Assembly (NCBI GenBank): GCA_017615655.1
Contig: JAFZZS010000007.1
Coordinates: 59,463-123,462, forward strand
Direction: 5' to 3'
Origin: Alphaproteobacteria bacterium
Lineage (GTDB): Bacteria > Pseudomonadota > Alphaproteobacteria > Rs-D84
Length of the DNA stretch: 64,000 nucleotides
Shown here: in pieces, positions 1 to 64,000 of the stretch
Layout of the letters: each line of letters starts with the position of its first letter
How positions within the stretch are numbered: position 1 is the first letter of the stretch
Made by a program: the position numbers and the translations under genes
Notes under the pieces: model-generated
Database searches by the model: none
The model's input: only the letters and a program-made list of their open reading frames with translations
What the model was told of the DNA's origin: nothing

Positions 1-414
1 ATGCCTTAGTATTGTTTTGTATCTAAAAGTGTTCAGATTACGTCCGCGAATAAATGGGTATTTATAAAATACATATTGCCCTAATTTAATGACCTCTATA
101 TCAAGAACTTGAATTGGTGAAAATGGTGCTAATGCCGCGGTTATACGCTGTTGCAGAATAATTTTTTCATGTGGAATATTGGTGTCAACTTGTTTACGAA
201 CCTTAAAAACATATTTTTTATCGATTATAAATCCGATATTCCATCCGCCTTTGACCATTTTTGTTTTATGAAAGTTCAAGTTTGGAAATGCCTGCTTTAA
301 TGTGTGATATTTGCGGTACCAATCATATAATTTTACCTGACGCAAATATGCACGACGTTGGCGATTTGGTATAAATCGACAGAAAAAGTCACAAATTCTA
401 AAGAACCACATCCA
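1..414 (-). CDS. hypothetical protein, 5'-proximal part only (gene runs off window start)
   Basis: Own translation of the reverse strand gives an uninterrupted frame from ATG at 414 to the window edge (MWMWFFRICDFFCRF...). No recognisable motif. Confidence 0.3.
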
Positions 415-485
415 CATAAATTACCCCTAAAAACTCGTTATTAAATGGTATTGAAAAAAAAGAAAAAAACAAGTAATTTATAGAT

Positions 486-2687
486 ATGTTTAAATCAGGA
501 ACTGTTGTAAAAGTTTTATTACCTAATGTTGTCAATTCCGGGTATGACTATCGTCTGACCGTGGATGCGGATTTGGGATCTTTTGTACGCGTTACATTAA
601 TGAATCGCCCATATATCGGGGTTATTTATGGTGTTGGTGATGGCCAAGTTAGTCCAGAAAAAATCAAAAATATAACGAAAGTATTTTCGTCAAAATTATC
701 TGTTTCCGATTTGCAATGGATAAGCAAGATGTCCGAATGGACTTTGATGACACCGGGCGCCGTACTAAAATTGATTGTGAATGTCCCCGATGCATTTGAC
801 GAACCTCGTACCGAACAATTATATGTTTGTAATACAGAGCATAATGAAACAAAAATAACTGAAAATCGCCAAATGGTACTGGATGCGTTTGATTTGAATG
901 ATAATGAACCAATGTCTGTATCTGATATTCAAAATATTTCGCATGTTAGTCCATCGGTAATCAAGACCATGATTGCACGTAATATGCTGATTCCAACTGC
1001 ATCACGTCATATTGTAAAATCTTTTGCATATGATTATAAAGATGTTGGTAATATAGAATTGAACGCGGAACAAAGTGCCGCCGCGAATAAAATTGGCACC
1101 GATATTATGCGTGGTGGTTTTTCTGTGAATTTGCTTGATGGCATTACAGGCAGTGGCAAGACACAGGTTTATTTTGATTCTGTGTGGCGTGCATACAGTG
1201 CCGGAAAATCGGTATTGTTAATGATGCCGGAAATCGCGCTTACCGCACAATTTATGCAAAGGTTCAAATCACGATTTGGTGCGCCACCTGTGGTATGGCA
1301 CAGTAATCTGACCGCGGCACGTCGTCGTGACATTTGGCGTGGCGTTCTAAGTGGCGAAATAAGAATGTTGGTTGGAACACGCAGTGCATTGTTTCTACCA
1401 TGGCAAAATTTAGGACTAATTGTCGTAGACGAAGAACATGATTCTTCGTACAAGCAGGAAGATATGGGAAACTATCATGGACGCGATATGGCAATTTTAC
1501 GTGGAAAATTGTCAAATTTTCCCGTAGTTTTGGCAAGTGCCACGCCATCCGAAGAAACTATGCACAATGTGGAATTGGGGCGTTATGGGCATATCGTTTT
1601 AAAATCGCGATATGGTGGTGCAGAGTTACCAACAATTCAAACAATTGATTTGCGCGAACATAAACCCATTGACTATCACATTGATTCAGAGAAAGAAGAA
1701 ATGCGTACAGGGGCGCTGTCTCAGGTACTTTGCGATGAAATTGCTGCGACACTGGCAAAGCATCAGCAGGTTATGCTGTTTATAAATCGTCGCGGATTTG
1801 CACCAATAGTTCAATGTAAAAAATGCGGGTGGGTCGCTACGTGCCAAGATTGTTCGGTTAGTATGACATATCATAAAAACCTTGGTAAATTATTATGCCA
1901 TATTTGTGGACGTACAATGGCGTTACCTGATAAATGTCCATCTTGTCATAATGAAGTATCAATGCGTGGAACCGGATTGGAAAAAGTAGAAGAAGAAATT
2001 CATGCAAAATTTCCCCATGCGCGAACTGCATTGGTATCAAGTGATACCATGATGTCGCGTGGGGCATTGGAACGGCTGGTATCCAAAATGGAATCTGGGG
2101 AATTAGATATAGTAATCGGAACACAAATTTTAGCCAAAGGGCACCATTTTCCAAATCTTACGCTTGTTGGTGTTGTAGATAGCGATATTGGATTATTTGG
2201 TACAGATTTTCGTTCTGCGGAACATACGTTTCAGCAATTATTCCAAGTTGCAGGTCGTGCAGGTCGTGGCAAAGTTGCAGGTCGTGTTTTGTTACAAACG
2301 TATCAACCAAATCATCCCGTATTGGTTGCAATCTGTGCAGGTAATCGTGATGAATTTTTGCGCACAGATATGGACGCAAGACGCGGTGCAAAAATGCCAC
2401 CATTTGGTCAACTGATATCTGTTATAATCGAAGCCAAGAAAGAATCTGTATTAAAACAATTTTGTAATGACTTGGCAACAAATGCGCCGAATGTAAATGG
2501 GGCTAAAATAATGGGACCAGTGATGGCGCAACTTTACCAAGTTCGTGGTTGGTTTCGTATGCGCTTCTTGGTTGCAGGGGACGAACGCGCGGCACTACAG
2601 CCAACAGTAAAAAAATGGCTGGAACGTGTTCGGGTCCCATATAATGTACGTGTGAAAATTGATGTTAATCCACAAAACTTTATGTAA
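486..2687 (+). CDS. priA: primosomal protein N' (PriA replication-restart helicase)
   Basis: 733 aa; Walker A GSGKT; DEEH box; C-terminal Cys4 zinc-binding cluster (CKKCGW...CQDC...CHICG...CPSC) typical of PriA. Confidence 0.93.
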   Translation: MFKSGTVVKVLLPNVVNSGYDYRLTVDADLGSFVRVTLMNRPYIGVIYGVGDGQVSPEKIKNITKVFSSKLSVSDLQWISKMSEWTLMTPGAVLKLIVNVPDAFDEPRTEQLYVCNTEHNETKITENRQMVLDAFDLNDNEPMSVSDIQNISHVSPSVIKTMIARNMLIPTASRHIVKSFAYDYKDVGNIELNAEQSAAANKIGTDIMRGGFSVNLLDGITGSGKTQVYFDSVWRAYSAGKSVLLMMPEIALTAQFMQRFKSRFGAPPVVWHSNLTAARRRDIWRGVLSGEIRMLVGTRSALFLPWQNLGLIVVDEEHDSSYKQEDMGNYHGRDMAILRGKLSNFPVVLASATPSEETMHNVELGRYGHIVLKSRYGGAELPTIQTIDLREHKPIDYHIDSEKEEMRTGALSQVLCDEIAATLAKHQQVMLFINRRGFAPIVQCKKCGWVATCQDCSVSMTYHKNLGKLLCHICGRTMALPDKCPSCHNEVSMRGTGLEKVEEEIHAKFPHARTALVSSDTMMSRGALERLVSKMESGELDIVIGTQILAKGHHFPNLTLVGVVDSDIGLFGTDFRSAEHTFQQLFQVAGRAGRGKVAGRVLLQTYQPNHPVLVAICAGNRDEFLRTDMDARRGAKMPPFGQLISVIIEAKKESVLKQFCNDLATNAPNVNGAKIMGPVMAQLYQVRGWFRMRFLVAGDERAALQPTVKKWLERVRVPYNVRVKIDVNPQNFM

Positions 2688-2691
2688 AAAA

Positions 2692-2717
2692 ACACCTGCA
2701 TGTGCAGGTGTTTTTTA
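2692..2717. terminator. bidirectional rho-independent terminator
   Basis: Hairpin acacctgca-tg-tgcaggtgt flanked by an A-run and a T-run, between convergent priA and the 2715..3131 ORF. Confidence 0.8.
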
Positions 2718-3131
2718 TTTGCCACGTGATTGTTGAACTGGGAAATTTTGTCTTCTTATAACCTTTCGAATTGCAACAAAAATTTTGGCCAATCTGCCTT
2801 CTTTTTGTTCTTTGTTCGCCAAATCCGCAATAACTTTTTCTTCTTTTCCATCACTAAAGTCTGTATTAGTAGCAAAAGATTTAGCACGTTTAACAGATTC
2901 TAACCAATTCAACGTGCTGTATGTAATATTCGTAGAATTTGGATCATACCGTTGCATTTCTAATTCGTTTAAAATATTACGGCATTTATCAATTGCGGCA
3001 TCCATTGTGCGTTCAAATTTTTCTGTATTTATTACTTTACCTGTTTCATCCATGGCACCTGTATTTTGTAATTCTTGTTTTAAAGTGCTTGTAATTTCAT
3101 CAAGTTGTTTTTGTGTATCTAGGTAACTCAT
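2715..3131 (-). CDS. hypothetical protein (downstream of virB11-like gene)
   Basis: 138 aa ORF, charged and coiled-coil-like; no recognisable motif. Confidence 0.4.
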   Translation of the reverse strand: MSYLDTQKQLDEITSTLKQELQNTGAMDETGKVINTEKFERTMDAAIDKCRNILNELEMQRYDPNSTNITYSTLNWLESVKRAKSFATNTDFSDGKEEKVIADLANKEQKEGRLAKIFVAIRKVIRRQNFPVQQSRGK

Positions 3132-3156
3132 TTTTTACTCCTTTTTATATCTTTTG

Positions 3157-4152
3157 TTATACAACCTCGGTTACGGCGCGCAAAGAACCATCGCGTGAGA
3201 GTTGCACAACACGTATCTTTTGCTTCATTTCTGTAATTAATTCTGTACGATCATATGCAGGTTGCGTGTGTAAAATCCGGTCGGCAAAAGCGGCATACGC
3301 GGCATCAGCACTTTCGGCATGAATTGTCGTATAAAAATGTTCGTGCCCTGTGCCCAGCATTTCCCACATTACCGCGGCATTGTCTGTTGAAATTTCACCA
3401 CCAATTATCACATCTGGGGTCATACGAACCACCAAATCAAGCAATCTTGCATAATTAAAATTATTTGTTTGCTCGGTACGCGAAAGTACAAAATGAACAC
3501 GATTTTTTTGTGGAACAATAACTTCACGTGCATCTTCAACCGTAATAACGCGACAATTCTGATCAATAAGCGTCAACATGTGGTTTAAAAATGTCGTTTT
3601 GCCGGTTGCGGTTGCGCCACTTATTAAAATTGGACTGCCGTCATTTATGGCTGACATTAATCTATCATAAGGGTCATCTGGGCGTGTTGTTTCGCGTGGC
3701 TTCACCTTTAAAAGTTGTTCGCCATGTTTAAGATGATAATTTTCAAATGATGTTTCTGAAACCCCGCCACCACGAATATTAAGTGCCACACCACCTGTTA
3801 CATCACGTTCATCATATTGAACATTTGGACCCGCAATTGCGCTAAAACGATGATTACCGGGTAATGTCGCGTACACAACCGGCATCCCATGAATCGGATC
3901 AAATGGGCGTTCGTATATATTAGCAATCGTATGTATCAGGTCCACAAGGTACTGTTTTGATAATACCGGGGCGTCATATGCAACCCATGGAACGCGTGCA
4001 CCATGCAGGCGCATCCATACCTCACCCTCGTGATTTATCGCAATTTCTTCAACAAAAGACGGGCGATAAAAGTCCGATAAGGGTTTTAATAAAGAATCTA
4101 GTACAACATTTGACATCAAAATCATTTTATCATAAATCCTGACTTGAATCAA
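3157..4152 (-). CDS. virB11: type IV secretion ATPase, VirB11/TrbB family
   Basis: N-terminal LLKPLSDFYRPSFVEEIAINHEGEVW matches VirB11 LLKPILEWLDDPKTEEIAINRPGEAFV. Walker A LISGATATGKTT; RVITVEDAREV; RMTPDVIIGGEIS; TIHAESA (VirB11 TIHGANP). Length 331 aa. Confidence 0.85.
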   Translation of the reverse strand: MIQVRIYDKMILMSNVVLDSLLKPLSDFYRPSFVEEIAINHEGEVWMRLHGARVPWVAYDAPVLSKQYLVDLIHTIANIYERPFDPIHGMPVVYATLPGNHRFSAIAGPNVQYDERDVTGGVALNIRGGGVSETSFENYHLKHGEQLLKVKPRETTRPDDPYDRLMSAINDGSPILISGATATGKTTFLNHMLTLIDQNCRVITVEDAREVIVPQKNRVHFVLSRTEQTNNFNYARLLDLVVRMTPDVIIGGEISTDNAAVMWEMLGTGHEHFYTTIHAESADAAYAAFADRILHTQPAYDRTELITEMKQKIRVVQLSRDGSLRAVTEVV

Positions 4153-4192
4153 AAGAGTTTATTTGATAAAATACAAAAAAAGAGAGAAAAAT

Positions 4193-4750
4193 ATGAAAAA
4201 ATCATTTTTACTTATTTTGTGCTCGTTGCTTGCGTTTGCAGGCTGTGCAAGCGATACACCGTACAATGTTGACGATTTCGCAAATGGCGGCGAAGATGCC
4301 CCGATATATAATGAACGTACAAGTACATTCATGCAGGCAGATAATCCATTTGCAAGTGTAGATTCCTATCGACCAAAAACTGAAATAGAAAAAGAAGAAA
4401 TGAATAAACGGTGGAATACGTCTCGTATGGAGACCCGTTGGCAAGAATACAAGGGTGTTATGGTTCGTGTGCAAATACTACTTGGCAACACCGATTTACG
4501 TGAAATGCGTTTACGTTTAATGCAAAATGCTGATGGTATGGATGTTGATGGTGATATTCGTACCGTGTTAAGCAAAGTGGCTGATTATGAAATGAAACGT
4601 GTTTGTGGGCGTAATGCCGATAGCATAGTTTTAGTTTATGATAAACCATCATTTGAATCTACACGTCCTACGCCGTTTTTTGACTATCGCATAGAGGCTG
4701 ATGGTGTCACAATGCGCGAATACGGCTTTAGATGCGTTTTTAACAATTAA
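4193..4750 (+). CDS. lipoprotein of unknown function
   Basis: MKKSFLLILCSLLAFAGCASD signal peptide with lipobox LAFAGC. ORF track starts earlier at 4163; the signal peptide begins at the internal Met. Confidence 0.55.
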   Translation: MKKSFLLILCSLLAFAGCASDTPYNVDDFANGGEDAPIYNERTSTFMQADNPFASVDSYRPKTEIEKEEMNKRWNTSRMETRWQEYKGVMVRVQILLGNTDLREMRLRLMQNADGMDVDGDIRTVLSKVADYEMKRVCGRNADSIVLVYDKPSFESTRPTPFFDYRIEADGVTMREYGFRCVFNN

Positions 4751-4772
4751 ACAAAAAACAAAAGGAAAAAAA

Positions 4773-5105
4773 ATGAAGAAAATATTAAGTGTTTTCGGTG
4801 TGTGTGGTGCGCTTTTTTGCGCGGGTTGCGATGCAGGCGATATGACCGCACAGCAGGGTGATACAGTAATTATCAATTTTGCGGGTTACCTGGATGGTGT
4901 TCAATTTCCAGGAGGAACCGCAGAATCGTATCCATTAGTATTAGGGTCGGGTGCATTTGTTCCAGGCTTTGAGGATCAGTTGGTTGGTGCCAAGAAGGGC
5001 GAAGAACGTGATGTAAATATTACATTCCCAACGCAGTATGTCCCAGATTTGGCCGGAAAAGATGTTGTGTTCAAAGTAAAAGTACTGGACATCAAAAAGA
5101 AATAA
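4773..5105 (+). CDS. FKBP-type peptidyl-prolyl cis-trans isomerase, lipoprotein
   Basis: Signal/lipobox MKKILSVFGVCGALFCAGC. FKBP core INFAGYLDGVQF...GSGAFVPGFEDQLVGAKKGEERDVNITFP. Good RBS aaaaggaaaaaaaATG. The ORF-track start at 4701 is probably too far upstream. Confidence 0.75.
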   Translation: MKKILSVFGVCGALFCAGCDAGDMTAQQGDTVIINFAGYLDGVQFPGGTAESYPLVLGSGAFVPGFEDQLVGAKKGEERDVNITFPTQYVPDLAGKDVVFKVKVLDIKKK

Positions 5106-5117
5106 TGTTCACGATAT

Positions 5118-5150
5118 AAAAAGATGCCGGATTTTTTCCGGCATCTTTTT
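5118..5150. terminator. bidirectional rho-independent terminator
   Basis: aaaagatgccgga-ttttt-tccggcatctttt between convergent genes. Confidence 0.8.
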
Positions 5151-5943
5151 ATTTTCGTTTTTCACGCATTTCATTAACCAATTGTTCAAATTCGGCAAAT
5201 GATTTTATTCGTGTCAATTTATATGTTGATATTTTTACATTAAGATCGTTCAAAATTACACTTTGCCAATAGTTCATAGACAATGCCGCGCGAATCGTAG
5301 CCCATAATGGATTGATAGATTCATTTTCAATGCGTGAATCTGGCGCTTTGCCTTGGGCAATAAAAGATTGTTCTGCGGCATTACCAATATTATAAATTCG
5401 CATGCCAATATCTATTTTGATATCAAAAAACCTTTCCAATTCCTTTAATTTACTGGTCAATTTGGTAGAATCAAATCCAAATTCTTGGGTCTCACGTATA
5501 AGGTCACTAATTTTTTCTGTTGATTGAACTGGGCGCCCACAAGCAGTTTTAATGTTACCAAGAATATAACTAAAAATCATACGGCGGTTCCATTGTTTTC
5601 CTTTGCCGGATGTTTTTTTAACAACAGGTGTAGGTACACTGGGCACTTCGGGTATTTTTGTCGAATCTGATGTTTTATTTAGTTTGTTTTTTGAATTTAA
5701 TATAAATATAAAAACAACAGTGTAAAGTTCTGTTACCGTCATATCAGATATATTTCGTGATATATTCAATTTGAATTGGTTCCTGATTCGTTCTTTAATA
5801 AGGGCGATGTCTTCGGGAAATGTAATTATCTCGGATATTCTTGAAAGCGGATTAATAGTTTCGGCAAAGGTAGAATTTAATAAAATATTATTTACTTGCC
5901 TTTTAATAACAGCTTTAAGTTCTTGTGGTGTATTCGGTGCCAT
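5149..5943 (-). CDS. hypothetical protein
   Basis: 264 aa ORF, no recognisable motif; same strand as lpxI and the 136-aa ORF. Confidence 0.4.
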   Translation of the reverse strand: MAPNTPQELKAVIKRQVNNILLNSTFAETINPLSRISEIITFPEDIALIKERIRNQFKLNISRNISDMTVTELYTVVFIFILNSKNKLNKTSDSTKIPEVPSVPTPVVKKTSGKGKQWNRRMIFSYILGNIKTACGRPVQSTEKISDLIRETQEFGFDSTKLTSKLKELERFFDIKIDIGMRIYNIGNAAEQSFIAQGKAPDSRIENESINPLWATIRAALSMNYWQSVILNDLNVKISTYKLTRIKSFAEFEQLVNEMREKRK

Positions 5944-5957
5944 GAATTCTTCCCCAA

Positions 5958-6368
5958 TTATCTATTTTTATCACGTGCTTTGACAACAGCATTTTCCATC
6001 ATTAAATTACCAGTGTTTGTGCTGTCATATGGTGTATCGACCATACGTCCCCGTTTAGACAGTGACCATTCCGCTATGGATGCGATGTCGTCCATTGTAT
6101 AAGATGCATAAATCTTGATTTTAAATGCGTTTTCTATATGACGTAATTGTTTGGTGAGTTTTGCAATTTTCACTGCGGTTTCATCAAATTCTGCTTCGTA
6201 TAGCATACGACCGATTATCTCGTCCGGGGCAACGTACCGGTGCATAGCATGCCCAATACGGTATGTTATCATATCGTATATTTGGCGCGTTGTCCAAAAG
6301 GGGCGGGGTTTTAATTTTGGTGTAAAACTTTCGTCCGGTGAACATAAAGAGTCAGTATATTCGTCCAT
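5958..6368 (-). CDS. hypothetical protein
   Basis: 136 aa ORF, no motif recognised. Confidence 0.4.
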   Translation of the reverse strand: MDEYTDSLCSPDESFTPKLKPRPFWTTRQIYDMITYRIGHAMHRYVAPDEIIGRMLYEAEFDETAVKIAKLTKQLRHIENAFKIKIYASYTMDDIASIAEWSLSKRGRMVDTPYDSTNTGNLMMENAVVKARDKNR

Positions 6369-6427
6369 TTTATCCTCTATGCAATTACAACGGAAATATT
6401 AAACAAATAAATTATATTGTCAACAAA

Positions 6428-7252
6428 TTATTCATTAACCGCTATTATAAAAATACCCCGTTTATCCGCAGTTTTGATAACATTTTGTTTGTCCACAATA
6501 AAGCAGGTTTTCGCATTAACCACAATACCTTTTAACTTTGCATCGGCAACCGCATTTACTGTGTCCACACCAATAGCGGGAATATCTATGCGCAAATCCT
6601 GTCCAGGTTTCGTCATTTTTGCAAAAACCCCACTGTTCTTTTTGTGGTTTTTACGCATTTTTACAACACGGTCTAGCATTTTGGCGGTTCCTTCAGCTGC
6701 CTCGACTGCGATAACCTGCTTGTCAACAACCACAGATGCGCCGATGTCTTGACCTCCTATGATATGTGATACCTCGATTGCGCGATCAATATTTTTCTTA
6801 TCGTTGCGAGTCGGCTTGTGTTTAGTCATGCATCCTGCATGCTCAAACGTCAGTTCTGGCGCTAAATCCTGTGCCGCAACTACTTGGTATCCAGAACGTT
6901 CAAGTGTTTTTGTAAATGCAACAGCCATTGAATCATACCCCCGTTGATTTTTTAGTATACGAAAAAGTGCGAAAAATGTCCACAAATCCGGACGTAAATC
7001 TGAAAAGTTCGGATGTCCCAACGCACCAACAAACGTCATTTTGTTTATTCCGCGTCGTCTGAATTCACGTAATGCATGGCCGCCGCCGCCAAGCCGAACA
7101 ACCATATCAGGCTTAAGCCTTTTGTCGTAAAAGTTCTTTAATCCAACGACAAAAACATCCCATCCGTTTTTTCTTAACGCATCACGCGTATAAAACGGTA
7201 AATCAAGCGCACCCGCCACCAAAGCTATCTTTTTATTATCGTATTTCATCAT
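6428..7252 (-). CDS. lpxI: UDP-2,3-diacylglucosamine pyrophosphatase LpxI (DUF1009 family)
   Basis: 274 aa; KIALVAG...G start and GGGG loop (RLGGGGHALREFRRRG) as in alphaproteobacterial LpxI, which replaces LpxH in that class. Confidence 0.7.
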   Translation of the reverse strand: MMKYDNKKIALVAGALDLPFYTRDALRKNGWDVFVVGLKNFYDKRLKPDMVVRLGGGGHALREFRRRGINKMTFVGALGHPNFSDLRPDLWTFFALFRILKNQRGYDSMAVAFTKTLERSGYQVVAAQDLAPELTFEHAGCMTKHKPTRNDKKNIDRAIEVSHIIGGQDIGASVVVDKQVIAVEAAEGTAKMLDRVVKMRKNHKKNSGVFAKMTKPGQDLRIDIPAIGVDTVNAVADAKLKGIVVNAKTCFIVDKQNVIKTADKRGIFIIAVNE

Positions 7253-7333
7253 ATTAATGATATGTTAAGCATAAATCAGACTGGAATCAAGTTAGTTTTT
7301 ATGATACAATCAATACGATAGAACGAGTGTCAA

Positions 7334-8293
7334 ATGAAGAATAAATCCTGTTTTGCAATATCACTTGCGTGCATCGTTGCCTGTATGAACGCTGATGCTA
7401 CAAGTCAAAGTCGTCAGTTTAAAAATGAAATTCGGGATGGTTTATCGCCCATTGATCAAGAGTATGTCAATGCCCCTGCGTATTCATATGCGCCGTATAT
7501 TCCCGAAGATACATACGTTCCATATAATCCAAATGCGTATGTATGTTCATGCGCAAACGATATTCCTGTGTATGCAAATGAATTAAATGTTTCAGAGCCT
7601 GCGTATGAAACAGAGGCTTCTACGTGCCCATGTGCAAATGAAGTTGTGGATGCATCGATACCTAATCAAGACGATTATTACGAGGCAGTAAATCAAGAAG
7701 TTTTTTATGATGATGTCGCATATAAGGATATTGAATATGATACATTTGTTCCAACAAGTATGTATTTGCGTATTGGTGGTGGAATGAATCTTGCGATGGC
7801 TACGACAAAAGCACGTGTGGCCGATGAAAAATTTAAGTCAAAAAATTCATGGAATGTATTACTGGGACTGGGGTGGAATTTGTCACCGTATGTGCGTACA
7901 GAAATAGAATTCCAAGATTCTGAATTCAAGTTCAAAGATTTAAAAGATGCCAGTGCAACTTATCATATGCTTAATGGAATGTTCTATTTTGATTTTATCC
8001 GTCGTTATGTACAAGATGGTGGTATGGCATATCGTCGCACGTTTGTGCCATTTTTGGGAATCGGGGCCGGCATTGGTGAATATGATTTTTCTGGATCAAA
8101 TGGCAGTGACGGACTGGTTATCGCGGCACCACGTGCTGAATTGGGTTTCAATTTAATGATAACTGAATTAATTGGTATTGATATTGCGTATCAATATCAA
8201 ATGATGATAGATAAGGGTTTCGGTTGGAATACAAAGCGCACGGGTGTTGATCATATTAGTAATGTTATGGCAACATTTCGTGTGAATTTCTGA
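7334..8293 (+). CDS. outer-membrane beta-barrel protein (Omp25/OmpA-like surface antigen family) with Cys/Tyr-Pro-rich N-terminal extension
   Basis: Signal peptide; alternating amphipathic strands; C-terminal ...TFRVNF ending in Phe. Paralogous to the 8307 and 38381 genes. Confidence 0.65.
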   Translation: MKNKSCFAISLACIVACMNADATSQSRQFKNEIRDGLSPIDQEYVNAPAYSYAPYIPEDTYVPYNPNAYVCSCANDIPVYANELNVSEPAYETEASTCPCANEVVDASIPNQDDYYEAVNQEVFYDDVAYKDIEYDTFVPTSMYLRIGGGMNLAMATTKARVADEKFKSKNSWNVLLGLGWNLSPYVRTEIEFQDSEFKFKDLKDASATYHMLNGMFYFDFIRRYVQDGGMAYRRTFVPFLGIGAGIGEYDFSGSNGSDGLVIAAPRAELGFNLMITELIGIDIAYQYQMMIDKGFGWNTKRTGVDHISNVMATFRVNF

Positions 8294-8306
8294 TAAGGAA
8301 TGTGTT

Positions 8307-8942
8307 ATGAAAAAGATATTATTTTGCTTATTGTGTATACTGCCAATGACCGCTGGTGCAGATGTTATTTATGATACCCAGCAAGCCAGCTACACGACCA
8401 GGGTTACCAAAAACAGCGATGCTTTTGCATCGGTGCACAGGTTTTACCTTGGCGCCATGTACGATTTTTCAATGTGGATGGATTATGTCGGGGATTCGGA
8501 TATTGCACATGGTAAAAATGTGTCGGGTTTCGATATTGTTGCCGGCTTTCGACCATACGATATAATTCGTATCGAGGCTGATTATATGAACACGCGTGCA
8601 AAATGGGATTTGTTTGCTATAAACGCAAATACATTGTTCATTAATACAATTGTTGATGCACGTATAGATAATCTTTACCGCACGTTTTATAAACAGCACT
8701 TAGTCCCATATGTCGGTGCAGGGGTGGGGTTGACGTGGACCGGCAGTGACGATGTTAACGTAAAGAATGATACAGGTGTATCGGTTGCGGCAATGGCAGG
8801 ACTAGGAATAGAATGTAGCGAATATTTTACGATTGATTTAGGATATCGCTATGTTTACATGTTCAAACCAAAAATTGAGCCGATGCCTGATTTGAACCCG
8901 GCGTCACATCAGATTCGTGCCGGTGTAAGAGTAAATTTCTAG
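8307..8942 (+). CDS. outer-membrane beta-barrel protein (8-strand Omp25/OmpW-like paralogue)
   Basis: Signal peptide MKKILFCLLCILPMTAGA; YVGAGVGLTW glycine strand; C-terminal IRAGVRVNF. Confidence 0.65.
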   Translation: MKKILFCLLCILPMTAGADVIYDTQQASYTTRVTKNSDAFASVHRFYLGAMYDFSMWMDYVGDSDIAHGKNVSGFDIVAGFRPYDIIRIEADYMNTRAKWDLFAINANTLFINTIVDARIDNLYRTFYKQHLVPYVGAGVGLTWTGSDDVNVKNDTGVSVAAMAGLGIECSEYFTIDLGYRYVYMFKPKIEPMPDLNPASHQIRAGVRVNF

Positions 8943-8952
8943 GAATTGTCCT

Positions 8953-9876
8953 ATGAGTCTGTGTCCGTTGTTTTCAGTATGTGGTGGTTGTAAATTTGAT
9001 TTTACGTCGCCCGAATATCGCAAAGGCAAACAACAATTATTGAAACAATGGCCTAATGTTGCGCAGTTTTTTTGGACACCTGCTGGATGTCGCCGCCGTG
9101 CCGATTTTTGCTTTTCAGATAGCGAATTCGGTTTTTTTGAACGTGGAACCAAAAATATTGTACCTGTAAAGACATGTCCGAATCTTGTTTCAGATATAAA
9201 TTTATTAATACCTAAATTAGCAAAATTGCCATGGGGATGCGCAGGTTCCGCATTAGTTACAGCATGTGAAAATGGTATAGATTTAGCGGTAATATCAAAC
9301 GTACCATATTTTACGCGTGAATTTAAGGATGCTGTTCAGAAATTGGATTTACTGCGTGTGTCGTGGAATGGTGCTATTGTGGTTCAAAAGGCGATTCCAC
9401 GGATAAGATTTAATAATTTTGTTGTTGATTATCCTGTGGGGGCATTTCTGCAACCAACAACAGAAAGTGAAAGTGCTATGCGTGATTTTGTAATTAAACA
9501 TGCGTCAGGTGCCCGACATATTGCAGATTTATTTTGTGGTATTGGTAATTTTACTTATGCTCTTGCTGCAGATGGGTTTGATATTGCAGGAATCGGGGTA
9601 AAGCGGGATTTGTTTAAAAATCCACTTACTATAAAAATGCTAAATACATATGACTTAATTGTAATGGATCCGCCACGTGCAGGTGCATTAGCCCAGGTAC
9701 GTGAATTGGCGCAATCCTTGGTTCCAAAAGTTATATATGTTTCTTGTAATCCTGTGACACTACGGCGAGATACAGGAATATTACTTAAGGCGGGGTATAA
9801 AATTACAGATATTGCCGCATTTGACCAATTTGTTGGTACGGATCACTGGGAATTAGTCGTTGTTTTTGAAAAATAA
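8953..9876 (+). CDS. RNA (uracil-5)-methyltransferase, TrmA/RumA family (no TRAM domain)
   Basis: N-terminal Cys cluster CPLFSVCGGCKF (Fe-S); SAM motif DLFCGIGNF; catalytic motif IVMDPPRAG; C-terminal nucleophile region. Confidence 0.8.
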   Translation: MSLCPLFSVCGGCKFDFTSPEYRKGKQQLLKQWPNVAQFFWTPAGCRRRADFCFSDSEFGFFERGTKNIVPVKTCPNLVSDINLLIPKLAKLPWGCAGSALVTACENGIDLAVISNVPYFTREFKDAVQKLDLLRVSWNGAIVVQKAIPRIRFNNFVVDYPVGAFLQPTTESESAMRDFVIKHASGARHIADLFCGIGNFTYALAADGFDIAGIGVKRDLFKNPLTIKMLNTYDLIVMDPPRAGALAQVRELAQSLVPKVIYVSCNPVTLRRDTGILLKAGYKITDIAAFDQFVGTDHWELVVVFEK

Positions 9877-9881
9877 AAAAA

Positions 9882-9905
9882 CACCGCCGTTTCCGGCGGT
9901 ATTTC
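9882..9905 (+). terminator. rho-independent terminator
   Basis: ccgccg-tttc-cggcgg followed by tattt. Confidence 0.75.
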
Positions 9906-9906
9906 C

Positions 9907-10020
9907 GAATGCCCTGAAAGGAAGGAAAGGAGAAAAAGAAATGGGCATTCTAAACTTGCTTTGGGGTCCAGAGTCCAGAGGAGAGAGAATGTAGGAGGGA
10001 GTCTGGAATCTCTGGGCCCC
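9907..10020 (+). ncRNA. candidate structured RNA: two adjacent long hairpins with purine-rich loops, plus a 17-codon mini-ORF behind a perfect SD
   Basis: Hairpin A gaatgccc...gggcattc (9907..9950) with loop tgaaaggaaggaaaggagaaaaagaaat. Hairpin B ggggtccagag...ctctgggcccc (9963..10020) with nested tccaga/tctgga pairing. AAGGAG then 8 nt then ATG at 9941 (MGILNLLWGPESRGERM). Confidence 0.3.
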
Positions 10021-10221
10021 ACGAACATTTTATATGCTCGGTCAAAGATTGTTGCCTCTCTGACGAATCGAAATATAATACAACAAAATGCATTTGTCAA
10101 GTGTTTTTGTCAAAATATTTTTTTGGTCAAATTAAACCTGCCGGTTTTCCTAGGAAATGGTGCTTGTTGTTGTTCAAGGCAATCTGTCATAAAATCTTTC
10201 TTGTAATTAAGGGGGGGATTT

Positions 10222-10470
10222 ATGACACACGATGATGTTTGGCGGGCAATAGAACAATTTGCGATGGCACATGGAATGTCATGTTCAGGTTTAGCACGCT
10301 GTAGCGGGCTGGATCCTACGACTTTTAACAAAAGTAAACGTTGGACCAAGGAAGGTCAGCCACGGTGGCCGTCAACAAATAGTATATCTAAAATATTGTC
10401 TTCGACAGGCGCATCTATCCAGGAATTTACCCGATTCATCGATGATAAAGGCAACGATTTCTCAAAATAA
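10222..10470 (+). CDS. phage-CI/LexA-type HTH DNA-binding protein, N-terminal domain only (no S24 peptidase domain)
   Basis: DVWRAIEQFAMAHGMSCSGLARCSGLDPTTFNKSKR matches the HTH N-terminus of alphaproteobacterial prophage repressors. 82 aa, so the protein is truncated or stand-alone. Confidence 0.6.
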   Translation: MTHDDVWRAIEQFAMAHGMSCSGLARCSGLDPTTFNKSKRWTKEGQPRWPSTNSISKILSSTGASIQEFTRFIDDKGNDFSK

Positions 10471-10510
10471 TGTGAAAAATCATCCCGTTTTGTGAATACC
10501 GGCAATATAA

Positions 10511-10981
10511 ATGCCGGTTTTTTTGTTGGACAGTCTGTTTTTAATAGATTATTCTGTAAGTATGTTATCAGGAATTCGAATTTTCTCATCCGATAAATAT
10601 TGGCAACGAATCGTTGCTGAATTGAATGCGACATTGGTCCAAGATTCAAAATTTGCGGATATTAACCTGGATACCCTGAATTTATCTCTACCCATTTCAT
10701 TAATTGAATTAAAATCGATAATGCTTTCTGTATCCGATGGGGATGCGGTTTTAAAAAAGATTTTTGATAAACCTGTTAATCTATCACCATTGCAAACTCA
10801 AATTGTGGTTAAACTTTACAAAAGTGGTGGCATGACAGCGGACGAACTTAAAATATCTTTGGGGTACGATATAAATGCAACCACACATACAGTTGAAACG
10901 GCTATATACAGTCTGCGTAAACTATTTGGACATAATTTTATAATAAATGACGAAGGAATATTTAAGATTGGCGGGATATAA
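10511..10981 (+). CDS. OmpR/PhoB-type winged-helix DNA-binding protein without receiver domain
   Basis: C-terminal LSPLQTQIVVKLYKSGGMTADELKISLGYD...TVETAIYSLRKLFG...GIFKIGG matches the trans_reg_C winged helix. The N-terminal 80 aa has no receiver motifs. True start may be the internal Met at 10565. Confidence 0.5.
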   Translation: MPVFLLDSLFLIDYSVSMLSGIRIFSSDKYWQRIVAELNATLVQDSKFADINLDTLNLSLPISLIELKSIMLSVSDGDAVLKKIFDKPVNLSPLQTQIVVKLYKSGGMTADELKISLGYDINATTHTVETAIYSLRKLFGHNFIINDEGIFKIGGI

Positions 10982-11633
10982 GGTATTATCTTTTGATAAA
11001 ATATCAAGTACACAGACATACGCACATGACATGATTGCCCAAGGGAAAGCATCTGACCGAATTGCAATTGTTGCAGCGGCACAGTATGCTGGTCGTGGTC
11101 GATATAGACGAAAATGGGTGTCTCATCACGGAAATCTGTACGTAAGTTTCATTTTCCATTGCCCAGAACGTGATCCGCGACTTTCATATGCAGTGGCGGT
11201 GGCAATTGCAGAAACGGTTATTTCTTTTGGAATATCGCCTTTGATAAAATGGCCAAATGACATTTTAATAGATAATGCCAAAGTGGCAGGCGCATTAATA
11301 GAATATGCTGGTCGATTCGTTATTGTTGGTATCGGAATAAACGTGCATACTAATCCCACAGTTCCAGAATATAAAACAACACGTTTGGACAAGTATAATG
11401 ATATTGAACTAACAGACCTGATGTCACGACTTGTAAAGAATTTAGACAGGTTTATAAATGCGGATTTTGATTTGGTGCGTAAAAGGTGGATGGAACTTGC
11501 CGCAGGATTGAACAAACTTGTAAAATATCGTGGCGAAATGGTGGAACTTATTGGGGTTAATGATAATGGTGCATTGGTCGTACGTCGTGGTTCTGAATAT
11601 TTATTGATTCATGGTGACGAAATTTTAATGTGA
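10947..11633 (+). CDS. birA: biotin-[acetyl-CoA-carboxylase] ligase BirA (catalytic plus C-terminal domain, no HTH)
   Basis: SSTQTYAH...IAIVAAAQYAGRGRYRRKWVSHHGNLYVS matches the BirA GRGRRGR-KW loop; KVAGALIEY. Confidence 0.85.
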   Translation: MTKEYLRLAGYKVLSFDKISSTQTYAHDMIAQGKASDRIAIVAAAQYAGRGRYRRKWVSHHGNLYVSFIFHCPERDPRLSYAVAVAIAETVISFGISPLIKWPNDILIDNAKVAGALIEYAGRFVIVGIGINVHTNPTVPEYKTTRLDKYNDIELTDLMSRLVKNLDRFINADFDLVRKRWMELAAGLNKLVKYRGEMVELIGVNDNGALVVRRGSEYLLIHGDEILM

Positions 11634-11670
11634 TGTATACGGCAGAAAACCGGTGTTTTTTATAAACTAC

Positions 11671-11699
11671 TTGACTTTAGGTCCTTTTTATGATATTAT
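11671..11699 (+). promoter_or_regulatory. consensus sigma70 promoter (TTGACT-17-TATTAT)
   Basis: -35 TTGACT at 11671..11676, a 17-nt spacer, -10 TATTAT at 11694..11699; drives the leader with tandem hairpins. Confidence 0.6.
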
Positions 11700-11726
11700 G
11701 ATGTACATCAAGGGGAAAGATATATT

Positions 11727-11776
11727 CACACGCAGGTGTGGATTTTTTTTTATACCGCACACATGTGCGGTTTTTT
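11727..11776 (+). terminator. two tandem terminator-like hairpins directly downstream of the promoter (candidate sRNA 3' ends or attenuator)
   Basis: cacac-gcag-gtgtg plus T9 (11727..11751), then ccgcac-acat-gtgcgg plus T6 (11755..11776). Confidence 0.5.
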
Positions 11777-11802
11777 CTTTGTAACCAAAGGAAATAAAAA
11801 TC

Positions 11803-12213
11803 ATGCAATTGGAAATTACTGAAATGCAGAACGGGACAATCTGTTTGGCAAATGCTATTGCGCGTATTGTTTATGCCGAAACTCTTGCGGTTTCTTTGCG
11901 GGTGATAGAAGCATTAACTTCCATGATTGCGAATGCAACACTAAATAACCGGCATGAAATAATAAAGATGTTATCAGATAAAAATATTTTCGAATCATTG
12001 AATACCGAATCATCGCGACATAAATATTTATCGGTGGATACATCAATACGTGGTTTCCAGGTTTGTGTACGTGTTGCAATTAGGATGTTGCATGGTAATT
12101 TAGATGATAGGTGTAATCACGCAACAAAGTTTCATCGGTCAGAATTATTACCCAGTTGGGCGATTGCATGTGGTTATGTCGCAGATATAGATGGAATATT
12201 GTTCTATGCATAA
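11803..12213 (+). CDS. hypothetical protein, possibly SleB-like cell-wall hydrolase (phage endolysin?)
   Basis: 136 aa; weak resemblance of TICLANAIARIVYAE to the Hydrolase_2 CLAxAIYxEA motif. First gene of the phage-like cluster. Confidence 0.3.
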   Translation: MQLEITEMQNGTICLANAIARIVYAETLAVSLRVIEALTSMIANATLNNRHEIIKMLSDKNIFESLNTESSRHKYLSVDTSIRGFQVCVRVAIRMLHGNLDDRCNHATKFHRSELLPSWAIACGYVADIDGILFYA

Positions 12214-12231
12214 ATTCAAAGGAATCGTCAT

Positions 12232-12420
12232 ATGGAACGTTTTATCCATGGTGGTTTTTTTGCGAATCGCAAAATACAGATAATGACATGTGTCGGAATA
12301 GTATCCGCGTTGTGTGCATATCTTGTTGGCGATTCGGATATATATGCCACCGCCCAGGCAATTATTGCGGTCTGTGGTGTTTATTGGTTGCATAAATCTA
12401 AAACTAGTAAAGGAAAATAA
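12232..12420 (+). CDS. small single-TM membrane protein (holin-like?)
   Basis: 62 aa; hydrophobic core VGIVSALCAYLVG...AIIAVCGVYWL; basic C-terminus. Confidence 0.3.
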   Translation: MERFIHGGFFANRKIQIMTCVGIVSALCAYLVGDSDIYATAQAIIAVCGVYWLHKSKTSKGK

Positions 12421-12421
12421 A

Positions 12422-13078
12422 ATGGAAAATATACCAGAAAAATTTTTAAACAAAGACGGCACACTAAACAGTGATGCATTGATGAAATCATATTCTGAAC
12501 TTGAAAAAAAGATTGGAACGATGATATCTGTTCCTGATGACGAATCAGATGAAGCAACGCAAAACCGCTTTCGTCGGGCGATTGGTGTTCCTGAAAGTGC
12601 TGATGATTATCCACATAATGAATTATTTGATAATGAAAATGTACGTCAAAAATTTCATGAAATTGGTTTAACAAGTTCACAAGTTGAAAAAATTTATGAT
12701 ATCGCCGAAGAATTTTTATCACCGATGTTTTCAAGAATTTTTTCTATTGAACAAGAATCAAATGCGATGCTAGAACTGAAAAAATTTTTTGGCTCAGATG
12801 AAAAAATGCGTGATGCATTTATTGCAATAAAATCTTTTGGCGAGAAATTTTTACCTGTAGACGCATTTAATGAATTATGCGCCAGCCCCCAGGGAATACA
12901 AGGCATTTACAAGATGATGCAATCAATGGAACCAAGTGTTGAAACTGCTACATCAACTATAGAAAATTTAACTGATTCTGATTTACGTCGTATGATGCGT
13001 GATCCAAAATATTGGCGCGATCACGATGAAGAATATGTGCGTAAAATTGAAAACGGATTTAAAAAATTATATTCCTAG
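12422..13078 (+). CDS. acidic phage scaffold-like protein (position-equivalent to T7 gp9)
   Basis: 219 aa, very acidic and helical; lies immediately upstream of the capsid gene; RBS aaaggaaaataaaATG. The ORF-track start at 12314 is probably upstream read-through. Confidence 0.4.
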   Translation: MENIPEKFLNKDGTLNSDALMKSYSELEKKIGTMISVPDDESDEATQNRFRRAIGVPESADDYPHNELFDNENVRQKFHEIGLTSSQVEKIYDIAEEFLSPMFSRIFSIEQESNAMLELKKFFGSDEKMRDAFIAIKSFGEKFLPVDAFNELCASPQGIQGIYKMMQSMEPSVETATSTIENLTDSDLRRMMRDPKYWRDHDEEYVRKIENGFKKLYS

Positions 13079-13196
13079 TGAATATTTTTGATAAAAAAAT
13101 TACTTTTCTTCTTTACTAATTTTTTTCTTTCGTATAAAATGAAATCAAGAACAAAAGAATTTGTTCTATCCAAAAAAAATACGAAAGGAGAGAAGA

Positions 13197-13490
13197 ATGG
13201 CATTCACATTCTTGAAAACCGCTGCAAAGAAGCCTGCAGCAAAGAAACCGGCAGCAAAGAAACCAGCTGCAAAGAAACCAGCTGCAAAAAAAGTTGCAGC
13301 AAAGAAACCAGCAGCAAAGAAACCAGCTGTAAAAAAAGTTGCAGCAAAAAAACCAGCAGCAAAGAAACCAGCTGTAAAAAAAGTTGCAGCAAAGAAACCA
13401 GCTGCAAAGAAAGTTGTTGCAAAAAAAGTTGCAGCAAAGAAACCAGCTGCTAAAAAAGCTTGCGCAAAAAAATGTGCAAAGAAAAAATAA
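13197..13490 (+). CDS. histone H1-like basic repeat protein (AAKKP pentapeptide repeats)
   Basis: MAFTFLKTAAKKPAAKKPAAKK...; 15-nt tandem repeats; SD aaaggagagaagaATG 7 nt upstream. The other two same-region ORFs (13088..13453, 13116..13505) are repeat-induced artefacts. Confidence 0.6.
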   Translation: MAFTFLKTAAKKPAAKKPAAKKPAAKKPAAKKVAAKKPAAKKPAVKKVAAKKPAAKKPAVKKVAAKKPAAKKVVAKKVAAKKPAAKKACAKKCAKKK

Positions 13491-13510
13491 TAATGTTATA
13501 GACATTATGA

Positions 13511-13586
13511 AATGCCCGTAAAATCGGGCATTTTTTTATATTAAAAATTTTCAGTCAGATATAAAAAGTCTGACTGAATCTTTTTA
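13511..13586 (+). terminator. two consecutive rho-independent terminators
   Basis: atgcccg-taaaat-cgggcat plus T7 (13511..13538); tcagtcaga-tataaaaa-gtctgactga plus T5 (13551..13586). Confidence 0.75.
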
Positions 13587-13715
13587 TGGATAATCCATTT
13601 TTTATGGACCCAATTCGATTTGTTTTCGGCGTCACATCGACATAACCGCTAATAAATTATTTGGCGGGCAAAATTTGTTTGCCTTGATTTAATCATTTTA
13701 ACAAAAGGAAAAATT

Positions 13716-14531
13716 ATGTCTGTTTCCATAGATCAGGTTTTTGTAAAACAATTTGAAGCAGATGTCCATTTGGCTTATCAGCAAATGGGAACAAAACTGC
13801 GTTCTACGATTCGCAGCAAATCTGGGGTCGTAGGCACTTCTACAACATTTCAAAAAATTGGCAAAGGAACTGCCAGCACGAAATCACGTCATGGTATTGT
13901 GCCAGTCATGAATCTTAATCATGCACCCGTAGAATGCACATTGCAGGATTATTACGCAGGTGATTGGGTTGACGCACTGGATGAATTGAAAATCAATATT
14001 GATGAACGTCGTGTTGTTGCATCTGCAGGCGCGTATGCATTGGGTCGCAAAACAGATGAATTAATCGTTGCGGCAATGAACAATGCAACCACATATGTTG
14101 GTGATTATTCCACAGGTCTTACCAAAACGTTAATTTTAACAGCACTGGAAAAATTAAATGAAAAAGATGTTCCAGATGATGGACGCAGATTCGGTGTTAT
14201 CGGTGTAAAGCAATGGAATGAATTGCTTGGTATAACCGAATTTTCATCCGCAGATTATGTTGGAAACGATTTGCCATTCATTAACGGATGCGAAACAAGA
14301 AAGTGGCTTGGTATTACATGGATTATGTATAACGATTTACCAATCTCTTCGGCGCATCGCGATTGCTTTATTTATCATGCTTCAAGTGTCGGGCATGCGT
14401 GTGGCCAAGAGGTTAAGACCGATATTACATGGCATGGTGAACGTGCAGCACACTTTATCAGCAATAGTATGTCGCAAGGGGCAGTATTAATAGACAGTGA
14501 TGGTATTGTGCGTGTTAAATGTGGCGAATAA
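13716..14531 (+). CDS. T7-like major capsid protein (gp10 homologue, shortened)
   Basis: VFVKQFEADVHLAYQQMGTKLRSTIRSKSGVVGTSTTFQKIGK parallels T7 gp10 LFLKVFGGEVLTAFARTSVTTSRHMVRSISSGKSAQFPVLGR. 271 aa. Confidence 0.7.
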   Translation: MSVSIDQVFVKQFEADVHLAYQQMGTKLRSTIRSKSGVVGTSTTFQKIGKGTASTKSRHGIVPVMNLNHAPVECTLQDYYAGDWVDALDELKINIDERRVVASAGAYALGRKTDELIVAAMNNATTYVGDYSTGLTKTLILTALEKLNEKDVPDDGRRFGVIGVKQWNELLGITEFSSADYVGNDLPFINGCETRKWLGITWIMYNDLPISSAHRDCFIYHASSVGHACGQEVKTDITWHGERAAHFISNSMSQGAVLIDSDGIVRVKCGE

Positions 14532-14548
14532 AACAAAGGGAGTAGGCA

Positions 14549-14779
14549 ATGGCTTTTCAGAATAAAAATTTGTCGGTAATTGCGTATGCAAATGGTTTTA
14601 CGTTGTGGCATTACGCTGCGAATGAAACAATGGCAACCATCACAGCAAGTGGTTATTTTAATATGGTCAAAACATTGATGAATACAGGTGATGTTGTGAT
14701 TATCAATGCATCTGATAAAACATCAATTAAAAAAATTGCTGTGGGTGATAGTGCTGTTACAACTGCCGCATTAGATTAA
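14549..14779 (+). CDS. small phage-cluster protein of unknown function
   Basis: 76 aa ORF between the capsid and gp11-like genes. Confidence 0.35.
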   Translation: MAFQNKNLSVIAYANGFTLWHYAANETMATITASGYFNMVKTLMNTGDVVIINASDKTSIKKIAVGDSAVTTAALD

Positions 14780-14788
14780 TTTTTTTGA

Positions 14789-14825
14789 ATCGGGCCGGAT
14801 TTCCGGCCCAAATTTAATTTTTATA
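14789..14825 (+). terminator. rho-independent terminator after the capsid gene block (position analogous to T7 Tphi)
   Basis: cgggccgga-tt-tccggccc then aaatttaattttt. Confidence 0.65.
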
Positions 14826-14839
14826 AATAAGGTAGAAAA

Positions 14840-15358
14840 ATGCTAACGAAAATAGATTTATGTTCAATGGCGTTGTTAAAACTTGGTGAAAATCCAATTC
14901 AATCATTGTCAGATGATACCGCAACCGCAAAGCTTGGGCGTACGTTGGTCGATTTTGTTATAGATAGTTTGCTTACGATGCATCCGTGGAAATTTGCATG
15001 CAGAACATATAACCTGAATGCGAATATAGACGGTAGTTTCAATATACCCACAGATGTATTGCGTATTGTTAAAACAAATGGTCGCGTAATGGAAGATAAA
15101 ATAATTTCAGATTCTAAAGAAATTAGTATTACCGCGATTGTGCGTATATCTCCGGACAAATTTCCAAACTATTTTTCATCGCTTGTTGTAACAAAACTAG
15201 CCACAGAATTTTGTATGCCTATTACAGGCGATCAAACCGTATTTAGAACACTGGTCGCACTTTATGAAACAGAGTTACAAAATGCAAAATTCATAGACAG
15301 CACAACGTCGATAAATCCACAAATAGAAAATTTTTCACTTGTAGATGTTCGTTTCTAG
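14840..15358 (+). CDS. tail tubular protein A (T7 gp11 homologue)
   Basis: CSMALLKLGENPIQSLSDDTATAKLGRTLVDFVIDSLLTMHPWKF aligns with T7 gp11 [42 protein letters not shown]. Confidence 0.65.
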   Translation: MLTKIDLCSMALLKLGENPIQSLSDDTATAKLGRTLVDFVIDSLLTMHPWKFACRTYNLNANIDGSFNIPTDVLRIVKTNGRVMEDKIISDSKEISITAIVRISPDKFPNYFSSLVVTKLATEFCMPITGDQTVFRTLVALYETELQNAKFIDSTTSINPQIENFSLVDVRF

Positions 15359-15373
15359 TGTACGGGGGAAATC

Positions 15374-17080
15374 ATGGGAAATTTTATAAAAACACAAACT
15401 TCATTTGCTAATGGCGAGATTTCGCCCAATTTTTTTGCGAATGATAATATGCATGGTCTTGCATATATGGAAAATATGGATGTTATCCCGGGTGGGGGAC
15501 TTACCAGGCGTGCCGGACTAAAATCATTAGCTACATTACCATCTAGTGCCAGACTGATTTCTTTTTCAGCGTCTGAAAATGATAATTATGTCCTAGCGAT
15601 TATGAATGGAATTATTCGCGTGTTTTCTAGTGGCGAATTTGTGCAAGATATTATAGCGCCATGGACATCAAATGATTTGATGAAATTGCAATATGCGCAA
15701 CGTTTTGGAACGATAATATTTGTTCATCCAGATTATAAACCGCGAATACTTTCTTGTGAATCCAGCTCATTTCAATTGCTAGAATTTACATTTACATATA
15801 CCGATGATTTAAACAACATAAATATGCCGTTTATGCGATTCGAAGACTCTGAAGGTATAACATTAACACTTACGCATACAAATGACGGAGTGCAACTTAC
15901 AACGAATCAAGATTTTTGGACTCAAGATAATGTTTATGGGCATTTATCATTGCTTGGTAAAACATTTCTGGTACAAAGTTATATAGATTCGCGGAATATA
16001 ATCGCAGTATGTAATGGAACATTTACATACCCAAATACGCCAGTGTCTGATTGGAAAGAGGCGGTATTTAGTTATCGTCGGGGTTGGCCAATAAGCATAA
16101 CATTTCATCAAAATAGATTGGTGTTTGGCGGATCCAAATCATGGCCTGGTGGTGTTTGGATGTCTTGTGTCGGACAGCATAGAAATTTTAATACGGGTAC
16201 AGGACTTGATGACGAGGCGATATTTTTCACCTTACTATCAGGACGCAGGCAACATATTTGCACATTGGTAAGCAGTGATAATTTACAGATTCTTACATCT
16301 GAAGGCGAATGGGCGGTGTCCAATAAACCGCTGACACCCGAATCAGTAAATATAAAAATGCATACATCTGTGGGCAGTCCCGCGGATATATATTTGCCCC
16401 CACAAGAAATGGAAGGCAAAACGATATTCGTTTCTAATAACAAACAGGATATTCGTGAACTGACGTTGGATGAATTGGGCGAAAATTATAATGCGAATAA
16501 TTTATGCGAGTTATCTGCTCATTTGATACAAAAACCAATTGATATTGCGTACAACAAAAAACAAAAGCGTTTATTTGTCGTTATGCAAGACGGTAACATG
16601 GCCGTGTTAAATCGTGATGTATCACTGGATATATCTGCGTGGGGCCGTTATACCACAAGTGGTAAATTCTGTTCGGTCGTTGTTTGTGAAGGTAATACAT
16701 TTGTTGTTACGAAACGTGATACAACTTTTTATCTTGAGCAATTTTCTGATTCCGAAATGATAGATGCAACGAATCAAAAATATACGGTACGTGCCGTAGG
16801 GTTACCACTGATGTCGGCAGGGCATAATGCACACAAAATTCAAATAAGGAAGATTATTGCAAGATTGTATAATTCCAAGACGTTGTTTATAAATGGTCTG
16901 CGCGCAAATTTGCCCAATAATGCATATTCCATAGATTCTGGGGGGTATTCAGGCGACATTTCTATGAATACCATTGGAACATGTTTACCAATTAGTGACG
17001 CACCATGGGAATTATCTACGACAGATGCAATGCCGTTAACAATATTGTCTATAACAATATATGGCAGATATCAAATTTAA
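15374..17080 (+). CDS. tail tubular protein B (T7 gp12 homologue)
   Basis: N-terminus FANGEISPNFFANDNMHGLAYMENMDVIPGGGLTRRAGL...IRVFSSG parallels T7 gp12 LKGGISQQPDILRYPDQGSRQVNGWSSETEGLQKRPPL...GIRVFDLSG. 568 aa. Confidence 0.65.
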   Translation: MGNFIKTQTSFANGEISPNFFANDNMHGLAYMENMDVIPGGGLTRRAGLKSLATLPSSARLISFSASENDNYVLAIMNGIIRVFSSGEFVQDIIAPWTSNDLMKLQYAQRFGTIIFVHPDYKPRILSCESSSFQLLEFTFTYTDDLNNINMPFMRFEDSEGITLTLTHTNDGVQLTTNQDFWTQDNVYGHLSLLGKTFLVQSYIDSRNIIAVCNGTFTYPNTPVSDWKEAVFSYRRGWPISITFHQNRLVFGGSKSWPGGVWMSCVGQHRNFNTGTGLDDEAIFFTLLSGRRQHICTLVSSDNLQILTSEGEWAVSNKPLTPESVNIKMHTSVGSPADIYLPPQEMEGKTIFVSNNKQDIRELTLDELGENYNANNLCELSAHLIQKPIDIAYNKKQKRLFVVMQDGNMAVLNRDVSLDISAWGRYTTSGKFCSVVVCEGNTFVVTKRDTTFYLEQFSDSEMIDATNQKYTVRAVGLPLMSAGHNAHKIQIRKIIARLYNSKTLFINGLRANLPNNAYSIDSGGYSGDISMNTIGTCLPISDAPWELSTTDAMPLTILSITIYGRYQI

Positions 17081-17097
17081 AATCAAAGGAGTAACAA

Positions 17098-17445
17098 ATG
17101 GGACAAATGATTTCAGATGTATCAGATATATTGAATTATCAAAGTAATAAAAAAAATGCTAATGCAACAAAAAAACAAATTTTGGCCGATATTGTAGCTG
17201 ATGAAAATCAGAAACAAAATCTTGTTAAAAAAGTGCTGGCAACGCAACGTGCAAAATACGGGGCATCAGGTATGAATAACAAGGGGCTTACCGAGGATGC
17301 AGTGTTAACAAGGTTAAAAAAAGAAACCGAACAACCATATGATTCGAAAAAAGAGGTCAATATTAGAAAGTTGAAAAATGCCAAGGTAAAAAAGAAAAAT
17401 TTATTGCTAACTGCATTGGCACATTTGGACAAATTGGTCGGATGA
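17098..17445 (+). CDS. putative small terminase subunit (position of T7 gp18)
   Basis: 115 aa, basic, directly upstream of terL; assignment by position only. Confidence 0.3.
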   Translation: MGQMISDVSDILNYQSNKKNANATKKQILADIVADENQKQNLVKKVLATQRAKYGASGMNNKGLTEDAVLTRLKKETEQPYDSKKEVNIRKLKNAKVKKKNLLLTALAHLDKLVG

Positions 17446-17449
17446 TAAT

Positions 17450-18043
17450 ATGAGTGTTTATAGCCAATTTTTAGATTCTTGGAACGAGGTAATCGGGTTT
17501 ACCGCTCCGGAACACCATTATCATATGACAGATTTTCTGGGAAATGTTATTAACGGAAATTCACGTCATGGATTACTAATGGCGTTTAGGCATTCTGGTA
17601 AATCAACGATTGTTGGAATTTTTGCGGCTTGTACTTTGTTTTTACGTCCGGAAACGCGAATATTAATATTGTCAGCAGAAACCCACCTTGCTACACGAAT
17701 GGTTATGCATATTCGTAATATATTGGAAAATCATCCATGGTGTACAGATTTGGTGCCAAAAAATAAACGCGAATGGGCGGAAAATAAAATAACGGTTAAT
17801 CGAGCCATAGGAATTCGTGAACCATCGGTTGTTTGTCAGGGAATATACGGCAATATAACAGGAATGCGTGCAGATTTAATAATATGCGATGATGTAGAGG
17901 TTCCAAACACCTGTAACACCGCGAGAAAGCGTACAGGACTGCGCGACAAATTGCGCGAACTTGATTTTATACTTTCACCAAACGGTGCGATGATTTACAT
18001 TGGAACCCCGCATACATTGGACACAATTTACAGAACAGACTAA
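17450..18043 (+). CDS. terminase large subunit, N-terminal ATPase fragment (gene interrupted)
   Basis: Walker A AFRHSGKST; Walker B ADLIICDDVE; motif III IYIGTPHT. The ORF stops after 197 aa, where the ATPase domain is incomplete. Confidence 0.8.
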   Translation: MSVYSQFLDSWNEVIGFTAPEHHYHMTDFLGNVINGNSRHGLLMAFRHSGKSTIVGIFAACTLFLRPETRILILSAETHLATRMVMHIRNILENHPWCTDLVPKNKREWAENKITVNRAIGIREPSVVCQGIYGNITGMRADLIICDDVEVPNTCNTARKRTGLRDKLRELDFILSPNGAMIYIGTPHTLDTIYRTD

Positions 18044-18702
18044 TTTTCTATAGAATTTGTCTGTTGGGGCAAGGAACTAATCAATGTGTGCAATTTCTGT
18101 AACAATTCGGATCCTTCTTCACCAAACATGGGTAAATATGTTTCATATTCTGGCAAATCTACCTGAAGTTGCGCACGCACACGATCATTTACAGGTTGCT
18201 TGATAAGGTCTTTGGCTTTTATCCATATATTATAAGCATTCCACATACGTGCAATTTGATCAAACTTGTCGAACATGTCAGTATCATTTGTCAGTATAGT
18301 TCGTATAGATGAAACCCAATCCGAACCAAAGCGACGAACAACGGGCGTAGATATGAAATTCTCTAGACCACGTTGATTCGGGGTAAAGGCGTTAATAGCA
18401 ACCTTTAATTCTTTTAGTTCCGGTTCTGTTATTTGAGTGTTTATTGGGCGTTCCGCAAATATACCACCATATGGTAATAATTCGCGAGATATAGAATCCA
18501 TAGGGGTCTTGCCACTGCGCAGGTTATTTATATGTTCAGATAATAATTTACCTGTCGGTAAATCTTTTAGTTCCTGGATTACGTCATCGGTGGCTTCGTC
18601 AATAAAAATTTTGTTTAACACGGACCAACCGCCTGCGATAACATGTGCTTGACGATAAAGGTTTAACAACTTCTGTGCGACAATGCTTGCTTTGGCTTTC
18701 AT
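18040..18702 (-). CDS. hypothetical protein (part of the insertion within terL)
   Basis: 220 aa; no motif recognised; stop codon overlaps the stop of the terL N-fragment convergently. Confidence 0.4.
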   Translation of the reverse strand: MKAKASIVAQKLLNLYRQAHVIAGGWSVLNKIFIDEATDDVIQELKDLPTGKLLSEHINNLRSGKTPMDSISRELLPYGGIFAERPINTQITEPELKELKVAINAFTPNQRGLENFISTPVVRRFGSDWVSSIRTILTNDTDMFDKFDQIARMWNAYNIWIKAKDLIKQPVNDRVRAQLQVDLPEYETYLPMFGEEGSELLQKLHTLISSLPQQTNSIEN

Positions 18703-18729
18703 CTCGTTTAATCCCCCATATTTAAAGAT

Positions 18730-19740
18730 TTATTCGGTCAAAACCATAATAACTTTGTGCATAGTTTTGGCGGTAATTTTCTCGTCAGGTGATATCATTT
18801 GACCATAAACTTTGCCCTTGGAGTCTTTACGAATCACTGCGATATTTGCACGAACAGTTTCTTCGGGTTTAAGTGCTTTGAAATCGGCGTCTATAAAGAC
18901 CGCCAAATCACCAACCGTGGCATTTATCTTCGCGTCTGCAAAAACATATGATTTTTCCGGAATAAAACCACCAAGACGCTTTGAATTTGGAATAACCGCA
19001 TAAACACCCTTGCGACCTTCAAGATTCGCAGGAGCATTTATCATTGTATTATCCGATTTTTTTAATGCGATATACTTGCCATCTGGATGACCAAATACGG
19101 GTACCAATTTACGACGTGCGGTTTCATATAATTTTGCACTGTAAAGGTGCCCTTGGGAATCACCGAAATCTGCGGACGAATCACCTGGAACCAAAATAGA
19201 TTTTACACGTTCTTTGACTTTGTTCATTTGTTTGATAAGTTCACCAGATTTGTAAAGTTGAGCAATTTTATCAAACATCGTCTCAACAGAACAAGCAAAC
19301 GAATTCGCAAGTGGTTCTATTTCATTTTGATATACTTCGCGCTGACCAACTTCAATTTTATGATAAACTGATAAGGTCATACCAGCATCTTTCGCCGCCT
19401 GAGCAATAGTCTTTCCGGATTGTTGGCGAATTTTACGTAACCCGCTACCAAATAATTTAAGACCACTGTCTTCGTTATCATTCATACGGCGTGTGATTTC
19501 GTCCTGCCATTTAGATGCAACTTCGTCTGTATCTTTGATAAAAATATCTGACAGCTTACAGCCCAAAATATTGCAGATATTCAACAACTGTTTTTGATTA
19601 AGGCGTCGGACACCTTTTTCAATCTTGGACACTGCAGACAAAGACAATCCTGAACGACGTGCCAGTTCAGTCATCTTCATACCTGCTGCAAGACGAATAT
19701 TGCGAATATTGTTTGGAAAAATGATTTCTTCCTGGGCCAT
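18730..19740 (-). CDS. CI-like transcriptional repressor with two XRE-family HTH domains and a degenerate S24-like C-terminal domain
   Basis: HTH1 NIRLAAGMKMTELARRSGLSLSAVSKIEKG; HTH2 LRKIRQQSGKTIAQAAKDAGMTLSVYHKIEVG; C-terminal beta-rich domain lacks a clear GDSM catalytic Ser-Lys dyad. Confidence 0.7.
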   Translation of the reverse strand: MAQEEIIFPNNIRNIRLAAGMKMTELARRSGLSLSAVSKIEKGVRRLNQKQLLNICNILGCKLSDIFIKDTDEVASKWQDEITRRMNDNEDSGLKLFGSGLRKIRQQSGKTIAQAAKDAGMTLSVYHKIEVGQREVYQNEIEPLANSFACSVETMFDKIAQLYKSGELIKQMNKVKERVKSILVPGDSSADFGDSQGHLYSAKLYETARRKLVPVFGHPDGKYIALKKSDNTMINAPANLEGRKGVYAVIPNSKRLGGFIPEKSYVFADAKINATVGDLAVFIDADFKALKPEETVRANIAVIRKDSKGKVYGQMISPDEKITAKTMHKVIMVLTE

Positions 19741-19762
19741 GTAAACCTCCTTGTATAAAATC

Positions 19763-19781
19763 TTGACAAAATGATAGTCAA
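19763..19781. promoter_or_regulatory. palindromic operator TTGACaaaatgataGTCAA overlapping the -35 of the repressor promoter
   Basis: On the minus strand: TTGACT-17-TTTATA-caAGGAGGtttacATG; the inverted repeat TTGAC-N9-GTCAA spans the -35 and spacer. Confidence 0.5.
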
Positions 19782-19817
19782 ATTTTGAAAACTTGGCAAG
19801 AAAATAATTATATAAAA

Positions 19818-21377
19818 TTACAAATCGATATCATCTGGTATTGCATTGATATCAATTTTGGGAACATCGGCGACCTGTTCAGGTGTATTTGATGCGAAAT
19901 CATCCGAGAACCCAGGAACATTGCTTTCCATTTCGTTAAGGTTATCAAACAAACTAAATTCTGCAAGGAAAGCAAGATGAACAGTATCTGTGCGCCCATG
20001 ACGGTTTTTCCCAATGATAAGGTCCGCTTTGCCTTTGGCTTTTTCTAGTCGAGCCTGCCAAGAACCCACAGATTTTTCGTTTGGCGTATTTGATAAGCGG
20101 TAAGATGGATCCCGGTTCTGCAAGTAATATTCCTCGCGATAGGTGAACATAACAATGTCAGCATCCTGTTCAATTGACCCGGAATCACGTAAATCGGATA
20201 ATTGTGGTCGTTTATCATCACGTGATTCGACACTGCGCGAAAGTTGTGAAAGTGCAATGACCGGAACATTTAATTCCTTGGCAAGCATCTTTAGACCGCG
20301 CGTTATTTCTGACAATTCTTGAACGCGGTTATCCTTGTTTTTGCCGCCTGGCGAAGTAATAAGTTGTAAATAGTCAATAACAATAAGCGAGATTCCATTA
20401 TATTTTCTGGCAAGCCTCCGTGCGCGAGTGCGTATCATCGGAACTGACATACCAGGTGTGTCATCAATGAACAAAGGAATACGACTTATTGCATCGGAAA
20501 ACTGGGTTAATTTTAGAAAATCTTCATCTGTCAAAGATTTACCTTCGCGCATTGCAGATGCCGGGATTCGTGATTGTGACGACAGCACGCGTGCAGCTAA
20601 TTCAGAGGCCCCCATTTCAAGACTGAAAAAGGCGACCGCACCTTTGAATTGCGGATTCGCACGTCCAGAGTAAATTGCGTTTGCCGCATTAAATGCGATA
20701 TTCATGGCCAATGCAGTTTTACCCATACCTGGACGACCAGCAATTATAAGCAAATTGGACTTATGCATTCCACTTATTGCACGATCCAAATCGGTTAACC
20801 CGGTTGTTAAACCAGATAAGTTGCCATCAGCCTTGTAAGCGATTTCTGTTTCAACAAGTGCTTCCTTTAGGGCATTTGCAATCGGAACGACGTCGCGACC
20901 AACATCCCCAGTAGTTGCCAAATTAAAAAGTTTTTGTTCGGCATTTTCAACCTGGGCAGACACTGGATTGTCCATATCTTCGACAAACGCATCATCCATG
21001 ATAGATTGCGCAAGATTTATAAGTTCACGACGCGTTGCATTTTCATGAACAATACGACCATATTGTTCAACATTTACTACGGTTGCACTGGCCCCAGCAA
21101 GTTGAGTCAAATAATCAACACCACCAACGGATTCCAGGGTACCTTGTTGATCCAAATAATTCTTTATAGTGATTATGTCAAATGGTACACCTGCCGCAAA
21201 CAACCGTACAGCAAGTTTATAAATTTCCTGGTGTGCAGGATGAGAAAAATCTTCGGGGCGCAGGAATTCGGTAACCTTTTCCAGTGCGCGATTGCTTATC
21301 AAAATCGCGGCCAATACGGCCTGTTCGGCCTCGATATTTGTTGGTAAAGTTTTGGGAGTAAAGTCCATGTCAAACAT
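19818..21377 (-). CDS. dnaB: replicative DNA helicase DnaB (full length, bacterial type) with short acidic C-terminal extension
   Basis: N-terminal domain LPTNIEAEQAVLAAILIS; Walker A IIAGRPGMGKTALAMN; Walker B LIVIDYLQL; arginine finger region; 519 aa. Confidence 0.92.
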   Translation of the reverse strand: MFDMDFTPKTLPTNIEAEQAVLAAILISNRALEKVTEFLRPEDFSHPAHQEIYKLAVRLFAAGVPFDIITIKNYLDQQGTLESVGGVDYLTQLAGASATVVNVEQYGRIVHENATRRELINLAQSIMDDAFVEDMDNPVSAQVENAEQKLFNLATTGDVGRDVVPIANALKEALVETEIAYKADGNLSGLTTGLTDLDRAISGMHKSNLLIIAGRPGMGKTALAMNIAFNAANAIYSGRANPQFKGAVAFFSLEMGASELAARVLSSQSRIPASAMREGKSLTDEDFLKLTQFSDAISRIPLFIDDTPGMSVPMIRTRARRLARKYNGISLIVIDYLQLITSPGGKNKDNRVQELSEITRGLKMLAKELNVPVIALSQLSRSVESRDDKRPQLSDLRDSGSIEQDADIVMFTYREEYYLQNRDPSYRLSNTPNEKSVGSWQARLEKAKGKADLIIGKNRHGRTDTVHLAFLAEFSLFDNLNEMESNVPGFSDDFASNTPEQVADVPKIDINAIPDDIDL

Positions 21378-22215
21378 AGTATATGAAAAAAATGTTTTTT
21401 CAACCCCTTTTTTATCGGGTTACGATGAACTAAGAATCCCAATCATTAATTCCGACGGAAGACCAGTATGGCCCGAAGTATTTCCAATTGAAAAGATTGA
21501 AAAAATTCGTAAAACCGTTGGAGAACGACATTTTTTGGCCCAAATGATGCTAGATTATGTTCCGTCAGATAAAATTAGACTTGATCCGGGGAGCATCAAG
21601 TTATATGACGATGATTTTGATATACATAATTCCAAATTAGGAGAAAATCAAATCACTGGTATGGCAATTTACTGGGATCCATCCAGTGGTCGCAAAAATT
21701 CTGACAACAGTGTGTGTGTTCTTATTTATCGTGATGACAAAAATATGCGTGTATTTGTGCACGATATACTTTATATGATTGTTCCCGAGACCGTTGAATA
21801 CCCATTGGCATATCAATGTAATCAGGCTTTGGAATTTGTGCGGCGTCATCATGGGCATAATATACATGTTGAAACAAATGGAATAGGTGGGGCTTTTCCA
21901 GAAATAATGCGAACCAATAATCCAAATTCGCAATACAAAGTTCAAATTTTGCCGATAAGTAACAGCCGGCGCAAAGAAGATCGGATTCTAGATACCATAG
22001 AGCCACTGTTAAGCACAGGGCGGCTTTATGCGCATCGCCGTATAACACAAACTCCACTAATAGCAGAAATGTTGGCATGGACCCCACTAGGCAGTGGGGA
22101 ACATGATGATGGTTTAGATGCATTAGCGGGGGCAATTAATGCGCATCCAAATGTGGTGCGCCCAATGGCATCGACATTTCAAAGATATGTTGCCAACACA
22201 AACTTTAAAATCTAA
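21367..22215 (+). CDS. terminase large subunit, C-terminal (lid plus RNaseH-like nuclease) fragment
   Basis: Nuclease motifs GMAIYWDPSSG and GEHDDGLDALAGAI. Start codon overlaps the dnaB start (21377) on the opposite strand. Confidence 0.78.
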   Translation: MSNIVYEKNVFSTPFLSGYDELRIPIINSDGRPVWPEVFPIEKIEKIRKTVGERHFLAQMMLDYVPSDKIRLDPGSIKLYDDDFDIHNSKLGENQITGMAIYWDPSSGRKNSDNSVCVLIYRDDKNMRVFVHDILYMIVPETVEYPLAYQCNQALEFVRRHHGHNIHVETNGIGGAFPEIMRTNNPNSQYKVQILPISNSRRKEDRILDTIEPLLSTGRLYAHRRITQTPLIAEMLAWTPLGSGEHDDGLDALAGAINAHPNVVRPMASTFQRYVANTNFKI

Positions 22216-22236
22216 CAAATAACAAAAGGAATAATT

Positions 22237-23463
22237 ATGAAATATGATTTACAAAAAATGTATACGCATGCATTGGCGGTTCGTGAACCATGGCTTAAAA
22301 GGTGGTACGATGCGCGCAAGTACACAATGCCGACATCAGATGAAGATATGGCAATGTTATTTGATGCGACCGCTGCGGATGCTGCAGATAACCTGGCAGC
22401 ATGTATGTATTCTTTGCTTACGCCCCCGGAATCATTGTGGTTGAATCTTGTTCCCGAAAGCCCAGAATCACCAAATGCAGAAGTTGCAACAGCTGTACTG
22501 CGTGCAAATCTTAACGATTCAAATTTTTATACAACAATTCATCAATGCTATATGGATTTGGTAACATTGGGAACGGCCTGTTTATTTATGGCAGAAAGTC
22601 CAATTGGTGCATCCAGTGCATTTTCATTTACTGCAATTCCAATGAAAGACATTGCGATTTTGCCGAATGCAGTTTTTCATACCACATCTATTTCGATTAG
22701 TGACGTGATGGCGCGTTATCCAGAATGGACACCTACACGTGAAATTGCCGACAAATTAAAACAAAATACCGATTTTTCGGTACGTTTAGTCCAGGCATTA
22801 ATAGGTTCTGATTTTACAGCGTGGTTGGATGTTGGTGGAAATCTTGAAAACAATATTGTATCGTGCGGAACGTTTGAAACAAATCCATACTTAATTTTCC
22901 GTTGGTCCGTAACCAGTGGTGAGCAATATGGTGTCGGACCAATTTTACGTGCATTACCTGATATAAAAACCGCAAATAAAGTTGTGGAACTGGTTTTGAA
23001 AAACGCAACTATTGCCGTCAGTGGTATATGGCAGGCAGACGATGATGGTGTCATAAATCTTGAAAATATTAATTTAACCCCCGGGGCAATAATTCCAAAA
23101 GCAGTAGGTAGCAGCGGTTTGACTCCACTTGCCACTGGGGCAAATTTTGATGTTTCACAAATTATACTAAAAGATCTACGCGAACGAATTCGTCATGCAT
23201 TACTTGCCGATAGATTGGGATTATTATCTGAAAAAGAAATGACGGCCACTGAAATATTGGCACGTAACGCGGACATGTTACGCATATTGGGTGCGACGTA
23301 TGGTCGATTATTGCACGAATTTATTCGTCCACTTTGTGACCGGGGACTGCAAATACTGTCACGTCGTGGTATCATAGATAAAATATCATTGCACAGTGAT
23401 GCGGAGTTAAAATACATTGCACCAATTGCCCAAATGGTTGCAGAAAACAACACAATTATATAA
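22237..23463 (+). CDS. head-to-tail connector (portal) protein, T7 gp8-like
   Basis: WLKRWYDARKYTMPTSDED parallels T7 gp8 YERLKNDRAPYETRAQNCAQYTIPSLFPKD. FRWSVTSGEQYGVGPILRALPDIKTANKVVELVLKNA parallels gp8 MVRLDGESYGRSYIEEYLGDLRSLENLQEAIVKMS. Confidence 0.7.
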   Translation: MKYDLQKMYTHALAVREPWLKRWYDARKYTMPTSDEDMAMLFDATAADAADNLAACMYSLLTPPESLWLNLVPESPESPNAEVATAVLRANLNDSNFYTTIHQCYMDLVTLGTACLFMAESPIGASSAFSFTAIPMKDIAILPNAVFHTTSISISDVMARYPEWTPTREIADKLKQNTDFSVRLVQALIGSDFTAWLDVGGNLENNIVSCGTFETNPYLIFRWSVTSGEQYGVGPILRALPDIKTANKVVELVLKNATIAVSGIWQADDDGVINLENINLTPGAIIPKAVGSSGLTPLATGANFDVSQIILKDLRERIRHALLADRLGLLSEKEMTATEILARNADMLRILGATYGRLLHEFIRPLCDRGLQILSRRGIIDKISLHSDAELKYIAPIAQMVAENNTII

Positions 23464-23476
23464 CAGGGAATTTATT

Positions 23477-23683
23477 ATGAGAAATTTAGAATTGTCATAC
23501 GCTAAGACATTTTCATCTGATTCTGGCGCAATTGTTATCGCACATTTGCGCCGAATAACAATTGAACGTGTGTTGGGACCAAATGCAACAGAATCAGAAT
23601 TACGTACACTTGAAGGCGCACGCGCATTGGTACATCAAATTGAACAGTTGATATTACGGGGGCGGCAAAATGCAAAAACATAA
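23477..23683 (+). CDS. hypothetical small protein (start uncertain)
   Basis: ORF 23417..23683; plausible start at MRNLELSYAK. Confidence 0.3.
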   Translation: MRNLELSYAKTFSSDSGAIVIAHLRRITIERVLGPNATESELRTLEGARALVHQIEQLILRGRQNAKT

Positions 23684-23927
23684 TGGTATCAGCGGAATAA
23701 TAGAAACATTACGCAACAGTTGGTTTTTAATTGCGTTTATTGCGGGACTTATATACTGGGTTGCGCGCCAGGATAATGCATTGATCGAACTTGATAGGTT
23801 AACTGTTCGAATGACTACATTAGAAAATCGTACTACGGTATTAGAAACAGGAATAGGGCAATTACAATTAAAAATCGATGCAATCAAAGAAGATTTGACT
23901 CTAATTAAAACTGCCGTGATTAAGTAA
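23670..23927 (+). CDS. small membrane protein with C-terminal coiled coil (holin/spanin-like?)
   Basis: TM segment WFLIAFIAGLIYWVA; heptad-like LTVRMTTLENRTTVLETGIGQLQLKIDAIKEDL. Confidence 0.35.
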   Translation: MQKHNGISGIIETLRNSWFLIAFIAGLIYWVARQDNALIELDRLTVRMTTLENRTTVLETGIGQLQLKIDAIKEDLTLIKTAVIK

Positions 23928-23956
23928 AAAATCCCCCGCATTTTGCGGGGGAATAA
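23926..23956. terminator. rho-independent terminator (mainly for yraN on the minus strand)
   Basis: tcccccgc-atttt-gcggggga with an A-run on the plus side, which is a U-run for the minus-strand transcript. Confidence 0.75.
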
Positions 23957-23967
23957 AATGTTAATTA

Positions 23968-24309
23968 CTAGAATGCATTCTTTATCCAGTCAACATGTAG
24001 ACCATGAACAATAATAACATCAAATCTGGCATCACCTGACCATTTCTTTTTTATCAAGAATGTTTCTGCCGATAATCGTAATCGTCGTCGTTGTTGTTCC
24101 GAAATCGCATCCCACGCAGCATCTATAGTTTTACGGTGTTTGACCTCGATAAATACAATCAAATTTTTACGTTTCGCAATGATGTCAATTTCTGCACGAC
24201 CAGTATGTTTCCCAGTTACATATCTTCTGCGTAAAATCCTAAACCCACGCAGAATTAAATAAATGCATGCAACAAATTCACTAAATAATCCGGTTTTATA
24301 TGAATCCAT
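23968..24309 (-). CDS. yraN: YraN-family (UPF0102) endonuclease-like protein
   Basis: GRAEIDIIAKRKNLIVFIEVKHR core motif; the ORF track extends to 24393, but the start is probably an internal Met. Confidence 0.7.
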   Translation of the reverse strand: MDSYKTGLFSEFVACIYLILRGFRILRRRYVTGKHTGRAEIDIIAKRKNLIVFIEVKHRKTIDAAWDAISEQQRRRLRLSAETFLIKKKWSGDARFDVIIVHGLHVDWIKNAF

Positions 24310-24313
24310 ATTC

Positions 24314-25132
24314 CTAGAAAGCATAGGGCTTTGCGGCAAAATTATCCATCGCTTGTTGAATGTTAGTTGCGCTGTCATCTGCCTGACGACCACAATCGAC
24401 CAATTCTAATTCACCATAGTATGCTGTCATTAGCGGATCATATGCATTATCTGAACTTACCCATTTATCAGACCCCGAATTTGGTACGCCATATTTTTCC
24501 AAAACATTCTGCCACCATGCCATAATTTTTTTATTTTTTTGATTTTCAAATTTTTCGTCCATACCTTCTTCTTCGTTGGCATCATTCTTATAGACAATTT
24601 TCCACACGACATTATCTGTTGCGTTACTTGTAAAATAAACATCAATGGTTTCACCCGTTATATCACGCACAAGGTGCAATTCAGACGCATAAAGCACACC
24701 ACGATTTCGTGCCAAAGATTTTATACATTTATCTAATTTGGCAGGAACGTAAATCTTTTGTTGGCGACATTCGTAATCAAGATTATACTTCCAGTCTTTG
24801 TGTATTGAATAAACGACGCTATCCTTTGGCCTATTGATATACAATCCATTTTCGCGTGCGACCATTTGCGCCTCGTCAAAGGTCATTCCCAACATTATTC
24901 CGGCAATATCAAAATTCGCGGCTGCCACAGGCGTTGCATCAGCATTTATTTGTACAGTTGTCATTCGACACTCTTCATTTCCGTCATCGTCGGTTTCAAT
25001 TGAGTATTCATCGAAATTTTCACCACTTTCATCCTGTGTGTATTCATCATAATCAAATTCGTCCGCAATGCAAACTGGACACATAACAAGAATCGAGCAT
25101 AACAGAGCAAAAAGACCAAATATACGTTTCAT
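24314..25132 (-). CDS. secreted acidic protein of unknown function
   Basis: Signal peptide MKRIFGLFALLCSILVMCPVCIA; Asp/Glu/Tyr-rich N-terminal region; last gene of a four-gene envelope operon. Confidence 0.45.
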   Translation of the reverse strand: MKRIFGLFALLCSILVMCPVCIADEFDYDEYTQDESGENFDEYSIETDDDGNEECRMTTVQINADATPVAAANFDIAGIMLGMTFDEAQMVARENGLYINRPKDSVVYSIHKDWKYNLDYECRQQKIYVPAKLDKCIKSLARNRGVLYASELHLVRDITGETIDVYFTSNATDNVVWKIVYKNDANEEEGMDEKFENQKNKKIMAWWQNVLEKYGVPNSGSDKWVSSDNAYDPLMTAYYGELELVDCGRQADDSATNIQQAMDNFAAKPYAF

Positions 25133-25134
25133 TA

Positions 25135-25785
25135 CTATTTCTCGTCTATAATAACATCCTGGACATAAAACATAAACACAACCGCGGGATCAATTCCACG
25201 ACGTAACGCATTTTGAACGGCATCGATAGGTTGTTTTATCTCACCTGTATAGTCAACGTTCAAATACATCGTACCCCGTTTCACAGTTGGGATTTCTGTC
25301 ATGTCATTCGGTTTATACCATGTTTTTGTCTCATAATCAACCTGCAAATAATCACTTGCCTCTGGGGTTAAAATTTCATCAAAAACAGTAACAGTTCGGC
25401 GAACACCTTTTGATGCCTCTTCACGAATATCTTGTGCGGTTATTTGCCGCCATTTATCAAAAACGTTCGGTGACGACATATATGACAGTGGCGCATTTAT
25501 ACCATTACGTATGGTGCGTTGTTCAATATTTTCTGATCCTGGTTCAATGTACAAATATTCATATACAAATTTTTGTGCCAACCAATCACGCAGTTTTCTA
25601 TACTGAACATCCGCCAATGTCTTGGGATTCCCAATTTGGTCAGTAGACAGTAACCCCAGCCTAAAGAAATATGGTTGGATTTCTATTTTATCACTGGTTT
25701 CATATATCGCACTGGCCAAATACAGACTTGCAAAAACGCAAATCATTGTCGCAAAACCGAAAAGATAACCAAATAATTTTCGCAT
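25135..25785 (-). CDS. bitopic membrane protein of unknown function
   Basis: N-terminal TM FGYLFGFATMICVFASLYLASAI followed by a soluble domain; start overlaps the stop of the upstream gene (translational coupling). Confidence 0.45.
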   Translation of the reverse strand: MRKLFGYLFGFATMICVFASLYLASAIYETSDKIEIQPYFFRLGLLSTDQIGNPKTLADVQYRKLRDWLAQKFVYEYLYIEPGSENIEQRTIRNGINAPLSYMSSPNVFDKWRQITAQDIREEASKGVRRTVTVFDEILTPEASDYLQVDYETKTWYKPNDMTEIPTVKRGTMYLNVDYTGEIKQPIDAVQNALRRGIDPAVVFMFYVQDVIIDEK

Positions 25786-26483
25786 TATTGCTCCCTGTAT
25801 GCATTAAAGTCCGCCACATAGTACCCAAGTGTTTGCGGATATAGTTTTACATCGCGTTCAATGCGGATATAGGCAATTATTTGAAAATCGCCATGTATGC
25901 TTGAACGAACGCGTGCACGCGCAATCCAGTTACCACCATCTTTTGTAATATTGCCATTTGGCGTCACAATGATTCTTGATGGATTTACATACCAACGTTC
26001 ACCCAACGCCGCAAAAGACTGATAAAGTGGTACAACATCGTCAGCAAAAGAACGATATAGATTTTCTTCGGCGAGACAGAATATATTACATTCCATATTT
26101 CTACGCAGTGTCGTCTCTACGCGATTTGCACATACTGTTTCACGATTGCAGGTGTTCCAACGTGCCTCGTTCATCTCGGGATTATCCGATAGCGTAAACC
26201 ATCTTTCTGTAAAAACTCCGACCAGAGCGCGCTGCATCGAGGTATAATATGGAACAGGTTGTCTAATCTTTTGTTGCCCCAGCAATTCCCATTTGCCATT
26301 TGCCCCATCAACGTAAATTATAAAAGGCTCTATTGTCCGATTTTGTATAATCCATGGTATCGCAACACAACAAAAAAGTATAAGAAGAAAAGAAACAAAT
26401 ATCCAAATCCCCGCAGTTCGGGAAACGGCAATTCGTTTTCCCGCCGGAAATGCCGACGTTTCAAAATCTTCTGGATAATCCAT
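25785..26483 (-). CDS. bitopic membrane protein, VirB8-like topology and motifs (tentative)
   Basis: Cytoplasmic N-terminus, TM IWIFVSFLLILFCCVAIPWII, then PFIIYVDGANGKW (VirB8 PYVVEVD..G), ...FTERWFTL (VirB8 FVERVRSV), C-terminal GYYVADFNAY (VirB8 GVYITDFTW). Confidence 0.4.
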   Translation of the reverse strand: MDYPEDFETSAFPAGKRIAVSRTAGIWIFVSFLLILFCCVAIPWIIQNRTIEPFIIYVDGANGKWELLGQQKIRQPVPYYTSMQRALVGVFTERWFTLSDNPEMNEARWNTCNRETVCANRVETTLRRNMECNIFCLAEENLYRSFADDVVPLYQSFAALGERWYVNPSRIIVTPNGNITKDGGNWIARARVRSSIHGDFQIIAYIRIERDVKLYPQTLGYYVADFNAYREQ

Positions 26484-26511
26484 ACTCCCCCCTTGTGTGA
26501 GTATAATCAGA

Positions 26512-26658
26512 CTAAGCGCGATAGACCATTATGCATGCACATGGGCTTAATTTCAGTTCGTTTGTATCATATCCCACACCAACAGGTTCACGATCATAAA
26601 TCTGACCACAGCCCGCTAATGCCAATCCTACAAACACTCCCAATATAATTTTTTTCAT
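26512..26658 (-). CDS. small lipoprotein (48 aa), possible VirB7-like lipoprotein
   Basis: Own translation: MKKIILGVFVGLALAGCGQIYDREPVGVGYDTNELKLSPCACIMVYRA; lipobox LAGC; not in the ORF track (below size cutoff); first gene of the operon. Confidence 0.4.
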   Translation of the reverse strand: MKKIILGVFVGLALAGCGQIYDREPVGVGYDTNELKLSPCACIMVYRA

Positions 26659-38380: not shown

Positions 38381-39334
38381 ATGAGAAGTAGGATATTTTG
38401 TTTTCTTGTTTGTATGGGTGTGTTGAATACTGGTGTTGCCATGGCAAATTGGCAGTATTCTGGTGAGTACACATACAGTATGTCCGCATACGACAATGGA
38501 CAACGTGCTTCAGTTGCGTTACGTGGGGGCATGTCTTACGCAATGGCCAAGGTTAATAACGATGTGGGCTCCATTGTGTATTCTTATTGCATAAATTCAA
38601 CAACTGGCGAGGTTTTTCCCATAGATGCTGCCGGTGATTGTTCGTCGTATGTCGGGGCAACATATGCAGGAACTGGCAATTTTGGTGATTTAGGTGCGTC
38701 GGATTTGTCTGGAATCGCGTTTTCAGGCGGTGCAAGCGTTGGGTGGATTTTGCCTGATACACCGCAATGGCGCCTTGAACTTGGGTGGGATCACTATTCC
38801 GAAGTCGATTATAATAAATCCCCATTGTTTTCTGGAAATATGGAACTGTCGGGCGGTGATACAATATCAGTAGAAAGCGGCAGTGTTCAATCGACAATAT
38901 CATCCGATATAATCAGTGTGATGGCGTATTATGATTTCTTTGATGGTTTGTATAAACCACTTAAGCAGATGATACCTTACATTGGTTTGGGTGTCGGCTA
39001 TGCAGACAGTGAAACTGTTATGAATGTTTCTGATCCATGGGGTGATTTATCACAGGTCGAAGATTTAACTAATTTTGGCACTGTGAACGATAATGGGGTG
39101 TTACAGTTTTATCGTTCAAAAACAAATACCACGAATGTCGCTGCGATTGGTGCACTTGGTTTCTCATATGGATTAAATGAAAATTTATTTCTAGATTTTG
39201 GTGCCCGTGTGGCATATATTCCGCGTGTGAAATATCGTTTAGTAAATGTTGACGATTCTCGACGTATGGATTGGTTCAGTGCTAAAAATTTAATCTACGC
39301 TAATGTTATGTTGGGCATTAGATTTGAATTTTAG
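38381..39334 (+). CDS. outer-membrane beta-barrel protein (paralogue of the 7334/8307 family)
   Basis: Signal peptide; YIGLGVGYA Gly strand; C-terminal MLGIRFEF. Confidence 0.6.
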   Translation: MRSRIFCFLVCMGVLNTGVAMANWQYSGEYTYSMSAYDNGQRASVALRGGMSYAMAKVNNDVGSIVYSYCINSTTGEVFPIDAAGDCSSYVGATYAGTGNFGDLGASDLSGIAFSGGASVGWILPDTPQWRLELGWDHYSEVDYNKSPLFSGNMELSGGDTISVESGSVQSTISSDIISVMAYYDFFDGLYKPLKQMIPYIGLGVGYADSETVMNVSDPWGDLSQVEDLTNFGTVNDNGVLQFYRSKTNTTNVAAIGALGFSYGLNENLFLDFGARVAYIPRVKYRLVNVDDSRRMDWFSAKNLIYANVMLGIRFEF

Positions 39335-40863
39335 TTTGTTTGCTTAATTCCATATTTACCACGGTTAATTGGGCGATACGATATTGCTTCGGCCAAGTCT
39401 TGCATTTCTACATCTGGGGCACCACGTAAATCGGCAATCGTTCGCGCAATGCGCTTTATACGATTGTATCCACGCGCGGACATTCCCATCTTTTCTGCGG
39501 CGGTATTTAGAAAGTTTGTTAATTCAACGTTTAATGGGACATACTTTTCTAAATCCGCACCATCCAGTCGTGCATTAATATATCCTTGGCGCGTAATTTG
39601 GCGTTGGCGTGCAGTGACGACACGTGCGCGAACAGTCGCACTGGATTCAATATGTTCATTCGTATTTTTGTTCATTTCCCACGGGTTTACCGCATCAACA
39701 TCAACATGCAAATCAATACGATCAAGCAGTGGTCCCGAAATTTTATTCTGATATGCTTCGGCACAGCGGGGTGCACGCGAACATGATAATGCCGCGTTTC
39801 CGAGATTACCGCATGGACATGGGTTCATTGCTGCAATCAATTGAAACCGTGCAGGGTAGGTTGCATTCCGCTTTGCACGTGAAATCATTATTTTTCCGGA
39901 TTCCATTGGCTGACGCAGAATCTCAAGGGTGGCGCGGTTAAATTCTGGTAATTCATCCAGAAATAAAACACCATTGTGTGCCAAAGATATTTCGCCTGGT
40001 TTGGCATCCGAACCACCACCTGCAAGTGCCACAGGGCTTGATGTGTGGTGTACACTGCGGAATGGGCGGTGTGACATCAATGTCTTGCTGTCCAATCCGC
40101 CAGCAATTGAATATATAATAGATGTTTCTAATATTTCTTCGGATGTCATTTCTGGCAGAATTGTTGCCAAACGTGATGCAAGCATAGTCTTTCCCGATCC
40201 CGGGGGACCAATCATAAGCATTGCATGTCCACCAGCAGCGGCAATTTCTAATGCACGTTTTGCAGCAGCCTGACCATGAACTTCGGACAAATCGATATTA
40301 TCATTTTTTATTGTATTTGATTGTATCGGCATATCTGGCACAGGCAGTGGATTTTTACCGTTAAAATGGTTTATCAAATCTAATACATGATGTGGTGCCA
40401 AGATATTTGTATGTCCGGCAAATCTGGCTTCTGTTCCCTGGGTGCCGGGGCATATAATACCATACCCATTTTTATTTGCCCAAACACTTGCCGCCAACAC
40501 ACAATTTGTTTTGACAATCGCGCCATTCAATCCGACTTCGCCGATAATGATATATTTTGATAGTTTATCTTCGGGTAACACATTAAATGCGCAAAGAATT
40601 CCGCATAGTATCGGTAAATCGAAATGCGCGCCACTTTTTTCAACATCCGCCGGTGAAAGGTTTACGGTCAAATGCTTTGGTGGTAATTGCAATCCCAGGG
40701 ATGATAAAACATTACGAATACGTTCTGCAGATTCTTTGACCGCCCTGTCGGCAAGTCCAATTATATTAAATTCAGGTTTTGCCAAACCCGCAGAAATTTG
40801 AACCTGGACATCAATCTTTGTGGCATCCATACCATTAAAAATAACAGAACTTAACGAAATCAT
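39331..40863 (-). CDS. comM: Mg-chelatase-like AAA+ protein ComM/YifB
   Basis: N-terminal Lon-like domain; Walker A GPPGSGKTMLASRL; ChlI-type arginine finger region; 510 aa. Confidence 0.9.
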   Translation of the reverse strand: MISLSSVIFNGMDATKIDVQVQISAGLAKPEFNIIGLADRAVKESAERIRNVLSSLGLQLPPKHLTVNLSPADVEKSGAHFDLPILCGILCAFNVLPEDKLSKYIIIGEVGLNGAIVKTNCVLAASVWANKNGYGIICPGTQGTEARFAGHTNILAPHHVLDLINHFNGKNPLPVPDMPIQSNTIKNDNIDLSEVHGQAAAKRALEIAAAGGHAMLMIGPPGSGKTMLASRLATILPEMTSEEILETSIIYSIAGGLDSKTLMSHRPFRSVHHTSSPVALAGGGSDAKPGEISLAHNGVLFLDELPEFNRATLEILRQPMESGKIMISRAKRNATYPARFQLIAAMNPCPCGNLGNAALSCSRAPRCAEAYQNKISGPLLDRIDLHVDVDAVNPWEMNKNTNEHIESSATVRARVVTARQRQITRQGYINARLDGADLEKYVPLNVELTNFLNTAAEKMGMSARGYNRIKRIARTIADLRGAPDVEMQDLAEAISYRPINRGKYGIKQTN

Positions 40864-40890
40864 GATTTTTACATTATAAACTTGCCATAA

Positions 40891-41823
40891 TTGAATTCAA
40901 GTTATAAAATGCGAAACATAAATTATTACCCAAAAGGAACAAAAATGCCTATGAAATCCAAAAATCGCATGCGTGAATGGTTTGATACATTGTTTTATGG
41001 TATATTAATAGCAATTGTTTTTCGCAGTTTATTTCTTGAACCATTTAATATACCATCGGGGTCAATGATACCGACGTTACACATCGGGGATCACATATTC
41101 GTAACAAAGTGGTCATACGGATATTCGCGGTATTCGTTTCCATTTGGTTCATGGAAATTGTGGAATGGCCGCATTTTCAAAAGCACCCCGAAAGTTGGTG
41201 ATGTCATAGTATTTAGAAATCCTGTTGATGAATCATTGGACTATGTTAAACGTCTTGTTGGATTACCAGGCGACGTTATCCAGGTCAAAGAAGGGCGCCT
41301 TTATATAAATGGTCAAATGCTAGAGCGAAAAGATCCACGTCCGTATGTTGTGGCTGTTTTACCACGCTCGTTACGTTCAGTTGGTTACTATCAAGATAAT
41401 ATGGCAGTCAAAGGGAACAAAATATGGGTTGATAATGAACCCGCAACATTTAATTACACTATTGAATACAAAAGTGACAGACTGTGTCGCACAAACGAAG
41501 GTATGTGTGGTGTGTTTTCTGGTACAGAATATACCGAGATTCTGCCAAATGGTGTTGAACACAGTATTATAGAATTTACAGATGATGGATATTTTGATAA
41601 TACCGAAGAATACTTGGTCCCAGAAAATCATCTGTTTTTCATGGGTGATAACCGCGATAACAGTAATGATAGCCGCGCTGATGTGGGTTTTGTTCCAATG
41701 GATAATGTGCTTGGACGTGTGTGGTTTGTGTGGTATTCTCATAATTATGCGGCACCAATGTTAACATTCTGGAATTGGAATGCGAAAATGCGTTGGAACA
41801 GATTTGGCAAAGGAATACATTAA
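40891..41823 (+). CDS. lepB: signal peptidase I
   Basis: PSGSMIPTL (Ser box); VKRLVGLPGD (Lys box); GDNRDNSNDSR box E; likely true start at an internal Met (~40945). Confidence 0.9.
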   Translation: MNSSYKMRNINYYPKGTKMPMKSKNRMREWFDTLFYGILIAIVFRSLFLEPFNIPSGSMIPTLHIGDHIFVTKWSYGYSRYSFPFGSWKLWNGRIFKSTPKVGDVIVFRNPVDESLDYVKRLVGLPGDVIQVKEGRLYINGQMLERKDPRPYVVAVLPRSLRSVGYYQDNMAVKGNKIWVDNEPATFNYTIEYKSDRLCRTNEGMCGVFSGTEYTEILPNGVEHSIIEFTDDGYFDNTEEYLVPENHLFFMGDNRDNSNDSRADVGFVPMDNVLGRVWFVWYSHNYAAPMLTFWNWNAKMRWNRFGKGIH

Positions 41824-41824
41824 G

Positions 41825-42454
41825 ATGAAGTTAAAATACACATTTAAAAATGAGGGGTTGTTCGCGCTTGCCATGACGCAGAGCGGTGTTGATGGTGTTC
41901 ATAATAATGAAAAATTAGAATTCCTTGGCGACAGGGTTTTGGGACTAAGTGTATCTGCGTTACTTTACGATATGTTTCCAAATGAAACCGAAGGCGAACT
42001 TGCCCGACGTTATGCTGTGCTAGTTTCTACGGATACATTAGCAAATGTGGCAATCAAACTTGAATTAAATAAATCATTACATCATGGGCATGTTACTGGT
42101 GGACGCAAGCGTCACTTGCTTGCCAATGCTATGGAGGCGGTGTTAGGCGCCATGTTCCTTGATTCTGGGTTTGATGTTGCACGTCGTTTTATATGTGATA
42201 TTTGGCATGATTTGGCCGCCGCTGAGGCCGAGGCACCAAAGGATTCAAAAACAAAATTACAGGAATTTGTTCAAAAACATGCAAATGGTTTATTGCCTTT
42301 GTATGAATATATGGAACCAACAGGGGCGGCACATTGCCCAGTGTTCACAGCAACAGTTGCCGCAATGGGACAAAGCGCCACTGGCCAAGGTTCATCTAAA
42401 AAAGATGCAAGTACCGCAGCGGCGGCGGCTTTATTGAAAAAACTTGCAATTTAA
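41825..42454 (+). CDS. rnc: ribonuclease III
   Basis: EKLEFLGDRVLG RNase III signature; C-terminal dsRBD; start MKLKYTF immediately after the lepB stop. Confidence 0.92.
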   Translation: MKLKYTFKNEGLFALAMTQSGVDGVHNNEKLEFLGDRVLGLSVSALLYDMFPNETEGELARRYAVLVSTDTLANVAIKLELNKSLHHGHVTGGRKRHLLANAMEAVLGAMFLDSGFDVARRFICDIWHDLAAAEAEAPKDSKTKLQEFVQKHANGLLPLYEYMEPTGAAHCPVFTATVAAMGQSATGQGSSKKDASTAAAAALLKKLAI

Positions 42455-42501
42455 TATTTTGATAATTAAAATTGGGTTAAATAAAAATCAAAGGAATAAA
42501 A

Positions 42502-42909
42502 ATGTTTTCAATTTTACTGGTACTGTTAATAATTGTCGCTGTGTTTATGACGGGGGTCATTTTATTACAAAAGTCCGAAGGTAGTGGTATGTCCGGATCT
42601 TCGGCAGCATCCATGTTTGGTGGTGCGTTAACTGGGGCAGCAGCGGGTAATTTCCTAACCAAGTTGACTACATGGCTGGCGGTCATATTCTTTGTATTAT
42701 GTGCTGCATTGGCATTAGTTTCATCGAAATCAAATATAGCTAATCCACAAAATGATATTCGTGCAGAATTAGTTGCTGGTGAATCAGGCAATGAACTGAC
42801 TGCCGAGGATATTGCCAAAGATGCGGGACTGATTCCTGCGGACACGGCGTCCGAGAGGGAAACGAATGAAGAGCCAACATCGTCAGATACCAAATCAACC
42901 AAGAAATAA
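42502..42909 (+). CDS. secG: preprotein translocase subunit SecG
   Basis: MFSILLVLLIIVAVFMTGVILLQKSEG...MFGG signature; two TM segments. Confidence 0.85.
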   Translation: MFSILLVLLIIVAVFMTGVILLQKSEGSGMSGSSAASMFGGALTGAAAGNFLTKLTTWLAVIFFVLCAALALVSSKSNIANPQNDIRAELVAGESGNELTAEDIAKDAGLIPADTASERETNEEPTSSDTKSTKK

Positions 42910-42937
42910 AAAAAACGCCCAGATGGGCGTTTTTTTA
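42908..42937. terminator. bidirectional rho-independent terminator
   Basis: aaaaacgccc-agat-gggcgttttttt between convergent secG and the 42935..43402 ORF. Confidence 0.8.
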
Positions 42938-43402
42938 TCTTTCATCATAATGTGATAACCCCGCTAAGTACAGATAATTCTTTAAATCTGGTTGTTTGTC
43001 TGCAAAACTGGGGTGTCTGAAATTGTTACGTGCAATATCCAAGAATTGTTCATCAGGCTGTTTATGATACACTGGGTCGTTGGCTTCGGTAATTAATCCC
43101 GAAAAAACCTTTGTACCATGTTCCAGACGGCATACCTTTTCAGCGTTTTCTGTGGTTTTTGCTTCTGTTTTCGCCTTTTCTAATTCTGTTTGATAAATAG
43201 CTGCCTCGGTCTTTAAAGATGCCAGCATAGATTGTACAGGATTATCTTTCAGGGCTCTTATCATCCAAACATCAATAAGAATTGAACCTTTATCATGGCG
43301 ACCTGTCTGTGTTGTTATGAACCATGAATTAATTCCCGATGGCAGATTGTATGCTGGTACCAAAAAAGATGCTTTGATATCATAAAATTGTTTTTTTAAC
43401 AT
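42935..43402 (-). CDS. hypothetical protein
   Basis: 155 aa ORF; no motif recognised. Confidence 0.35.
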   Translation of the reverse strand: MLKKQFYDIKASFLVPAYNLPSGINSWFITTQTGRHDKGSILIDVWMIRALKDNPVQSMLASLKTEAAIYQTELEKAKTEAKTTENAEKVCRLEHGTKVFSGLITEANDPVYHKQPDEQFLDIARNNFRHPSFADKQPDLKNYLYLAGLSHYDER

Positions 43403-43508
43403 AGTACGCCTCCTTTTGCTATCTAATGTTACATATTATATAGCACAAACTACATAATTTGTCAATGTTTTTGTGTAAGTATTTTTCGCATACGATAAAA
43501 GAAACAAA

Positions 43509-43537
43509 AAAGACACCGCGTTGGCGGTGTCTTTTTC
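43509..43537. terminator. bidirectional rho-independent terminator
   Basis: aaaagacaccgc-gttg-gcggtgtcttttt. Confidence 0.8.
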
Positions 43538-43542
43538 AATCA

Positions 43543-43619
43543 TGGCGCACCCAGAAGGATTCGAACCCTCAGTCTTCTGATCCGTAGTCAGACGCTTTAT
43601 CCAGTTGAGCTATGGGTGC
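43543..43619 (-). tRNA. tRNA-Arg (anticodon ACG)
   Basis: Reverse complement folds as a cloverleaf: acceptor GCACCCA/TGGGTGC; anticodon stem TCTGA/TCAGA with loop CTACGGA; T-loop TTCGAAT; G73; CCA encoded. Confidence 0.92.
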
Positions 43620-43702
43620 AACGGACACTATTCTATAACAAATATTTTCAATTGCAAGAAAAAAACATTTTGTAATATAATCTAAAAAAATGGTACTATG
43701 CG

Positions 43703-44296
43703 ATGTTTTTTCTTGCCTGGACGATAATAGTTTTACTAGCACTATTCGAAATTTTTATGTTATTTTCATTAGTTGAACACGTATATTCTTTACGAATTCG
43801 ACACCAATACCCCCAGGTATCGTGTCGTGTTGCACATGGGCGCGCCATTGTAGATGATATTATAAAACATTACCCAAATGCACGCAGCGCGGTAGATATC
43901 GGCGCAGGTTATGGGCGGCTTGCCCGGGCAATGGCACGAATAGATGGTCTGGATATAATAGCAATAGAAAATATGCGTTTTAGCATTGTTGTAATGCGTA
44001 TATTAAATTACCTTTTCGGTGCGCGCAGAATTCACGTGGTATTCGCAGATGCATTTGAATATATCAGGTGTTCCAATACAAAATTTGACATTGGGGTCGC
44101 ATATCTTGGTCCCGGAATGAACGGACGCCTTAGGGAATTAAGTAATAAATTTAACGTCATAATTACACTGGATGTAGAAATTCCAGGGATTAAGGCGACG
44201 CGCATCATAGATGTACCCGGTGGCAGATGTACCCACTATAGTGATATTGGAAATTTTCCAAATCGGTTATTCGTTTATGAATTTTCTAAGATTTAA
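43703..44296 (+). CDS. putative class I SAM-dependent methyltransferase with N-terminal TM segment
   Basis: Motif I AVDIGAGYGRLARAMA; 197 aa; assignment tentative. Confidence 0.45.
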   Translation: MFFLAWTIIVLLALFEIFMLFSLVEHVYSLRIRHQYPQVSCRVAHGRAIVDDIIKHYPNARSAVDIGAGYGRLARAMARIDGLDIIAIENMRFSIVVMRILNYLFGARRIHVVFADAFEYIRCSNTKFDIGVAYLGPGMNGRLRELSNKFNVIITLDVEIPGIKATRIIDVPGGRCTHYSDIGNFPNRLFVYEFSKI

Positions 44297-44868
44297 TAAT
44301 TACGATGGTGATATAAGTTAAAGAAATGCCGCTGACATACAGATTTGTAATTTGAATCACCCAATGCAAATTGTTCACCTTCACGAATAACATTACCCTT
44401 TGTATCAAAACGCAAATGATGTGTTGCACGGTGCATACAATTCGGCATTTGGCACATAGATTCCATGATTGTTAATCTAGCACCAACTTCCTGCAGGTGC
44501 CTTGATGCAGGAAACATGTGTCCATTGCTATCCACCAACAGCCCATAGCATATTATACGAACATCATGCGTGTTGACGATATCAACTAATTTATCAATAT
44601 CTTCGGGGGTAAAAAATTGAATTTCATCAATTAAAACAACCTTGGTGGAATCTTGAATATTATAATTTTGAAGATTGGGCAATGCCACTGCATCCATAGA
44701 TAAATCGCCGGCCCTAGATTTAATTACACCCGAACCAAAGCGGTTATCATATGATGGCTTTAATACCTCAATCGGTGTCCCGTTCTTGCGAAAATTATGC
44801 GCACTTATGATTAAGTCTGCGGATTTAGCGCTGCCCATTACACCATACTTAAAATGTAAATTTGCCAT
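44293..44868 (-). CDS. tdk: thymidine kinase
   Basis: P-loop GVMGSAKSADLI; VVLIDEIQF; C-terminal zinc ribbon CQMPNC...CQRH. Confidence 0.85.
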   Translation of the reverse strand: MANLHFKYGVMGSAKSADLIISAHNFRKNGTPIEVLKPSYDNRFGSGVIKSRAGDLSMDAVALPNLQNYNIQDSTKVVLIDEIQFFTPEDIDKLVDIVNTHDVRIICYGLLVDSNGHMFPASRHLQEVGARLTIMESMCQMPNCMHRATHHLRFDTKGNVIREGEQFALGDSNYKSVCQRHFFNLYHHRNY

Positions 44869-44888
44869 TTCTTTTTCCCCTTTGCTAT

Positions 44889-45815
44889 TTACATAGATTC
44901 TAACCGTTTAATTCGTTCCTTGATGGGTGGGTGCGTTGCCATTAATTCACCCAGAAATTCTTTTTTACCCATCGGGTTAGCAATACATACTGATGCCATT
45001 GTATTTTGGTGACCCAGTGTTTCAACGTGCGAATTCTCTGAAATCTTGCGCAAAGCATTCGCCAATGCTTTTGGATTACGGGTAATCTGGGCACCACATG
45101 CATCCGCGGCATATTCACGACGACGCGAAATCGCCATGCGTAAAATAGGTGTAATGATAAAGTTAAAAACTGTAAATGCCAGCCACACCATAAACAATAC
45201 TGCGGCACCATTATTCTTTTCATCATTACTTGGGCGTGAATATGTTATGCCACGTAGTAAAGCATCCGCAATAAATACAGTAACACCGATTCCAGTTATT
45301 AGTAGCATATCAAGCCGAATATCACGATTACCGATGTGTGACATCTCGTGTGCAATGACACCTTCTAATTCCAATCGATCTAATTTTCCAATTATACCTC
45401 GCGTTAGTGCGATGGTTGCATCACGTGGACCGCGTCCTGTTGCAAACGCATTTAATCCGGAATCGCTGATAATATAAACACGTGGAGTTGGCAACCCCGC
45501 AGCCAATGCAACATTTTCGACAGATTTATATATGTATTTATAATCGCCATCTTTGTCGTCAATTTGTTTGGCGCCCGCCATGTTCAGCATCATAGAATCA
45601 CCAAATGCCCACGATATAATCATCCATACAATGCATGCCACGGTGGTGGGTATTGCAACAGCCATCGCAGTGTGTATTGCATTTTCCATTGGTTGAACAA
45701 TCCATGTAAACAAAAATACCAATAGGATAAATATCAAAGGGAAAAGAATCACCAAGATTACCGTCTTGATATTATTATCACGAATATGATCATAAACAGT
45801 CTTGATTCTTTTCAT
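44889..45815 (-). CDS. htpX: membrane zinc protease HtpX
   Basis: HEMSHIGNRD HExxH; four TM segments; 308 aa. Confidence 0.9.
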   Translation of the reverse strand: MKRIKTVYDHIRDNNIKTVILVILFPLIFILLVFLFTWIVQPMENAIHTAMAVAIPTTVACIVWMIISWAFGDSMMLNMAGAKQIDDKDGDYKYIYKSVENVALAAGLPTPRVYIISDSGLNAFATGRGPRDATIALTRGIIGKLDRLELEGVIAHEMSHIGNRDIRLDMLLITGIGVTVFIADALLRGITYSRPSNDEKNNGAAVLFMVWLAFTVFNFIITPILRMAISRRREYAADACGAQITRNPKALANALRKISENSHVETLGHQNTMASVCIANPMGKKEFLGELMATHPPIKERIKRLESM

Positions 45816-45879
45816 AAGCTAGATAGTATTAAAAATTTTATTGCGGTTCAATAGATTTATTTATCATTTTAGGTTTATA

Positions 45880-46260
45880 CTAATCGCCAACTTTGCGAAA
45901 TTTAACGGCGAAACTGCCGTTATTTATTGGTCTGCATGATACGATATACGGTGATAATATGCTTTCGCTTATCCATTCTTGAAATTTTATTTTTAATATA
46001 CCACTGGCACCTGTGATAATAGTCGCGGTTTTAGTCCCAGATTTTGCGATTTCCATGATTTCGGTCCACGCCTGTTCAATGGTGTGCATGTGCAAATCCA
46101 GGGTAATATGCAGGGGTAAATTCACAGATTTCGGGATTCTTTGTGAAAGTTTTAATTCTGCACGCACGCGTTTGCGCGTGGTACTGTCATCAAGCACAAA
46201 AGTTGCCCCAATCATCTCAGCAATATCTTGATCTGTAAGGTTACGCATTTTATTTATCAA
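45880..46260 (-). CDS. Smr domain protein
   Basis: LDLHMHTIEQAW...IITGAS matches the Smr LDLHG/TGKG pattern; 126 aa. Confidence 0.65.
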   Translation of the reverse strand: MINKMRNLTDQDIAEMIGATFVLDDSTTRKRVRAELKLSQRIPKSVNLPLHITLDLHMHTIEQAWTEIMEIAKSGTKTATIITGASGILKIKFQEWISESILSPYIVSCRPINNGSFAVKFRKVGD

Positions 46261-46975
46261 GTTTTTTTGCCCAATCGCTATCTGGGAAATTTAATTTCAA
46301 CATTTCTGCATACCCATTCGCTTGTTCCGGAAATCCGATAGCTGTATATGCCTCGGTCAGACGATACATTGCCTCGGCAGGCATTACTGTTTCAGGGGCA
46401 TCAGTTATAACAGATTGAAATTTGGTAATCGCGCTGGCCCAATTTTCTTTTTGCATATCAACACGTGCAGAATACATAATCTTGACAGCGATATAGTTCT
46501 TTAAGATATTGATTTTATTTTTTGCATTTTTTGTATATGGTGATGAAGGAAAACGATTTACCAACTGTTGAAACTGTTGCAACGCATAAACCGACATCCC
46601 TGGTTCACGTCGAACATCACTAACCTGGCGATAATAACACATCCCGCGCAGGTAAAGCATATATGGCACATCCTTGTGTCCGGGATGAAAACGCATAAAT
46701 CTGTCGACAGTCAAAATTGCCCCCGCAAAATCATTGTCTAGGTATTGTGAATACGCGGCCATTATTAATGCATCTGCGGCCCATTCGCTTGCAGGATATT
46801 GTGTTTCAACTAACAAAAATTTTTCCGCGGCTTCGTCATAGTTTTCTTTTTCGAATTGAGTATATGCGGCATCGTACAAATCTGGGATAGGTTCTTGGGC
46901 AATAATTTTTTGCGCGTCGCCACCACAGTTCGCTAATAAAATGCATGTAAAAAATGCAAGAAATATTTTTTTCAT
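46250..46975 (-). CDS. bamD: outer membrane protein assembly factor BamD (TPR lipoprotein)
   Basis: Lipobox LLANCGG; TPR repeats; position upstream of Smr typical of yfiO. Confidence 0.75.
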   Translation of the reverse strand: MKKIFLAFFTCILLANCGGDAQKIIAQEPIPDLYDAAYTQFEKENYDEAAEKFLLVETQYPASEWAADALIMAAYSQYLDNDFAGAILTVDRFMRFHPGHKDVPYMLYLRGMCYYRQVSDVRREPGMSVYALQQFQQLVNRFPSSPYTKNAKNKINILKNYIAVKIMYSARVDMQKENWASAITKFQSVITDAPETVMPAEAMYRLTEAYTAIGFPEQANGYAEMLKLNFPDSDWAKKLDK

Positions 46976-47029
46976 ATCTATTTATTCCTGTCTTGATTTT
47001 GGTTATTTGACTTTAGTATAATCTAAACC

Positions 47030-48499
47030 ATGAAACTTGGCAAACATATTTTCGGCGTTGGTCTTATGACCGGAATAAGTCGCATATTTGGGTTCATTCG
47101 CGATATGTTGATTGCGCGCGTATTGGGCGCAGGGCGGCTGTCTGATATTTTTCTGGCGGCATTTAAATTGCCGAATTTATTTCGGGATTTACTGGGCGAA
47201 GGGGCTTTGTCCGCAATTTTTATTCCTATGTACGCTGATTCAAAACATGATGAATCATTCGCTAAGAACGTGTTTTCATGGCTGATGGTTGTATTACTTG
47301 GTATAACAGTAATTTTTGAAATATTTATGCCTGTAATTGTATGGATTTTGGCACCAGGCTTTGCAGATGACCCAGGTAAAATGGAATTAACGGTTGTTAT
47401 ATCGCGTATTATGTTCTTTTATGTCATTTTTGTTTGCAGCGCGGCATTTTTATCGGCGGTTTTAAACGCTTTTTCACGATTTGTCTTGGCGGCGTTCATG
47501 CCTGTTATGTTAAATATTATGTTGATAATTGCGCTGTTGGCATCAGCATATCTTGGGGCATCAGATTCTGTGTTATACATAATGGCGGGAACAGTTGTCT
47601 TGTCCGGGATAATTCAGTGTTTGGTGCTGTTATCGCGAATTCGCAGCCATCATTTTGGATTGCGCCTTGTGATTCCCCATTGGACCAAGGGTATAAAGAC
47701 CATGTTCCGCAGACTTGGCGTTAGCATCATAGGAAACGGTTTTTATCAAATTACGATAATTCTTGGAACCTTGGTGGCAAGTTACGAGAGTGGGGCGGTT
47801 TCATGGCTGTATTATTCTGATAGAATCGTTCAGTTACCCTTCGCAATGATTGGTTTGGCGGTTGGAACGGTTTTAATGTCATCAATATCGAATGCATTGG
47901 CTGAAAAAAATATGCGCAGCGTCTACGTTCAACAAAATTCATCTATGCGGCAATCCATGATGCTTATCATGCCATGTTTGGTTGGGTTATTTGTATTGGC
48001 CGAGCCAATAATAAGATTTTTATTTGAATATGGCGCATGGACGGCGCATTCGACACATGCTGTTTCAATAGCTATAATGATTCAGGTTTTTGTCCTGCCT
48101 GCGATGTTAATAAGTCAGATTTACAGCAAAACACTATACGCAAGCCAGGATGTTAAAACCCCCGTGAAAACCAGTATAATTTCACTTGCTGTGGCATCAG
48201 TTATATACTTGTCGCTGTTCTGGATAAACGGTATAGGATACTTGGCAATACCTATTGGGGTTGTGGTCAGTGGGTATGTCAAAAACTATCTGCTTGGACG
48301 TGCATGTCGTCGTCGGGGGCTTATTAAAATCGAAGGTCGTACCATTCGTGCAATGTTGGTATTTGCCTTGTTGTCAATAATTCTTGGTGTGGGACTGTGG
48401 TTTGTTCCAATTACAGGAATATTATCATTGGGTCTGGCAATTGCGGGCTTTGGTATCTTATACCTGCCAGCTGCATTTTTAATAAATCGCAAAATATAA
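47030..48499 (+). CDS. murJ: lipid II flippase MurJ
   Basis: N-terminal GISRIFGFIRDMLIARVLGAG and SDIFLAAFKLPNLFR; 14 TM; 489 aa. Confidence 0.88.
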   Translation: MKLGKHIFGVGLMTGISRIFGFIRDMLIARVLGAGRLSDIFLAAFKLPNLFRDLLGEGALSAIFIPMYADSKHDESFAKNVFSWLMVVLLGITVIFEIFMPVIVWILAPGFADDPGKMELTVVISRIMFFYVIFVCSAAFLSAVLNAFSRFVLAAFMPVMLNIMLIIALLASAYLGASDSVLYIMAGTVVLSGIIQCLVLLSRIRSHHFGLRLVIPHWTKGIKTMFRRLGVSIIGNGFYQITIILGTLVASYESGAVSWLYYSDRIVQLPFAMIGLAVGTVLMSSISNALAEKNMRSVYVQQNSSMRQSMMLIMPCLVGLFVLAEPIIRFLFEYGAWTAHSTHAVSIAIMIQVFVLPAMLISQIYSKTLYASQDVKTPVKTSIISLAVASVIYLSLFWINGIGYLAIPIGVVVSGYVKNYLLGRACRRRGLIKIEGRTIRAMLVFALLSIILGVGLWFVPITGILSLGLAIAGFGILYLPAAFLINRKI

Positions 48500-48567
48500 T
48501 TAAAAAAAGTTGAAAACACCCTTTTTATATGATACAATTACACCATGAGAATGTAAGGAGTCCCTAA

Positions 48568-49434
48568 ATGAAGAAATTGGTATCTCTTGCGGTATTAACC
48601 GCTTTGCTTGCGGCGTGTGCGGAAACGACACAGTCCACAGGTTCTAATTATGGTTCAGATGGTTTCGGCGAAGAAACACTAGCAACCGAAAATTTGAATG
48701 ATGCTTATTTGTTGGCGCCGGCACCCCGGTATTATATCGGTAACGCATACAAGGTGGAAGATGTTCAGTATATTCCTACTGAAGATTTTTCATATAACCA
48801 AACTGGTATGGCGGGCATAATTCCAACGGAATTAAACGGAACGAAAACAAGTAACGGCGAAGTTTACAATATGAATCAAATGGTCGCAACCAGCAAGACA
48901 TTGCCTTTGCCAACTATTGCTAAGGTTACAAACCTGGAAAATGGTGAAGATGTTATTGTCCGTGTAAATAATCGCGGTCCATTTGTTAATACTAGAATAA
49001 TGGATTTGTCTGCAGCAGCGGCACAGAAAATCGGTTTAACAAACCAATCCAAAGTTCAGATTCAAGTTTTACCAGAACAGTCTATCGCGGTAAAGAATGC
49101 GACACTTGGTGCAAAAGAAGTAACTAATGCTTCTGCAACCGAGGAACCGGCGGTTCAAGAAGAACCAAAACCGGCACCAGTTGCAACACCAACCGGTGAT
49201 TACAGTGTCCAGGTTGCGGCATTTTATGCCGAAGACAGTGCAAATTCATTGCTTGCTCGTATGCGCAACTATGGTGATGCAGTCGTTGTTAAAGAAGGCG
49301 ATATGTTCAAGGTTCGTATAGTCAATCTTGATGCCCCATCGGCACGCCGTGTGATTGATACATTACGCAGTAACGAAGGCATGGCCCCAGGTCTGTTAAA
49401 GAACGGTCGCTGGATAAATGCGGACAGCATTTAA
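48568..49434 (+). CDS. rlpA: septal ring lytic transglycosylase RlpA family lipoprotein with C-terminal SPOR domain
   Basis: Lipobox LLAACAE; DPBB core VRVNNRGPFVNTRIMDLSAAAAQKIG; C-terminal SPOR YSVQVAAFYAEDSANSL. Confidence 0.8.
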   Translation: MKKLVSLAVLTALLAACAETTQSTGSNYGSDGFGEETLATENLNDAYLLAPAPRYYIGNAYKVEDVQYIPTEDFSYNQTGMAGIIPTELNGTKTSNGEVYNMNQMVATSKTLPLPTIAKVTNLENGEDVIVRVNNRGPFVNTRIMDLSAAAAQKIGLTNQSKVQIQVLPEQSIAVKNATLGAKEVTNASATEEPAVQEEPKPAPVATPTGDYSVQVAAFYAEDSANSLLARMRNYGDAVVVKEGDMFKVRIVNLDAPSARRVIDTLRSNEGMAPGLLKNGRWINADSI

Positions 49435-49467
49435 TAAAATTTCTTATGCTTGTGTGTAACTCCTAAA

Positions 49468-49488
49468 AAAATCCCCGAAATGTCGGGG
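49468..49488. terminator. bidirectional terminator hairpin
   Basis: atccccgaaatgtcggggat flanked by A/T runs between convergent rlpA and the deaminase gene. Confidence 0.65.
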
Positions 49489-49495
49489 ATTCTTA

Positions 49496-50074
49496 TTAGC
49501 GTGAATTATTGTTTACACCAAGTGATTTGTATTTGACACCAGCCTCGTTGAACATATCAAACGATATTTGCAAATCATCGCGCCATCCAGCAATTTTTTG
49601 TGTTTTATCTGTGGGCATATCAAGGTAAAATACTTCTTTGATACCACTTTGAATAATACCACGTGCGCAATCAGGACATGGTGGGAATGTAACGTACATT
49701 ACGCAATCTCGACAAGAGGTACCAAATAAAGTCGCATTGAAAATAGAATTGCGTTCTGCGTGTTCGGTGTATTTATATTTGGCCGGGCGTTCATGGCGTT
49801 CTTCGATAGATTCATTAACGCCACGCGGAAAACCGTTATAACCTGTGGATCTTATTTCGCCGTACGGTCCTACTATAACACATCCAACCTTGGTGCTGGT
49901 ATCTTTGGACCAGGTCGCGATCAATTTCGCGACGTCCATAAATCTACAATTCCACTTATCCGAGAATGAAAACCCTTTTTTTTCTACCATATTGTACCAC
50001 CTTTGGTTTGTTTTACATCCTCTCTTGGATAATAATTTACAATAATCGTTAGAATTTTCAAGTTTTTTGTTCAC
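49496..50074 (-). CDS. dCMP deaminase (ComEB-like cytidine/deoxycytidylate deaminase family)
   Basis: HAERNSI (HAE zinc ligand plus Glu) and PCPDCA zinc motifs. Confidence 0.8.
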   Translation of the reverse strand: MNKKLENSNDYCKLLSKRGCKTNQRWYNMVEKKGFSFSDKWNCRFMDVAKLIATWSKDTSTKVGCVIVGPYGEIRSTGYNGFPRGVNESIEERHERPAKYKYTEHAERNSIFNATLFGTSCRDCVMYVTFPPCPDCARGIIQSGIKEVFYLDMPTDKTQKIAGWRDDLQISFDMFNEAGVKYKSLGVNNNSR

Positions 50075-50104
50075 TTTTGAAATATGTGTGCTATCGTATT
50101 CGTT

Positions 50105-50998
50105 ATGAACAAGACGTATTCTGGATTTATTGCCATTGTTGGTCCGACAAATGCCGGCAAAAGCACCCTAATGAATCAAATCATGGGGCGCAAGGTTTCT
50201 ATTGTTTCACACAAGGTACAAACCACGCGAACCAATCTGCGTGCGATAAAGATGGTCGGCACGCGGCAGTTAATTTTTGTCGACACCCCGGGTATATTTC
50301 GTGCCGCGCGTCGTTTAGACAGGGCAATGGTCGGTGCGGCAATGGATGCGTTATCGGATGCTGATGCGGTTTTGCTTATCATTGATGCTTCAAAGGGTAT
50401 AACGGATACAGTGCGCGGAATTATCAATAAAATTCGTGATAGCAAGAATTTGTTCGTCGCACTAAACAAGACAGATTCTATTAAAAAGGCTGATTTATTA
50501 CCAATCGCGGCAGAGTTGAATGGGTTGGCAGATTTCCGTGAAATATTCATGATTTCCGCAATGAAAAATGACGGAATCACAGAAATGTTAGCATCTTTGG
50601 CAGATGTTATGCCGGAGTCGCCATATCTATTTGATGCAAAAGATGCCACAGATGTTCCGGATAATTTGTATCTGGCGGAATTAACACGCGAAAAAATATA
50701 TAAGTTTATTCACCAAGAATTACCTTATCATATAAATGTTGTAACCGAACGTGTTGATGTTGATGACGCAGGTGTTTTGGATATCTATCAAAAAATTGTT
50801 GTTCAAAGTGATGCGCACAAAAAGATAGTCGTTGGTCGTGGTGGTGCACAGTTAAAGAAAATAGGAACCGCCGCACGCCATGATATCCAAGATCAATGGG
50901 GTGTAAGCGCCCGTTTGCATCTGTTTGTTCGTGTAGAAGAAAACTGGGAAGACATTGCGGAAAATTACACCGACCAAGGATTAGAGTTTAAAAAATAA
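50105..50998 (+). CDS. era: GTPase Era
   Basis: G1 AIVGPTNAGKSTLMN; G3 DTPG; G4 NKTD; C-terminal KH domain VVGRGGAQLKKIG. Confidence 0.93.
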   Translation: MNKTYSGFIAIVGPTNAGKSTLMNQIMGRKVSIVSHKVQTTRTNLRAIKMVGTRQLIFVDTPGIFRAARRLDRAMVGAAMDALSDADAVLLIIDASKGITDTVRGIINKIRDSKNLFVALNKTDSIKKADLLPIAAELNGLADFREIFMISAMKNDGITEMLASLADVMPESPYLFDAKDATDVPDNLYLAELTREKIYKFIHQELPYHINVVTERVDVDDAGVLDIYQKIVVQSDAHKKIVVGRGGAQLKKIGTAARHDIQDQWGVSARLHLFVRVEENWEDIAENYTDQGLEFKK

Positions 50999-51008
50999 AG
51001 GTTAAATT

Positions 51009-51419
51009 ATGAAAATTAATCGAAATATCAGGATTCACCCTGTATTTGCTATGTTGTGTACCTTACCATTTTTTGTTGCGTGCACAAGTGAATTTGAATA
51101 TAAAACAGTAGTAAAAAAAGTTGATGTTAATAAAAAGGTTGTTTTAGTAAAGGATGCAAAAACAAAAAAGCCAAAATTACTCGATTTTTCGCTGTGTCGT
51201 CGTAATGGGACCAATTTTGTGCCATTTGAATACTTTGAACCAGGTGATACAATTGATGTGTTAATTAAGGGTATAAATGGTACTTTCTATGATGACCATC
51301 AGGTTTTATATGTTTCCGACAAAGATATAACGTTGAATTACAATAACGATACATTGCTTGCGCGTGTATGGCGTAACCCATTAAAAAATGTAAAGTGCGC
51401 TGGTACGAAAAAAAGATAA
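51009..51419 (+). CDS. hypothetical lipoprotein
   Basis: Signal/lipobox LPFFVACTS; 136 aa. Confidence 0.4.
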   Translation: MKINRNIRIHPVFAMLCTLPFFVACTSEFEYKTVVKKVDVNKKVVLVKDAKTKKPKLLDFSLCRRNGTNFVPFEYFEPGDTIDVLIKGINGTFYDDHQVLYVSDKDITLNYNNDTLLARVWRNPLKNVKCAGTKKR

Positions 51420-52431
51420 ATGTTACATACATCAGATTTTGATTTTGATCTGCCAATTGATTTAATTGCGTCACATCCACTAACACGTCGCGATGCGTCA
51501 CGCATGTTGGTTGTTACGAATAATGGGGTGCATGACGAACATATTCGGGATTTTTTGGATTATTTGCACCCGGGGGATGTAGTTATATTTAACAATTCGC
51601 GGGTTATCCCGGCGCGTTTTGATGCAGATGGTCATGAAATAACATTGCATACGGCTGTTGATGACAAGAATTGGTGGGGCTTGTGTAAAAAATTTAACAA
51701 GGTAAACATTGGCGATACATTGACAATGGCTGATGGAACAACTATTACCGTTATGGGTAAAGATGATGAAAGCGGCCTGTTATTACGATTTAATTGTGAT
51801 AATGTTTTTGATGTATTAAATCGTGTGGGTAAAATGCCTTTGCCACCATATATGAAACGCGAAGCAGAACAGGAAGATCAGACACGCTATCAAACAGTTT
51901 ATGCTGAACCTTTAGGTTCAATGGCTGCACCTACTGCAGGATTGCATTTTACTGATGAACTAATGCACGAAATAGAGAAACGTGGCGCCAAAATAGTTAA
52001 AATTACATTACATGTTGGCGCGGGGACATGGATGCCGGTTAAAACAGAAAACTTGAATGAGCACAAAATGCACAGTGAATGGTGTTGTATTACGCCAGAA
52101 CAGGCGGAAATTATAAATAACGCTGCGCGTGTAATTGCGGTTGGAACGACTTCGTTGCGAACGCTGGAAAGTGCCGCGTGTAATGCTAAATCAGGTATGC
52201 GTGTTGCGCCAATTTGCCAAACAACCGATATATTTATTACGCCTGGATATAAGTTCCGCGTGGTTGATGTATTGCTGACAAATTTTCATTTGCCAAAATC
52301 AACATTGTTTATGTTGGTGTCGGCATTCAGTGGTTTAAATGAAATGAAAGCCGCATATGCCCATGCTGTCGCTGAAAAATACAGATTTTTCAGTTATGGC
52401 GATTGCTGTCTGTTATTTAAAAAGGAAAATA

Positions 52432-52439
<8 letters not shown>
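51420..52439 (+). CDS. queA: S-adenosylmethionine:tRNA ribosyltransferase-isomerase QueA
   Basis: N-terminal FDFDLPIDLIASHPLTRRDASRMLVV; 339 aa. Confidence 0.92.
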
Positions 52440-53942
<1,503 letters not shown>

Positions 53943-54005
53943 ATTGTCTGTTGATTTTATTTTTGAAATGTTAAAGAATCAATACATCAACAGAAAGGGG
54001 AAAAA

Positions 54006-54353
54006 GTGGTAGACGAGGAAAAAAGCAAGAAAACATACTTTTTGATGGCCTTTTTGGATGCTGTTTTGGTATTTGTACTGATACATGCTTTCATGTGTTC
54101 TGGTTTTGTTTATGGTGGCTGCTTGTGCCCAATGGACGTTGATATAGAATGCAGTTGCCGTACATTTTCACTCTTTACGAAATGTTTTTTTAGCTTTAAT
54201 TATCATCACAATCTACTGATTCCGTTGATTCCGAGTATATGCGTTTTTGTTTTACTGATGCCGAAATTTAAATATTCTAAATTGATAAAATGGATATCAG
54301 CAGCAATTTTAATATCCGTTGTTTTCATCTTTTTAATTATGCTGATAAAGTAG
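54006..54353 (+). CDS. small polytopic membrane protein, Cys-rich
   Basis: 115 aa; 3 hydrophobic segments; unusual start context; low confidence. Confidence 0.3.
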   Translation: MVDEEKSKKTYFLMAFLDAVLVFVLIHAFMCSGFVYGGCLCPMDVDIECSCRTFSLFTKCFFSFNYHHNLLIPLIPSICVFVLLMPKFKYSKLIKWISAAILISVVFIFLIMLIK

Positions 54354-54380
54354 ACATATTTAACAAAAAAAGGAACTAAC

Positions 54381-55364
54381 ATGGCAAAGAAAGAAATAGA
54401 AGTAATCGATCGCGGTGGTGCAAAAACTGTCGCAAAAAAGACATCCGTTGTTACGCATGCAAAACGGATTTTTTTAATAGTCAGTGTTCTGTGGTTAGCA
54501 TTTGTTGCCTGGGCACCATTATATGTGAAAAATCATTATGCAGGCCCAATTAAAAAATCAATTGTTGTGTCAATGTTCTTTGATTTGCAACGCAGTATTG
54601 CGGAGCAATATGAAAAATTGCTTGCTGGTATCAAGAAATCAATCAATCTTGAAAAGCCGGTCGGTATTGCTATTGAAAAGGTAAAAATTGTTGAAAAACA
54701 GGTCGATAAAGTAACCGATACCACCGCCAAGGCCAAGGATACCACCGCCAAGGCAAGCGAAACGACCGCGGGAGTCAAAGGCTTAACTGGACTTGCCAAC
54801 AAATTTGGAATCAAAACTGGTGCGGTTGATAATGTCGTTGACAAGGCTGATTCCGCAATCGGAAAAGCAAATTCTGCTGTGGACAAGGTTGATAATGTTG
54901 CCAAGATGGTAAATGAAAAATTGGATACCGCAGAAAAAGAACTGGTACGCCTTAGTCAGATTGAGGTAGACAAGGTTATAGATGATGCGATTAAAAGTCA
55001 GTTAGATAAAAGTTCTGGCGGTCTTGGGACGACACTATTAACAAACTATGGAATAAAGCATGTTTATCCATGGCGTCCATCTTCGTGGCCAGTTGCCGTT
55101 AAAATTTACAATGATTTGGAAAAATCTAATGTCGGCGTAGTGCAAATTTTGACCCGAACAGTGAACAAGTATTTTGGTTATGTTGCGTGGGGATTGGTAA
55201 TTGCGGCATGGGCATTGGGACTTTATATCTGGTCAATGATATATGGCAAATACAAGGCCGCGATTGCATCATTTATCGTATGCCCGCGTTGTGGTCATGC
55301 CTTTGCGGACAAACGTACCGCGATGAGTATGCTAAAATTATTACAACCTTGGAAATGGTTTTAA
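54381..55364 (+). CDS. membrane protein with repetitive coiled-coil domain
   Basis: TM near N-terminus and a TM pair near the C-terminus; repeated VDKA/TTAKAKDTTAKA motifs; C-terminal CPRCGH zinc-ribbon-like. Confidence 0.4.
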   Translation: MAKKEIEVIDRGGAKTVAKKTSVVTHAKRIFLIVSVLWLAFVAWAPLYVKNHYAGPIKKSIVVSMFFDLQRSIAEQYEKLLAGIKKSINLEKPVGIAIEKVKIVEKQVDKVTDTTAKAKDTTAKASETTAGVKGLTGLANKFGIKTGAVDNVVDKADSAIGKANSAVDKVDNVAKMVNEKLDTAEKELVRLSQIEVDKVIDDAIKSQLDKSSGGLGTTLLTNYGIKHVYPWRPSSWPVAVKIYNDLEKSNVGVVQILTRTVNKYFGYVAWGLVIAAWALGLYIWSMIYGKYKAAIASFIVCPRCGHAFADKRTAMSMLKLLQPWKWF

Positions 55365-55455
55365 ACAAAGAAAACGCTCCATTTGGGGCGTTTTTTATAA
55401 AGTTTATTTTTTGCTTGCAAAATGGTTTTTGGTATGTAAAAATACCCCATGCAAT

Positions 55456-55532
55456 GCGAGCGTAGCTCAGTTGGCTAGAGCGCAACCTTGCCAAGGTTGA
55501 GGTCGAGGGTTCGAGCCCCTTTGCTCGCACCA
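55456..55532 (+). tRNA. tRNA-Gly (anticodon GCC)
   Basis: Cloverleaf: acceptor GCGAGCG/TGCTCGC; anticodon stem CAACC/GGTTG with loop TTGCCAA; T-loop TTCGAGC; CCA encoded. Confidence 0.88.
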
Positions 55533-55539
55533 GAAATTA

Positions 55540-55568
55540 TCAAAGCGCACCTAATGGTGCGCTTTTGA
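55540..55568. terminator. bidirectional rho-independent terminator
   Basis: aaagcgcacc-taat-ggtgcgctttt between the tRNA and the convergent 473-aa gene. Confidence 0.8.
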
Positions 55569-55569
55569 A

Positions 55570-56991
55570 TTACATGTTGTTTCCAAATGGATGCATTAAA
55601 TTAAATATAGCGTTTTCATAATTTGGTTCTGGTTGCCAGCCACCTTTCGTTTTATGCCATTTTTTACCTTTCTCTATCAAATCTTGCAACATCTGACATA
55701 ACAATGGGTATTTCGGATTTTGTTTCAGTTCTTCCAGAGCCTTGGCACATTCTTGGGCTAATCTGTTGGAATTGCGACGCAATACTATGTCCAGGTATGG
55801 ATTGTATCCCTGTATTCCTTCTTTTTCTAATTTATCTGCATAGGCTAAATCTTTTTGCCAACTTTCTTCGTTCCCAAAATTGGGATCGCCTGGGTATTTT
55901 TGTGCCATTTCCCGATAGTTATCAACATCCCATCTGATGAATCGAATTTTCTGTGCCATGTATTCTTCGTGAAATCTGTATACACTTAGTGGCGTGCCAT
56001 CTAGAATCACCGCGGCAAATGCCTTTGTATGTGAACTATGCATAATAAATTCGTAAATATCGCCAATATCCCCCGTTTTACATACAGTAACAAACCCCAA
56101 ACCTGAAACCCCGATGTCTTCGAATTCTTTTTCCATCGAACCACTATGACCTTTGTTTCCGCTATTACCACGTATTCCTTGGGTACGTGCGGTTTTGGCG
56201 ACAGTTGCGGATATGTTATCCTCGTGCGAGTGAACATATTCATAACCCATTGCTTTCATTGTTTTGCGCACCACAAATTCACGCAAAAACATTGTCAATA
56301 TCATCATTCGTGTTTCTTCCAAAAGCCCGTGCAGAAAAAGATGTTTATCACCTGCGGCATCATAGGCTTTTTTTACATATTCGTCTTGCAACAATGTCTT
56401 TAACTCAAATTCTGGTAAATCACATTTATCATACTTGTCATATAATTCACGATCAGGTGATTTAACGTGGGATAAAATTATTTTGATTTCGTCATCTGTG
56501 AAATTGTCGGTCTTATACGTTGATACATTTTCACCGATACTAAATAATGTATCATTATTTGGTCTGACGATACGTGCATTTTTTGGCAAAATAAGACCTG
56601 TATCCGGATTTGGCACAAAGTATGTATCCTCGCTTGCAACTTCTTGGGGATTGCCATTTATTTTTACCGTGTCTTCATAGGGAGTTAATATAACAAACGG
56701 TGCATCATCCCAATTACCCCCCATATGACTGCTAACAATTTGATTCAATGTAAAATGAACGGTTGCACGTGCATATTTATACCCCGTCGCCGCCCCAGTA
56801 GTTTCAATATACATTTGACTATTTCTGTTGCGTTTGGGTTTATACTTTGTTGCATGGACACAAATCCAGTTTTCCGTATTTGACATAGGTGGTGTATACC
56901 GGGTAGAAAAGCCACCCCAATGCGAATCTGTCATATCTGCAATTGCTCGTTCATAGTCATCAATTTTTGCCATGTTGTCCACCATGTTCAA
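55570..56991 (-). CDS. hypothetical protein (473 aa), candidate secreted effector
   Basis: No recognisable motif; no signal peptide; adjacent to a tRNA gene. Confidence 0.45.
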   Translation of the reverse strand: MNMVDNMAKIDDYERAIADMTDSHWGGFSTRYTPPMSNTENWICVHATKYKPKRNRNSQMYIETTGAATGYKYARATVHFTLNQIVSSHMGGNWDDAPFVILTPYEDTVKINGNPQEVASEDTYFVPNPDTGLILPKNARIVRPNNDTLFSIGENVSTYKTDNFTDDEIKIILSHVKSPDRELYDKYDKCDLPEFELKTLLQDEYVKKAYDAAGDKHLFLHGLLEETRMMILTMFLREFVVRKTMKAMGYEYVHSHEDNISATVAKTARTQGIRGNSGNKGHSGSMEKEFEDIGVSGLGFVTVCKTGDIGDIYEFIMHSSHTKAFAAVILDGTPLSVYRFHEEYMAQKIRFIRWDVDNYREMAQKYPGDPNFGNEESWQKDLAYADKLEKEGIQGYNPYLDIVLRRNSNRLAQECAKALEELKQNPKYPLLCQMLQDLIEKGKKWHKTKGGWQPEPNYENAIFNLMHPFGNNM

Positions 56992-57115
56992 CTAGTTTTA
57001 GTATATCATGTTTTAAAGGGCAAAACAATTTAAATCGTGTGTAACGATGAAACAAGAAACTCCTTGAATTTTGAAGATTTATCTGCTTATAATGACCAGA
57101 CAAAGAAGGATTACG

Positions 57116-58225
57116 ATGACACAAATTTTATCTGAAACTTACCTGGATTATTCCGATATTTTGATTCGACCAAAAATGGGTATAAATCTGAATTCACGTA
57201 AAGATGTAAACTTACAACGCGTTTTTAAATTTAAACATGGGCAAACCCGCACAGGTCTTGGGGTTTTTAACGCAAATATGGCAACAGTGGGTAATTTTGT
57301 TATCGCAAAAAAATTGTTGGCGCGTGGTATGTTTGCAACCATACATAAACATTACAGTGTTACAGAAATAGGCGATTTTTTTGAATCTTGTCGTCAACAA
57401 AATGTGCCAATTGATAATTTGTTCATAACAATCGGATTAAAAAATGCTGATGCAGAAATACAAAAATTAAAAGAATTAGAGTCTAAATATAAATGGTCAA
57501 CTACGCGCAATATATGTATTGATGCGCCGAATTTTTATATTCAAAAAGCGTTGGATGTTTTGTCACGCGTCCGTCACGAATTTCCAGATAGCGTAATTAT
57601 GGCAGGAAATATTGCAAGTGGTGACATTTGTCTGAAATTGTTGGACTATGCAGACATTATAAAATGTGGCATCGGCAGTGGGTCCGCATGTTTAACACGT
57701 CGCCAAACTGGGTGCGGAACGCCAATGGTATCGCTTGTTTTGGAATGTGCAGATATCGCGCATTCGGTAAATGGACATATTTGTGCCGATGGCGGAATTG
57801 TTGATGTTGGTGATATCTGCAAAGCATTGTGTTTGAATTCCGATTTCGTTATGGCGGGCGGAATGTTTGCAGGTACCGACGAAGCCGAAGGCGACATCAT
57901 AGAAAAACAGTTTGAAACTAATGAAATTGTTAATGGCCAGCGTGTTATTCAAACCAAATATTTCAAGTCATATTATGGTATGTCATCCGAATACGCAAAT
58001 AACAAATTTGCGGGTGGCATGTCCGACTATAAAACATCCGAAGGACGCGAACTGCTGATTCCCTATACGGGTTCATTGGACAAGATTTTACAGGATATTA
58101 CTGGCGGAATAGCATCATGTTGCACATACATTGGCGCGACATCGGTTAAACATCTGTCGAAATGTGCGACGATAATTCAGGTTCACAATCAATTAAACAA
58201 AGTTTTTGAAAAGTATACAGTGTAA
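57116..58225 (+). CDS. guaC: GMP reductase
   Basis: Near-colinear with E. coli GuaC: DILIRPK; FKFKHGQ; HKHYSV; GIGSGSACLTR; YFKSYYGMSSE; SCCTYIGA. Probable start MTQILSETYLDY at 57116. Confidence 0.9.
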   Translation: MTQILSETYLDYSDILIRPKMGINLNSRKDVNLQRVFKFKHGQTRTGLGVFNANMATVGNFVIAKKLLARGMFATIHKHYSVTEIGDFFESCRQQNVPIDNLFITIGLKNADAEIQKLKELESKYKWSTTRNICIDAPNFYIQKALDVLSRVRHEFPDSVIMAGNIASGDICLKLLDYADIIKCGIGSGSACLTRRQTGCGTPMVSLVLECADIAHSVNGHICADGGIVDVGDICKALCLNSDFVMAGGMFAGTDEAEGDIIEKQFETNEIVNGQRVIQTKYFKSYYGMSSEYANNKFAGGMSDYKTSEGRELLIPYTGSLDKILQDITGGIASCCTYIGATSVKHLSKCATIIQVHNQLNKVFEKYTV

Positions 58226-58428
58226 TCCGACTATGACGGCTTCTAGCGCACACGTTCTTGGCGTTTTGCAAAGGCAAGAAGTTCAGTGCGATAGTTTTTC
58301 ATTGACTGTTCGTTCACGAATTTTACAACCTGCACATATCCGCTTGTCATAAGAAGTTCAAGAATCCATTTTCCTTCTTGTTCATCAAATTTTTGCGATT
58401 GTATCTCTTTAAACATTTTTGAACCCTT

Positions 58429-58983
58429 CTATTTTATAACCCCACGTTTTTTTAATGCCATCATTAATGTAGGATAATATTCTGTGCGTCCACGCAGGTG
58501 ATGATTATATGCCGTATCTTCGTTTGAAATCATAACAATATCAATATTATTATCTAAACAACTGGCTACTACACTTGGTGAATCATCAAAGCATAAATCT
58601 ATATTGTGCTTTTTAAGTGCATTAATTTTTGGCGTACAATTTACAACGCGTGTCTTGTCGCAGATTATTCCTGCATTTTTTAATTGCCCCCAATCATCAC
58701 CATCAGGACGTTCCGTGATATAAAAAAGCATATATTTTGGATCATTATATATTGTATTTAATGCGGCGGGAATTTGACCATCAAAAAGACTAGTAGAATA
58801 AATTGCATCAGAATGCAACATATCGTATAACGCATCCGCTACAGGTTCTGGATAAGAATTTTGGTATACATCATATGATACTGGCGGGGTGTACCTGCAA
58901 TTGAGTTTTTCTATTGTGGCGCGATATTTCTCGGCCAGATTAAAAATAGTATTATCTAAATCAATTGCAATTCGTGTCTGCAT
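58429..58983 (-). CDS. HAD-superfamily hydrolase, putative 5'(3')-deoxyribonucleotidase
   Basis: Motif I IAIDLDNTI (DxDxT); 184 aa; NT5C-like length. Confidence 0.45.
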   Translation of the reverse strand: MQTRIAIDLDNTIFNLAEKYRATIEKLNCRYTPPVSYDVYQNSYPEPVADALYDMLHSDAIYSTSLFDGQIPAALNTIYNDPKYMLFYITERPDGDDWGQLKNAGIICDKTRVVNCTPKINALKKHNIDLCFDDSPSVVASCLDNNIDIVMISNEDTAYNHHLRGRTEYYPTLMMALKKRGVIK

Positions 58984-59228
58984 ATGTAACCCTTTGTTTG
59001 TGGTATTATAATTACGAAAATTGTCATAATCAAATAATTTTGGTGTTTTGTAATAATTGCTTTGACATTTGGGATAAAAACTTGCATAATACGGGCGTGC
59101 AAAGACGGCACCAGGTAATAAAATGGTACAAAATACTAAGAAATCTTTATCATGATGGTGCGACCATAAAGCAATTTACGGGCGCACCTTTGTGGTGCCC
59201 CGTTTTTTTAAAAACAAAAGGAAAAATT

Positions 59229-60695
59229 ATGTCAGAAAATACATCTATGTCCACAAACGAACTAACGGCACGTCTGCAAAAGGCAGAAAATATCCGTGCG
59301 CGTGACGGGGTTGTATGGAAAGACAAATTTGACCGCACACATACAATTGAATCTGCACGTGAATTAGCGGATGGAACACCTGTTCGCCTTTGTGGGCGTA
59401 TAACTGCGTTGCGTTGGCTGGGTAAGTTGATGTTTGGCCGTATTTATGACATAAATGGCGAAATTCAATTCTCTATGTCGCGCGAAGAATTAGGCGAAGA
59501 AAACTATAAATTTATGAAAACCAATGTCGATATGGGCGATTTTATTGGTATTACTGGCGAGCTTTATCATACAACCGCAGGTGAATTAACCGTCCGGGTT
59601 GCTAAATATGATATTTTGGCCAAGGCGCTGCGTCCGTTACCCGAAAAGTTTCATGGACTTACAGATATGGAAACCCGTTATCGTCAACGTTACCTTGATA
59701 TAATATCTAATCCTGATGCACGTAATGCTCTACTTGGGCGTTTCAAAATGACCCAGCATTTGCGTGAGTTTATGAATGATAATGGATTTTTGGAAATTGA
59801 AACCCCTATTATGCAAAATATTGCATCGGGGGCGGCGGCGCGACCATTTACAACTCATCACAATGCATTAAACGCGGATTTCCAATTACGTATTTCACCG
59901 GAATTGTTCTTAAAGGAAGCTATTGGTGCCGGTTTTGACAGGGTCTACGAGGTTGCCAAAGATTTTCGTAACGAGGGTATGGATGCAATGCACCTGCAAG
60001 AGTTTACAATGATTGAATGGTACGCAGCATATTGGGACTATAAACGTAATATTCAATTCACATGGGATTTGGTTCAAAATTTGATTAAGCGGGCACGTGG
60101 CACATTGCAGATTGAATATCAAGGCACTAAACTGGATTTTAGTAAATATGAAATGATGGATTACACAGCAAAAATGAATGAATTATTCGGCTGTAACATT
60201 TTAGATTTTGATGATGTAAATGTTTTACGTCAAAAATTGGTGGACGAAGGTATGTTCCCAATGTCTGAATTAGAAGATTTGAAATCTTTGGCAACTTTGG
60301 TCGATTACGTGTACAAGCGTAAAATCCGTGGCAGTATTGTTCAGCCAACATTCCTGTACAATTATCCAACATATATGGTACCATTAGCGCGTCGTAATGA
60401 CGAAGATGTGCGTCGCCTGGATATGTATCAATTGTTGGTATGTGGTGGTGAATTGTGTAAGGGATATTCTGAATTGGTTAACCCAATTCAACAACTAGCC
60501 GCATTCGAAGAGCAGGCACGCGATATCGCAAACGGCGAAGAGGAGGCATTTAATCCTGATAATGATTTTGTTCGTGCGATGGAACATGGTTTTCCGCCAA
60601 TTTCTGGCGTTGGAATGGGAATAGATCGTTTGACAATGATTGTATTTGATCAGCCGACTGCACGTGATGTTGTGTTATTCCCAATTATGAAGTAA
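59229..60695 (+). CDS. lysS: lysine--tRNA ligase (class II)
   Basis: N-terminal OB anticodon-binding domain; motif 2 FRNEG; HLQEFTMIEWY; motif 3 GMGIDRL. Start MSENTSMSTNELTARLQ. Confidence 0.93.
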   Translation: MSENTSMSTNELTARLQKAENIRARDGVVWKDKFDRTHTIESARELADGTPVRLCGRITALRWLGKLMFGRIYDINGEIQFSMSREELGEENYKFMKTNVDMGDFIGITGELYHTTAGELTVRVAKYDILAKALRPLPEKFHGLTDMETRYRQRYLDIISNPDARNALLGRFKMTQHLREFMNDNGFLEIETPIMQNIASGAAARPFTTHHNALNADFQLRISPELFLKEAIGAGFDRVYEVAKDFRNEGMDAMHLQEFTMIEWYAAYWDYKRNIQFTWDLVQNLIKRARGTLQIEYQGTKLDFSKYEMMDYTAKMNELFGCNILDFDDVNVLRQKLVDEGMFPMSELEDLKSLATLVDYVYKRKIRGSIVQPTFLYNYPTYMVPLARRNDEDVRRLDMYQLLVCGGELCKGYSELVNPIQQLAAFEEQARDIANGEEEAFNPDNDFVRAMEHGFPPISGVGMGIDRLTMIVFDQPTARDVVLFPIMK

Positions 60696-60709
60696 AAAGG
60701 AATATAATT

Positions 60710-62110
60710 ATGCCAAGTGTCAAGGTTCCTGAAGTTGATATTTTGACGGCTGATCACGATAGACATAATCTTGCATACATAGATAAAGTAGCCGCATCGG
60801 GTCGTATAAATGATGAAGCAGCAACTTATCTAAGGCGGTTGTATGCTGATGGCATGTCTTGTTATCGTGAGGTTTTTCATATTCTTGGCAAATGCTTTGG
60901 AGCCCCAAAAACAGCGGTTACTGAATATGATTCTGAAACAGATTTACCTGTAAATAAACCGATAAAAATTATTGATATTAACCCGCTGTCATCATATTTG
61001 GTAAACCATCGTTTGGATGCCGACCCAATGCGTAACCAATTCTTTACTTCGGGTGCCGCACACAAAATAGATTTATCGGTATCTTCTATTGTCACGGTCA
61101 TTGTTGGATCACAAAAAAATGTAGAACGTGCATTGGACAAGGTAACTGGAAAATATTATCGGTTTTTTACCGAAGATGTTATTTTGGCAGTTACGCGTGC
61201 AATGTCCGATATATATGATGAAAAATATATTGAAAAAATTATAAAAAAAATTCAGACGCGTTTCAGTGAGAAATACGTTACAGATGCGGCCGAAGAAGTT
61301 ATTTCTGTTTTGGGTCCAAGTGATGATAAACTGGTCGTTAAAATTGTTCGTGAATTAGACAAAGTAAAAAAGCCCCATCTTTATCTTAATGATGTATGGC
61401 GCGTAAAATGTCTGTTTGATTTGATTCCCCAGGCGCGCACGTTTATTGAACGTTTGCGTGATATTATGCCAGAACGTATAATTTCTGTGCGAGATAAATT
61501 TTATGATATTGGAAATCCGCGTAATTATCGTGATTCTAAGATAATTGTGAATATCGGTACACCAGATAGTGTAATACCAATGGAAATTATATGCCAGGTT
61601 CGAACATTCTTTGAATTTGAACGTAAAACACACGATTATTATGCGATGTTGCGGGAACGTCCAGATGCCAAAAATTTAAAGATAGAGCAAGATGCTGCCG
61701 AATTGATGGAAAATGGAATAATACAATATAATATGGTCATTTGTCGTTGTCTTGATGACTTATTTGATAGAATGGGTTGGAACATTTTATACAGTCGTGG
61801 TGGCGATGTATCTTTATTCGAAGGGTTTCCACGTGAATGCAAATTATACTATCCGCAACCTATGCTAGAAAAAATCTTTACTAAACTTGATGCCGCGGTA
61901 AAAAATGAGATATTTCACATAACGCATTCATCGTCAAAACTTGATATGACCCAGGAAATTGCGATATTTAGGTTTATGGCTCGGTTTATTCTTTGTGCGG
62001 CGATGCCGCGCGCGCGTGCTGGTAAAAATATTCCAGGTGATAGATTATCAGTACGATTGTTTAACTTTATTATGAATGAAGTATATCGGTATTATAATAC
62101 CAGTAAATGA
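60710..62110 (+). CDS. protein with RelA/SpoT-like nucleotidyltransferase (alarmone-synthetase-like) domain
   Basis: C-terminal half: VWRVKCLF...KFYDIGNPRNYRDSKIIVNIG...PMEIICQVRTFFEFERKTHDYYA. Compare the RSH synthetase order R-K ... DhhGhR ... GYxSLH ... hEhQIRT..M..WAE..H..YK. 466 aa; 14 nt downstream of lysS. Confidence 0.4.
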   Translation: MPSVKVPEVDILTADHDRHNLAYIDKVAASGRINDEAATYLRRLYADGMSCYREVFHILGKCFGAPKTAVTEYDSETDLPVNKPIKIIDINPLSSYLVNHRLDADPMRNQFFTSGAAHKIDLSVSSIVTVIVGSQKNVERALDKVTGKYYRFFTEDVILAVTRAMSDIYDEKYIEKIIKKIQTRFSEKYVTDAAEEVISVLGPSDDKLVVKIVRELDKVKKPHLYLNDVWRVKCLFDLIPQARTFIERLRDIMPERIISVRDKFYDIGNPRNYRDSKIIVNIGTPDSVIPMEIICQVRTFFEFERKTHDYYAMLRERPDAKNLKIEQDAAELMENGIIQYNMVICRCLDDLFDRMGWNILYSRGGDVSLFEGFPRECKLYYPQPMLEKIFTKLDAAVKNEIFHITHSSSKLDMTQEIAIFRFMARFILCAAMPRARAGKNIPGDRLSVRLFNFIMNEVYRYYNTSK

Positions 62111-62245
62111 TGGACATTGTTTGAACACAGGAATAAAAATCCGATTTTTGTTATTTTCTTGATTTTACATTTTTGTTATGACACAATCAAAATAGATTTA
62201 GTCAAACATGGCTGAATCATAAACAAGGTAGCAAAGGAAAAAAAA

Positions 62246-62590
62246 ATGCGCCAAGGTAAAGTAAAATGGTACAATGGTAAAAAGTGTTTCGGATTTATTG
62301 CGCCCGATACACCAAATGCAGACGGCAATACTGATGATGTATTTGTTCATTCAAGTTCGTTAAAAGAGGCCGGTTTACGTTTCCTGAACGAAGGTGATAT
62401 TGTCGAATTCGAAGAAGAAGTTCGTAATGGAAAATTATCTGTAACAACAATCAAATTAATACAACGCGATGAAGAATCTGCAAAAAGATTTCAGGAACGT
62501 CGCGCGGAGCGCAGACGCGCACGCGAAGAACGCAAAGAACGTGAAGAGCATAAAGAAAAACGCTCGGGTTTCGCGTTCTGGAAAAAATAA
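62246..62590 (+). CDS. cold-shock domain protein with basic C-terminal tail
   Basis: GKVKWYNGKKCFGFIAPD RNP-1 motif; VFVHSS RNP-2; Arg/Glu/Lys-rich tail. Confidence 0.9.
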   Translation: MRQGKVKWYNGKKCFGFIAPDTPNADGNTDDVFVHSSSLKEAGLRFLNEGDIVEFEEEVRNGKLSVTTIKLIQRDEESAKRFQERRAERRRAREERKEREEHKEKRSGFAFWKK

Positions 62591-62593
62591 ATT

Positions 62594-62621
62594 AATCCCG
62601 CAATTGCGGGATTTCTTTTTA
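62594..62621 (+). terminator. rho-independent terminator
   Basis: atcccgcaattgcgggat plus a T-run. Confidence 0.8.
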
Positions 62622-62694
62622 TGATAAAAGAATATGATTTGATTTTAATCTAATTTGGTATAGAATAATAACGGTTAACAAAAGGGGGTACTAG

Positions 62695-63237
62695 ATGTGG
62701 ACAGTAATTGGTATAGTTGCGGCATTGATATTGTATTTTGTGGCGGTTTATAACGGTCTTGTGTCGCGTAGAAATCAGGCACGCGAGGCATGGGCAACAA
62801 TCGATACTCAGTTAAAACGTCGGTATGATTTAATTCCAAATTTGATAGAAACAGTACGAGGTGCGGCTGCTCATGAAAAAGATACTTTGTCGGCGGTTAT
62901 TGCGGCGCGTAATGTCGCAATGGCTGCAAATGGTGCAGTTGATAAATCCATTGCAGAAAAGGGATTAACTGGCGCGCTTAATAAGTTATTCGCACTGGGC
63001 GAAGCCTATCCAACATTGCGTGCAAATGAGAATTTTTTAGAATTGCAACGCGAGTTGACAGATACAGAAACCAAAATTCAATCTGCACGTCAATTCTATA
63101 ACACGGTTGTGATGGCACTGAATACGCAGATAGAACAATTCCCCAGTAATATTGTCGCGCGTATGTTTGGTTTCGCACCGGAACATTTATTTGAAATTGA
63201 CGATAGTGAACGCGTTGCGCCACGTGTAAAATTTTAA
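62695..63237 (+). CDS. lemA: LemA family protein
   Basis: N-terminal TM plus VYNGLVSRRNQAREAWATIDTQLKRRYDLIPNL signature. Confidence 0.85.
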   Translation: MWTVIGIVAALILYFVAVYNGLVSRRNQAREAWATIDTQLKRRYDLIPNLIETVRGAAAHEKDTLSAVIAARNVAMAANGAVDKSIAEKGLTGALNKLFALGEAYPTLRANENFLELQRELTDTETKIQSARQFYNTVVMALNTQIEQFPSNIVARMFGFAPEHLFEIDDSERVAPRVKF

Positions 63238-63251
63238 TAAATTGGTGATAT

Positions 63252-63285
63252 AAAAAACGCCGCCCAAACGGGCGGTGTTTTTTAT
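63252..63285. terminator. bidirectional rho-independent terminator
   Basis: aaaaacgccgccc-aaac-gggcggtgtttttt. Confidence 0.8.
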
Positions 63286-63294
63286 AAATCAAAT

Positions 63295-63714
63295 TTACAT
63301 CTCTTCTGATTTAGGCATATGATGATGTCTTTCATGCATTTCACGTTTCATCGCTTCTTTGGTTGTACTAAATTCTTCTAAACTTACACAACCATCTGCA
63401 TTTACATCGGCACTTTGTAATGCTTCAACCATTTTTGGACAATGGATTGATTGCATATCTAAACAGCCATTTTCGAAAACAGGGTGTATTTCTGGCATAG
63501 CGCGCATATGATGACGTTTATGACAGCATGTTACTTTTGCAACTGCGAACCCAAGTAAAAATACGATTACAATTACAACAAATTTTTTGAATTTACCATG
63601 ACGGCAACCGCACTGGCATGCGGCACCACATTGGCATTCATGCGCTTCCGGTGCAATTGTGGGTGCATATTTTTTGGTAACTTTTTTTGTGTTTTTGATT
63701 GGTTTTCTTGGCAT
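63295..63714 (-). CDS. small Cys/His-rich protein with EF-hand calcium-binding loop
   Basis: DVNADGCVSLEEF canonical 12-residue EF-hand loop; TM segment; Cys-rich N-terminus (CQCGAACQCGC). Confidence 0.5.
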   Translation of the reverse strand: MPRKPIKNTKKVTKKYAPTIAPEAHECQCGAACQCGCRHGKFKKFVVIVIVFLLGFAVAKVTCCHKRHHMRAMPEIHPVFENGCLDMQSIHCPKMVEALQSADVNADGCVSLEEFSTTKEAMKREMHERHHHMPKSEEM

Positions 63715-63837
63715 TTTCCTTCCTTTTTGTTTTGCGAGTTAATTGTATAAAAAGAATTTTTTAATGTAAAGAATTATTTTCAGAAAAAATCCCCCGCCAT
63801 GCATAACGGGGGGATATATTTAATTAATGGTACTATT

Positions 63838-64000
63838 ATTTTTGCACAAAGTGCACACTGTATTGCGGTTTTTTATCCGCCCCCAGTGACGCGCGCACAA
63901 CTTTGTTTGCAGCGGTCTGTACAGTGTGTACAATATTATCTTGTACTTTACGTTCCGCCTTAGACATTGCATCTATAGCTTTGGTAATTTCTATCTGAAT
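63838..64000 (-). CDS. hypothetical protein, C-terminal part only (gene runs off window end)
   Basis: Own translation of the reverse strand: ...IQIEITKAIDAMSKAERKVQDNIVHTVQTAANKVVRASLGADKKPQYSVHFVQK*; preceded by a terminator hairpin at 63790..63818. Confidence 0.3.

Follow-up and report, generated by a model that had tools for sequence, protein, structure and literature searches.

The window, by which we mean the whole stretch of 64,000 nucleotides analysed, is best explained as part of the chromosome of a Candidatus Enterousia-like alphaproteobacterium of the order Rs-D84. On it lies a compact, T7-like module of ~12 kb for head, tail and lysis functions, which includes neither an integrase nor phage replication genes. 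The large terminase gene (terL) of this module is present as two pieces, terN and terC, between which lie 3.3 kb with three minus-strand genes (u220, a double-HTH regulator and dnaB), opposite in direction to terL. The features are listed below.

10222..10470, plus strand: HTH protein of 82 aa, a homologue of the N-terminal, DNA-binding part of the Peptidase_S24 repressor beside intact-terL relatives
11671..11776, plus strand: cluster promoter and leader; -35 TTGACT at 11671, -10 ending at 11699 (scan score 10/12, with TG)
11803..12213, plus strand: p136, first cluster gene, homologue of the Hydrolase_2 (SleB-like) lysin of intact elements
12422..13078, plus strand: T7-type scaffold / capsid assembly protein (PF05396)
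13716..14531, plus strand: major capsid protein (PF19821; phrog_3437 major head protein, E 1e-72)
14840..15358, plus strand: tail tubular protein A, gp11-like (PF17212 Tube, 21.4 bits, just under the curated cutoff of 22.3)
15374..17080, plus strand: tail tubular protein B / nozzle, gp12-like (phrog_376 tail protein, E 3.5e-80; faint Phage_nozzle match in orthologues)
17098..17445, plus strand: p115, small and lysine-rich, immediately upstream of terN and present in all loci; no family match
17450..18043, plus strand: terN, 197 aa, N-terminal piece of a T7-type large terminase (NF033889 positions 3-190 of 500, 226 bits; Terminase_6N)
18040..18702, minus strand: u220, 220 aa, conserved, all-helical, without family or structural match; its stop codon overlaps that of terN
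18730..19740, minus strand: 336-aa regulator with two HTH_3 domains (XRE-type HTH) and an uncharacterised C-terminal domain
19818..21368, minus strand: dnaB (open frame to 21377 in this genome), with DnaB and DnaB_C domains, of cellular alphaproteobacterial replicative helicase type
21376..21403, minus strand: dnaB promoter-like element, TTGAAA (21403..21398), N16, TACTAT (21381..21376), within terC codons 3-13
21367..22215, plus strand: terC, 282 aa, C-terminal terminase piece (NF033889 positions 217-500 of 500; Terminase_6C, T7 RNaseH-like)
22237..23463, plus strand: portal (head-to-tail connector; PF12236, E 1.5e-76)
23477..23683, plus strand: Bbp19-like small phage protein (PF25181, E 1.4e-10)
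23670..23927, plus strand: p85, last cluster gene, in all loci, with a membrane helix and a coiled coil; weakly XhlA-like (PF10779, E 0.0055, below cutoff) and a possible lysis accessory

The motifs and gene order given in a preliminary description of the locus are all present: terN contains Walker A (AFRHSGKST, residues 45-53), Walker B (DLIICDDVE, 142-150) and motif III (GTP, 185-187), terC contains the nuclease motifs YWDPSSG and EHDDGLDAL, and the three minus-strand genes lie between them. That the two ORFs are contiguous parts of one ancestral terL, as it had assumed, is supported by their arrangement on the single T7-type TerL model NF033889 (500 positions) and on intact homologues of 463-505 aa, with which they are collinear and non-overlapping. 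Together they amount to 479 aa, about the length of an intact TerL, so that nothing is missing and there is no space for an intein.

The break had been placed exactly between the ATPase and nuclease halves, which does not hold. Aligning the halves to intact TerL, as had been proposed, put the breakpoint after motif III, and the AlphaFold (AF2) model of an intact homologue, together with Foldseek, located it in a loop at residues 189-208, flanked by the motif III strand (178-188) and by a further strand (209-213) followed by helices (230-249), with the nuclease beginning at about residue 265. On this model the break sits within the ATPase domain rather than at its border with the nuclease: terN corresponds to the ATPase Rossmann core up to motif III, and terC to all that follows from the final ATPase strand onward, with lid helices, linker and RNaseH-like nuclease. 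The split-site loop varies in length among intact homologues, and terN orthologues always end 1-15 aa past GTPHTxDTIYRT, with tails of variable length. A two-piece terminase would be unusual, the more so with a break inside the ATPase domain, because the ATPase and nuclease domains of T4 gp17, when expressed apart by Kanamaru et al. in 2004, reportedly did not reconstitute packaging.

Another reading is that the halves are joined at the RNA or protein stage, through a group I/II intron, trans-splicing or a split intein. The terL genes of some phages carry self-splicing introns or inteins, that of herpesviruses is spliced across a gene-containing intron, and half-size TerL families exist in PHROGs. 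However, an Rfam search of the locus, even at E <= 1, yields neither an intron nor any other RNA family, the insert is wholly filled by antisense ORFs under selection, which leave no room for an intron core, no intein was found, and the terN C-terminal tails differ in length. With the summed length of the halves already that of an intact TerL, such joining is highly improbable.

The junctions themselves are of zero length, with a start-start overlap on one side and a stop-stop overlap on the other, and thus lack untranslated space, as had been described. The stop codons of terN and u220 overlap convergently by 4 nt (18040..18043) in 56 of 73 loci. On the other side (21367..21377) the overlap is divergent, and the ATG codons of dnaB and terC share a conserved CATG. 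An ATG at 21377 had been taken as the dnaB start; it does overlap the terC start region, but it occurs in only a subset of loci, and it is the ATG at 21368 (MDFTPKTLPTN..., 516 aa) that is conserved as the start. Each half has its own translation signals, a conserved stop in terN and a conserved ATG and Shine-Dalgarno in terC, the latter (GGGAG) placed in the dnaB codons Thr-Pro. A palindrome reported across the left junction (18034..18064) is present in the window but is not conserved in relatives.

These signals bear on the earlier suggestion of an excisable element whose removal restores terL, for instance by a programmed DNA rearrangement of the skin or SPbeta kind in particle-producing cells that would lose dnaB and differentiate terminally. 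The topology resembles that of known gene-interrupting elements, a lysing producer could spare dnaB, and u220 is in principle a candidate for a novel recombinase. Yet no direct or inverted repeats were found at the two junctions, no recombinase family was matched in Pfam/NCBIfam/PHROG-type searches, and u220 is all-helical without structural match. Precise joining would moreover have to remove the terN stop with its variable tail and the conserved terC start signals without any guide sequence. We regard this scenario as very unlikely; the evidence favours terL halves that are permanently separated.

The dnaB promoter-like element occurs at fixed spacing across loci (TTGAAA in 69/77, TACTAT in 57/77), and third codon positions of terC codons 1-20 carry 1.2-1.3 bits of information against a gene mean of 0.56; the conservation at the terC 5' end is partly due to the dnaB promoter and not to terC function. 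As the element ends 7 nt before the dnaB ATG, the dnaB mRNA would be leaderless or near-leaderless.

The split layout is found at the same chromosomal locus in 80/80 of the best Candidatus Enterousia species loci (GTDB), between a lipoate/biotin-ligase-like gene and yraN-bamA, and in ~50 IMG/VR contigs; across these loci terC identity goes down to 52%. Its carriers are Rs-D84 Alphaproteobacteria of the gut with genomes of ~0.75-1 Mb, and one locus lies on a complete chromosome of 958,618 bp. An assembly artefact had been named as the observation that would overturn the arrangement. All genomes used are metagenome-assembled, which might suggest a binning or assembly error joining unrelated contigs, but identical junctions recur in more than 130 independent assemblies from differing studies, hosts and assemblers, including a circular long-read chromosome. 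Such recurrence reflects neither chance nor misassembly; an artefact is effectively refuted, its probability being negligible, and the arrangement is not a recent insertion either.

Both halves evolve under constraint. Internal stops are absent from 72/72 terN and 81/81 terC orthologues, each half is under purifying selection from end to end, and the catalytic motifs are kept in every orthologue. The dN/dS values, approximate because dS is near saturation (~1.3), are 0.10 for terN, 0.17 for terC, 0.085 for the capsid protein, 0.084 for the 336-aa regulator, 0.074 for the portal, 0.073 for DnaB and 0.072 for BamA, and pairwise divergence of the structural genes tracks that of DnaB (r 0.81-0.89; BamA 0.90). 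Alternatively, terN and terC may no longer form a terminase, the cluster being a decaying or partly exapted prophage remnant whose halves are kept for new functions or for dnaB expression signals. Consistently with this, the terC 5' end is constrained by the dnaB promoter and start overlap, and of the two halves terC is the more variable, at a mean pairwise identity of 0.62. Against it stand the full-length selection and intact motifs of both halves, and the retention in a streamlined genome of portal, capsid, scaffold, tube, nozzle and lysin, all as conserved as housekeeping genes, which is hard to explain without DNA packaging. We therefore consider a remnant unlikely. A framing of the region as a prophage is not retained: the T7-like module around the split gene is compact, vertically inherited and under selection, and is not a recent phage. 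Vertical inheritance and purifying selection across the clade make a domesticated, GTA-like particle cluster the best reading, based on comparative sequence data.

The insert had been said to hold a bacterial-type dnaB, and this was borne out. The protein passes NF006606, the equivalog model for alphaproteobacterial replicative helicases (601 bits, cutoff 540), and TIGR00665 (516, cutoff 385) and fails the phage_DnaB model TIGR03600 (417 bits, under the cutoff of 499), and its nearest named outgroups are the alphaproteobacterial replicative helicases of Stellaceae and Rhodomicrobium (47-49%). By sequence, then, DnaB is of the cellular alphaproteobacterial type. A different view is that the insert is the element's own replication and immunity module (phage DnaB, repressor and partner), with the host dnaB elsewhere and no essential gene involved; a mobile cassette of this kind targeting terL had been suggested. 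Many phages encode DnaB-family helicases, and 1480 phage records match this one, all at <60% identity; the XRE-type HTH protein of the insert likewise matches PHROG repressors. However, the best phage matches reach only 42-49%, the top one being an unverified 53%-GC contig without cluster genes, and dnaB, the HTH gene and u220 lie near none of >150 intact-terL loci. DnaB is under the same constraint as BamA, in genomes of <1 Mb. Neither recombinase nor repeats were found, and the layout is fixed across a genus-level clade.

The 336-aa protein had been called CI-like; it does have two HTH_3 domains, with ~70 N-terminal residues near-invariant across the clade in the alignment, but no S24/CI-type C-terminal domain was detectable (hhalign probability 2.5%; Pfam blank on the C-terminus). 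The element-type repressor is a separate gene. The 82-aa HTH protein (10222..10470) is 42% identical to residues 3-71 of the S24 repressor of one intact-terL element, L005 (tblastn, E 2e-16), lacks the S24 autocleavage domain, and has 592 homologues, of which the best 120 are 65-91% identical, mostly ~80 aa long, and include Ca. Enterousia; it is a candidate cluster repressor. An own module of the element is therefore improbable. The best-supported reading is that the cell's replicative helicase gene sits inside a phage packaging gene, given the passed and failed models, the BamA-like conservation and co-divergence and the small genomes, and dnaB would then be the only copy in the genome.

Transcription of the module likely starts from the cluster promoter, which with its tandem terminators is present in 35/35 loci covering the region. 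The leader forms two terminator-like hairpins with U-runs (11724..11752 and 11754..11776), for which RNAalifold predicts 11 base pairs, of which 8 show compensatory double changes. We found no second copy of this promoter in the window and identified none for terC-portal. With two terminators behind this conserved promoter, the genes of the downstream half (terC, portal, Bbp19 and p85) would most likely be reached only via terminator-resistant read-through, antisense across the dnaB cassette, with attendant transcription interference.

Overall, we favour as the probable explanation a T7-type, GTA-like module that is inherited vertically, makes its terminase as two polypeptides and encloses a host dnaB operon. 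The break in the large terminase gene, in a surface loop just past ATPase motif III, would date back to the clade's common ancestor, and the gene would have been kept as two ever since, with no rejoining of DNA, RNA or protein. The terN product, with the Rossmann core, and the terC product, with the last strand, the lid and the nuclease, would reassemble non-covalently into a working heterodimeric terminase, and the cluster would produce particles. The dnaB gene would be expressed from a promoter situated within the first 13 terC codons, and the terC ribosome-binding site lies in turn within the first dnaB codons.

We found no described bacterial parallel in the literature for a split terminase enclosing a host helicase gene. 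In herpesviruses the terminase break lies between Walker A and Walker B, and the alphaherpesvirus intron genes UL16 and UL17 are on the opposite strand. According to PMC6466031, between two and five other genes, as one block, interrupt the herpesvirus large terminase gene, and this is conserved lineage-wide; to that extent HSV-1 UL15, HCMV UL89 and their homologues resemble the Ca. Enterousia locus, where a gene for a terminase ATPase-nuclease from the same superfamily is also interrupted throughout a lineage. The herpesvirus halves, however, are exons that nuclear mRNA splicing unites into a single protein, whereas those of Ca. Enterousia come with nothing detectable that could splice them, have their own translation signals, enclose host genes and are separated after motif III. 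The two arrangements arose independently.

We know of no GTA with a split terminase or a nested essential host gene. In other respects the cluster resembles GTAs and viriforms (RcGTA, BaGTA, FpGTA of Faecalibacterium): genes of phage origin for structure, packaging and lysis form a cluster that lacks genes for integration and replication, occupies a constant place in the chromosome and is vertically inherited under purifying selection, here too in an alphaproteobacterial host. [quoted passage not shown]

The terminase shares sequence and fold family, Walker A, Walker B, motif III and RNaseH-like nuclease motifs with the T7-type large terminase (gp19; NF033889; PDB 8dgc, 4bij), as well as portal, scaffold, capsid, tube and nozzle neighbours, but is encoded as two polypeptides (197 + 282 aa), and its identity with TerL proteins from isolated phages is only 25-28%. 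Closer are compact ~10 kb T7-like elements of other Alphaproteobacteria (L005, L006, L089 and IMG/VR loci such as L091-L094), with homologous portal, Bbp19, scaffold, capsid, tube, nozzle and SleB-like lysin (p136 is 26-31% identical by tblastn to the Hydrolase_2 genes downstream of intact terL), terL at 40-44% identity, and no integrase or replication genes in the regions seen. These differ in a single-gene terL, portal-first order, an adjoining full-length S24 repressor and the absence of dnaB, HTH and u220 genes.

Gene-interrupting elements such as skin and SPbeta of B. subtilis or phi10403S in comK of Listeria likewise place several kb of other genes inside a functional gene, but in Ca. 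Enterousia the roles are reversed, host genes interrupting a phage-derived one, without recombinase or att repeats. Nanoarchaeum equitans has a split reverse gyrase and other split enzymes, whose halves are scattered and usually split between domains. As in Ca. Enterousia, a streamlined genome encodes an enzyme as two ORFs whose products presumably associate as subunits; the Ca. Enterousia halves, by contrast, flank a single operon, with overlapping start and stop signals and a break within a domain.

We found that the two terminase fragments, terN and terC, are complementary pieces of one ancestral T7-type large terminase gene (terL) and not a separate ATPase and a separate nuclease, because they cover separate stretches of NF033889, the T7-type terminase equivalog of 500 positions (3-190 for terN, 217-500 for terC). 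Their ORF coordinates agree between the preliminary description and our ORF map of the window:

17450..18043, plus strand: terN, 197 aa, with Walker A (AFRHSGKST), Walker B (DLIICDDVE) and motif III (GTP), and a match to Terminase_6N
21367..22215, plus strand: terC, 282 aa, with YWDPSSG and EHDDGLDAL, and matches to Terminase_6C and the T7 RNaseH-like domain

On NF033889, terN reaches 226 bits (cutoff 150), while terC alone stays under the equivalog cutoff of 150 with 111.8 bits; terC is above the cutoffs of PF22530 and PF17289 (RNaseH-like nuclease). The Walker A, Walker B and motif III signatures of the ASCE ATPase are invariant among terN orthologues, as are WDPS..D and HDDGLD in 24 orthologues of terC, and internal stops are absent from all 72 terN and 81 terC orthologues. 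ATPase and nuclease do not share a polypeptide in any member of the clade, being encoded by two ORFs 3.3 kb apart. Together the halves amount to 479 aa (197 + 282), against 463-505 aa for intact, i.e. unsplit, homologues, so that nothing has been lost from the terminase at the split and an intein would have no space; moreover, the broken ends align to TerL itself, and a split intein can be discarded.

When aligned to intact homologues, terN ends with GTPHTxDTIYRT followed by 1-15 variable residues, often acidic, and terC begins with MS(N/D)IVY(E/K)..FSTPFL.GY, the intact sequence being rejoined at GFLxG. In an AlphaFold2 model of P0062, one of these intact homologues (pLDDT 84.6), the motif III strand (178-188) is followed by a loop (189-208), a strand (209-213), helices (230-249) and the nuclease sheet (from ~267). 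The break maps to about residue 200/201, within the loop 189-208, a site where insertions and deletions also occur among intact homologues. Foldseek matched the model to the terminases of PhiV-1 (a T7-group phage), T4, D6E, Sf6 and HK97, and aligned the ATPase domain of P74-26 (250 aa) over about 280 columns, and therefore the ATPase domain reaches about residue 260. Since the break lies before this boundary, the model places the split within the ATPase domain, with the last ATPase strand, the lid and the nuclease predicted to come from terC. A working terminase would then need both chains to reassemble. Among PHROG families annotated as terminase large subunit, two of half length match the two pieces (phrog_4758, 243 positions, terN; phrog_5573, 250 positions, terC), so a T7-like terL that is split or interrupted may exist in other phages as well.

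With the two halves joined into one query, we retrieved the C-terminal piece from many MAGs of Alphaproteobacteria, where it is a separate protein of ~280 aa with 58-80% identity, encoded on contigs that measure up to 272 kb; intact homologues of 463-505 aa reach only 40-44%. With each GTDB species represented by a single genome, 183 species had a relative; the best 80 of these 183 all belong to Candidatus Enterousia or to rumen and gut Alphaproteobacteria without a name, and their matches span all 282 aa of terC with 52-73% identity. When the window proteins were mapped on these best 80, gene order was identical in every locus long enough to display it:

left part: lysin-like p136, scaffold, capsid, tube, nozzle, p115, terN
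middle, opposite strand: u220 (a 220-aa ORF), HTH (a 336-aa protein), DnaB
right part: terC, portal, Bbp19, p85

The cluster is flanked on the left by a BPL/LipB-like gene and on the right usually by yraN, p272 and bamA, and the same layout occurs in about 50 IMG/VR contigs. One split-type locus lies on a complete chromosome of 958,618 bp, and the window is itself chromosomal, encoding PriA, a ComM-like protein, MurJ, a class II aminoacyl-tRNA synthetase, BamA, RseP, CdsA, UppS and Frr. Candidatus Enterousia belongs to the order Rs-D84 and has genomes of ~0.75-1.0 Mb without TCA cycle and respiration (PMC12306168). The split arrangement did not arise by recent insertion or by an accident of a prophage, nor is it an artefact.

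Some variation was observed around this layout. One split-type locus encodes a terC of 402 aa (P0003, L088 8228..9436), ~120 residues more than the usual 282. In one subclade an extra gene of 182 aa lies between p115 and terN (L003 5526..6074) and weakly matches PF03906, the N-terminal domain of T7 tail fibres; the subclade of the window lacks this gene, and many loci have an equivalent gap of ~550 nt at this position. In the same relative, a 154-aa protein with an Mtd_N domain (L003 13199..13663), the N-terminal domain of the major tropism determinant of Bordetella phage BPP-1, adjoins yraN just outside the cluster. Between the cluster and bamA, the window also encodes a 232-aa VirB8-like protein (25785..26483), surrounded by uncharacterised genes; an ORF of 1472 aa (33885..38303) has zero Pfam matches.

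As described preliminarily, three minus-strand genes occupy the interval between the halves: the 220-aa ORF, which belongs to no family, the 336-aa protein, in which HTH_3 occurs twice, and a DnaB that has both of its domains. This insert is not distinct by GC (0.41 against 0.39 for the window) and is wholly occupied by antisense ORFs under selection. An intron in terL finds no support: Rfam at gathering thresholds returned only three tRNAs over the window, and at E <= 1 no group I/II intron over 17300-22400, where a single snoRNA-like match is due to chance. Likewise, an excisable intervening element or phage regulatory switch would be expected to have a site-specific recombinase and att repeats on its flanks, but none of the three insert proteins matches a recombinase family, and we found no direct or inverted repeats nor a target-site duplication around the insert at the DNA level. 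No machinery to rejoin the halves was thus found. At the protein level, the end of terN (TIYRTD) vaguely resembles the start of terC (IVYEKN); this stretch also encodes the -10 box of dnaB, so that a duplication at the break cannot be demonstrated.

The junctions are conserved in a very compact form. On the left, the stops of terN and u220 overlap by 4 nt (TTAA, CTAG, CTAA or TTAG) in 56/73 loci, while the palindrome noted at this junction in the window is absent from relatives as a conserved feature, which speaks against a bidirectional terminator. On the right, DnaB has a conserved start, MDFTPKTLPTN (ATG at 21368 in the window), the ATGs of dnaB and terC overlap within a single CATG at nearly every locus, and the Shine-Dalgarno sequence of terC, GGGAG, consists of Thr-Pro codons of dnaB. 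The minus strand carries TTGAAA (69/77 loci), 16 nt, then TACTAT (57/77, with TACCAT in 9), ending 7 nt before the dnaB ATG, and no Shine-Dalgarno sequence lies upstream of dnaB. Such a layout agrees with a dnaB mRNA that is leaderless or nearly so, its predicted promoter occupying terC codons 3-13. Third-codon-position information in terC codons 1-20 is raised (1.2-1.3 bits against 0.56 for the whole gene), consistent with a promoter at this place.

Concerning the enclosed genes, DnaB matches both PF00772 (N-terminal domain) and PF03796 (the RecA-like DnaB_C), scores 601 bits on NF006606 (cutoff 540) and 516 on TIGR00665 (cutoff 385), and does not reach the cutoff of phage_DnaB. No phage DnaB exceeds 49% identity to it; the top match labelled as phage, MT835812, is an unverified and unannotated contig of 53% GC with zero cluster genes, and is uninformative. 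Among clusters built at 50% identity, one full-length representative is more than 50% identical (P0241, 67%), presumably the clade's own DnaB cluster, and the next named ones are replicative helicases of Stellaceae (49%) and Rhodomicrobium (47%). Furthermore, none of the >150 relatives with intact terL has dnaB, the HTH gene or u220 nearby. On the basis of model scores, distant phage DnaBs, nearest named clusters and this absence, dnaB reads as the replicative helicase of the host, and from genome size and level of constraint we infer that it is the sole copy.

The 336-aa protein had been called a CI-like repressor, which is only half right: two HTH_3 domains (E 2.7e-21) support DNA binding, and its first 70 residues are almost invariant across the clade, but a C-terminal Peptidase_S24 autocleavage domain was not detected, residues 211-336 having no Pfam match even at E 5. 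Kinship with the S24 repressors of the intact elements was also rejected, since hhalign aligns the HTH only, with a probability of 2.5%. The candidate counterpart of these repressors is a different gene, listed here with other elements of potential relevance to cluster expression and to lysis:

10222..10470, plus strand: 82-aa ORF matching the DNA-binding N-terminus of the S24 repressor of intact elements
11671..11776: promoter and leader with two hairpins followed by U-runs, just upstream of the first cluster gene
23670..23927: p85, last cluster gene, with a membrane helix, a coiled coil and a weak match to XhlA (PBSX lysis protein), a possible holin-like lysis factor

The 82-aa ORF lacks the S24 protease (autocleavage) domain and is kept at ~80 aa across the Enterousia clade (592 homologues). 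At the start of the cluster, a promoter-like, sigma70-like sequence, CTTGACTTT-N17-TATGATA, is conserved in 35/35 loci, and the leader hairpins covary, with compensatory changes in 8/11 pairs. A conserved box, CATCAAnAGGAGA, directly follows the -10 of this promoter. By likeness to phage late operons controlled by antitermination, the promoter and its tandem terminators suggest that the whole T7-like cluster may be under antitermination control. The window holds no second copy of the cluster promoter, including upstream of terC, where a promoter scan gave no convincing candidate either. We hypothesize that terC, portal, Bbp19 and p85 would be reached solely by read-through transcription, antisense across the dnaB cassette, which would make dnaB expression and particle production mutually antagonistic.

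All genes of the locus examined are under purifying selection, as estimated by the Nei-Gojobori method.

dN/dS (approximate values, median dS being ~1.3, near saturation) and, where given, mean pairwise identity
capsid: dN/dS 0.085; identity 0.85
portal: dN/dS 0.074; identity 0.82
nozzle: dN/dS 0.10
terN: dN/dS 0.10; identity 0.77
terC: dN/dS 0.17; identity 0.62
u220: dN/dS 0.21
HTH: dN/dS 0.084
DnaB: dN/dS 0.073; identity 0.80
BamA: dN/dS 0.072; identity 0.81

The same locus is present in 80 species, with dN/dS spanning 0.07-0.26. As DnaB diverges, the structural genes diverge with it (r = 0.81-0.89; BamA 0.90), and dN/dS values are similar; the T7-like module and the host have therefore diverged together, and the module is constrained about as housekeeping genes are. 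At the sequence level, co-divergence and constraint of this kind are characteristic of a domesticated element resembling a gene transfer agent (GTA), not of a decaying prophage.

Relatives with intact terL (L005, L006, L089, and IMG/VR loci such as L091-L094) form modules of ~10 kb, in the order S24 repressor (minus strand), two small genes, portal, Bbp19, scaffold, capsid, tube, nozzle, small genes, terL and SleB-like lysin. With the lysin first and portal and Bbp19 after terL, the Enterousia order is rearranged relative to these modules, and we found no single inversion or insertion that would account for its origin from a portal-first order. In the stretches inspected, the intact modules showed no integrase or replication genes; these modules, which occur widely in other Alphaproteobacteria, may themselves be GTA-like or mini-phage elements not yet described. 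Some of the IMG/VR contig names resemble isolate-genome identifiers, and L005 and L089 have an Lnt flank in common. Two further loci (L117 and L127) have the order terL, lysin, portal, Bbp19, scaffold, capsid, tube, nozzle, circularly permuted with respect to the other intact elements, a hint that a circular or concatemeric form exists. No close relative of the terminase was found in phages, isolated ones reaching 25-28% identity at most.

The split of terL is thus real, old and selected, and more unusual than was visible in the preliminary description. It combines two arrangements of known kinds, the domestication of a phage-particle cluster and the splitting of an enzyme gene, and its mechanism is a proposal. 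Rs-D84/Enterousia might possess an undescribed T7-like GTA with an obligate two-subunit terminase, in which the nested sole helicase and a master regulator would serve as a built-in switch, a reading that we regard as unlikely in this full form. To reach terC and portal, antiterminated late transcription would have to cross dnaB head-on, so that commitment to particles would silence chromosome replication, and active dnaB transcription would conversely block the packaging genes. Public metatranscriptomes and viromes from rumen and gut offer a direct test of this proposed antagonism between replication and particle production.

If the halves do cooperate, they would constitute a natural two-piece viral packaging motor, with its break inside the ATPase domain, and would shed light on the communication of the terminase lid and nuclease with the ATPase core. 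A T7-type GTA-like element would be added to those of Alphaproteobacteria, and a genome of <1 Mb would devote >1% of its DNA to particles, which argues for a strong benefit. The predicted promoter of an essential replication gene would lie within phage-derived coding sequence, while the first codons of that gene supply the ribosome-binding site of the same sequence, an extreme interlocking of host and virus genes.

Our literature search on split terminases in bacteria and phages returned none kept as two genes around host genes, herpesviruses being the sole relevant case. In alphaherpesviruses, the genes within the terminase intron run on the opposite strand. In topology, the closest precedent is the herpesvirus terminase gene, made of two exons with an intron that holds two to five genes (PMC6466031); however, it is spliced, whereas Enterousia terL is not. 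In genomic terms, the Enterousia cluster corresponds to a candidate GTA: its head, tail, packaging and lysis genes are phage-derived and come without replication or integration genes of the element's own, the sole replication gene being the cellular-type dnaB, and it is inherited vertically with the host under purifying selection on the structural genes. The first podovirus-like GTA-like element was reported in 2026, in Faecalibacterium (PMC12946183).

Follow-up and report, generated by a model that had tools for sequence, protein, structure and literature searches.

Overall fold and classification

The 466-aa open reading frame (ORF) downstream of lysS encodes, in our preferred reading (probability roughly 0.45), a strongly diverged representative of the RelA/SpoT-homologue (RSH) synthetase fold that is similar to small alarmone synthetases (SAS), is predicted to be catalytically competent and carries a big helical insertion together with an added C-terminal helical domain. 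The ORF is best read as a vertically inherited housekeeping gene of Ca. Enterousia and its relatives, and its position behind a predicted lysine-sensing RNA switch suggests that amino-acid shortage is tied to a stress response by an unrecognised route. A literature search returned no earlier description of the protein family. The features are listed in Table 1, where positions refer to the window, i.e. the whole stretch of 64,000 nucleotides that was analysed.

Table 1. Features of the lysS operon and domain layout of the ORF product (residue numbers refer to the 466-aa protein).
Feature	Position	Strand	Basis or remark
Promoter-like site: TTGACA, 17 nt spacer, CATAAT	59062..59090	+	11/12 matches; consensus match only
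Leader peptide ORF MVQNTKKSLS*	59123..59155	+	Lys codons AAG AAA at 59138-59143
Antiterminator hairpin GUGCG-A-CC-A-UAAA ... UUUA-C-GG-G-CGCAC	59158..59187	+	Fold and covariation
Leader intrinsic terminator CGGGCGCACC uuugu GGUGCCCCG + T7, mutually exclusive with the antiterminator	59179..59209	+	Folding energy
lysS, class II lysyl-tRNA synthetase (LysRS), 488 aa	59229..60695	+	PF00152 6e-74, PF01336; ATG at 59229
466-aa ORF, divergent RelA/SpoT-homologue (SAS-like) protein	60710..62110	+	Foldseek, AF2, hhalign
Residues 1-126: three N-terminal helices (6-63), small β unit (70-101), loop 103-123	60710..61087	+
Residues 127-148: strand IVTVIV with K136, R140, K144, K148; candidate β1/α "RxK...S...K" ATP-phosphate element	61088..61153	+	Inference
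Residues 149-225: helical insertion separating β1/α from β2	61154..61384	+
Residues 226-316: putative catalytic core β2-α-β3-β4-β5-α	61385..61657	+	hhalign and invariance
Residues 317-466: long helix (323-360), then C-terminal helical domain	61658..62107	+
csp, cold-shock-domain protein gene, 114 aa, conserved downstream neighbour	62246..62590	+	PF00313 1e-15
Bidirectional terminator-like hairpin, first one 3' of the operon	62594..62613	+

An RSH-type fold is very probable. The AF2 model of the ORF protein (pLDDT 78.6, pTM 0.77) contains the mixed sheet β1-β5 with flanking helices of the SAS/SYNTH fold, and all of the top 50 Foldseek matches in the PDB (50/50) were RSH synthetase domains. The sole sequence-profile support for RSH membership comes from hhalign with home-made profiles: an alignment of the family together with its distant relatives matched a 14-sequence RSH profile with Prob 66% and P 5.6e-5, and the close-family alignment alone gave a non-significant P of 0.066. 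The initial annotation, made from the letters of the DNA, had proposed a RelA/SpoT-like nucleotidyltransferase fold; this call was right, because the profile-profile alignment pairs the invariant residues D228, Y273 and E292 with D72, Y116 and E139 of RelQ.

Conventional searches did not recognise the domain. The significant match to RelA_SpoT (PF04607) that marks an RSH synthetase domain was not found at E<=1 in an hmmscan search of Pfam-A, which returned just DUF2400 at 0.11, and ten distant or longer relatives likewise had no Pfam domain. NCBIfam, PADLOC and PHROGs held no match to the ORF, and neither phmmer nor an hmmsearch with the family profile found one among PDB sequences. A protein search seeded with intermediate relatives returned four proteins.

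The ORF product shares only 12-18% identity with the SAS enzymes RelQ (YjbM) and RelP/YwaC (SAS1/SAS2; PDB-entries 5DEC, 5DED, 6EWZ, 6FGK) and is twice as long as these proteins of about 210 aa. It adds an N-terminal β unit with an invariant loop, a helical insertion and a C-terminal helical domain of roughly 140 aa. Loop 103-123 (DADPMRNQFF...H118), for which SAS enzymes have no counterpart, is invariant in the family and has low model confidence. The insertion exceeds its SAS counterpart by about 70 aa and varies in length and sequence between clades. The C-terminal domain closes with a conserved LFNF[VI]MxE[VI]xRYY motif; structural searches with this region returned generic helical bundles and nothing specific. 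In contrast to the long RSH proteins Rel, RelA and SpoT, HD hydrolase, TGS, helical, CC/ZFD and ACT/RRM domains are all absent.

The initial annotation had also considered a fragmented spoT paralogue of the rickettsial kind. The rickettsial proteins rickRel and rickSpo have recognisable RelA_SpoT or HD domains; many are truncated, occur as duplicates and are linked to mobile elements (PMC3153485). The present family is intact, with a uniform full length of ~460-470 aa among 605 homologues, a single copy per locus and no Pfam RelA_SpoT or HD match, and this origin is not supported.

Active site

In the hhalign alignment D228 is paired with D72 of RelQ, R261-D262 with R105-D106, the G-loop residues Y273-R274 with Y116-R117, K277 with H120 and E292 with E139. 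R231/K233 are located near R77, H308 corresponds to H155, and the spacing from Glu to His is 16 residues in both proteins. All of these ORF residues are invariant in the 26-sequence family alignment, as are the equivalents D183, E257 and Y237 in a distant clade, which has a canonical E-x-Q-x-K. The metal-binding Asp of β2 and Glu of β5 are therefore present as D228 and E292, with the nearby canonical G, R, Q and R partly kept, and the G-loop Tyr is preceded by its R-D(Y) element. Functional roles were taken from the matching residues of FaRel2, RelP and RelQ (PMC11782079 and PMC3153485). A basic cluster beside the G-loop Tyr is typical of alarmone synthetases and reduced in the tRNA-targeting FaRel2 (PMC11782079); the ORF keeps it with R261, R271, R274 and K277.

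Of the four motifs named in the initial annotation, two were placed correctly: the GY-like strand, with Y273, and the catalytic strand-helix, with E292...H308, although the QIRT-like "QVRT" of the latter lies two residues off the canonical E-x-Q-x-R. The other two were off by one structural element. By profile alignment and element order, the segment VWRVKCLF, taken for the RxK motif, belongs to the D-x-x-G-x-R strand with the catalytic Asp (DVWRVK, residues 228-233), and YDIGNPR, taken for D-x-G-x-R, sits in the loop entering the G-loop, where G268 is not conserved.

Judging from the model and from conservation, the better candidate for the RxK/SxxxK donor-phosphate element is the strand 127-132 together with K136/R140/K144, which lie N-terminal of the residues ~225-315 considered in the initial annotation. 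The high-confidence model places these in the same element order as in SAS enzymes; K136, R140, K144 and K148 are invariant in the family, and K130, R134 and K138 in the distant clade. The N-terminal 165 residues, run by themselves in hhalign, gave no significant match and were aligned to the wrong element, so the mapping to residues 127-148 is a putative one.

Several canonical SAS residues are replaced. In gapless register the Q and R of E-x-Q-x-R-T become I294 and Q296 (RelQ Q141 and R143), the Arg of D-x-x-G-x-R (RelQ R77) is Lys in the ORF and Thr/Ser in the distant clade, and the first Arg of RxK (RelQ R46) is Ala/Ser134. These changes could mean that an RSH-like fold has been put to other chemistry, such as nucleotidyl transfer or a kinase-like modification of a protein or of a small molecule (lysine-derived, or of the Ap4A type from LysRS), or to none, as a non-catalytic regulator associated with LysRS or the ribosome. 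That Pfam fails to recognise the domain, that it carries big insertions and an additional C-terminal domain, and that loop 103-123 is invariant yet absent from SAS enzymes would all agree with this explanation. We consider it rather improbable, however, given that the two carboxylates, the stacking Tyr and the basic residues are invariant across clades of about 25% identity, as a working RSH site predicts. An active phosphotransfer enzyme is what the conserved residues and their arrangement in the model lead us to predict with good confidence.

Operon organization and distribution

The ORF starts 14 nt after lysS. Terminator-like sites were found neither in this gap nor between the ORF and csp, and the co-transcription with lysS that the initial annotation considered probable is thereby supported. 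A LysRS gene lies directly 5' of the ORF in 85 of 86 loci; for csp a match was found in 79 of these 86, nearly always immediately 3' of the ORF. Going by the gene order, the ORF takes second or third place among the cistrons of a predicted unit composed of leader, (lysK), (lysS), ORF and csp.

The family was found only in Ca. Enterousia and relatives, with 275 species-representative genomes of less than 1 Mb each; genomes of this lineage (order Rs-D84) measure 0.75-1.0 Mb (PMC12306168). Each locus contains one copy, and synteny was fixed in all 80 species loci examined from the 275 genomes. The dN/dS ratios of 0.04-0.10 for the ORF and 0.03-0.08 for LysRS are similarly low, but the figures are rough because dS is saturated. 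A tblastn search with 15 RSH proteins and E. coli SpoT across the window plus every related locus (1.57 Mb) gave no match to a canonical RSH; because these loci share one neighbourhood, the result speaks for that neighbourhood only. The surroundings of the ORF revealed no hydrolase partner.

These data bear on the question whether the ORF encodes a toxin. Such a toxin would be of the CapRel type, as a toxin-antitoxin fusion or an anti-phage sensor, or else an alarmone synthetase secreted towards a host or competitors. The structural matches of the model do include CapRel, FaRel, Tas1 and one exported SAS, the conserved C-terminal RYY recalls Tyr-based pZFD autoinhibition (PMC11782079), and exported alarmone synthetases are known (PMC12691689). 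Nevertheless, we regard a toxin as very improbable. toxSAS enzymes such as CapRel(SJ46), FaRel2 and PhRel2 (PDB-entries 7ZTB, 9ERV, 8PU1) are accompanied by a cognate antitoxin gene or a fused pseudo-Zn-finger with YXXY, and their distribution is patchy, mobile or linked to defence islands. Here lysS and csp flank nearly all loci, the C-terminal domain is predicted to be all-helical with no pseudo-Zn-finger, and a Y-x-x-Y (residues 459-462) is confined to the closest subclade, with QRYY in most members. Besides the missing PADLOC and PHROGs matches, tblastn found no relative in phage and plasmid collections. A single-copy, vertically inherited and syntenic gene of 275 reduced-genome species that experiences strong purifying selection, is found throughout its clade and is apparently co-transcribed with an essential synthetase does not fit the fused toxin-antitoxin or CapRel-like defence system envisaged initially. 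The host-directed effector proposed alongside it found no support; the slow evolution of the gene and its place in one operon with lysS speak against it, and a signal peptide is not evident in the N-terminal MPSVKVPEVDILTADHD.

Leader region upstream of lysS

The promoter-like site upstream of lysS has the top sigma-70-like score within positions 58300-63400, and an equivalent TTGACA/TTTACA ... CATAAT is kept in related loci. In 66 distinct leaders, which were drawn from 74 loci, the leader ORF comprises 8-10 codons of the form M-x(3-4)-K-[K/R]-x-[L/F]-x-stop, in which the Lys position is constant and the remaining residues are variable, and its stop codon is located 2-6 nt 5' of an invariant GUGCGACC. 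The antiterminator folds in all 61 parsed leaders (mean -10.8 kcal/mol), and its inner helix covaries (UAAA:UUUA, UGAA:UUCA, UCAA:UUGA, CAG:CUG). Within the window this pattern was found a single time, with 0 expected, and each of 75 loci contains it once. The 3' arm of the antiterminator has GGGCGCAC in common with the leader terminator, whose folding energy is -16.5 kcal/mol here and -13.8 kcal/mol on average over the 61 leaders. All elements expected of a leader-peptide attenuator, namely an ORF with regulatory codons, alternative hairpins, a T-run and the appropriate position, can thus be assigned from the nucleotide sequence and are conserved with covariation.

Leader-peptide attenuators control synthetase and amino-acid operons such as pheST/pheM, trp and his of E. 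coli. As in these, antiterminator and terminator hairpins that exclude each other, together with a T-run, come directly after a short ORF rich in cognate codons, 5' of the cognate synthetase gene. Unlike these, the leader uses Lys codons, of which there are only one or two, and two hairpins, with the ribosome at the stop codon itself predicted to mask the antiterminator; furthermore, it would control lysS or lysK plus an RSH-like gene. Rfam contains no family for this leader, either at the gathering threshold or at E<=10, and a literature search turned up no previous account of lysS being controlled by a Lys leader-peptide attenuator. The lysS/lysK leader is therefore predicted to add an undescribed class of attenuator, and co-regulation of the ORF with LysRS through Lys attenuation appears likely.

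Two other assignments were dropped. A T-box does not agree with the missing Rfam match, the leader length of just about 130 nt and the clear leader ORF. The tRNA gene just 5' of the leader in some loci, considered as tRNA-Lys, is tRNA-Gly(GCC).

Proposed mechanism

Based on the conserved alternative hairpins and the Lys-containing leader ORF, we propose that the attenuator controls transcription of the whole leader-(lysK)-(lysS)-ORF-csp unit. When Lys-tRNA(Lys) is scarce, the ribosome would stall at the Lys codons of the leader, the GUGCG...CGCAC antiterminator would form and RNA polymerase would read through. When charging is adequate, the ribosome would reach the stop codon of the leader ORF, which in this locus lies 2 nt 5' of GUGCGACC, and mask that element, so that the terminator would form. 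Going by the fold and the invariant residues, the induced enzyme would hold ATP-Mg via K136/R140/K144, D228 and E292. The beta-gamma pyrophosphate would then be transferred to the 3'-OH of a purine nucleotide, for which Y273 would provide the stacking surface and R261, R271, R274 and K277 the remaining contacts. The product would be an alarmone, either (p)ppGpp or (p)ppApp; this is the least certain step. A single starvation cue would in this way make the operon raise both LysRS and a stringent-type signal. Since the attenuator would sense the shortage of Lys-tRNA, the RNA leader, acting on transcription, would replace the ribosome-bound RelA sensor of other bacteria and its binding of deacylated tRNA. 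The ORF also differs from SAS enzymes such as RelQ and RelP in that it belongs to reduced-genome Alphaproteobacteria and has a fixed place in a lysS operon behind a predicted Lys attenuator.

A free nucleotide as the acceptor, and hence an alarmone as product, comes just below even odds in our judgement. We weakly prefer it to tRNA because the basic cluster by the Tyr is retained and an antitoxin is absent. Alternatively, the ORF product might be a tRNA or RNA 3'-end pyrophosphokinase like FaRel2, PhRel2 and CapRel, working as a regulated housekeeping factor: tRNA that lacks its amino acid, possibly tRNA(Lys), would be pyrophosphorylated at its CCA end to tune or protect the tRNA pool upon charging failure. 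The same fold and G-loop Tyr serve A76 of tRNA (PMC11782079; PMC11559606; bioRxiv 10.1101/2021.04.30.441581), and the extra N-terminal β unit with the invariant loop 103-123 could read the acceptor stem. Neighbours of the superfamily are, moreover, repeatedly tRNA enzymes. Besides the LysRS genes, the gene of one relative (P0130) overlaps the end of tgt, a YbaK-type aminoacyl-tRNA editing (deacylase) gene is adjacent or one gene off in P0174, P0194 and P0190, and fmt is convergent with the relative's gene in P0163, so a tRNA substrate fits at least as well as an alarmone. However, the YbaK-type and fmt genes are oriented divergently or convergently and not within an operon, tRNA-related neighbours are not rare among about 900 genes, and further relatives are located after ruvB or transporter genes. 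The protein is mildly basic only (pI 8.2, net +3), it keeps the nucleotide-phosphate patch, and co-inducing a tRNA-inactivating enzyme with LysRS seems counter-productive. To our knowledge, tRNA-pyrophosphorylating RSH enzymes are all toxins of patchy distribution that need an antitoxin or an autoinhibitory domain, unlike the clade-universal ORF, which has no partner. Taken together, we hold a tRNA acceptor to be unlikely, if not strongly so.

The broadest form of our proposal is tentative and on the doubtful side: a stringent-type response would have been rebuilt as a single operon, in which a Lys attenuator switches on LysRS together with a stand-alone RSH enzyme that makes an alarmone or pyrophosphorylates tRNA. 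No firmer is the view, included in it, that the family is a new RSH subfamily beyond the reach of current RelA_SpoT profiles. RSH enzymes have so far been catalogued by sequence profiles, which missed this clade-wide, presumed housekeeping RSH-fold enzyme entirely; organisms scored as RSH-less may therefore still have the chemistry. A named hypothesis is now available for a "hypothetical protein" that ranks among the most conserved in an abundant, uncultured gut lineage. Operon coupling and putative attenuator together give a testable model of how a minimal-genome gut bacterium could, without RelA, couple the charging of tRNA to a signal made by pyrophosphorylating a nucleotide or tRNA. The coupling between ORF and LysRS persists when a class I enzyme replaces the class II enzyme: the upstream LysRS is class II only in 77 loci, class I only in 5, and in 3 loci both classes are found in tandem.

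The lysS-linked gene and its distribution

The ATG-initiated reading frame encodes 466 amino acids and is separated by a 14-nt gap containing AGGA from lysS, which encodes a class II lysyl-tRNA synthetase (LysRS; Pfam PF00152 at 6e-74). A search of 5.8 billion proteins returned 605 homologues of ~460–470 residues with 55–100% full-length identity, none carrying a name or a Pfam domain; their named sources are alphaproteobacterial metagenome-assembled genomes. The wider superfamily is very small: when 1.84 billion cluster representatives were searched exhaustively with a profile, only 50 proteins reached E ≤ 1e-3. Among GTDB contigs (one genome per species) a relative is encoded in 275 genomes, titled Candidatus Enterousia, "uncultured Alphaproteobacteria" or "Rickettsiales" and originating from rumen, faeces and caecum. 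The order Rs-D84 lineage has genomes of ~0.75–1.0 Mb without TCA cycle and respiration (PMC12306168).

Pairwise dN/dS of close orthologues was ~0.04–0.10, compared with 0.03–0.08 for the adjacent LysRS; both ranges are only rough because dS is saturated. No relatives were detected in 50,697 phage records or 72,556 plasmids, and neither PADLOC nor PHROGs matched the gene. The gene is of a housekeeping type, inherited vertically and under strong constraint. The initial annotation had considered a toxin–antitoxin fusion or an effector. These readings, like a role in defence, conflict with the distribution, selection and genomic context of the gene and are very improbable.

Overall structure

Sequence searches of the protein against Pfam, NCBIfam and PDB gave no RelA/SpoT homologue (RSH) match. 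An AlphaFold2 model calculated from a 26-sequence family alignment reached a pLDDT of 78.6 and a pTM of 0.77. In a Foldseek comparison with the PDB the best 50 matches were all RSH synthetase domains, including RelP, RelQ, YwaC, CapRel, FaRel, an exported small alarmone synthetase (SAS), Rel and SpoT, at a probability of 1.0 but with E-values of only ~2e-3. In fold and key residues the protein resembles SAS enzymes; the Pfam RelA_SpoT profile does not recognise it.

If the assignment of strand 127–132 and K136–K148 described below is right, the model adds three parts to a SAS fold: an N-terminal β unit with the invariant loop DADPMRNQFF...H118, a helical insertion of ~70 residues between β1/α and β2, and a C-terminal helical domain of ~140 residues with a conserved RYY at its end. 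The loop (residues 103–123) has no counterpart in SAS enzymes and may bind a substrate or partner. No other stretch of the protein is as conserved (nearly all residues are invariant) or as poorly modelled (pLDDT below 50).

Active site

For residue mapping we used a profile of 14 authentic RSH and SAS sequences, comprising RelQ (identical to PDB entry 5DED), two streptococcal SAS chains and annotated plasmid-borne RSH proteins. With the close family alone hhalign gave a weak result (P = 0.066); after addition of intermediate and distant relatives the probability was 66% (P = 5.6e-5), aligning residues 221–300 with RelQ 62–142. In this alignment D228 corresponds to RelQ D72, K233 to R77, R261-D262 to R105-D106, N272-Y273-R274 to G115-Y116-R117, K277 to H120 and E292 to E139. 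Glu and His are 16 residues apart in each protein (E292–H308 and E139–H155). All mapped residues including H308 are invariant in the family alignment. The distant clade likewise keeps the equivalents of D, Y, E and H without exception, and its catalytic strand, hEhQhK, has the canonical spacing.

The four peptide strings on which an RSH signature had initially been proposed are present (residues 229–236, 265–273, 273–283 and 291–312), but the profile equivalences place the motifs in a different register. DVWRVK, taken for the RxK element, falls on the Asp-bearing β2 strand; YDIGNPR, read as D-x-G-x-R, is instead the approach to the G-loop, with G268 variable; and in the gapless register QVRT is shifted downstream by two residues relative to the canonical QxRT, whose Q and R positions are occupied by I294 and Q296. 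Such substitutions at canonical RSH positions would fit altered chemistry or a non-catalytic role, which we consider unlikely.

In FaRel2 the donor-phosphate element consists of R64 and K66 on β1 and S70, K74 and R77 on the following helix (PMC11782079). Its equivalent is most likely strand 127–132 followed by K136, R140, K144 and K148. These four residues are invariant in both clades and occur in the correct order in both models. A profile alignment of the N-terminal part alone was not significant, so the assignment is putative.

Conserved gene neighbourhood

We compared 86 loci, comprising the window, five metagenome contigs and 80 species genomes. A LysRS gene lies immediately upstream in 85 of them: class II only in 77, class I only (PF01921) in five, and class I followed by class II in three. 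In the class I-only loci (L004, L005, L010, L017 and L018) the same 466-aa gene is always next. The exception is L028 (one species), where lysS is not upstream and a 2191-aa Cys-rich, repetitive protein is encoded, which by its sequence looks like a surface protein; this neighbourhood suggests a local rearrangement or insertion. A cold-shock-domain gene was matched in 79 loci, nearly always directly downstream. Beyond these three genes the content varies by lineage, so the trio itself is the conserved unit.

In loci that begin with the class I gene, this gene is preceded by the same attenuator leader. Hence the insertion of class I took place between leader and lysS, with a later loss of lysS in some species. 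Both LysRS classes together in one genome are uncommon, and a class replacement within one genus appears to have been caught in progress.

Coordinates of features in the window and in related loci (L-numbers)
Feature	Position	Strand	Description
Promoter-like site	59062–59090	+	near-consensus, by consensus match
Leader ORF	59123–59155	+	MVQNTKKSLS-stop, 10 codons
Antiterminator hairpin	59158–59187	+	30 nt
Terminator hairpin	59179–59209	+	followed by T7; stronger, overlaps antiterminator
lysS start	59229		ATG, downstream of leader ORF and both hairpins
lysS stop	60695 (end)		TAA
466-aa ORF	60710–62110	+	follows lysS
Loop 103–123	61016–61078	+	within 466-aa ORF
Attenuator equivalents (examples)	L004 6337–6366; L007 8438–8467
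Both LysRS classes	L009 3–2938; L012 6913–9979; L022 6953–9986
2191-aa ORF	L028 2208–8783	−	Cys-rich, repetitive
tgt, YbaK-type or fmt neighbours	L102 6770–9965; L098 7370–9407; L099 6096–8121; L105 3140–6401; L107 370–2633
568-aa ORF	15374–17080	+
Portal ORF	22237–23463	+	408 aa, PF12236 at 1.5e-76
1472-aa ORF	33885–38303	+
473-aa ORF	55570–56991	−
184-aa ORF	58429–58983	−	divergent from lysS leader
139-aa ORF	63295–63714	−	Cys/His-rich

Proposed function

The combined results support the prediction that the protein is a divergent RSH-type pyrophosphokinase, catalytically competent and co-expressed with LysRS. Outside the lysS-linked clade, the intermediate relatives P0122 and P0127 are located after ruvB, whereas in P0130 there is an overlap with the 3' end of tgt. 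In the distant clade a YbaK-type aminoacyl-tRNA editing gene adjoins members or is one gene away, one relative is convergent with fmt (methionyl-tRNA formyltransferase), and further relatives have unrelated neighbours. The repeated presence of tRNA-handling genes nearby is a suggestive, if post hoc, pattern; of these genes only lysS and tgt are co-directional. Together with the precedent within the fold, these neighbours make the tRNA 3'-end a serious rival as acceptor, to which we assign a rather low probability.

We favour a purine nucleotide as acceptor, i.e. alarmone synthesis, with a probability of roughly 45%. No antitoxin accompanies this universal gene, housekeeping SAS enzymes give the best structural matches, and a starvation signal combined with more LysRS would be biologically coherent. 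Furthermore, the basic residues R261, R271, R274 and K277 are retained around the G-loop Tyr, where a basic patch is typical of alarmone synthetases (PMC11782079). A canonical Rel/SpoT was not found in the 1.57 Mb of sequence examined, all of it from one neighbourhood. No description of this architecture or of its coupling to lysS was found in the literature searched.

A predicted leader-peptide attenuator

While checking the co-transcription of lysS and the ORF, we found a putative attenuator ahead of lysS. The antiterminator contains the invariant element GUGCGACC, which in the window follows 2 nt after the leader ORF and is able to pair with CGCAC. Across 66 distinct leaders from 74 loci this distance is 2–6 nt, and the leader ORF has the consensus M-x3-4-K-[K/R]-x-[L/F]-x-stop with 8–10 codons. 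Its Lys codon is invariant, usually within KK or KR. The two hairpins are mutually exclusive alternatives, and both fold in all 61 parsed leaders (means of -10.8 kcal/mol for the antiterminator and -13.8 kcal/mol for the terminator), with compensatory changes in the inner antiterminator helix. Each of 75 loci contains one copy of the core pattern, and so does the window, against 0 expected from shuffled sequence. No Rfam family matched the lysS leader.

The arrangement matches a classical leader-peptide attenuator, here reading Lys codons; from its geometry, scarce Lys-tRNA would lead to read-through of the terminator. The attenuator ahead of lysS/lysK is undescribed in the literature searched and represents a second novelty, separate from the ORF protein. 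The divergent 184-aa ORF has no Pfam match, and 78 nt separate its 5' end from the promoter-like site of lysS.

Other features of the window

Three large ORFs of 1472, 568 and 473 residues have no Pfam match at 1e-5, which is notable for a genome of ~900 genes. Another ORF matches the bacteriophage head-to-tail connector (portal) family. It and dnaB are encoded on opposite strands, ~0.9 kb apart, in this sub-megabase genome; the ORF may be a prophage remnant or a gene-transfer-agent-like element. The Cys/His-rich 139-aa ORF gave weak EF-hand-like matches (E ~0.01) and has an apparent membrane-spanning stretch.
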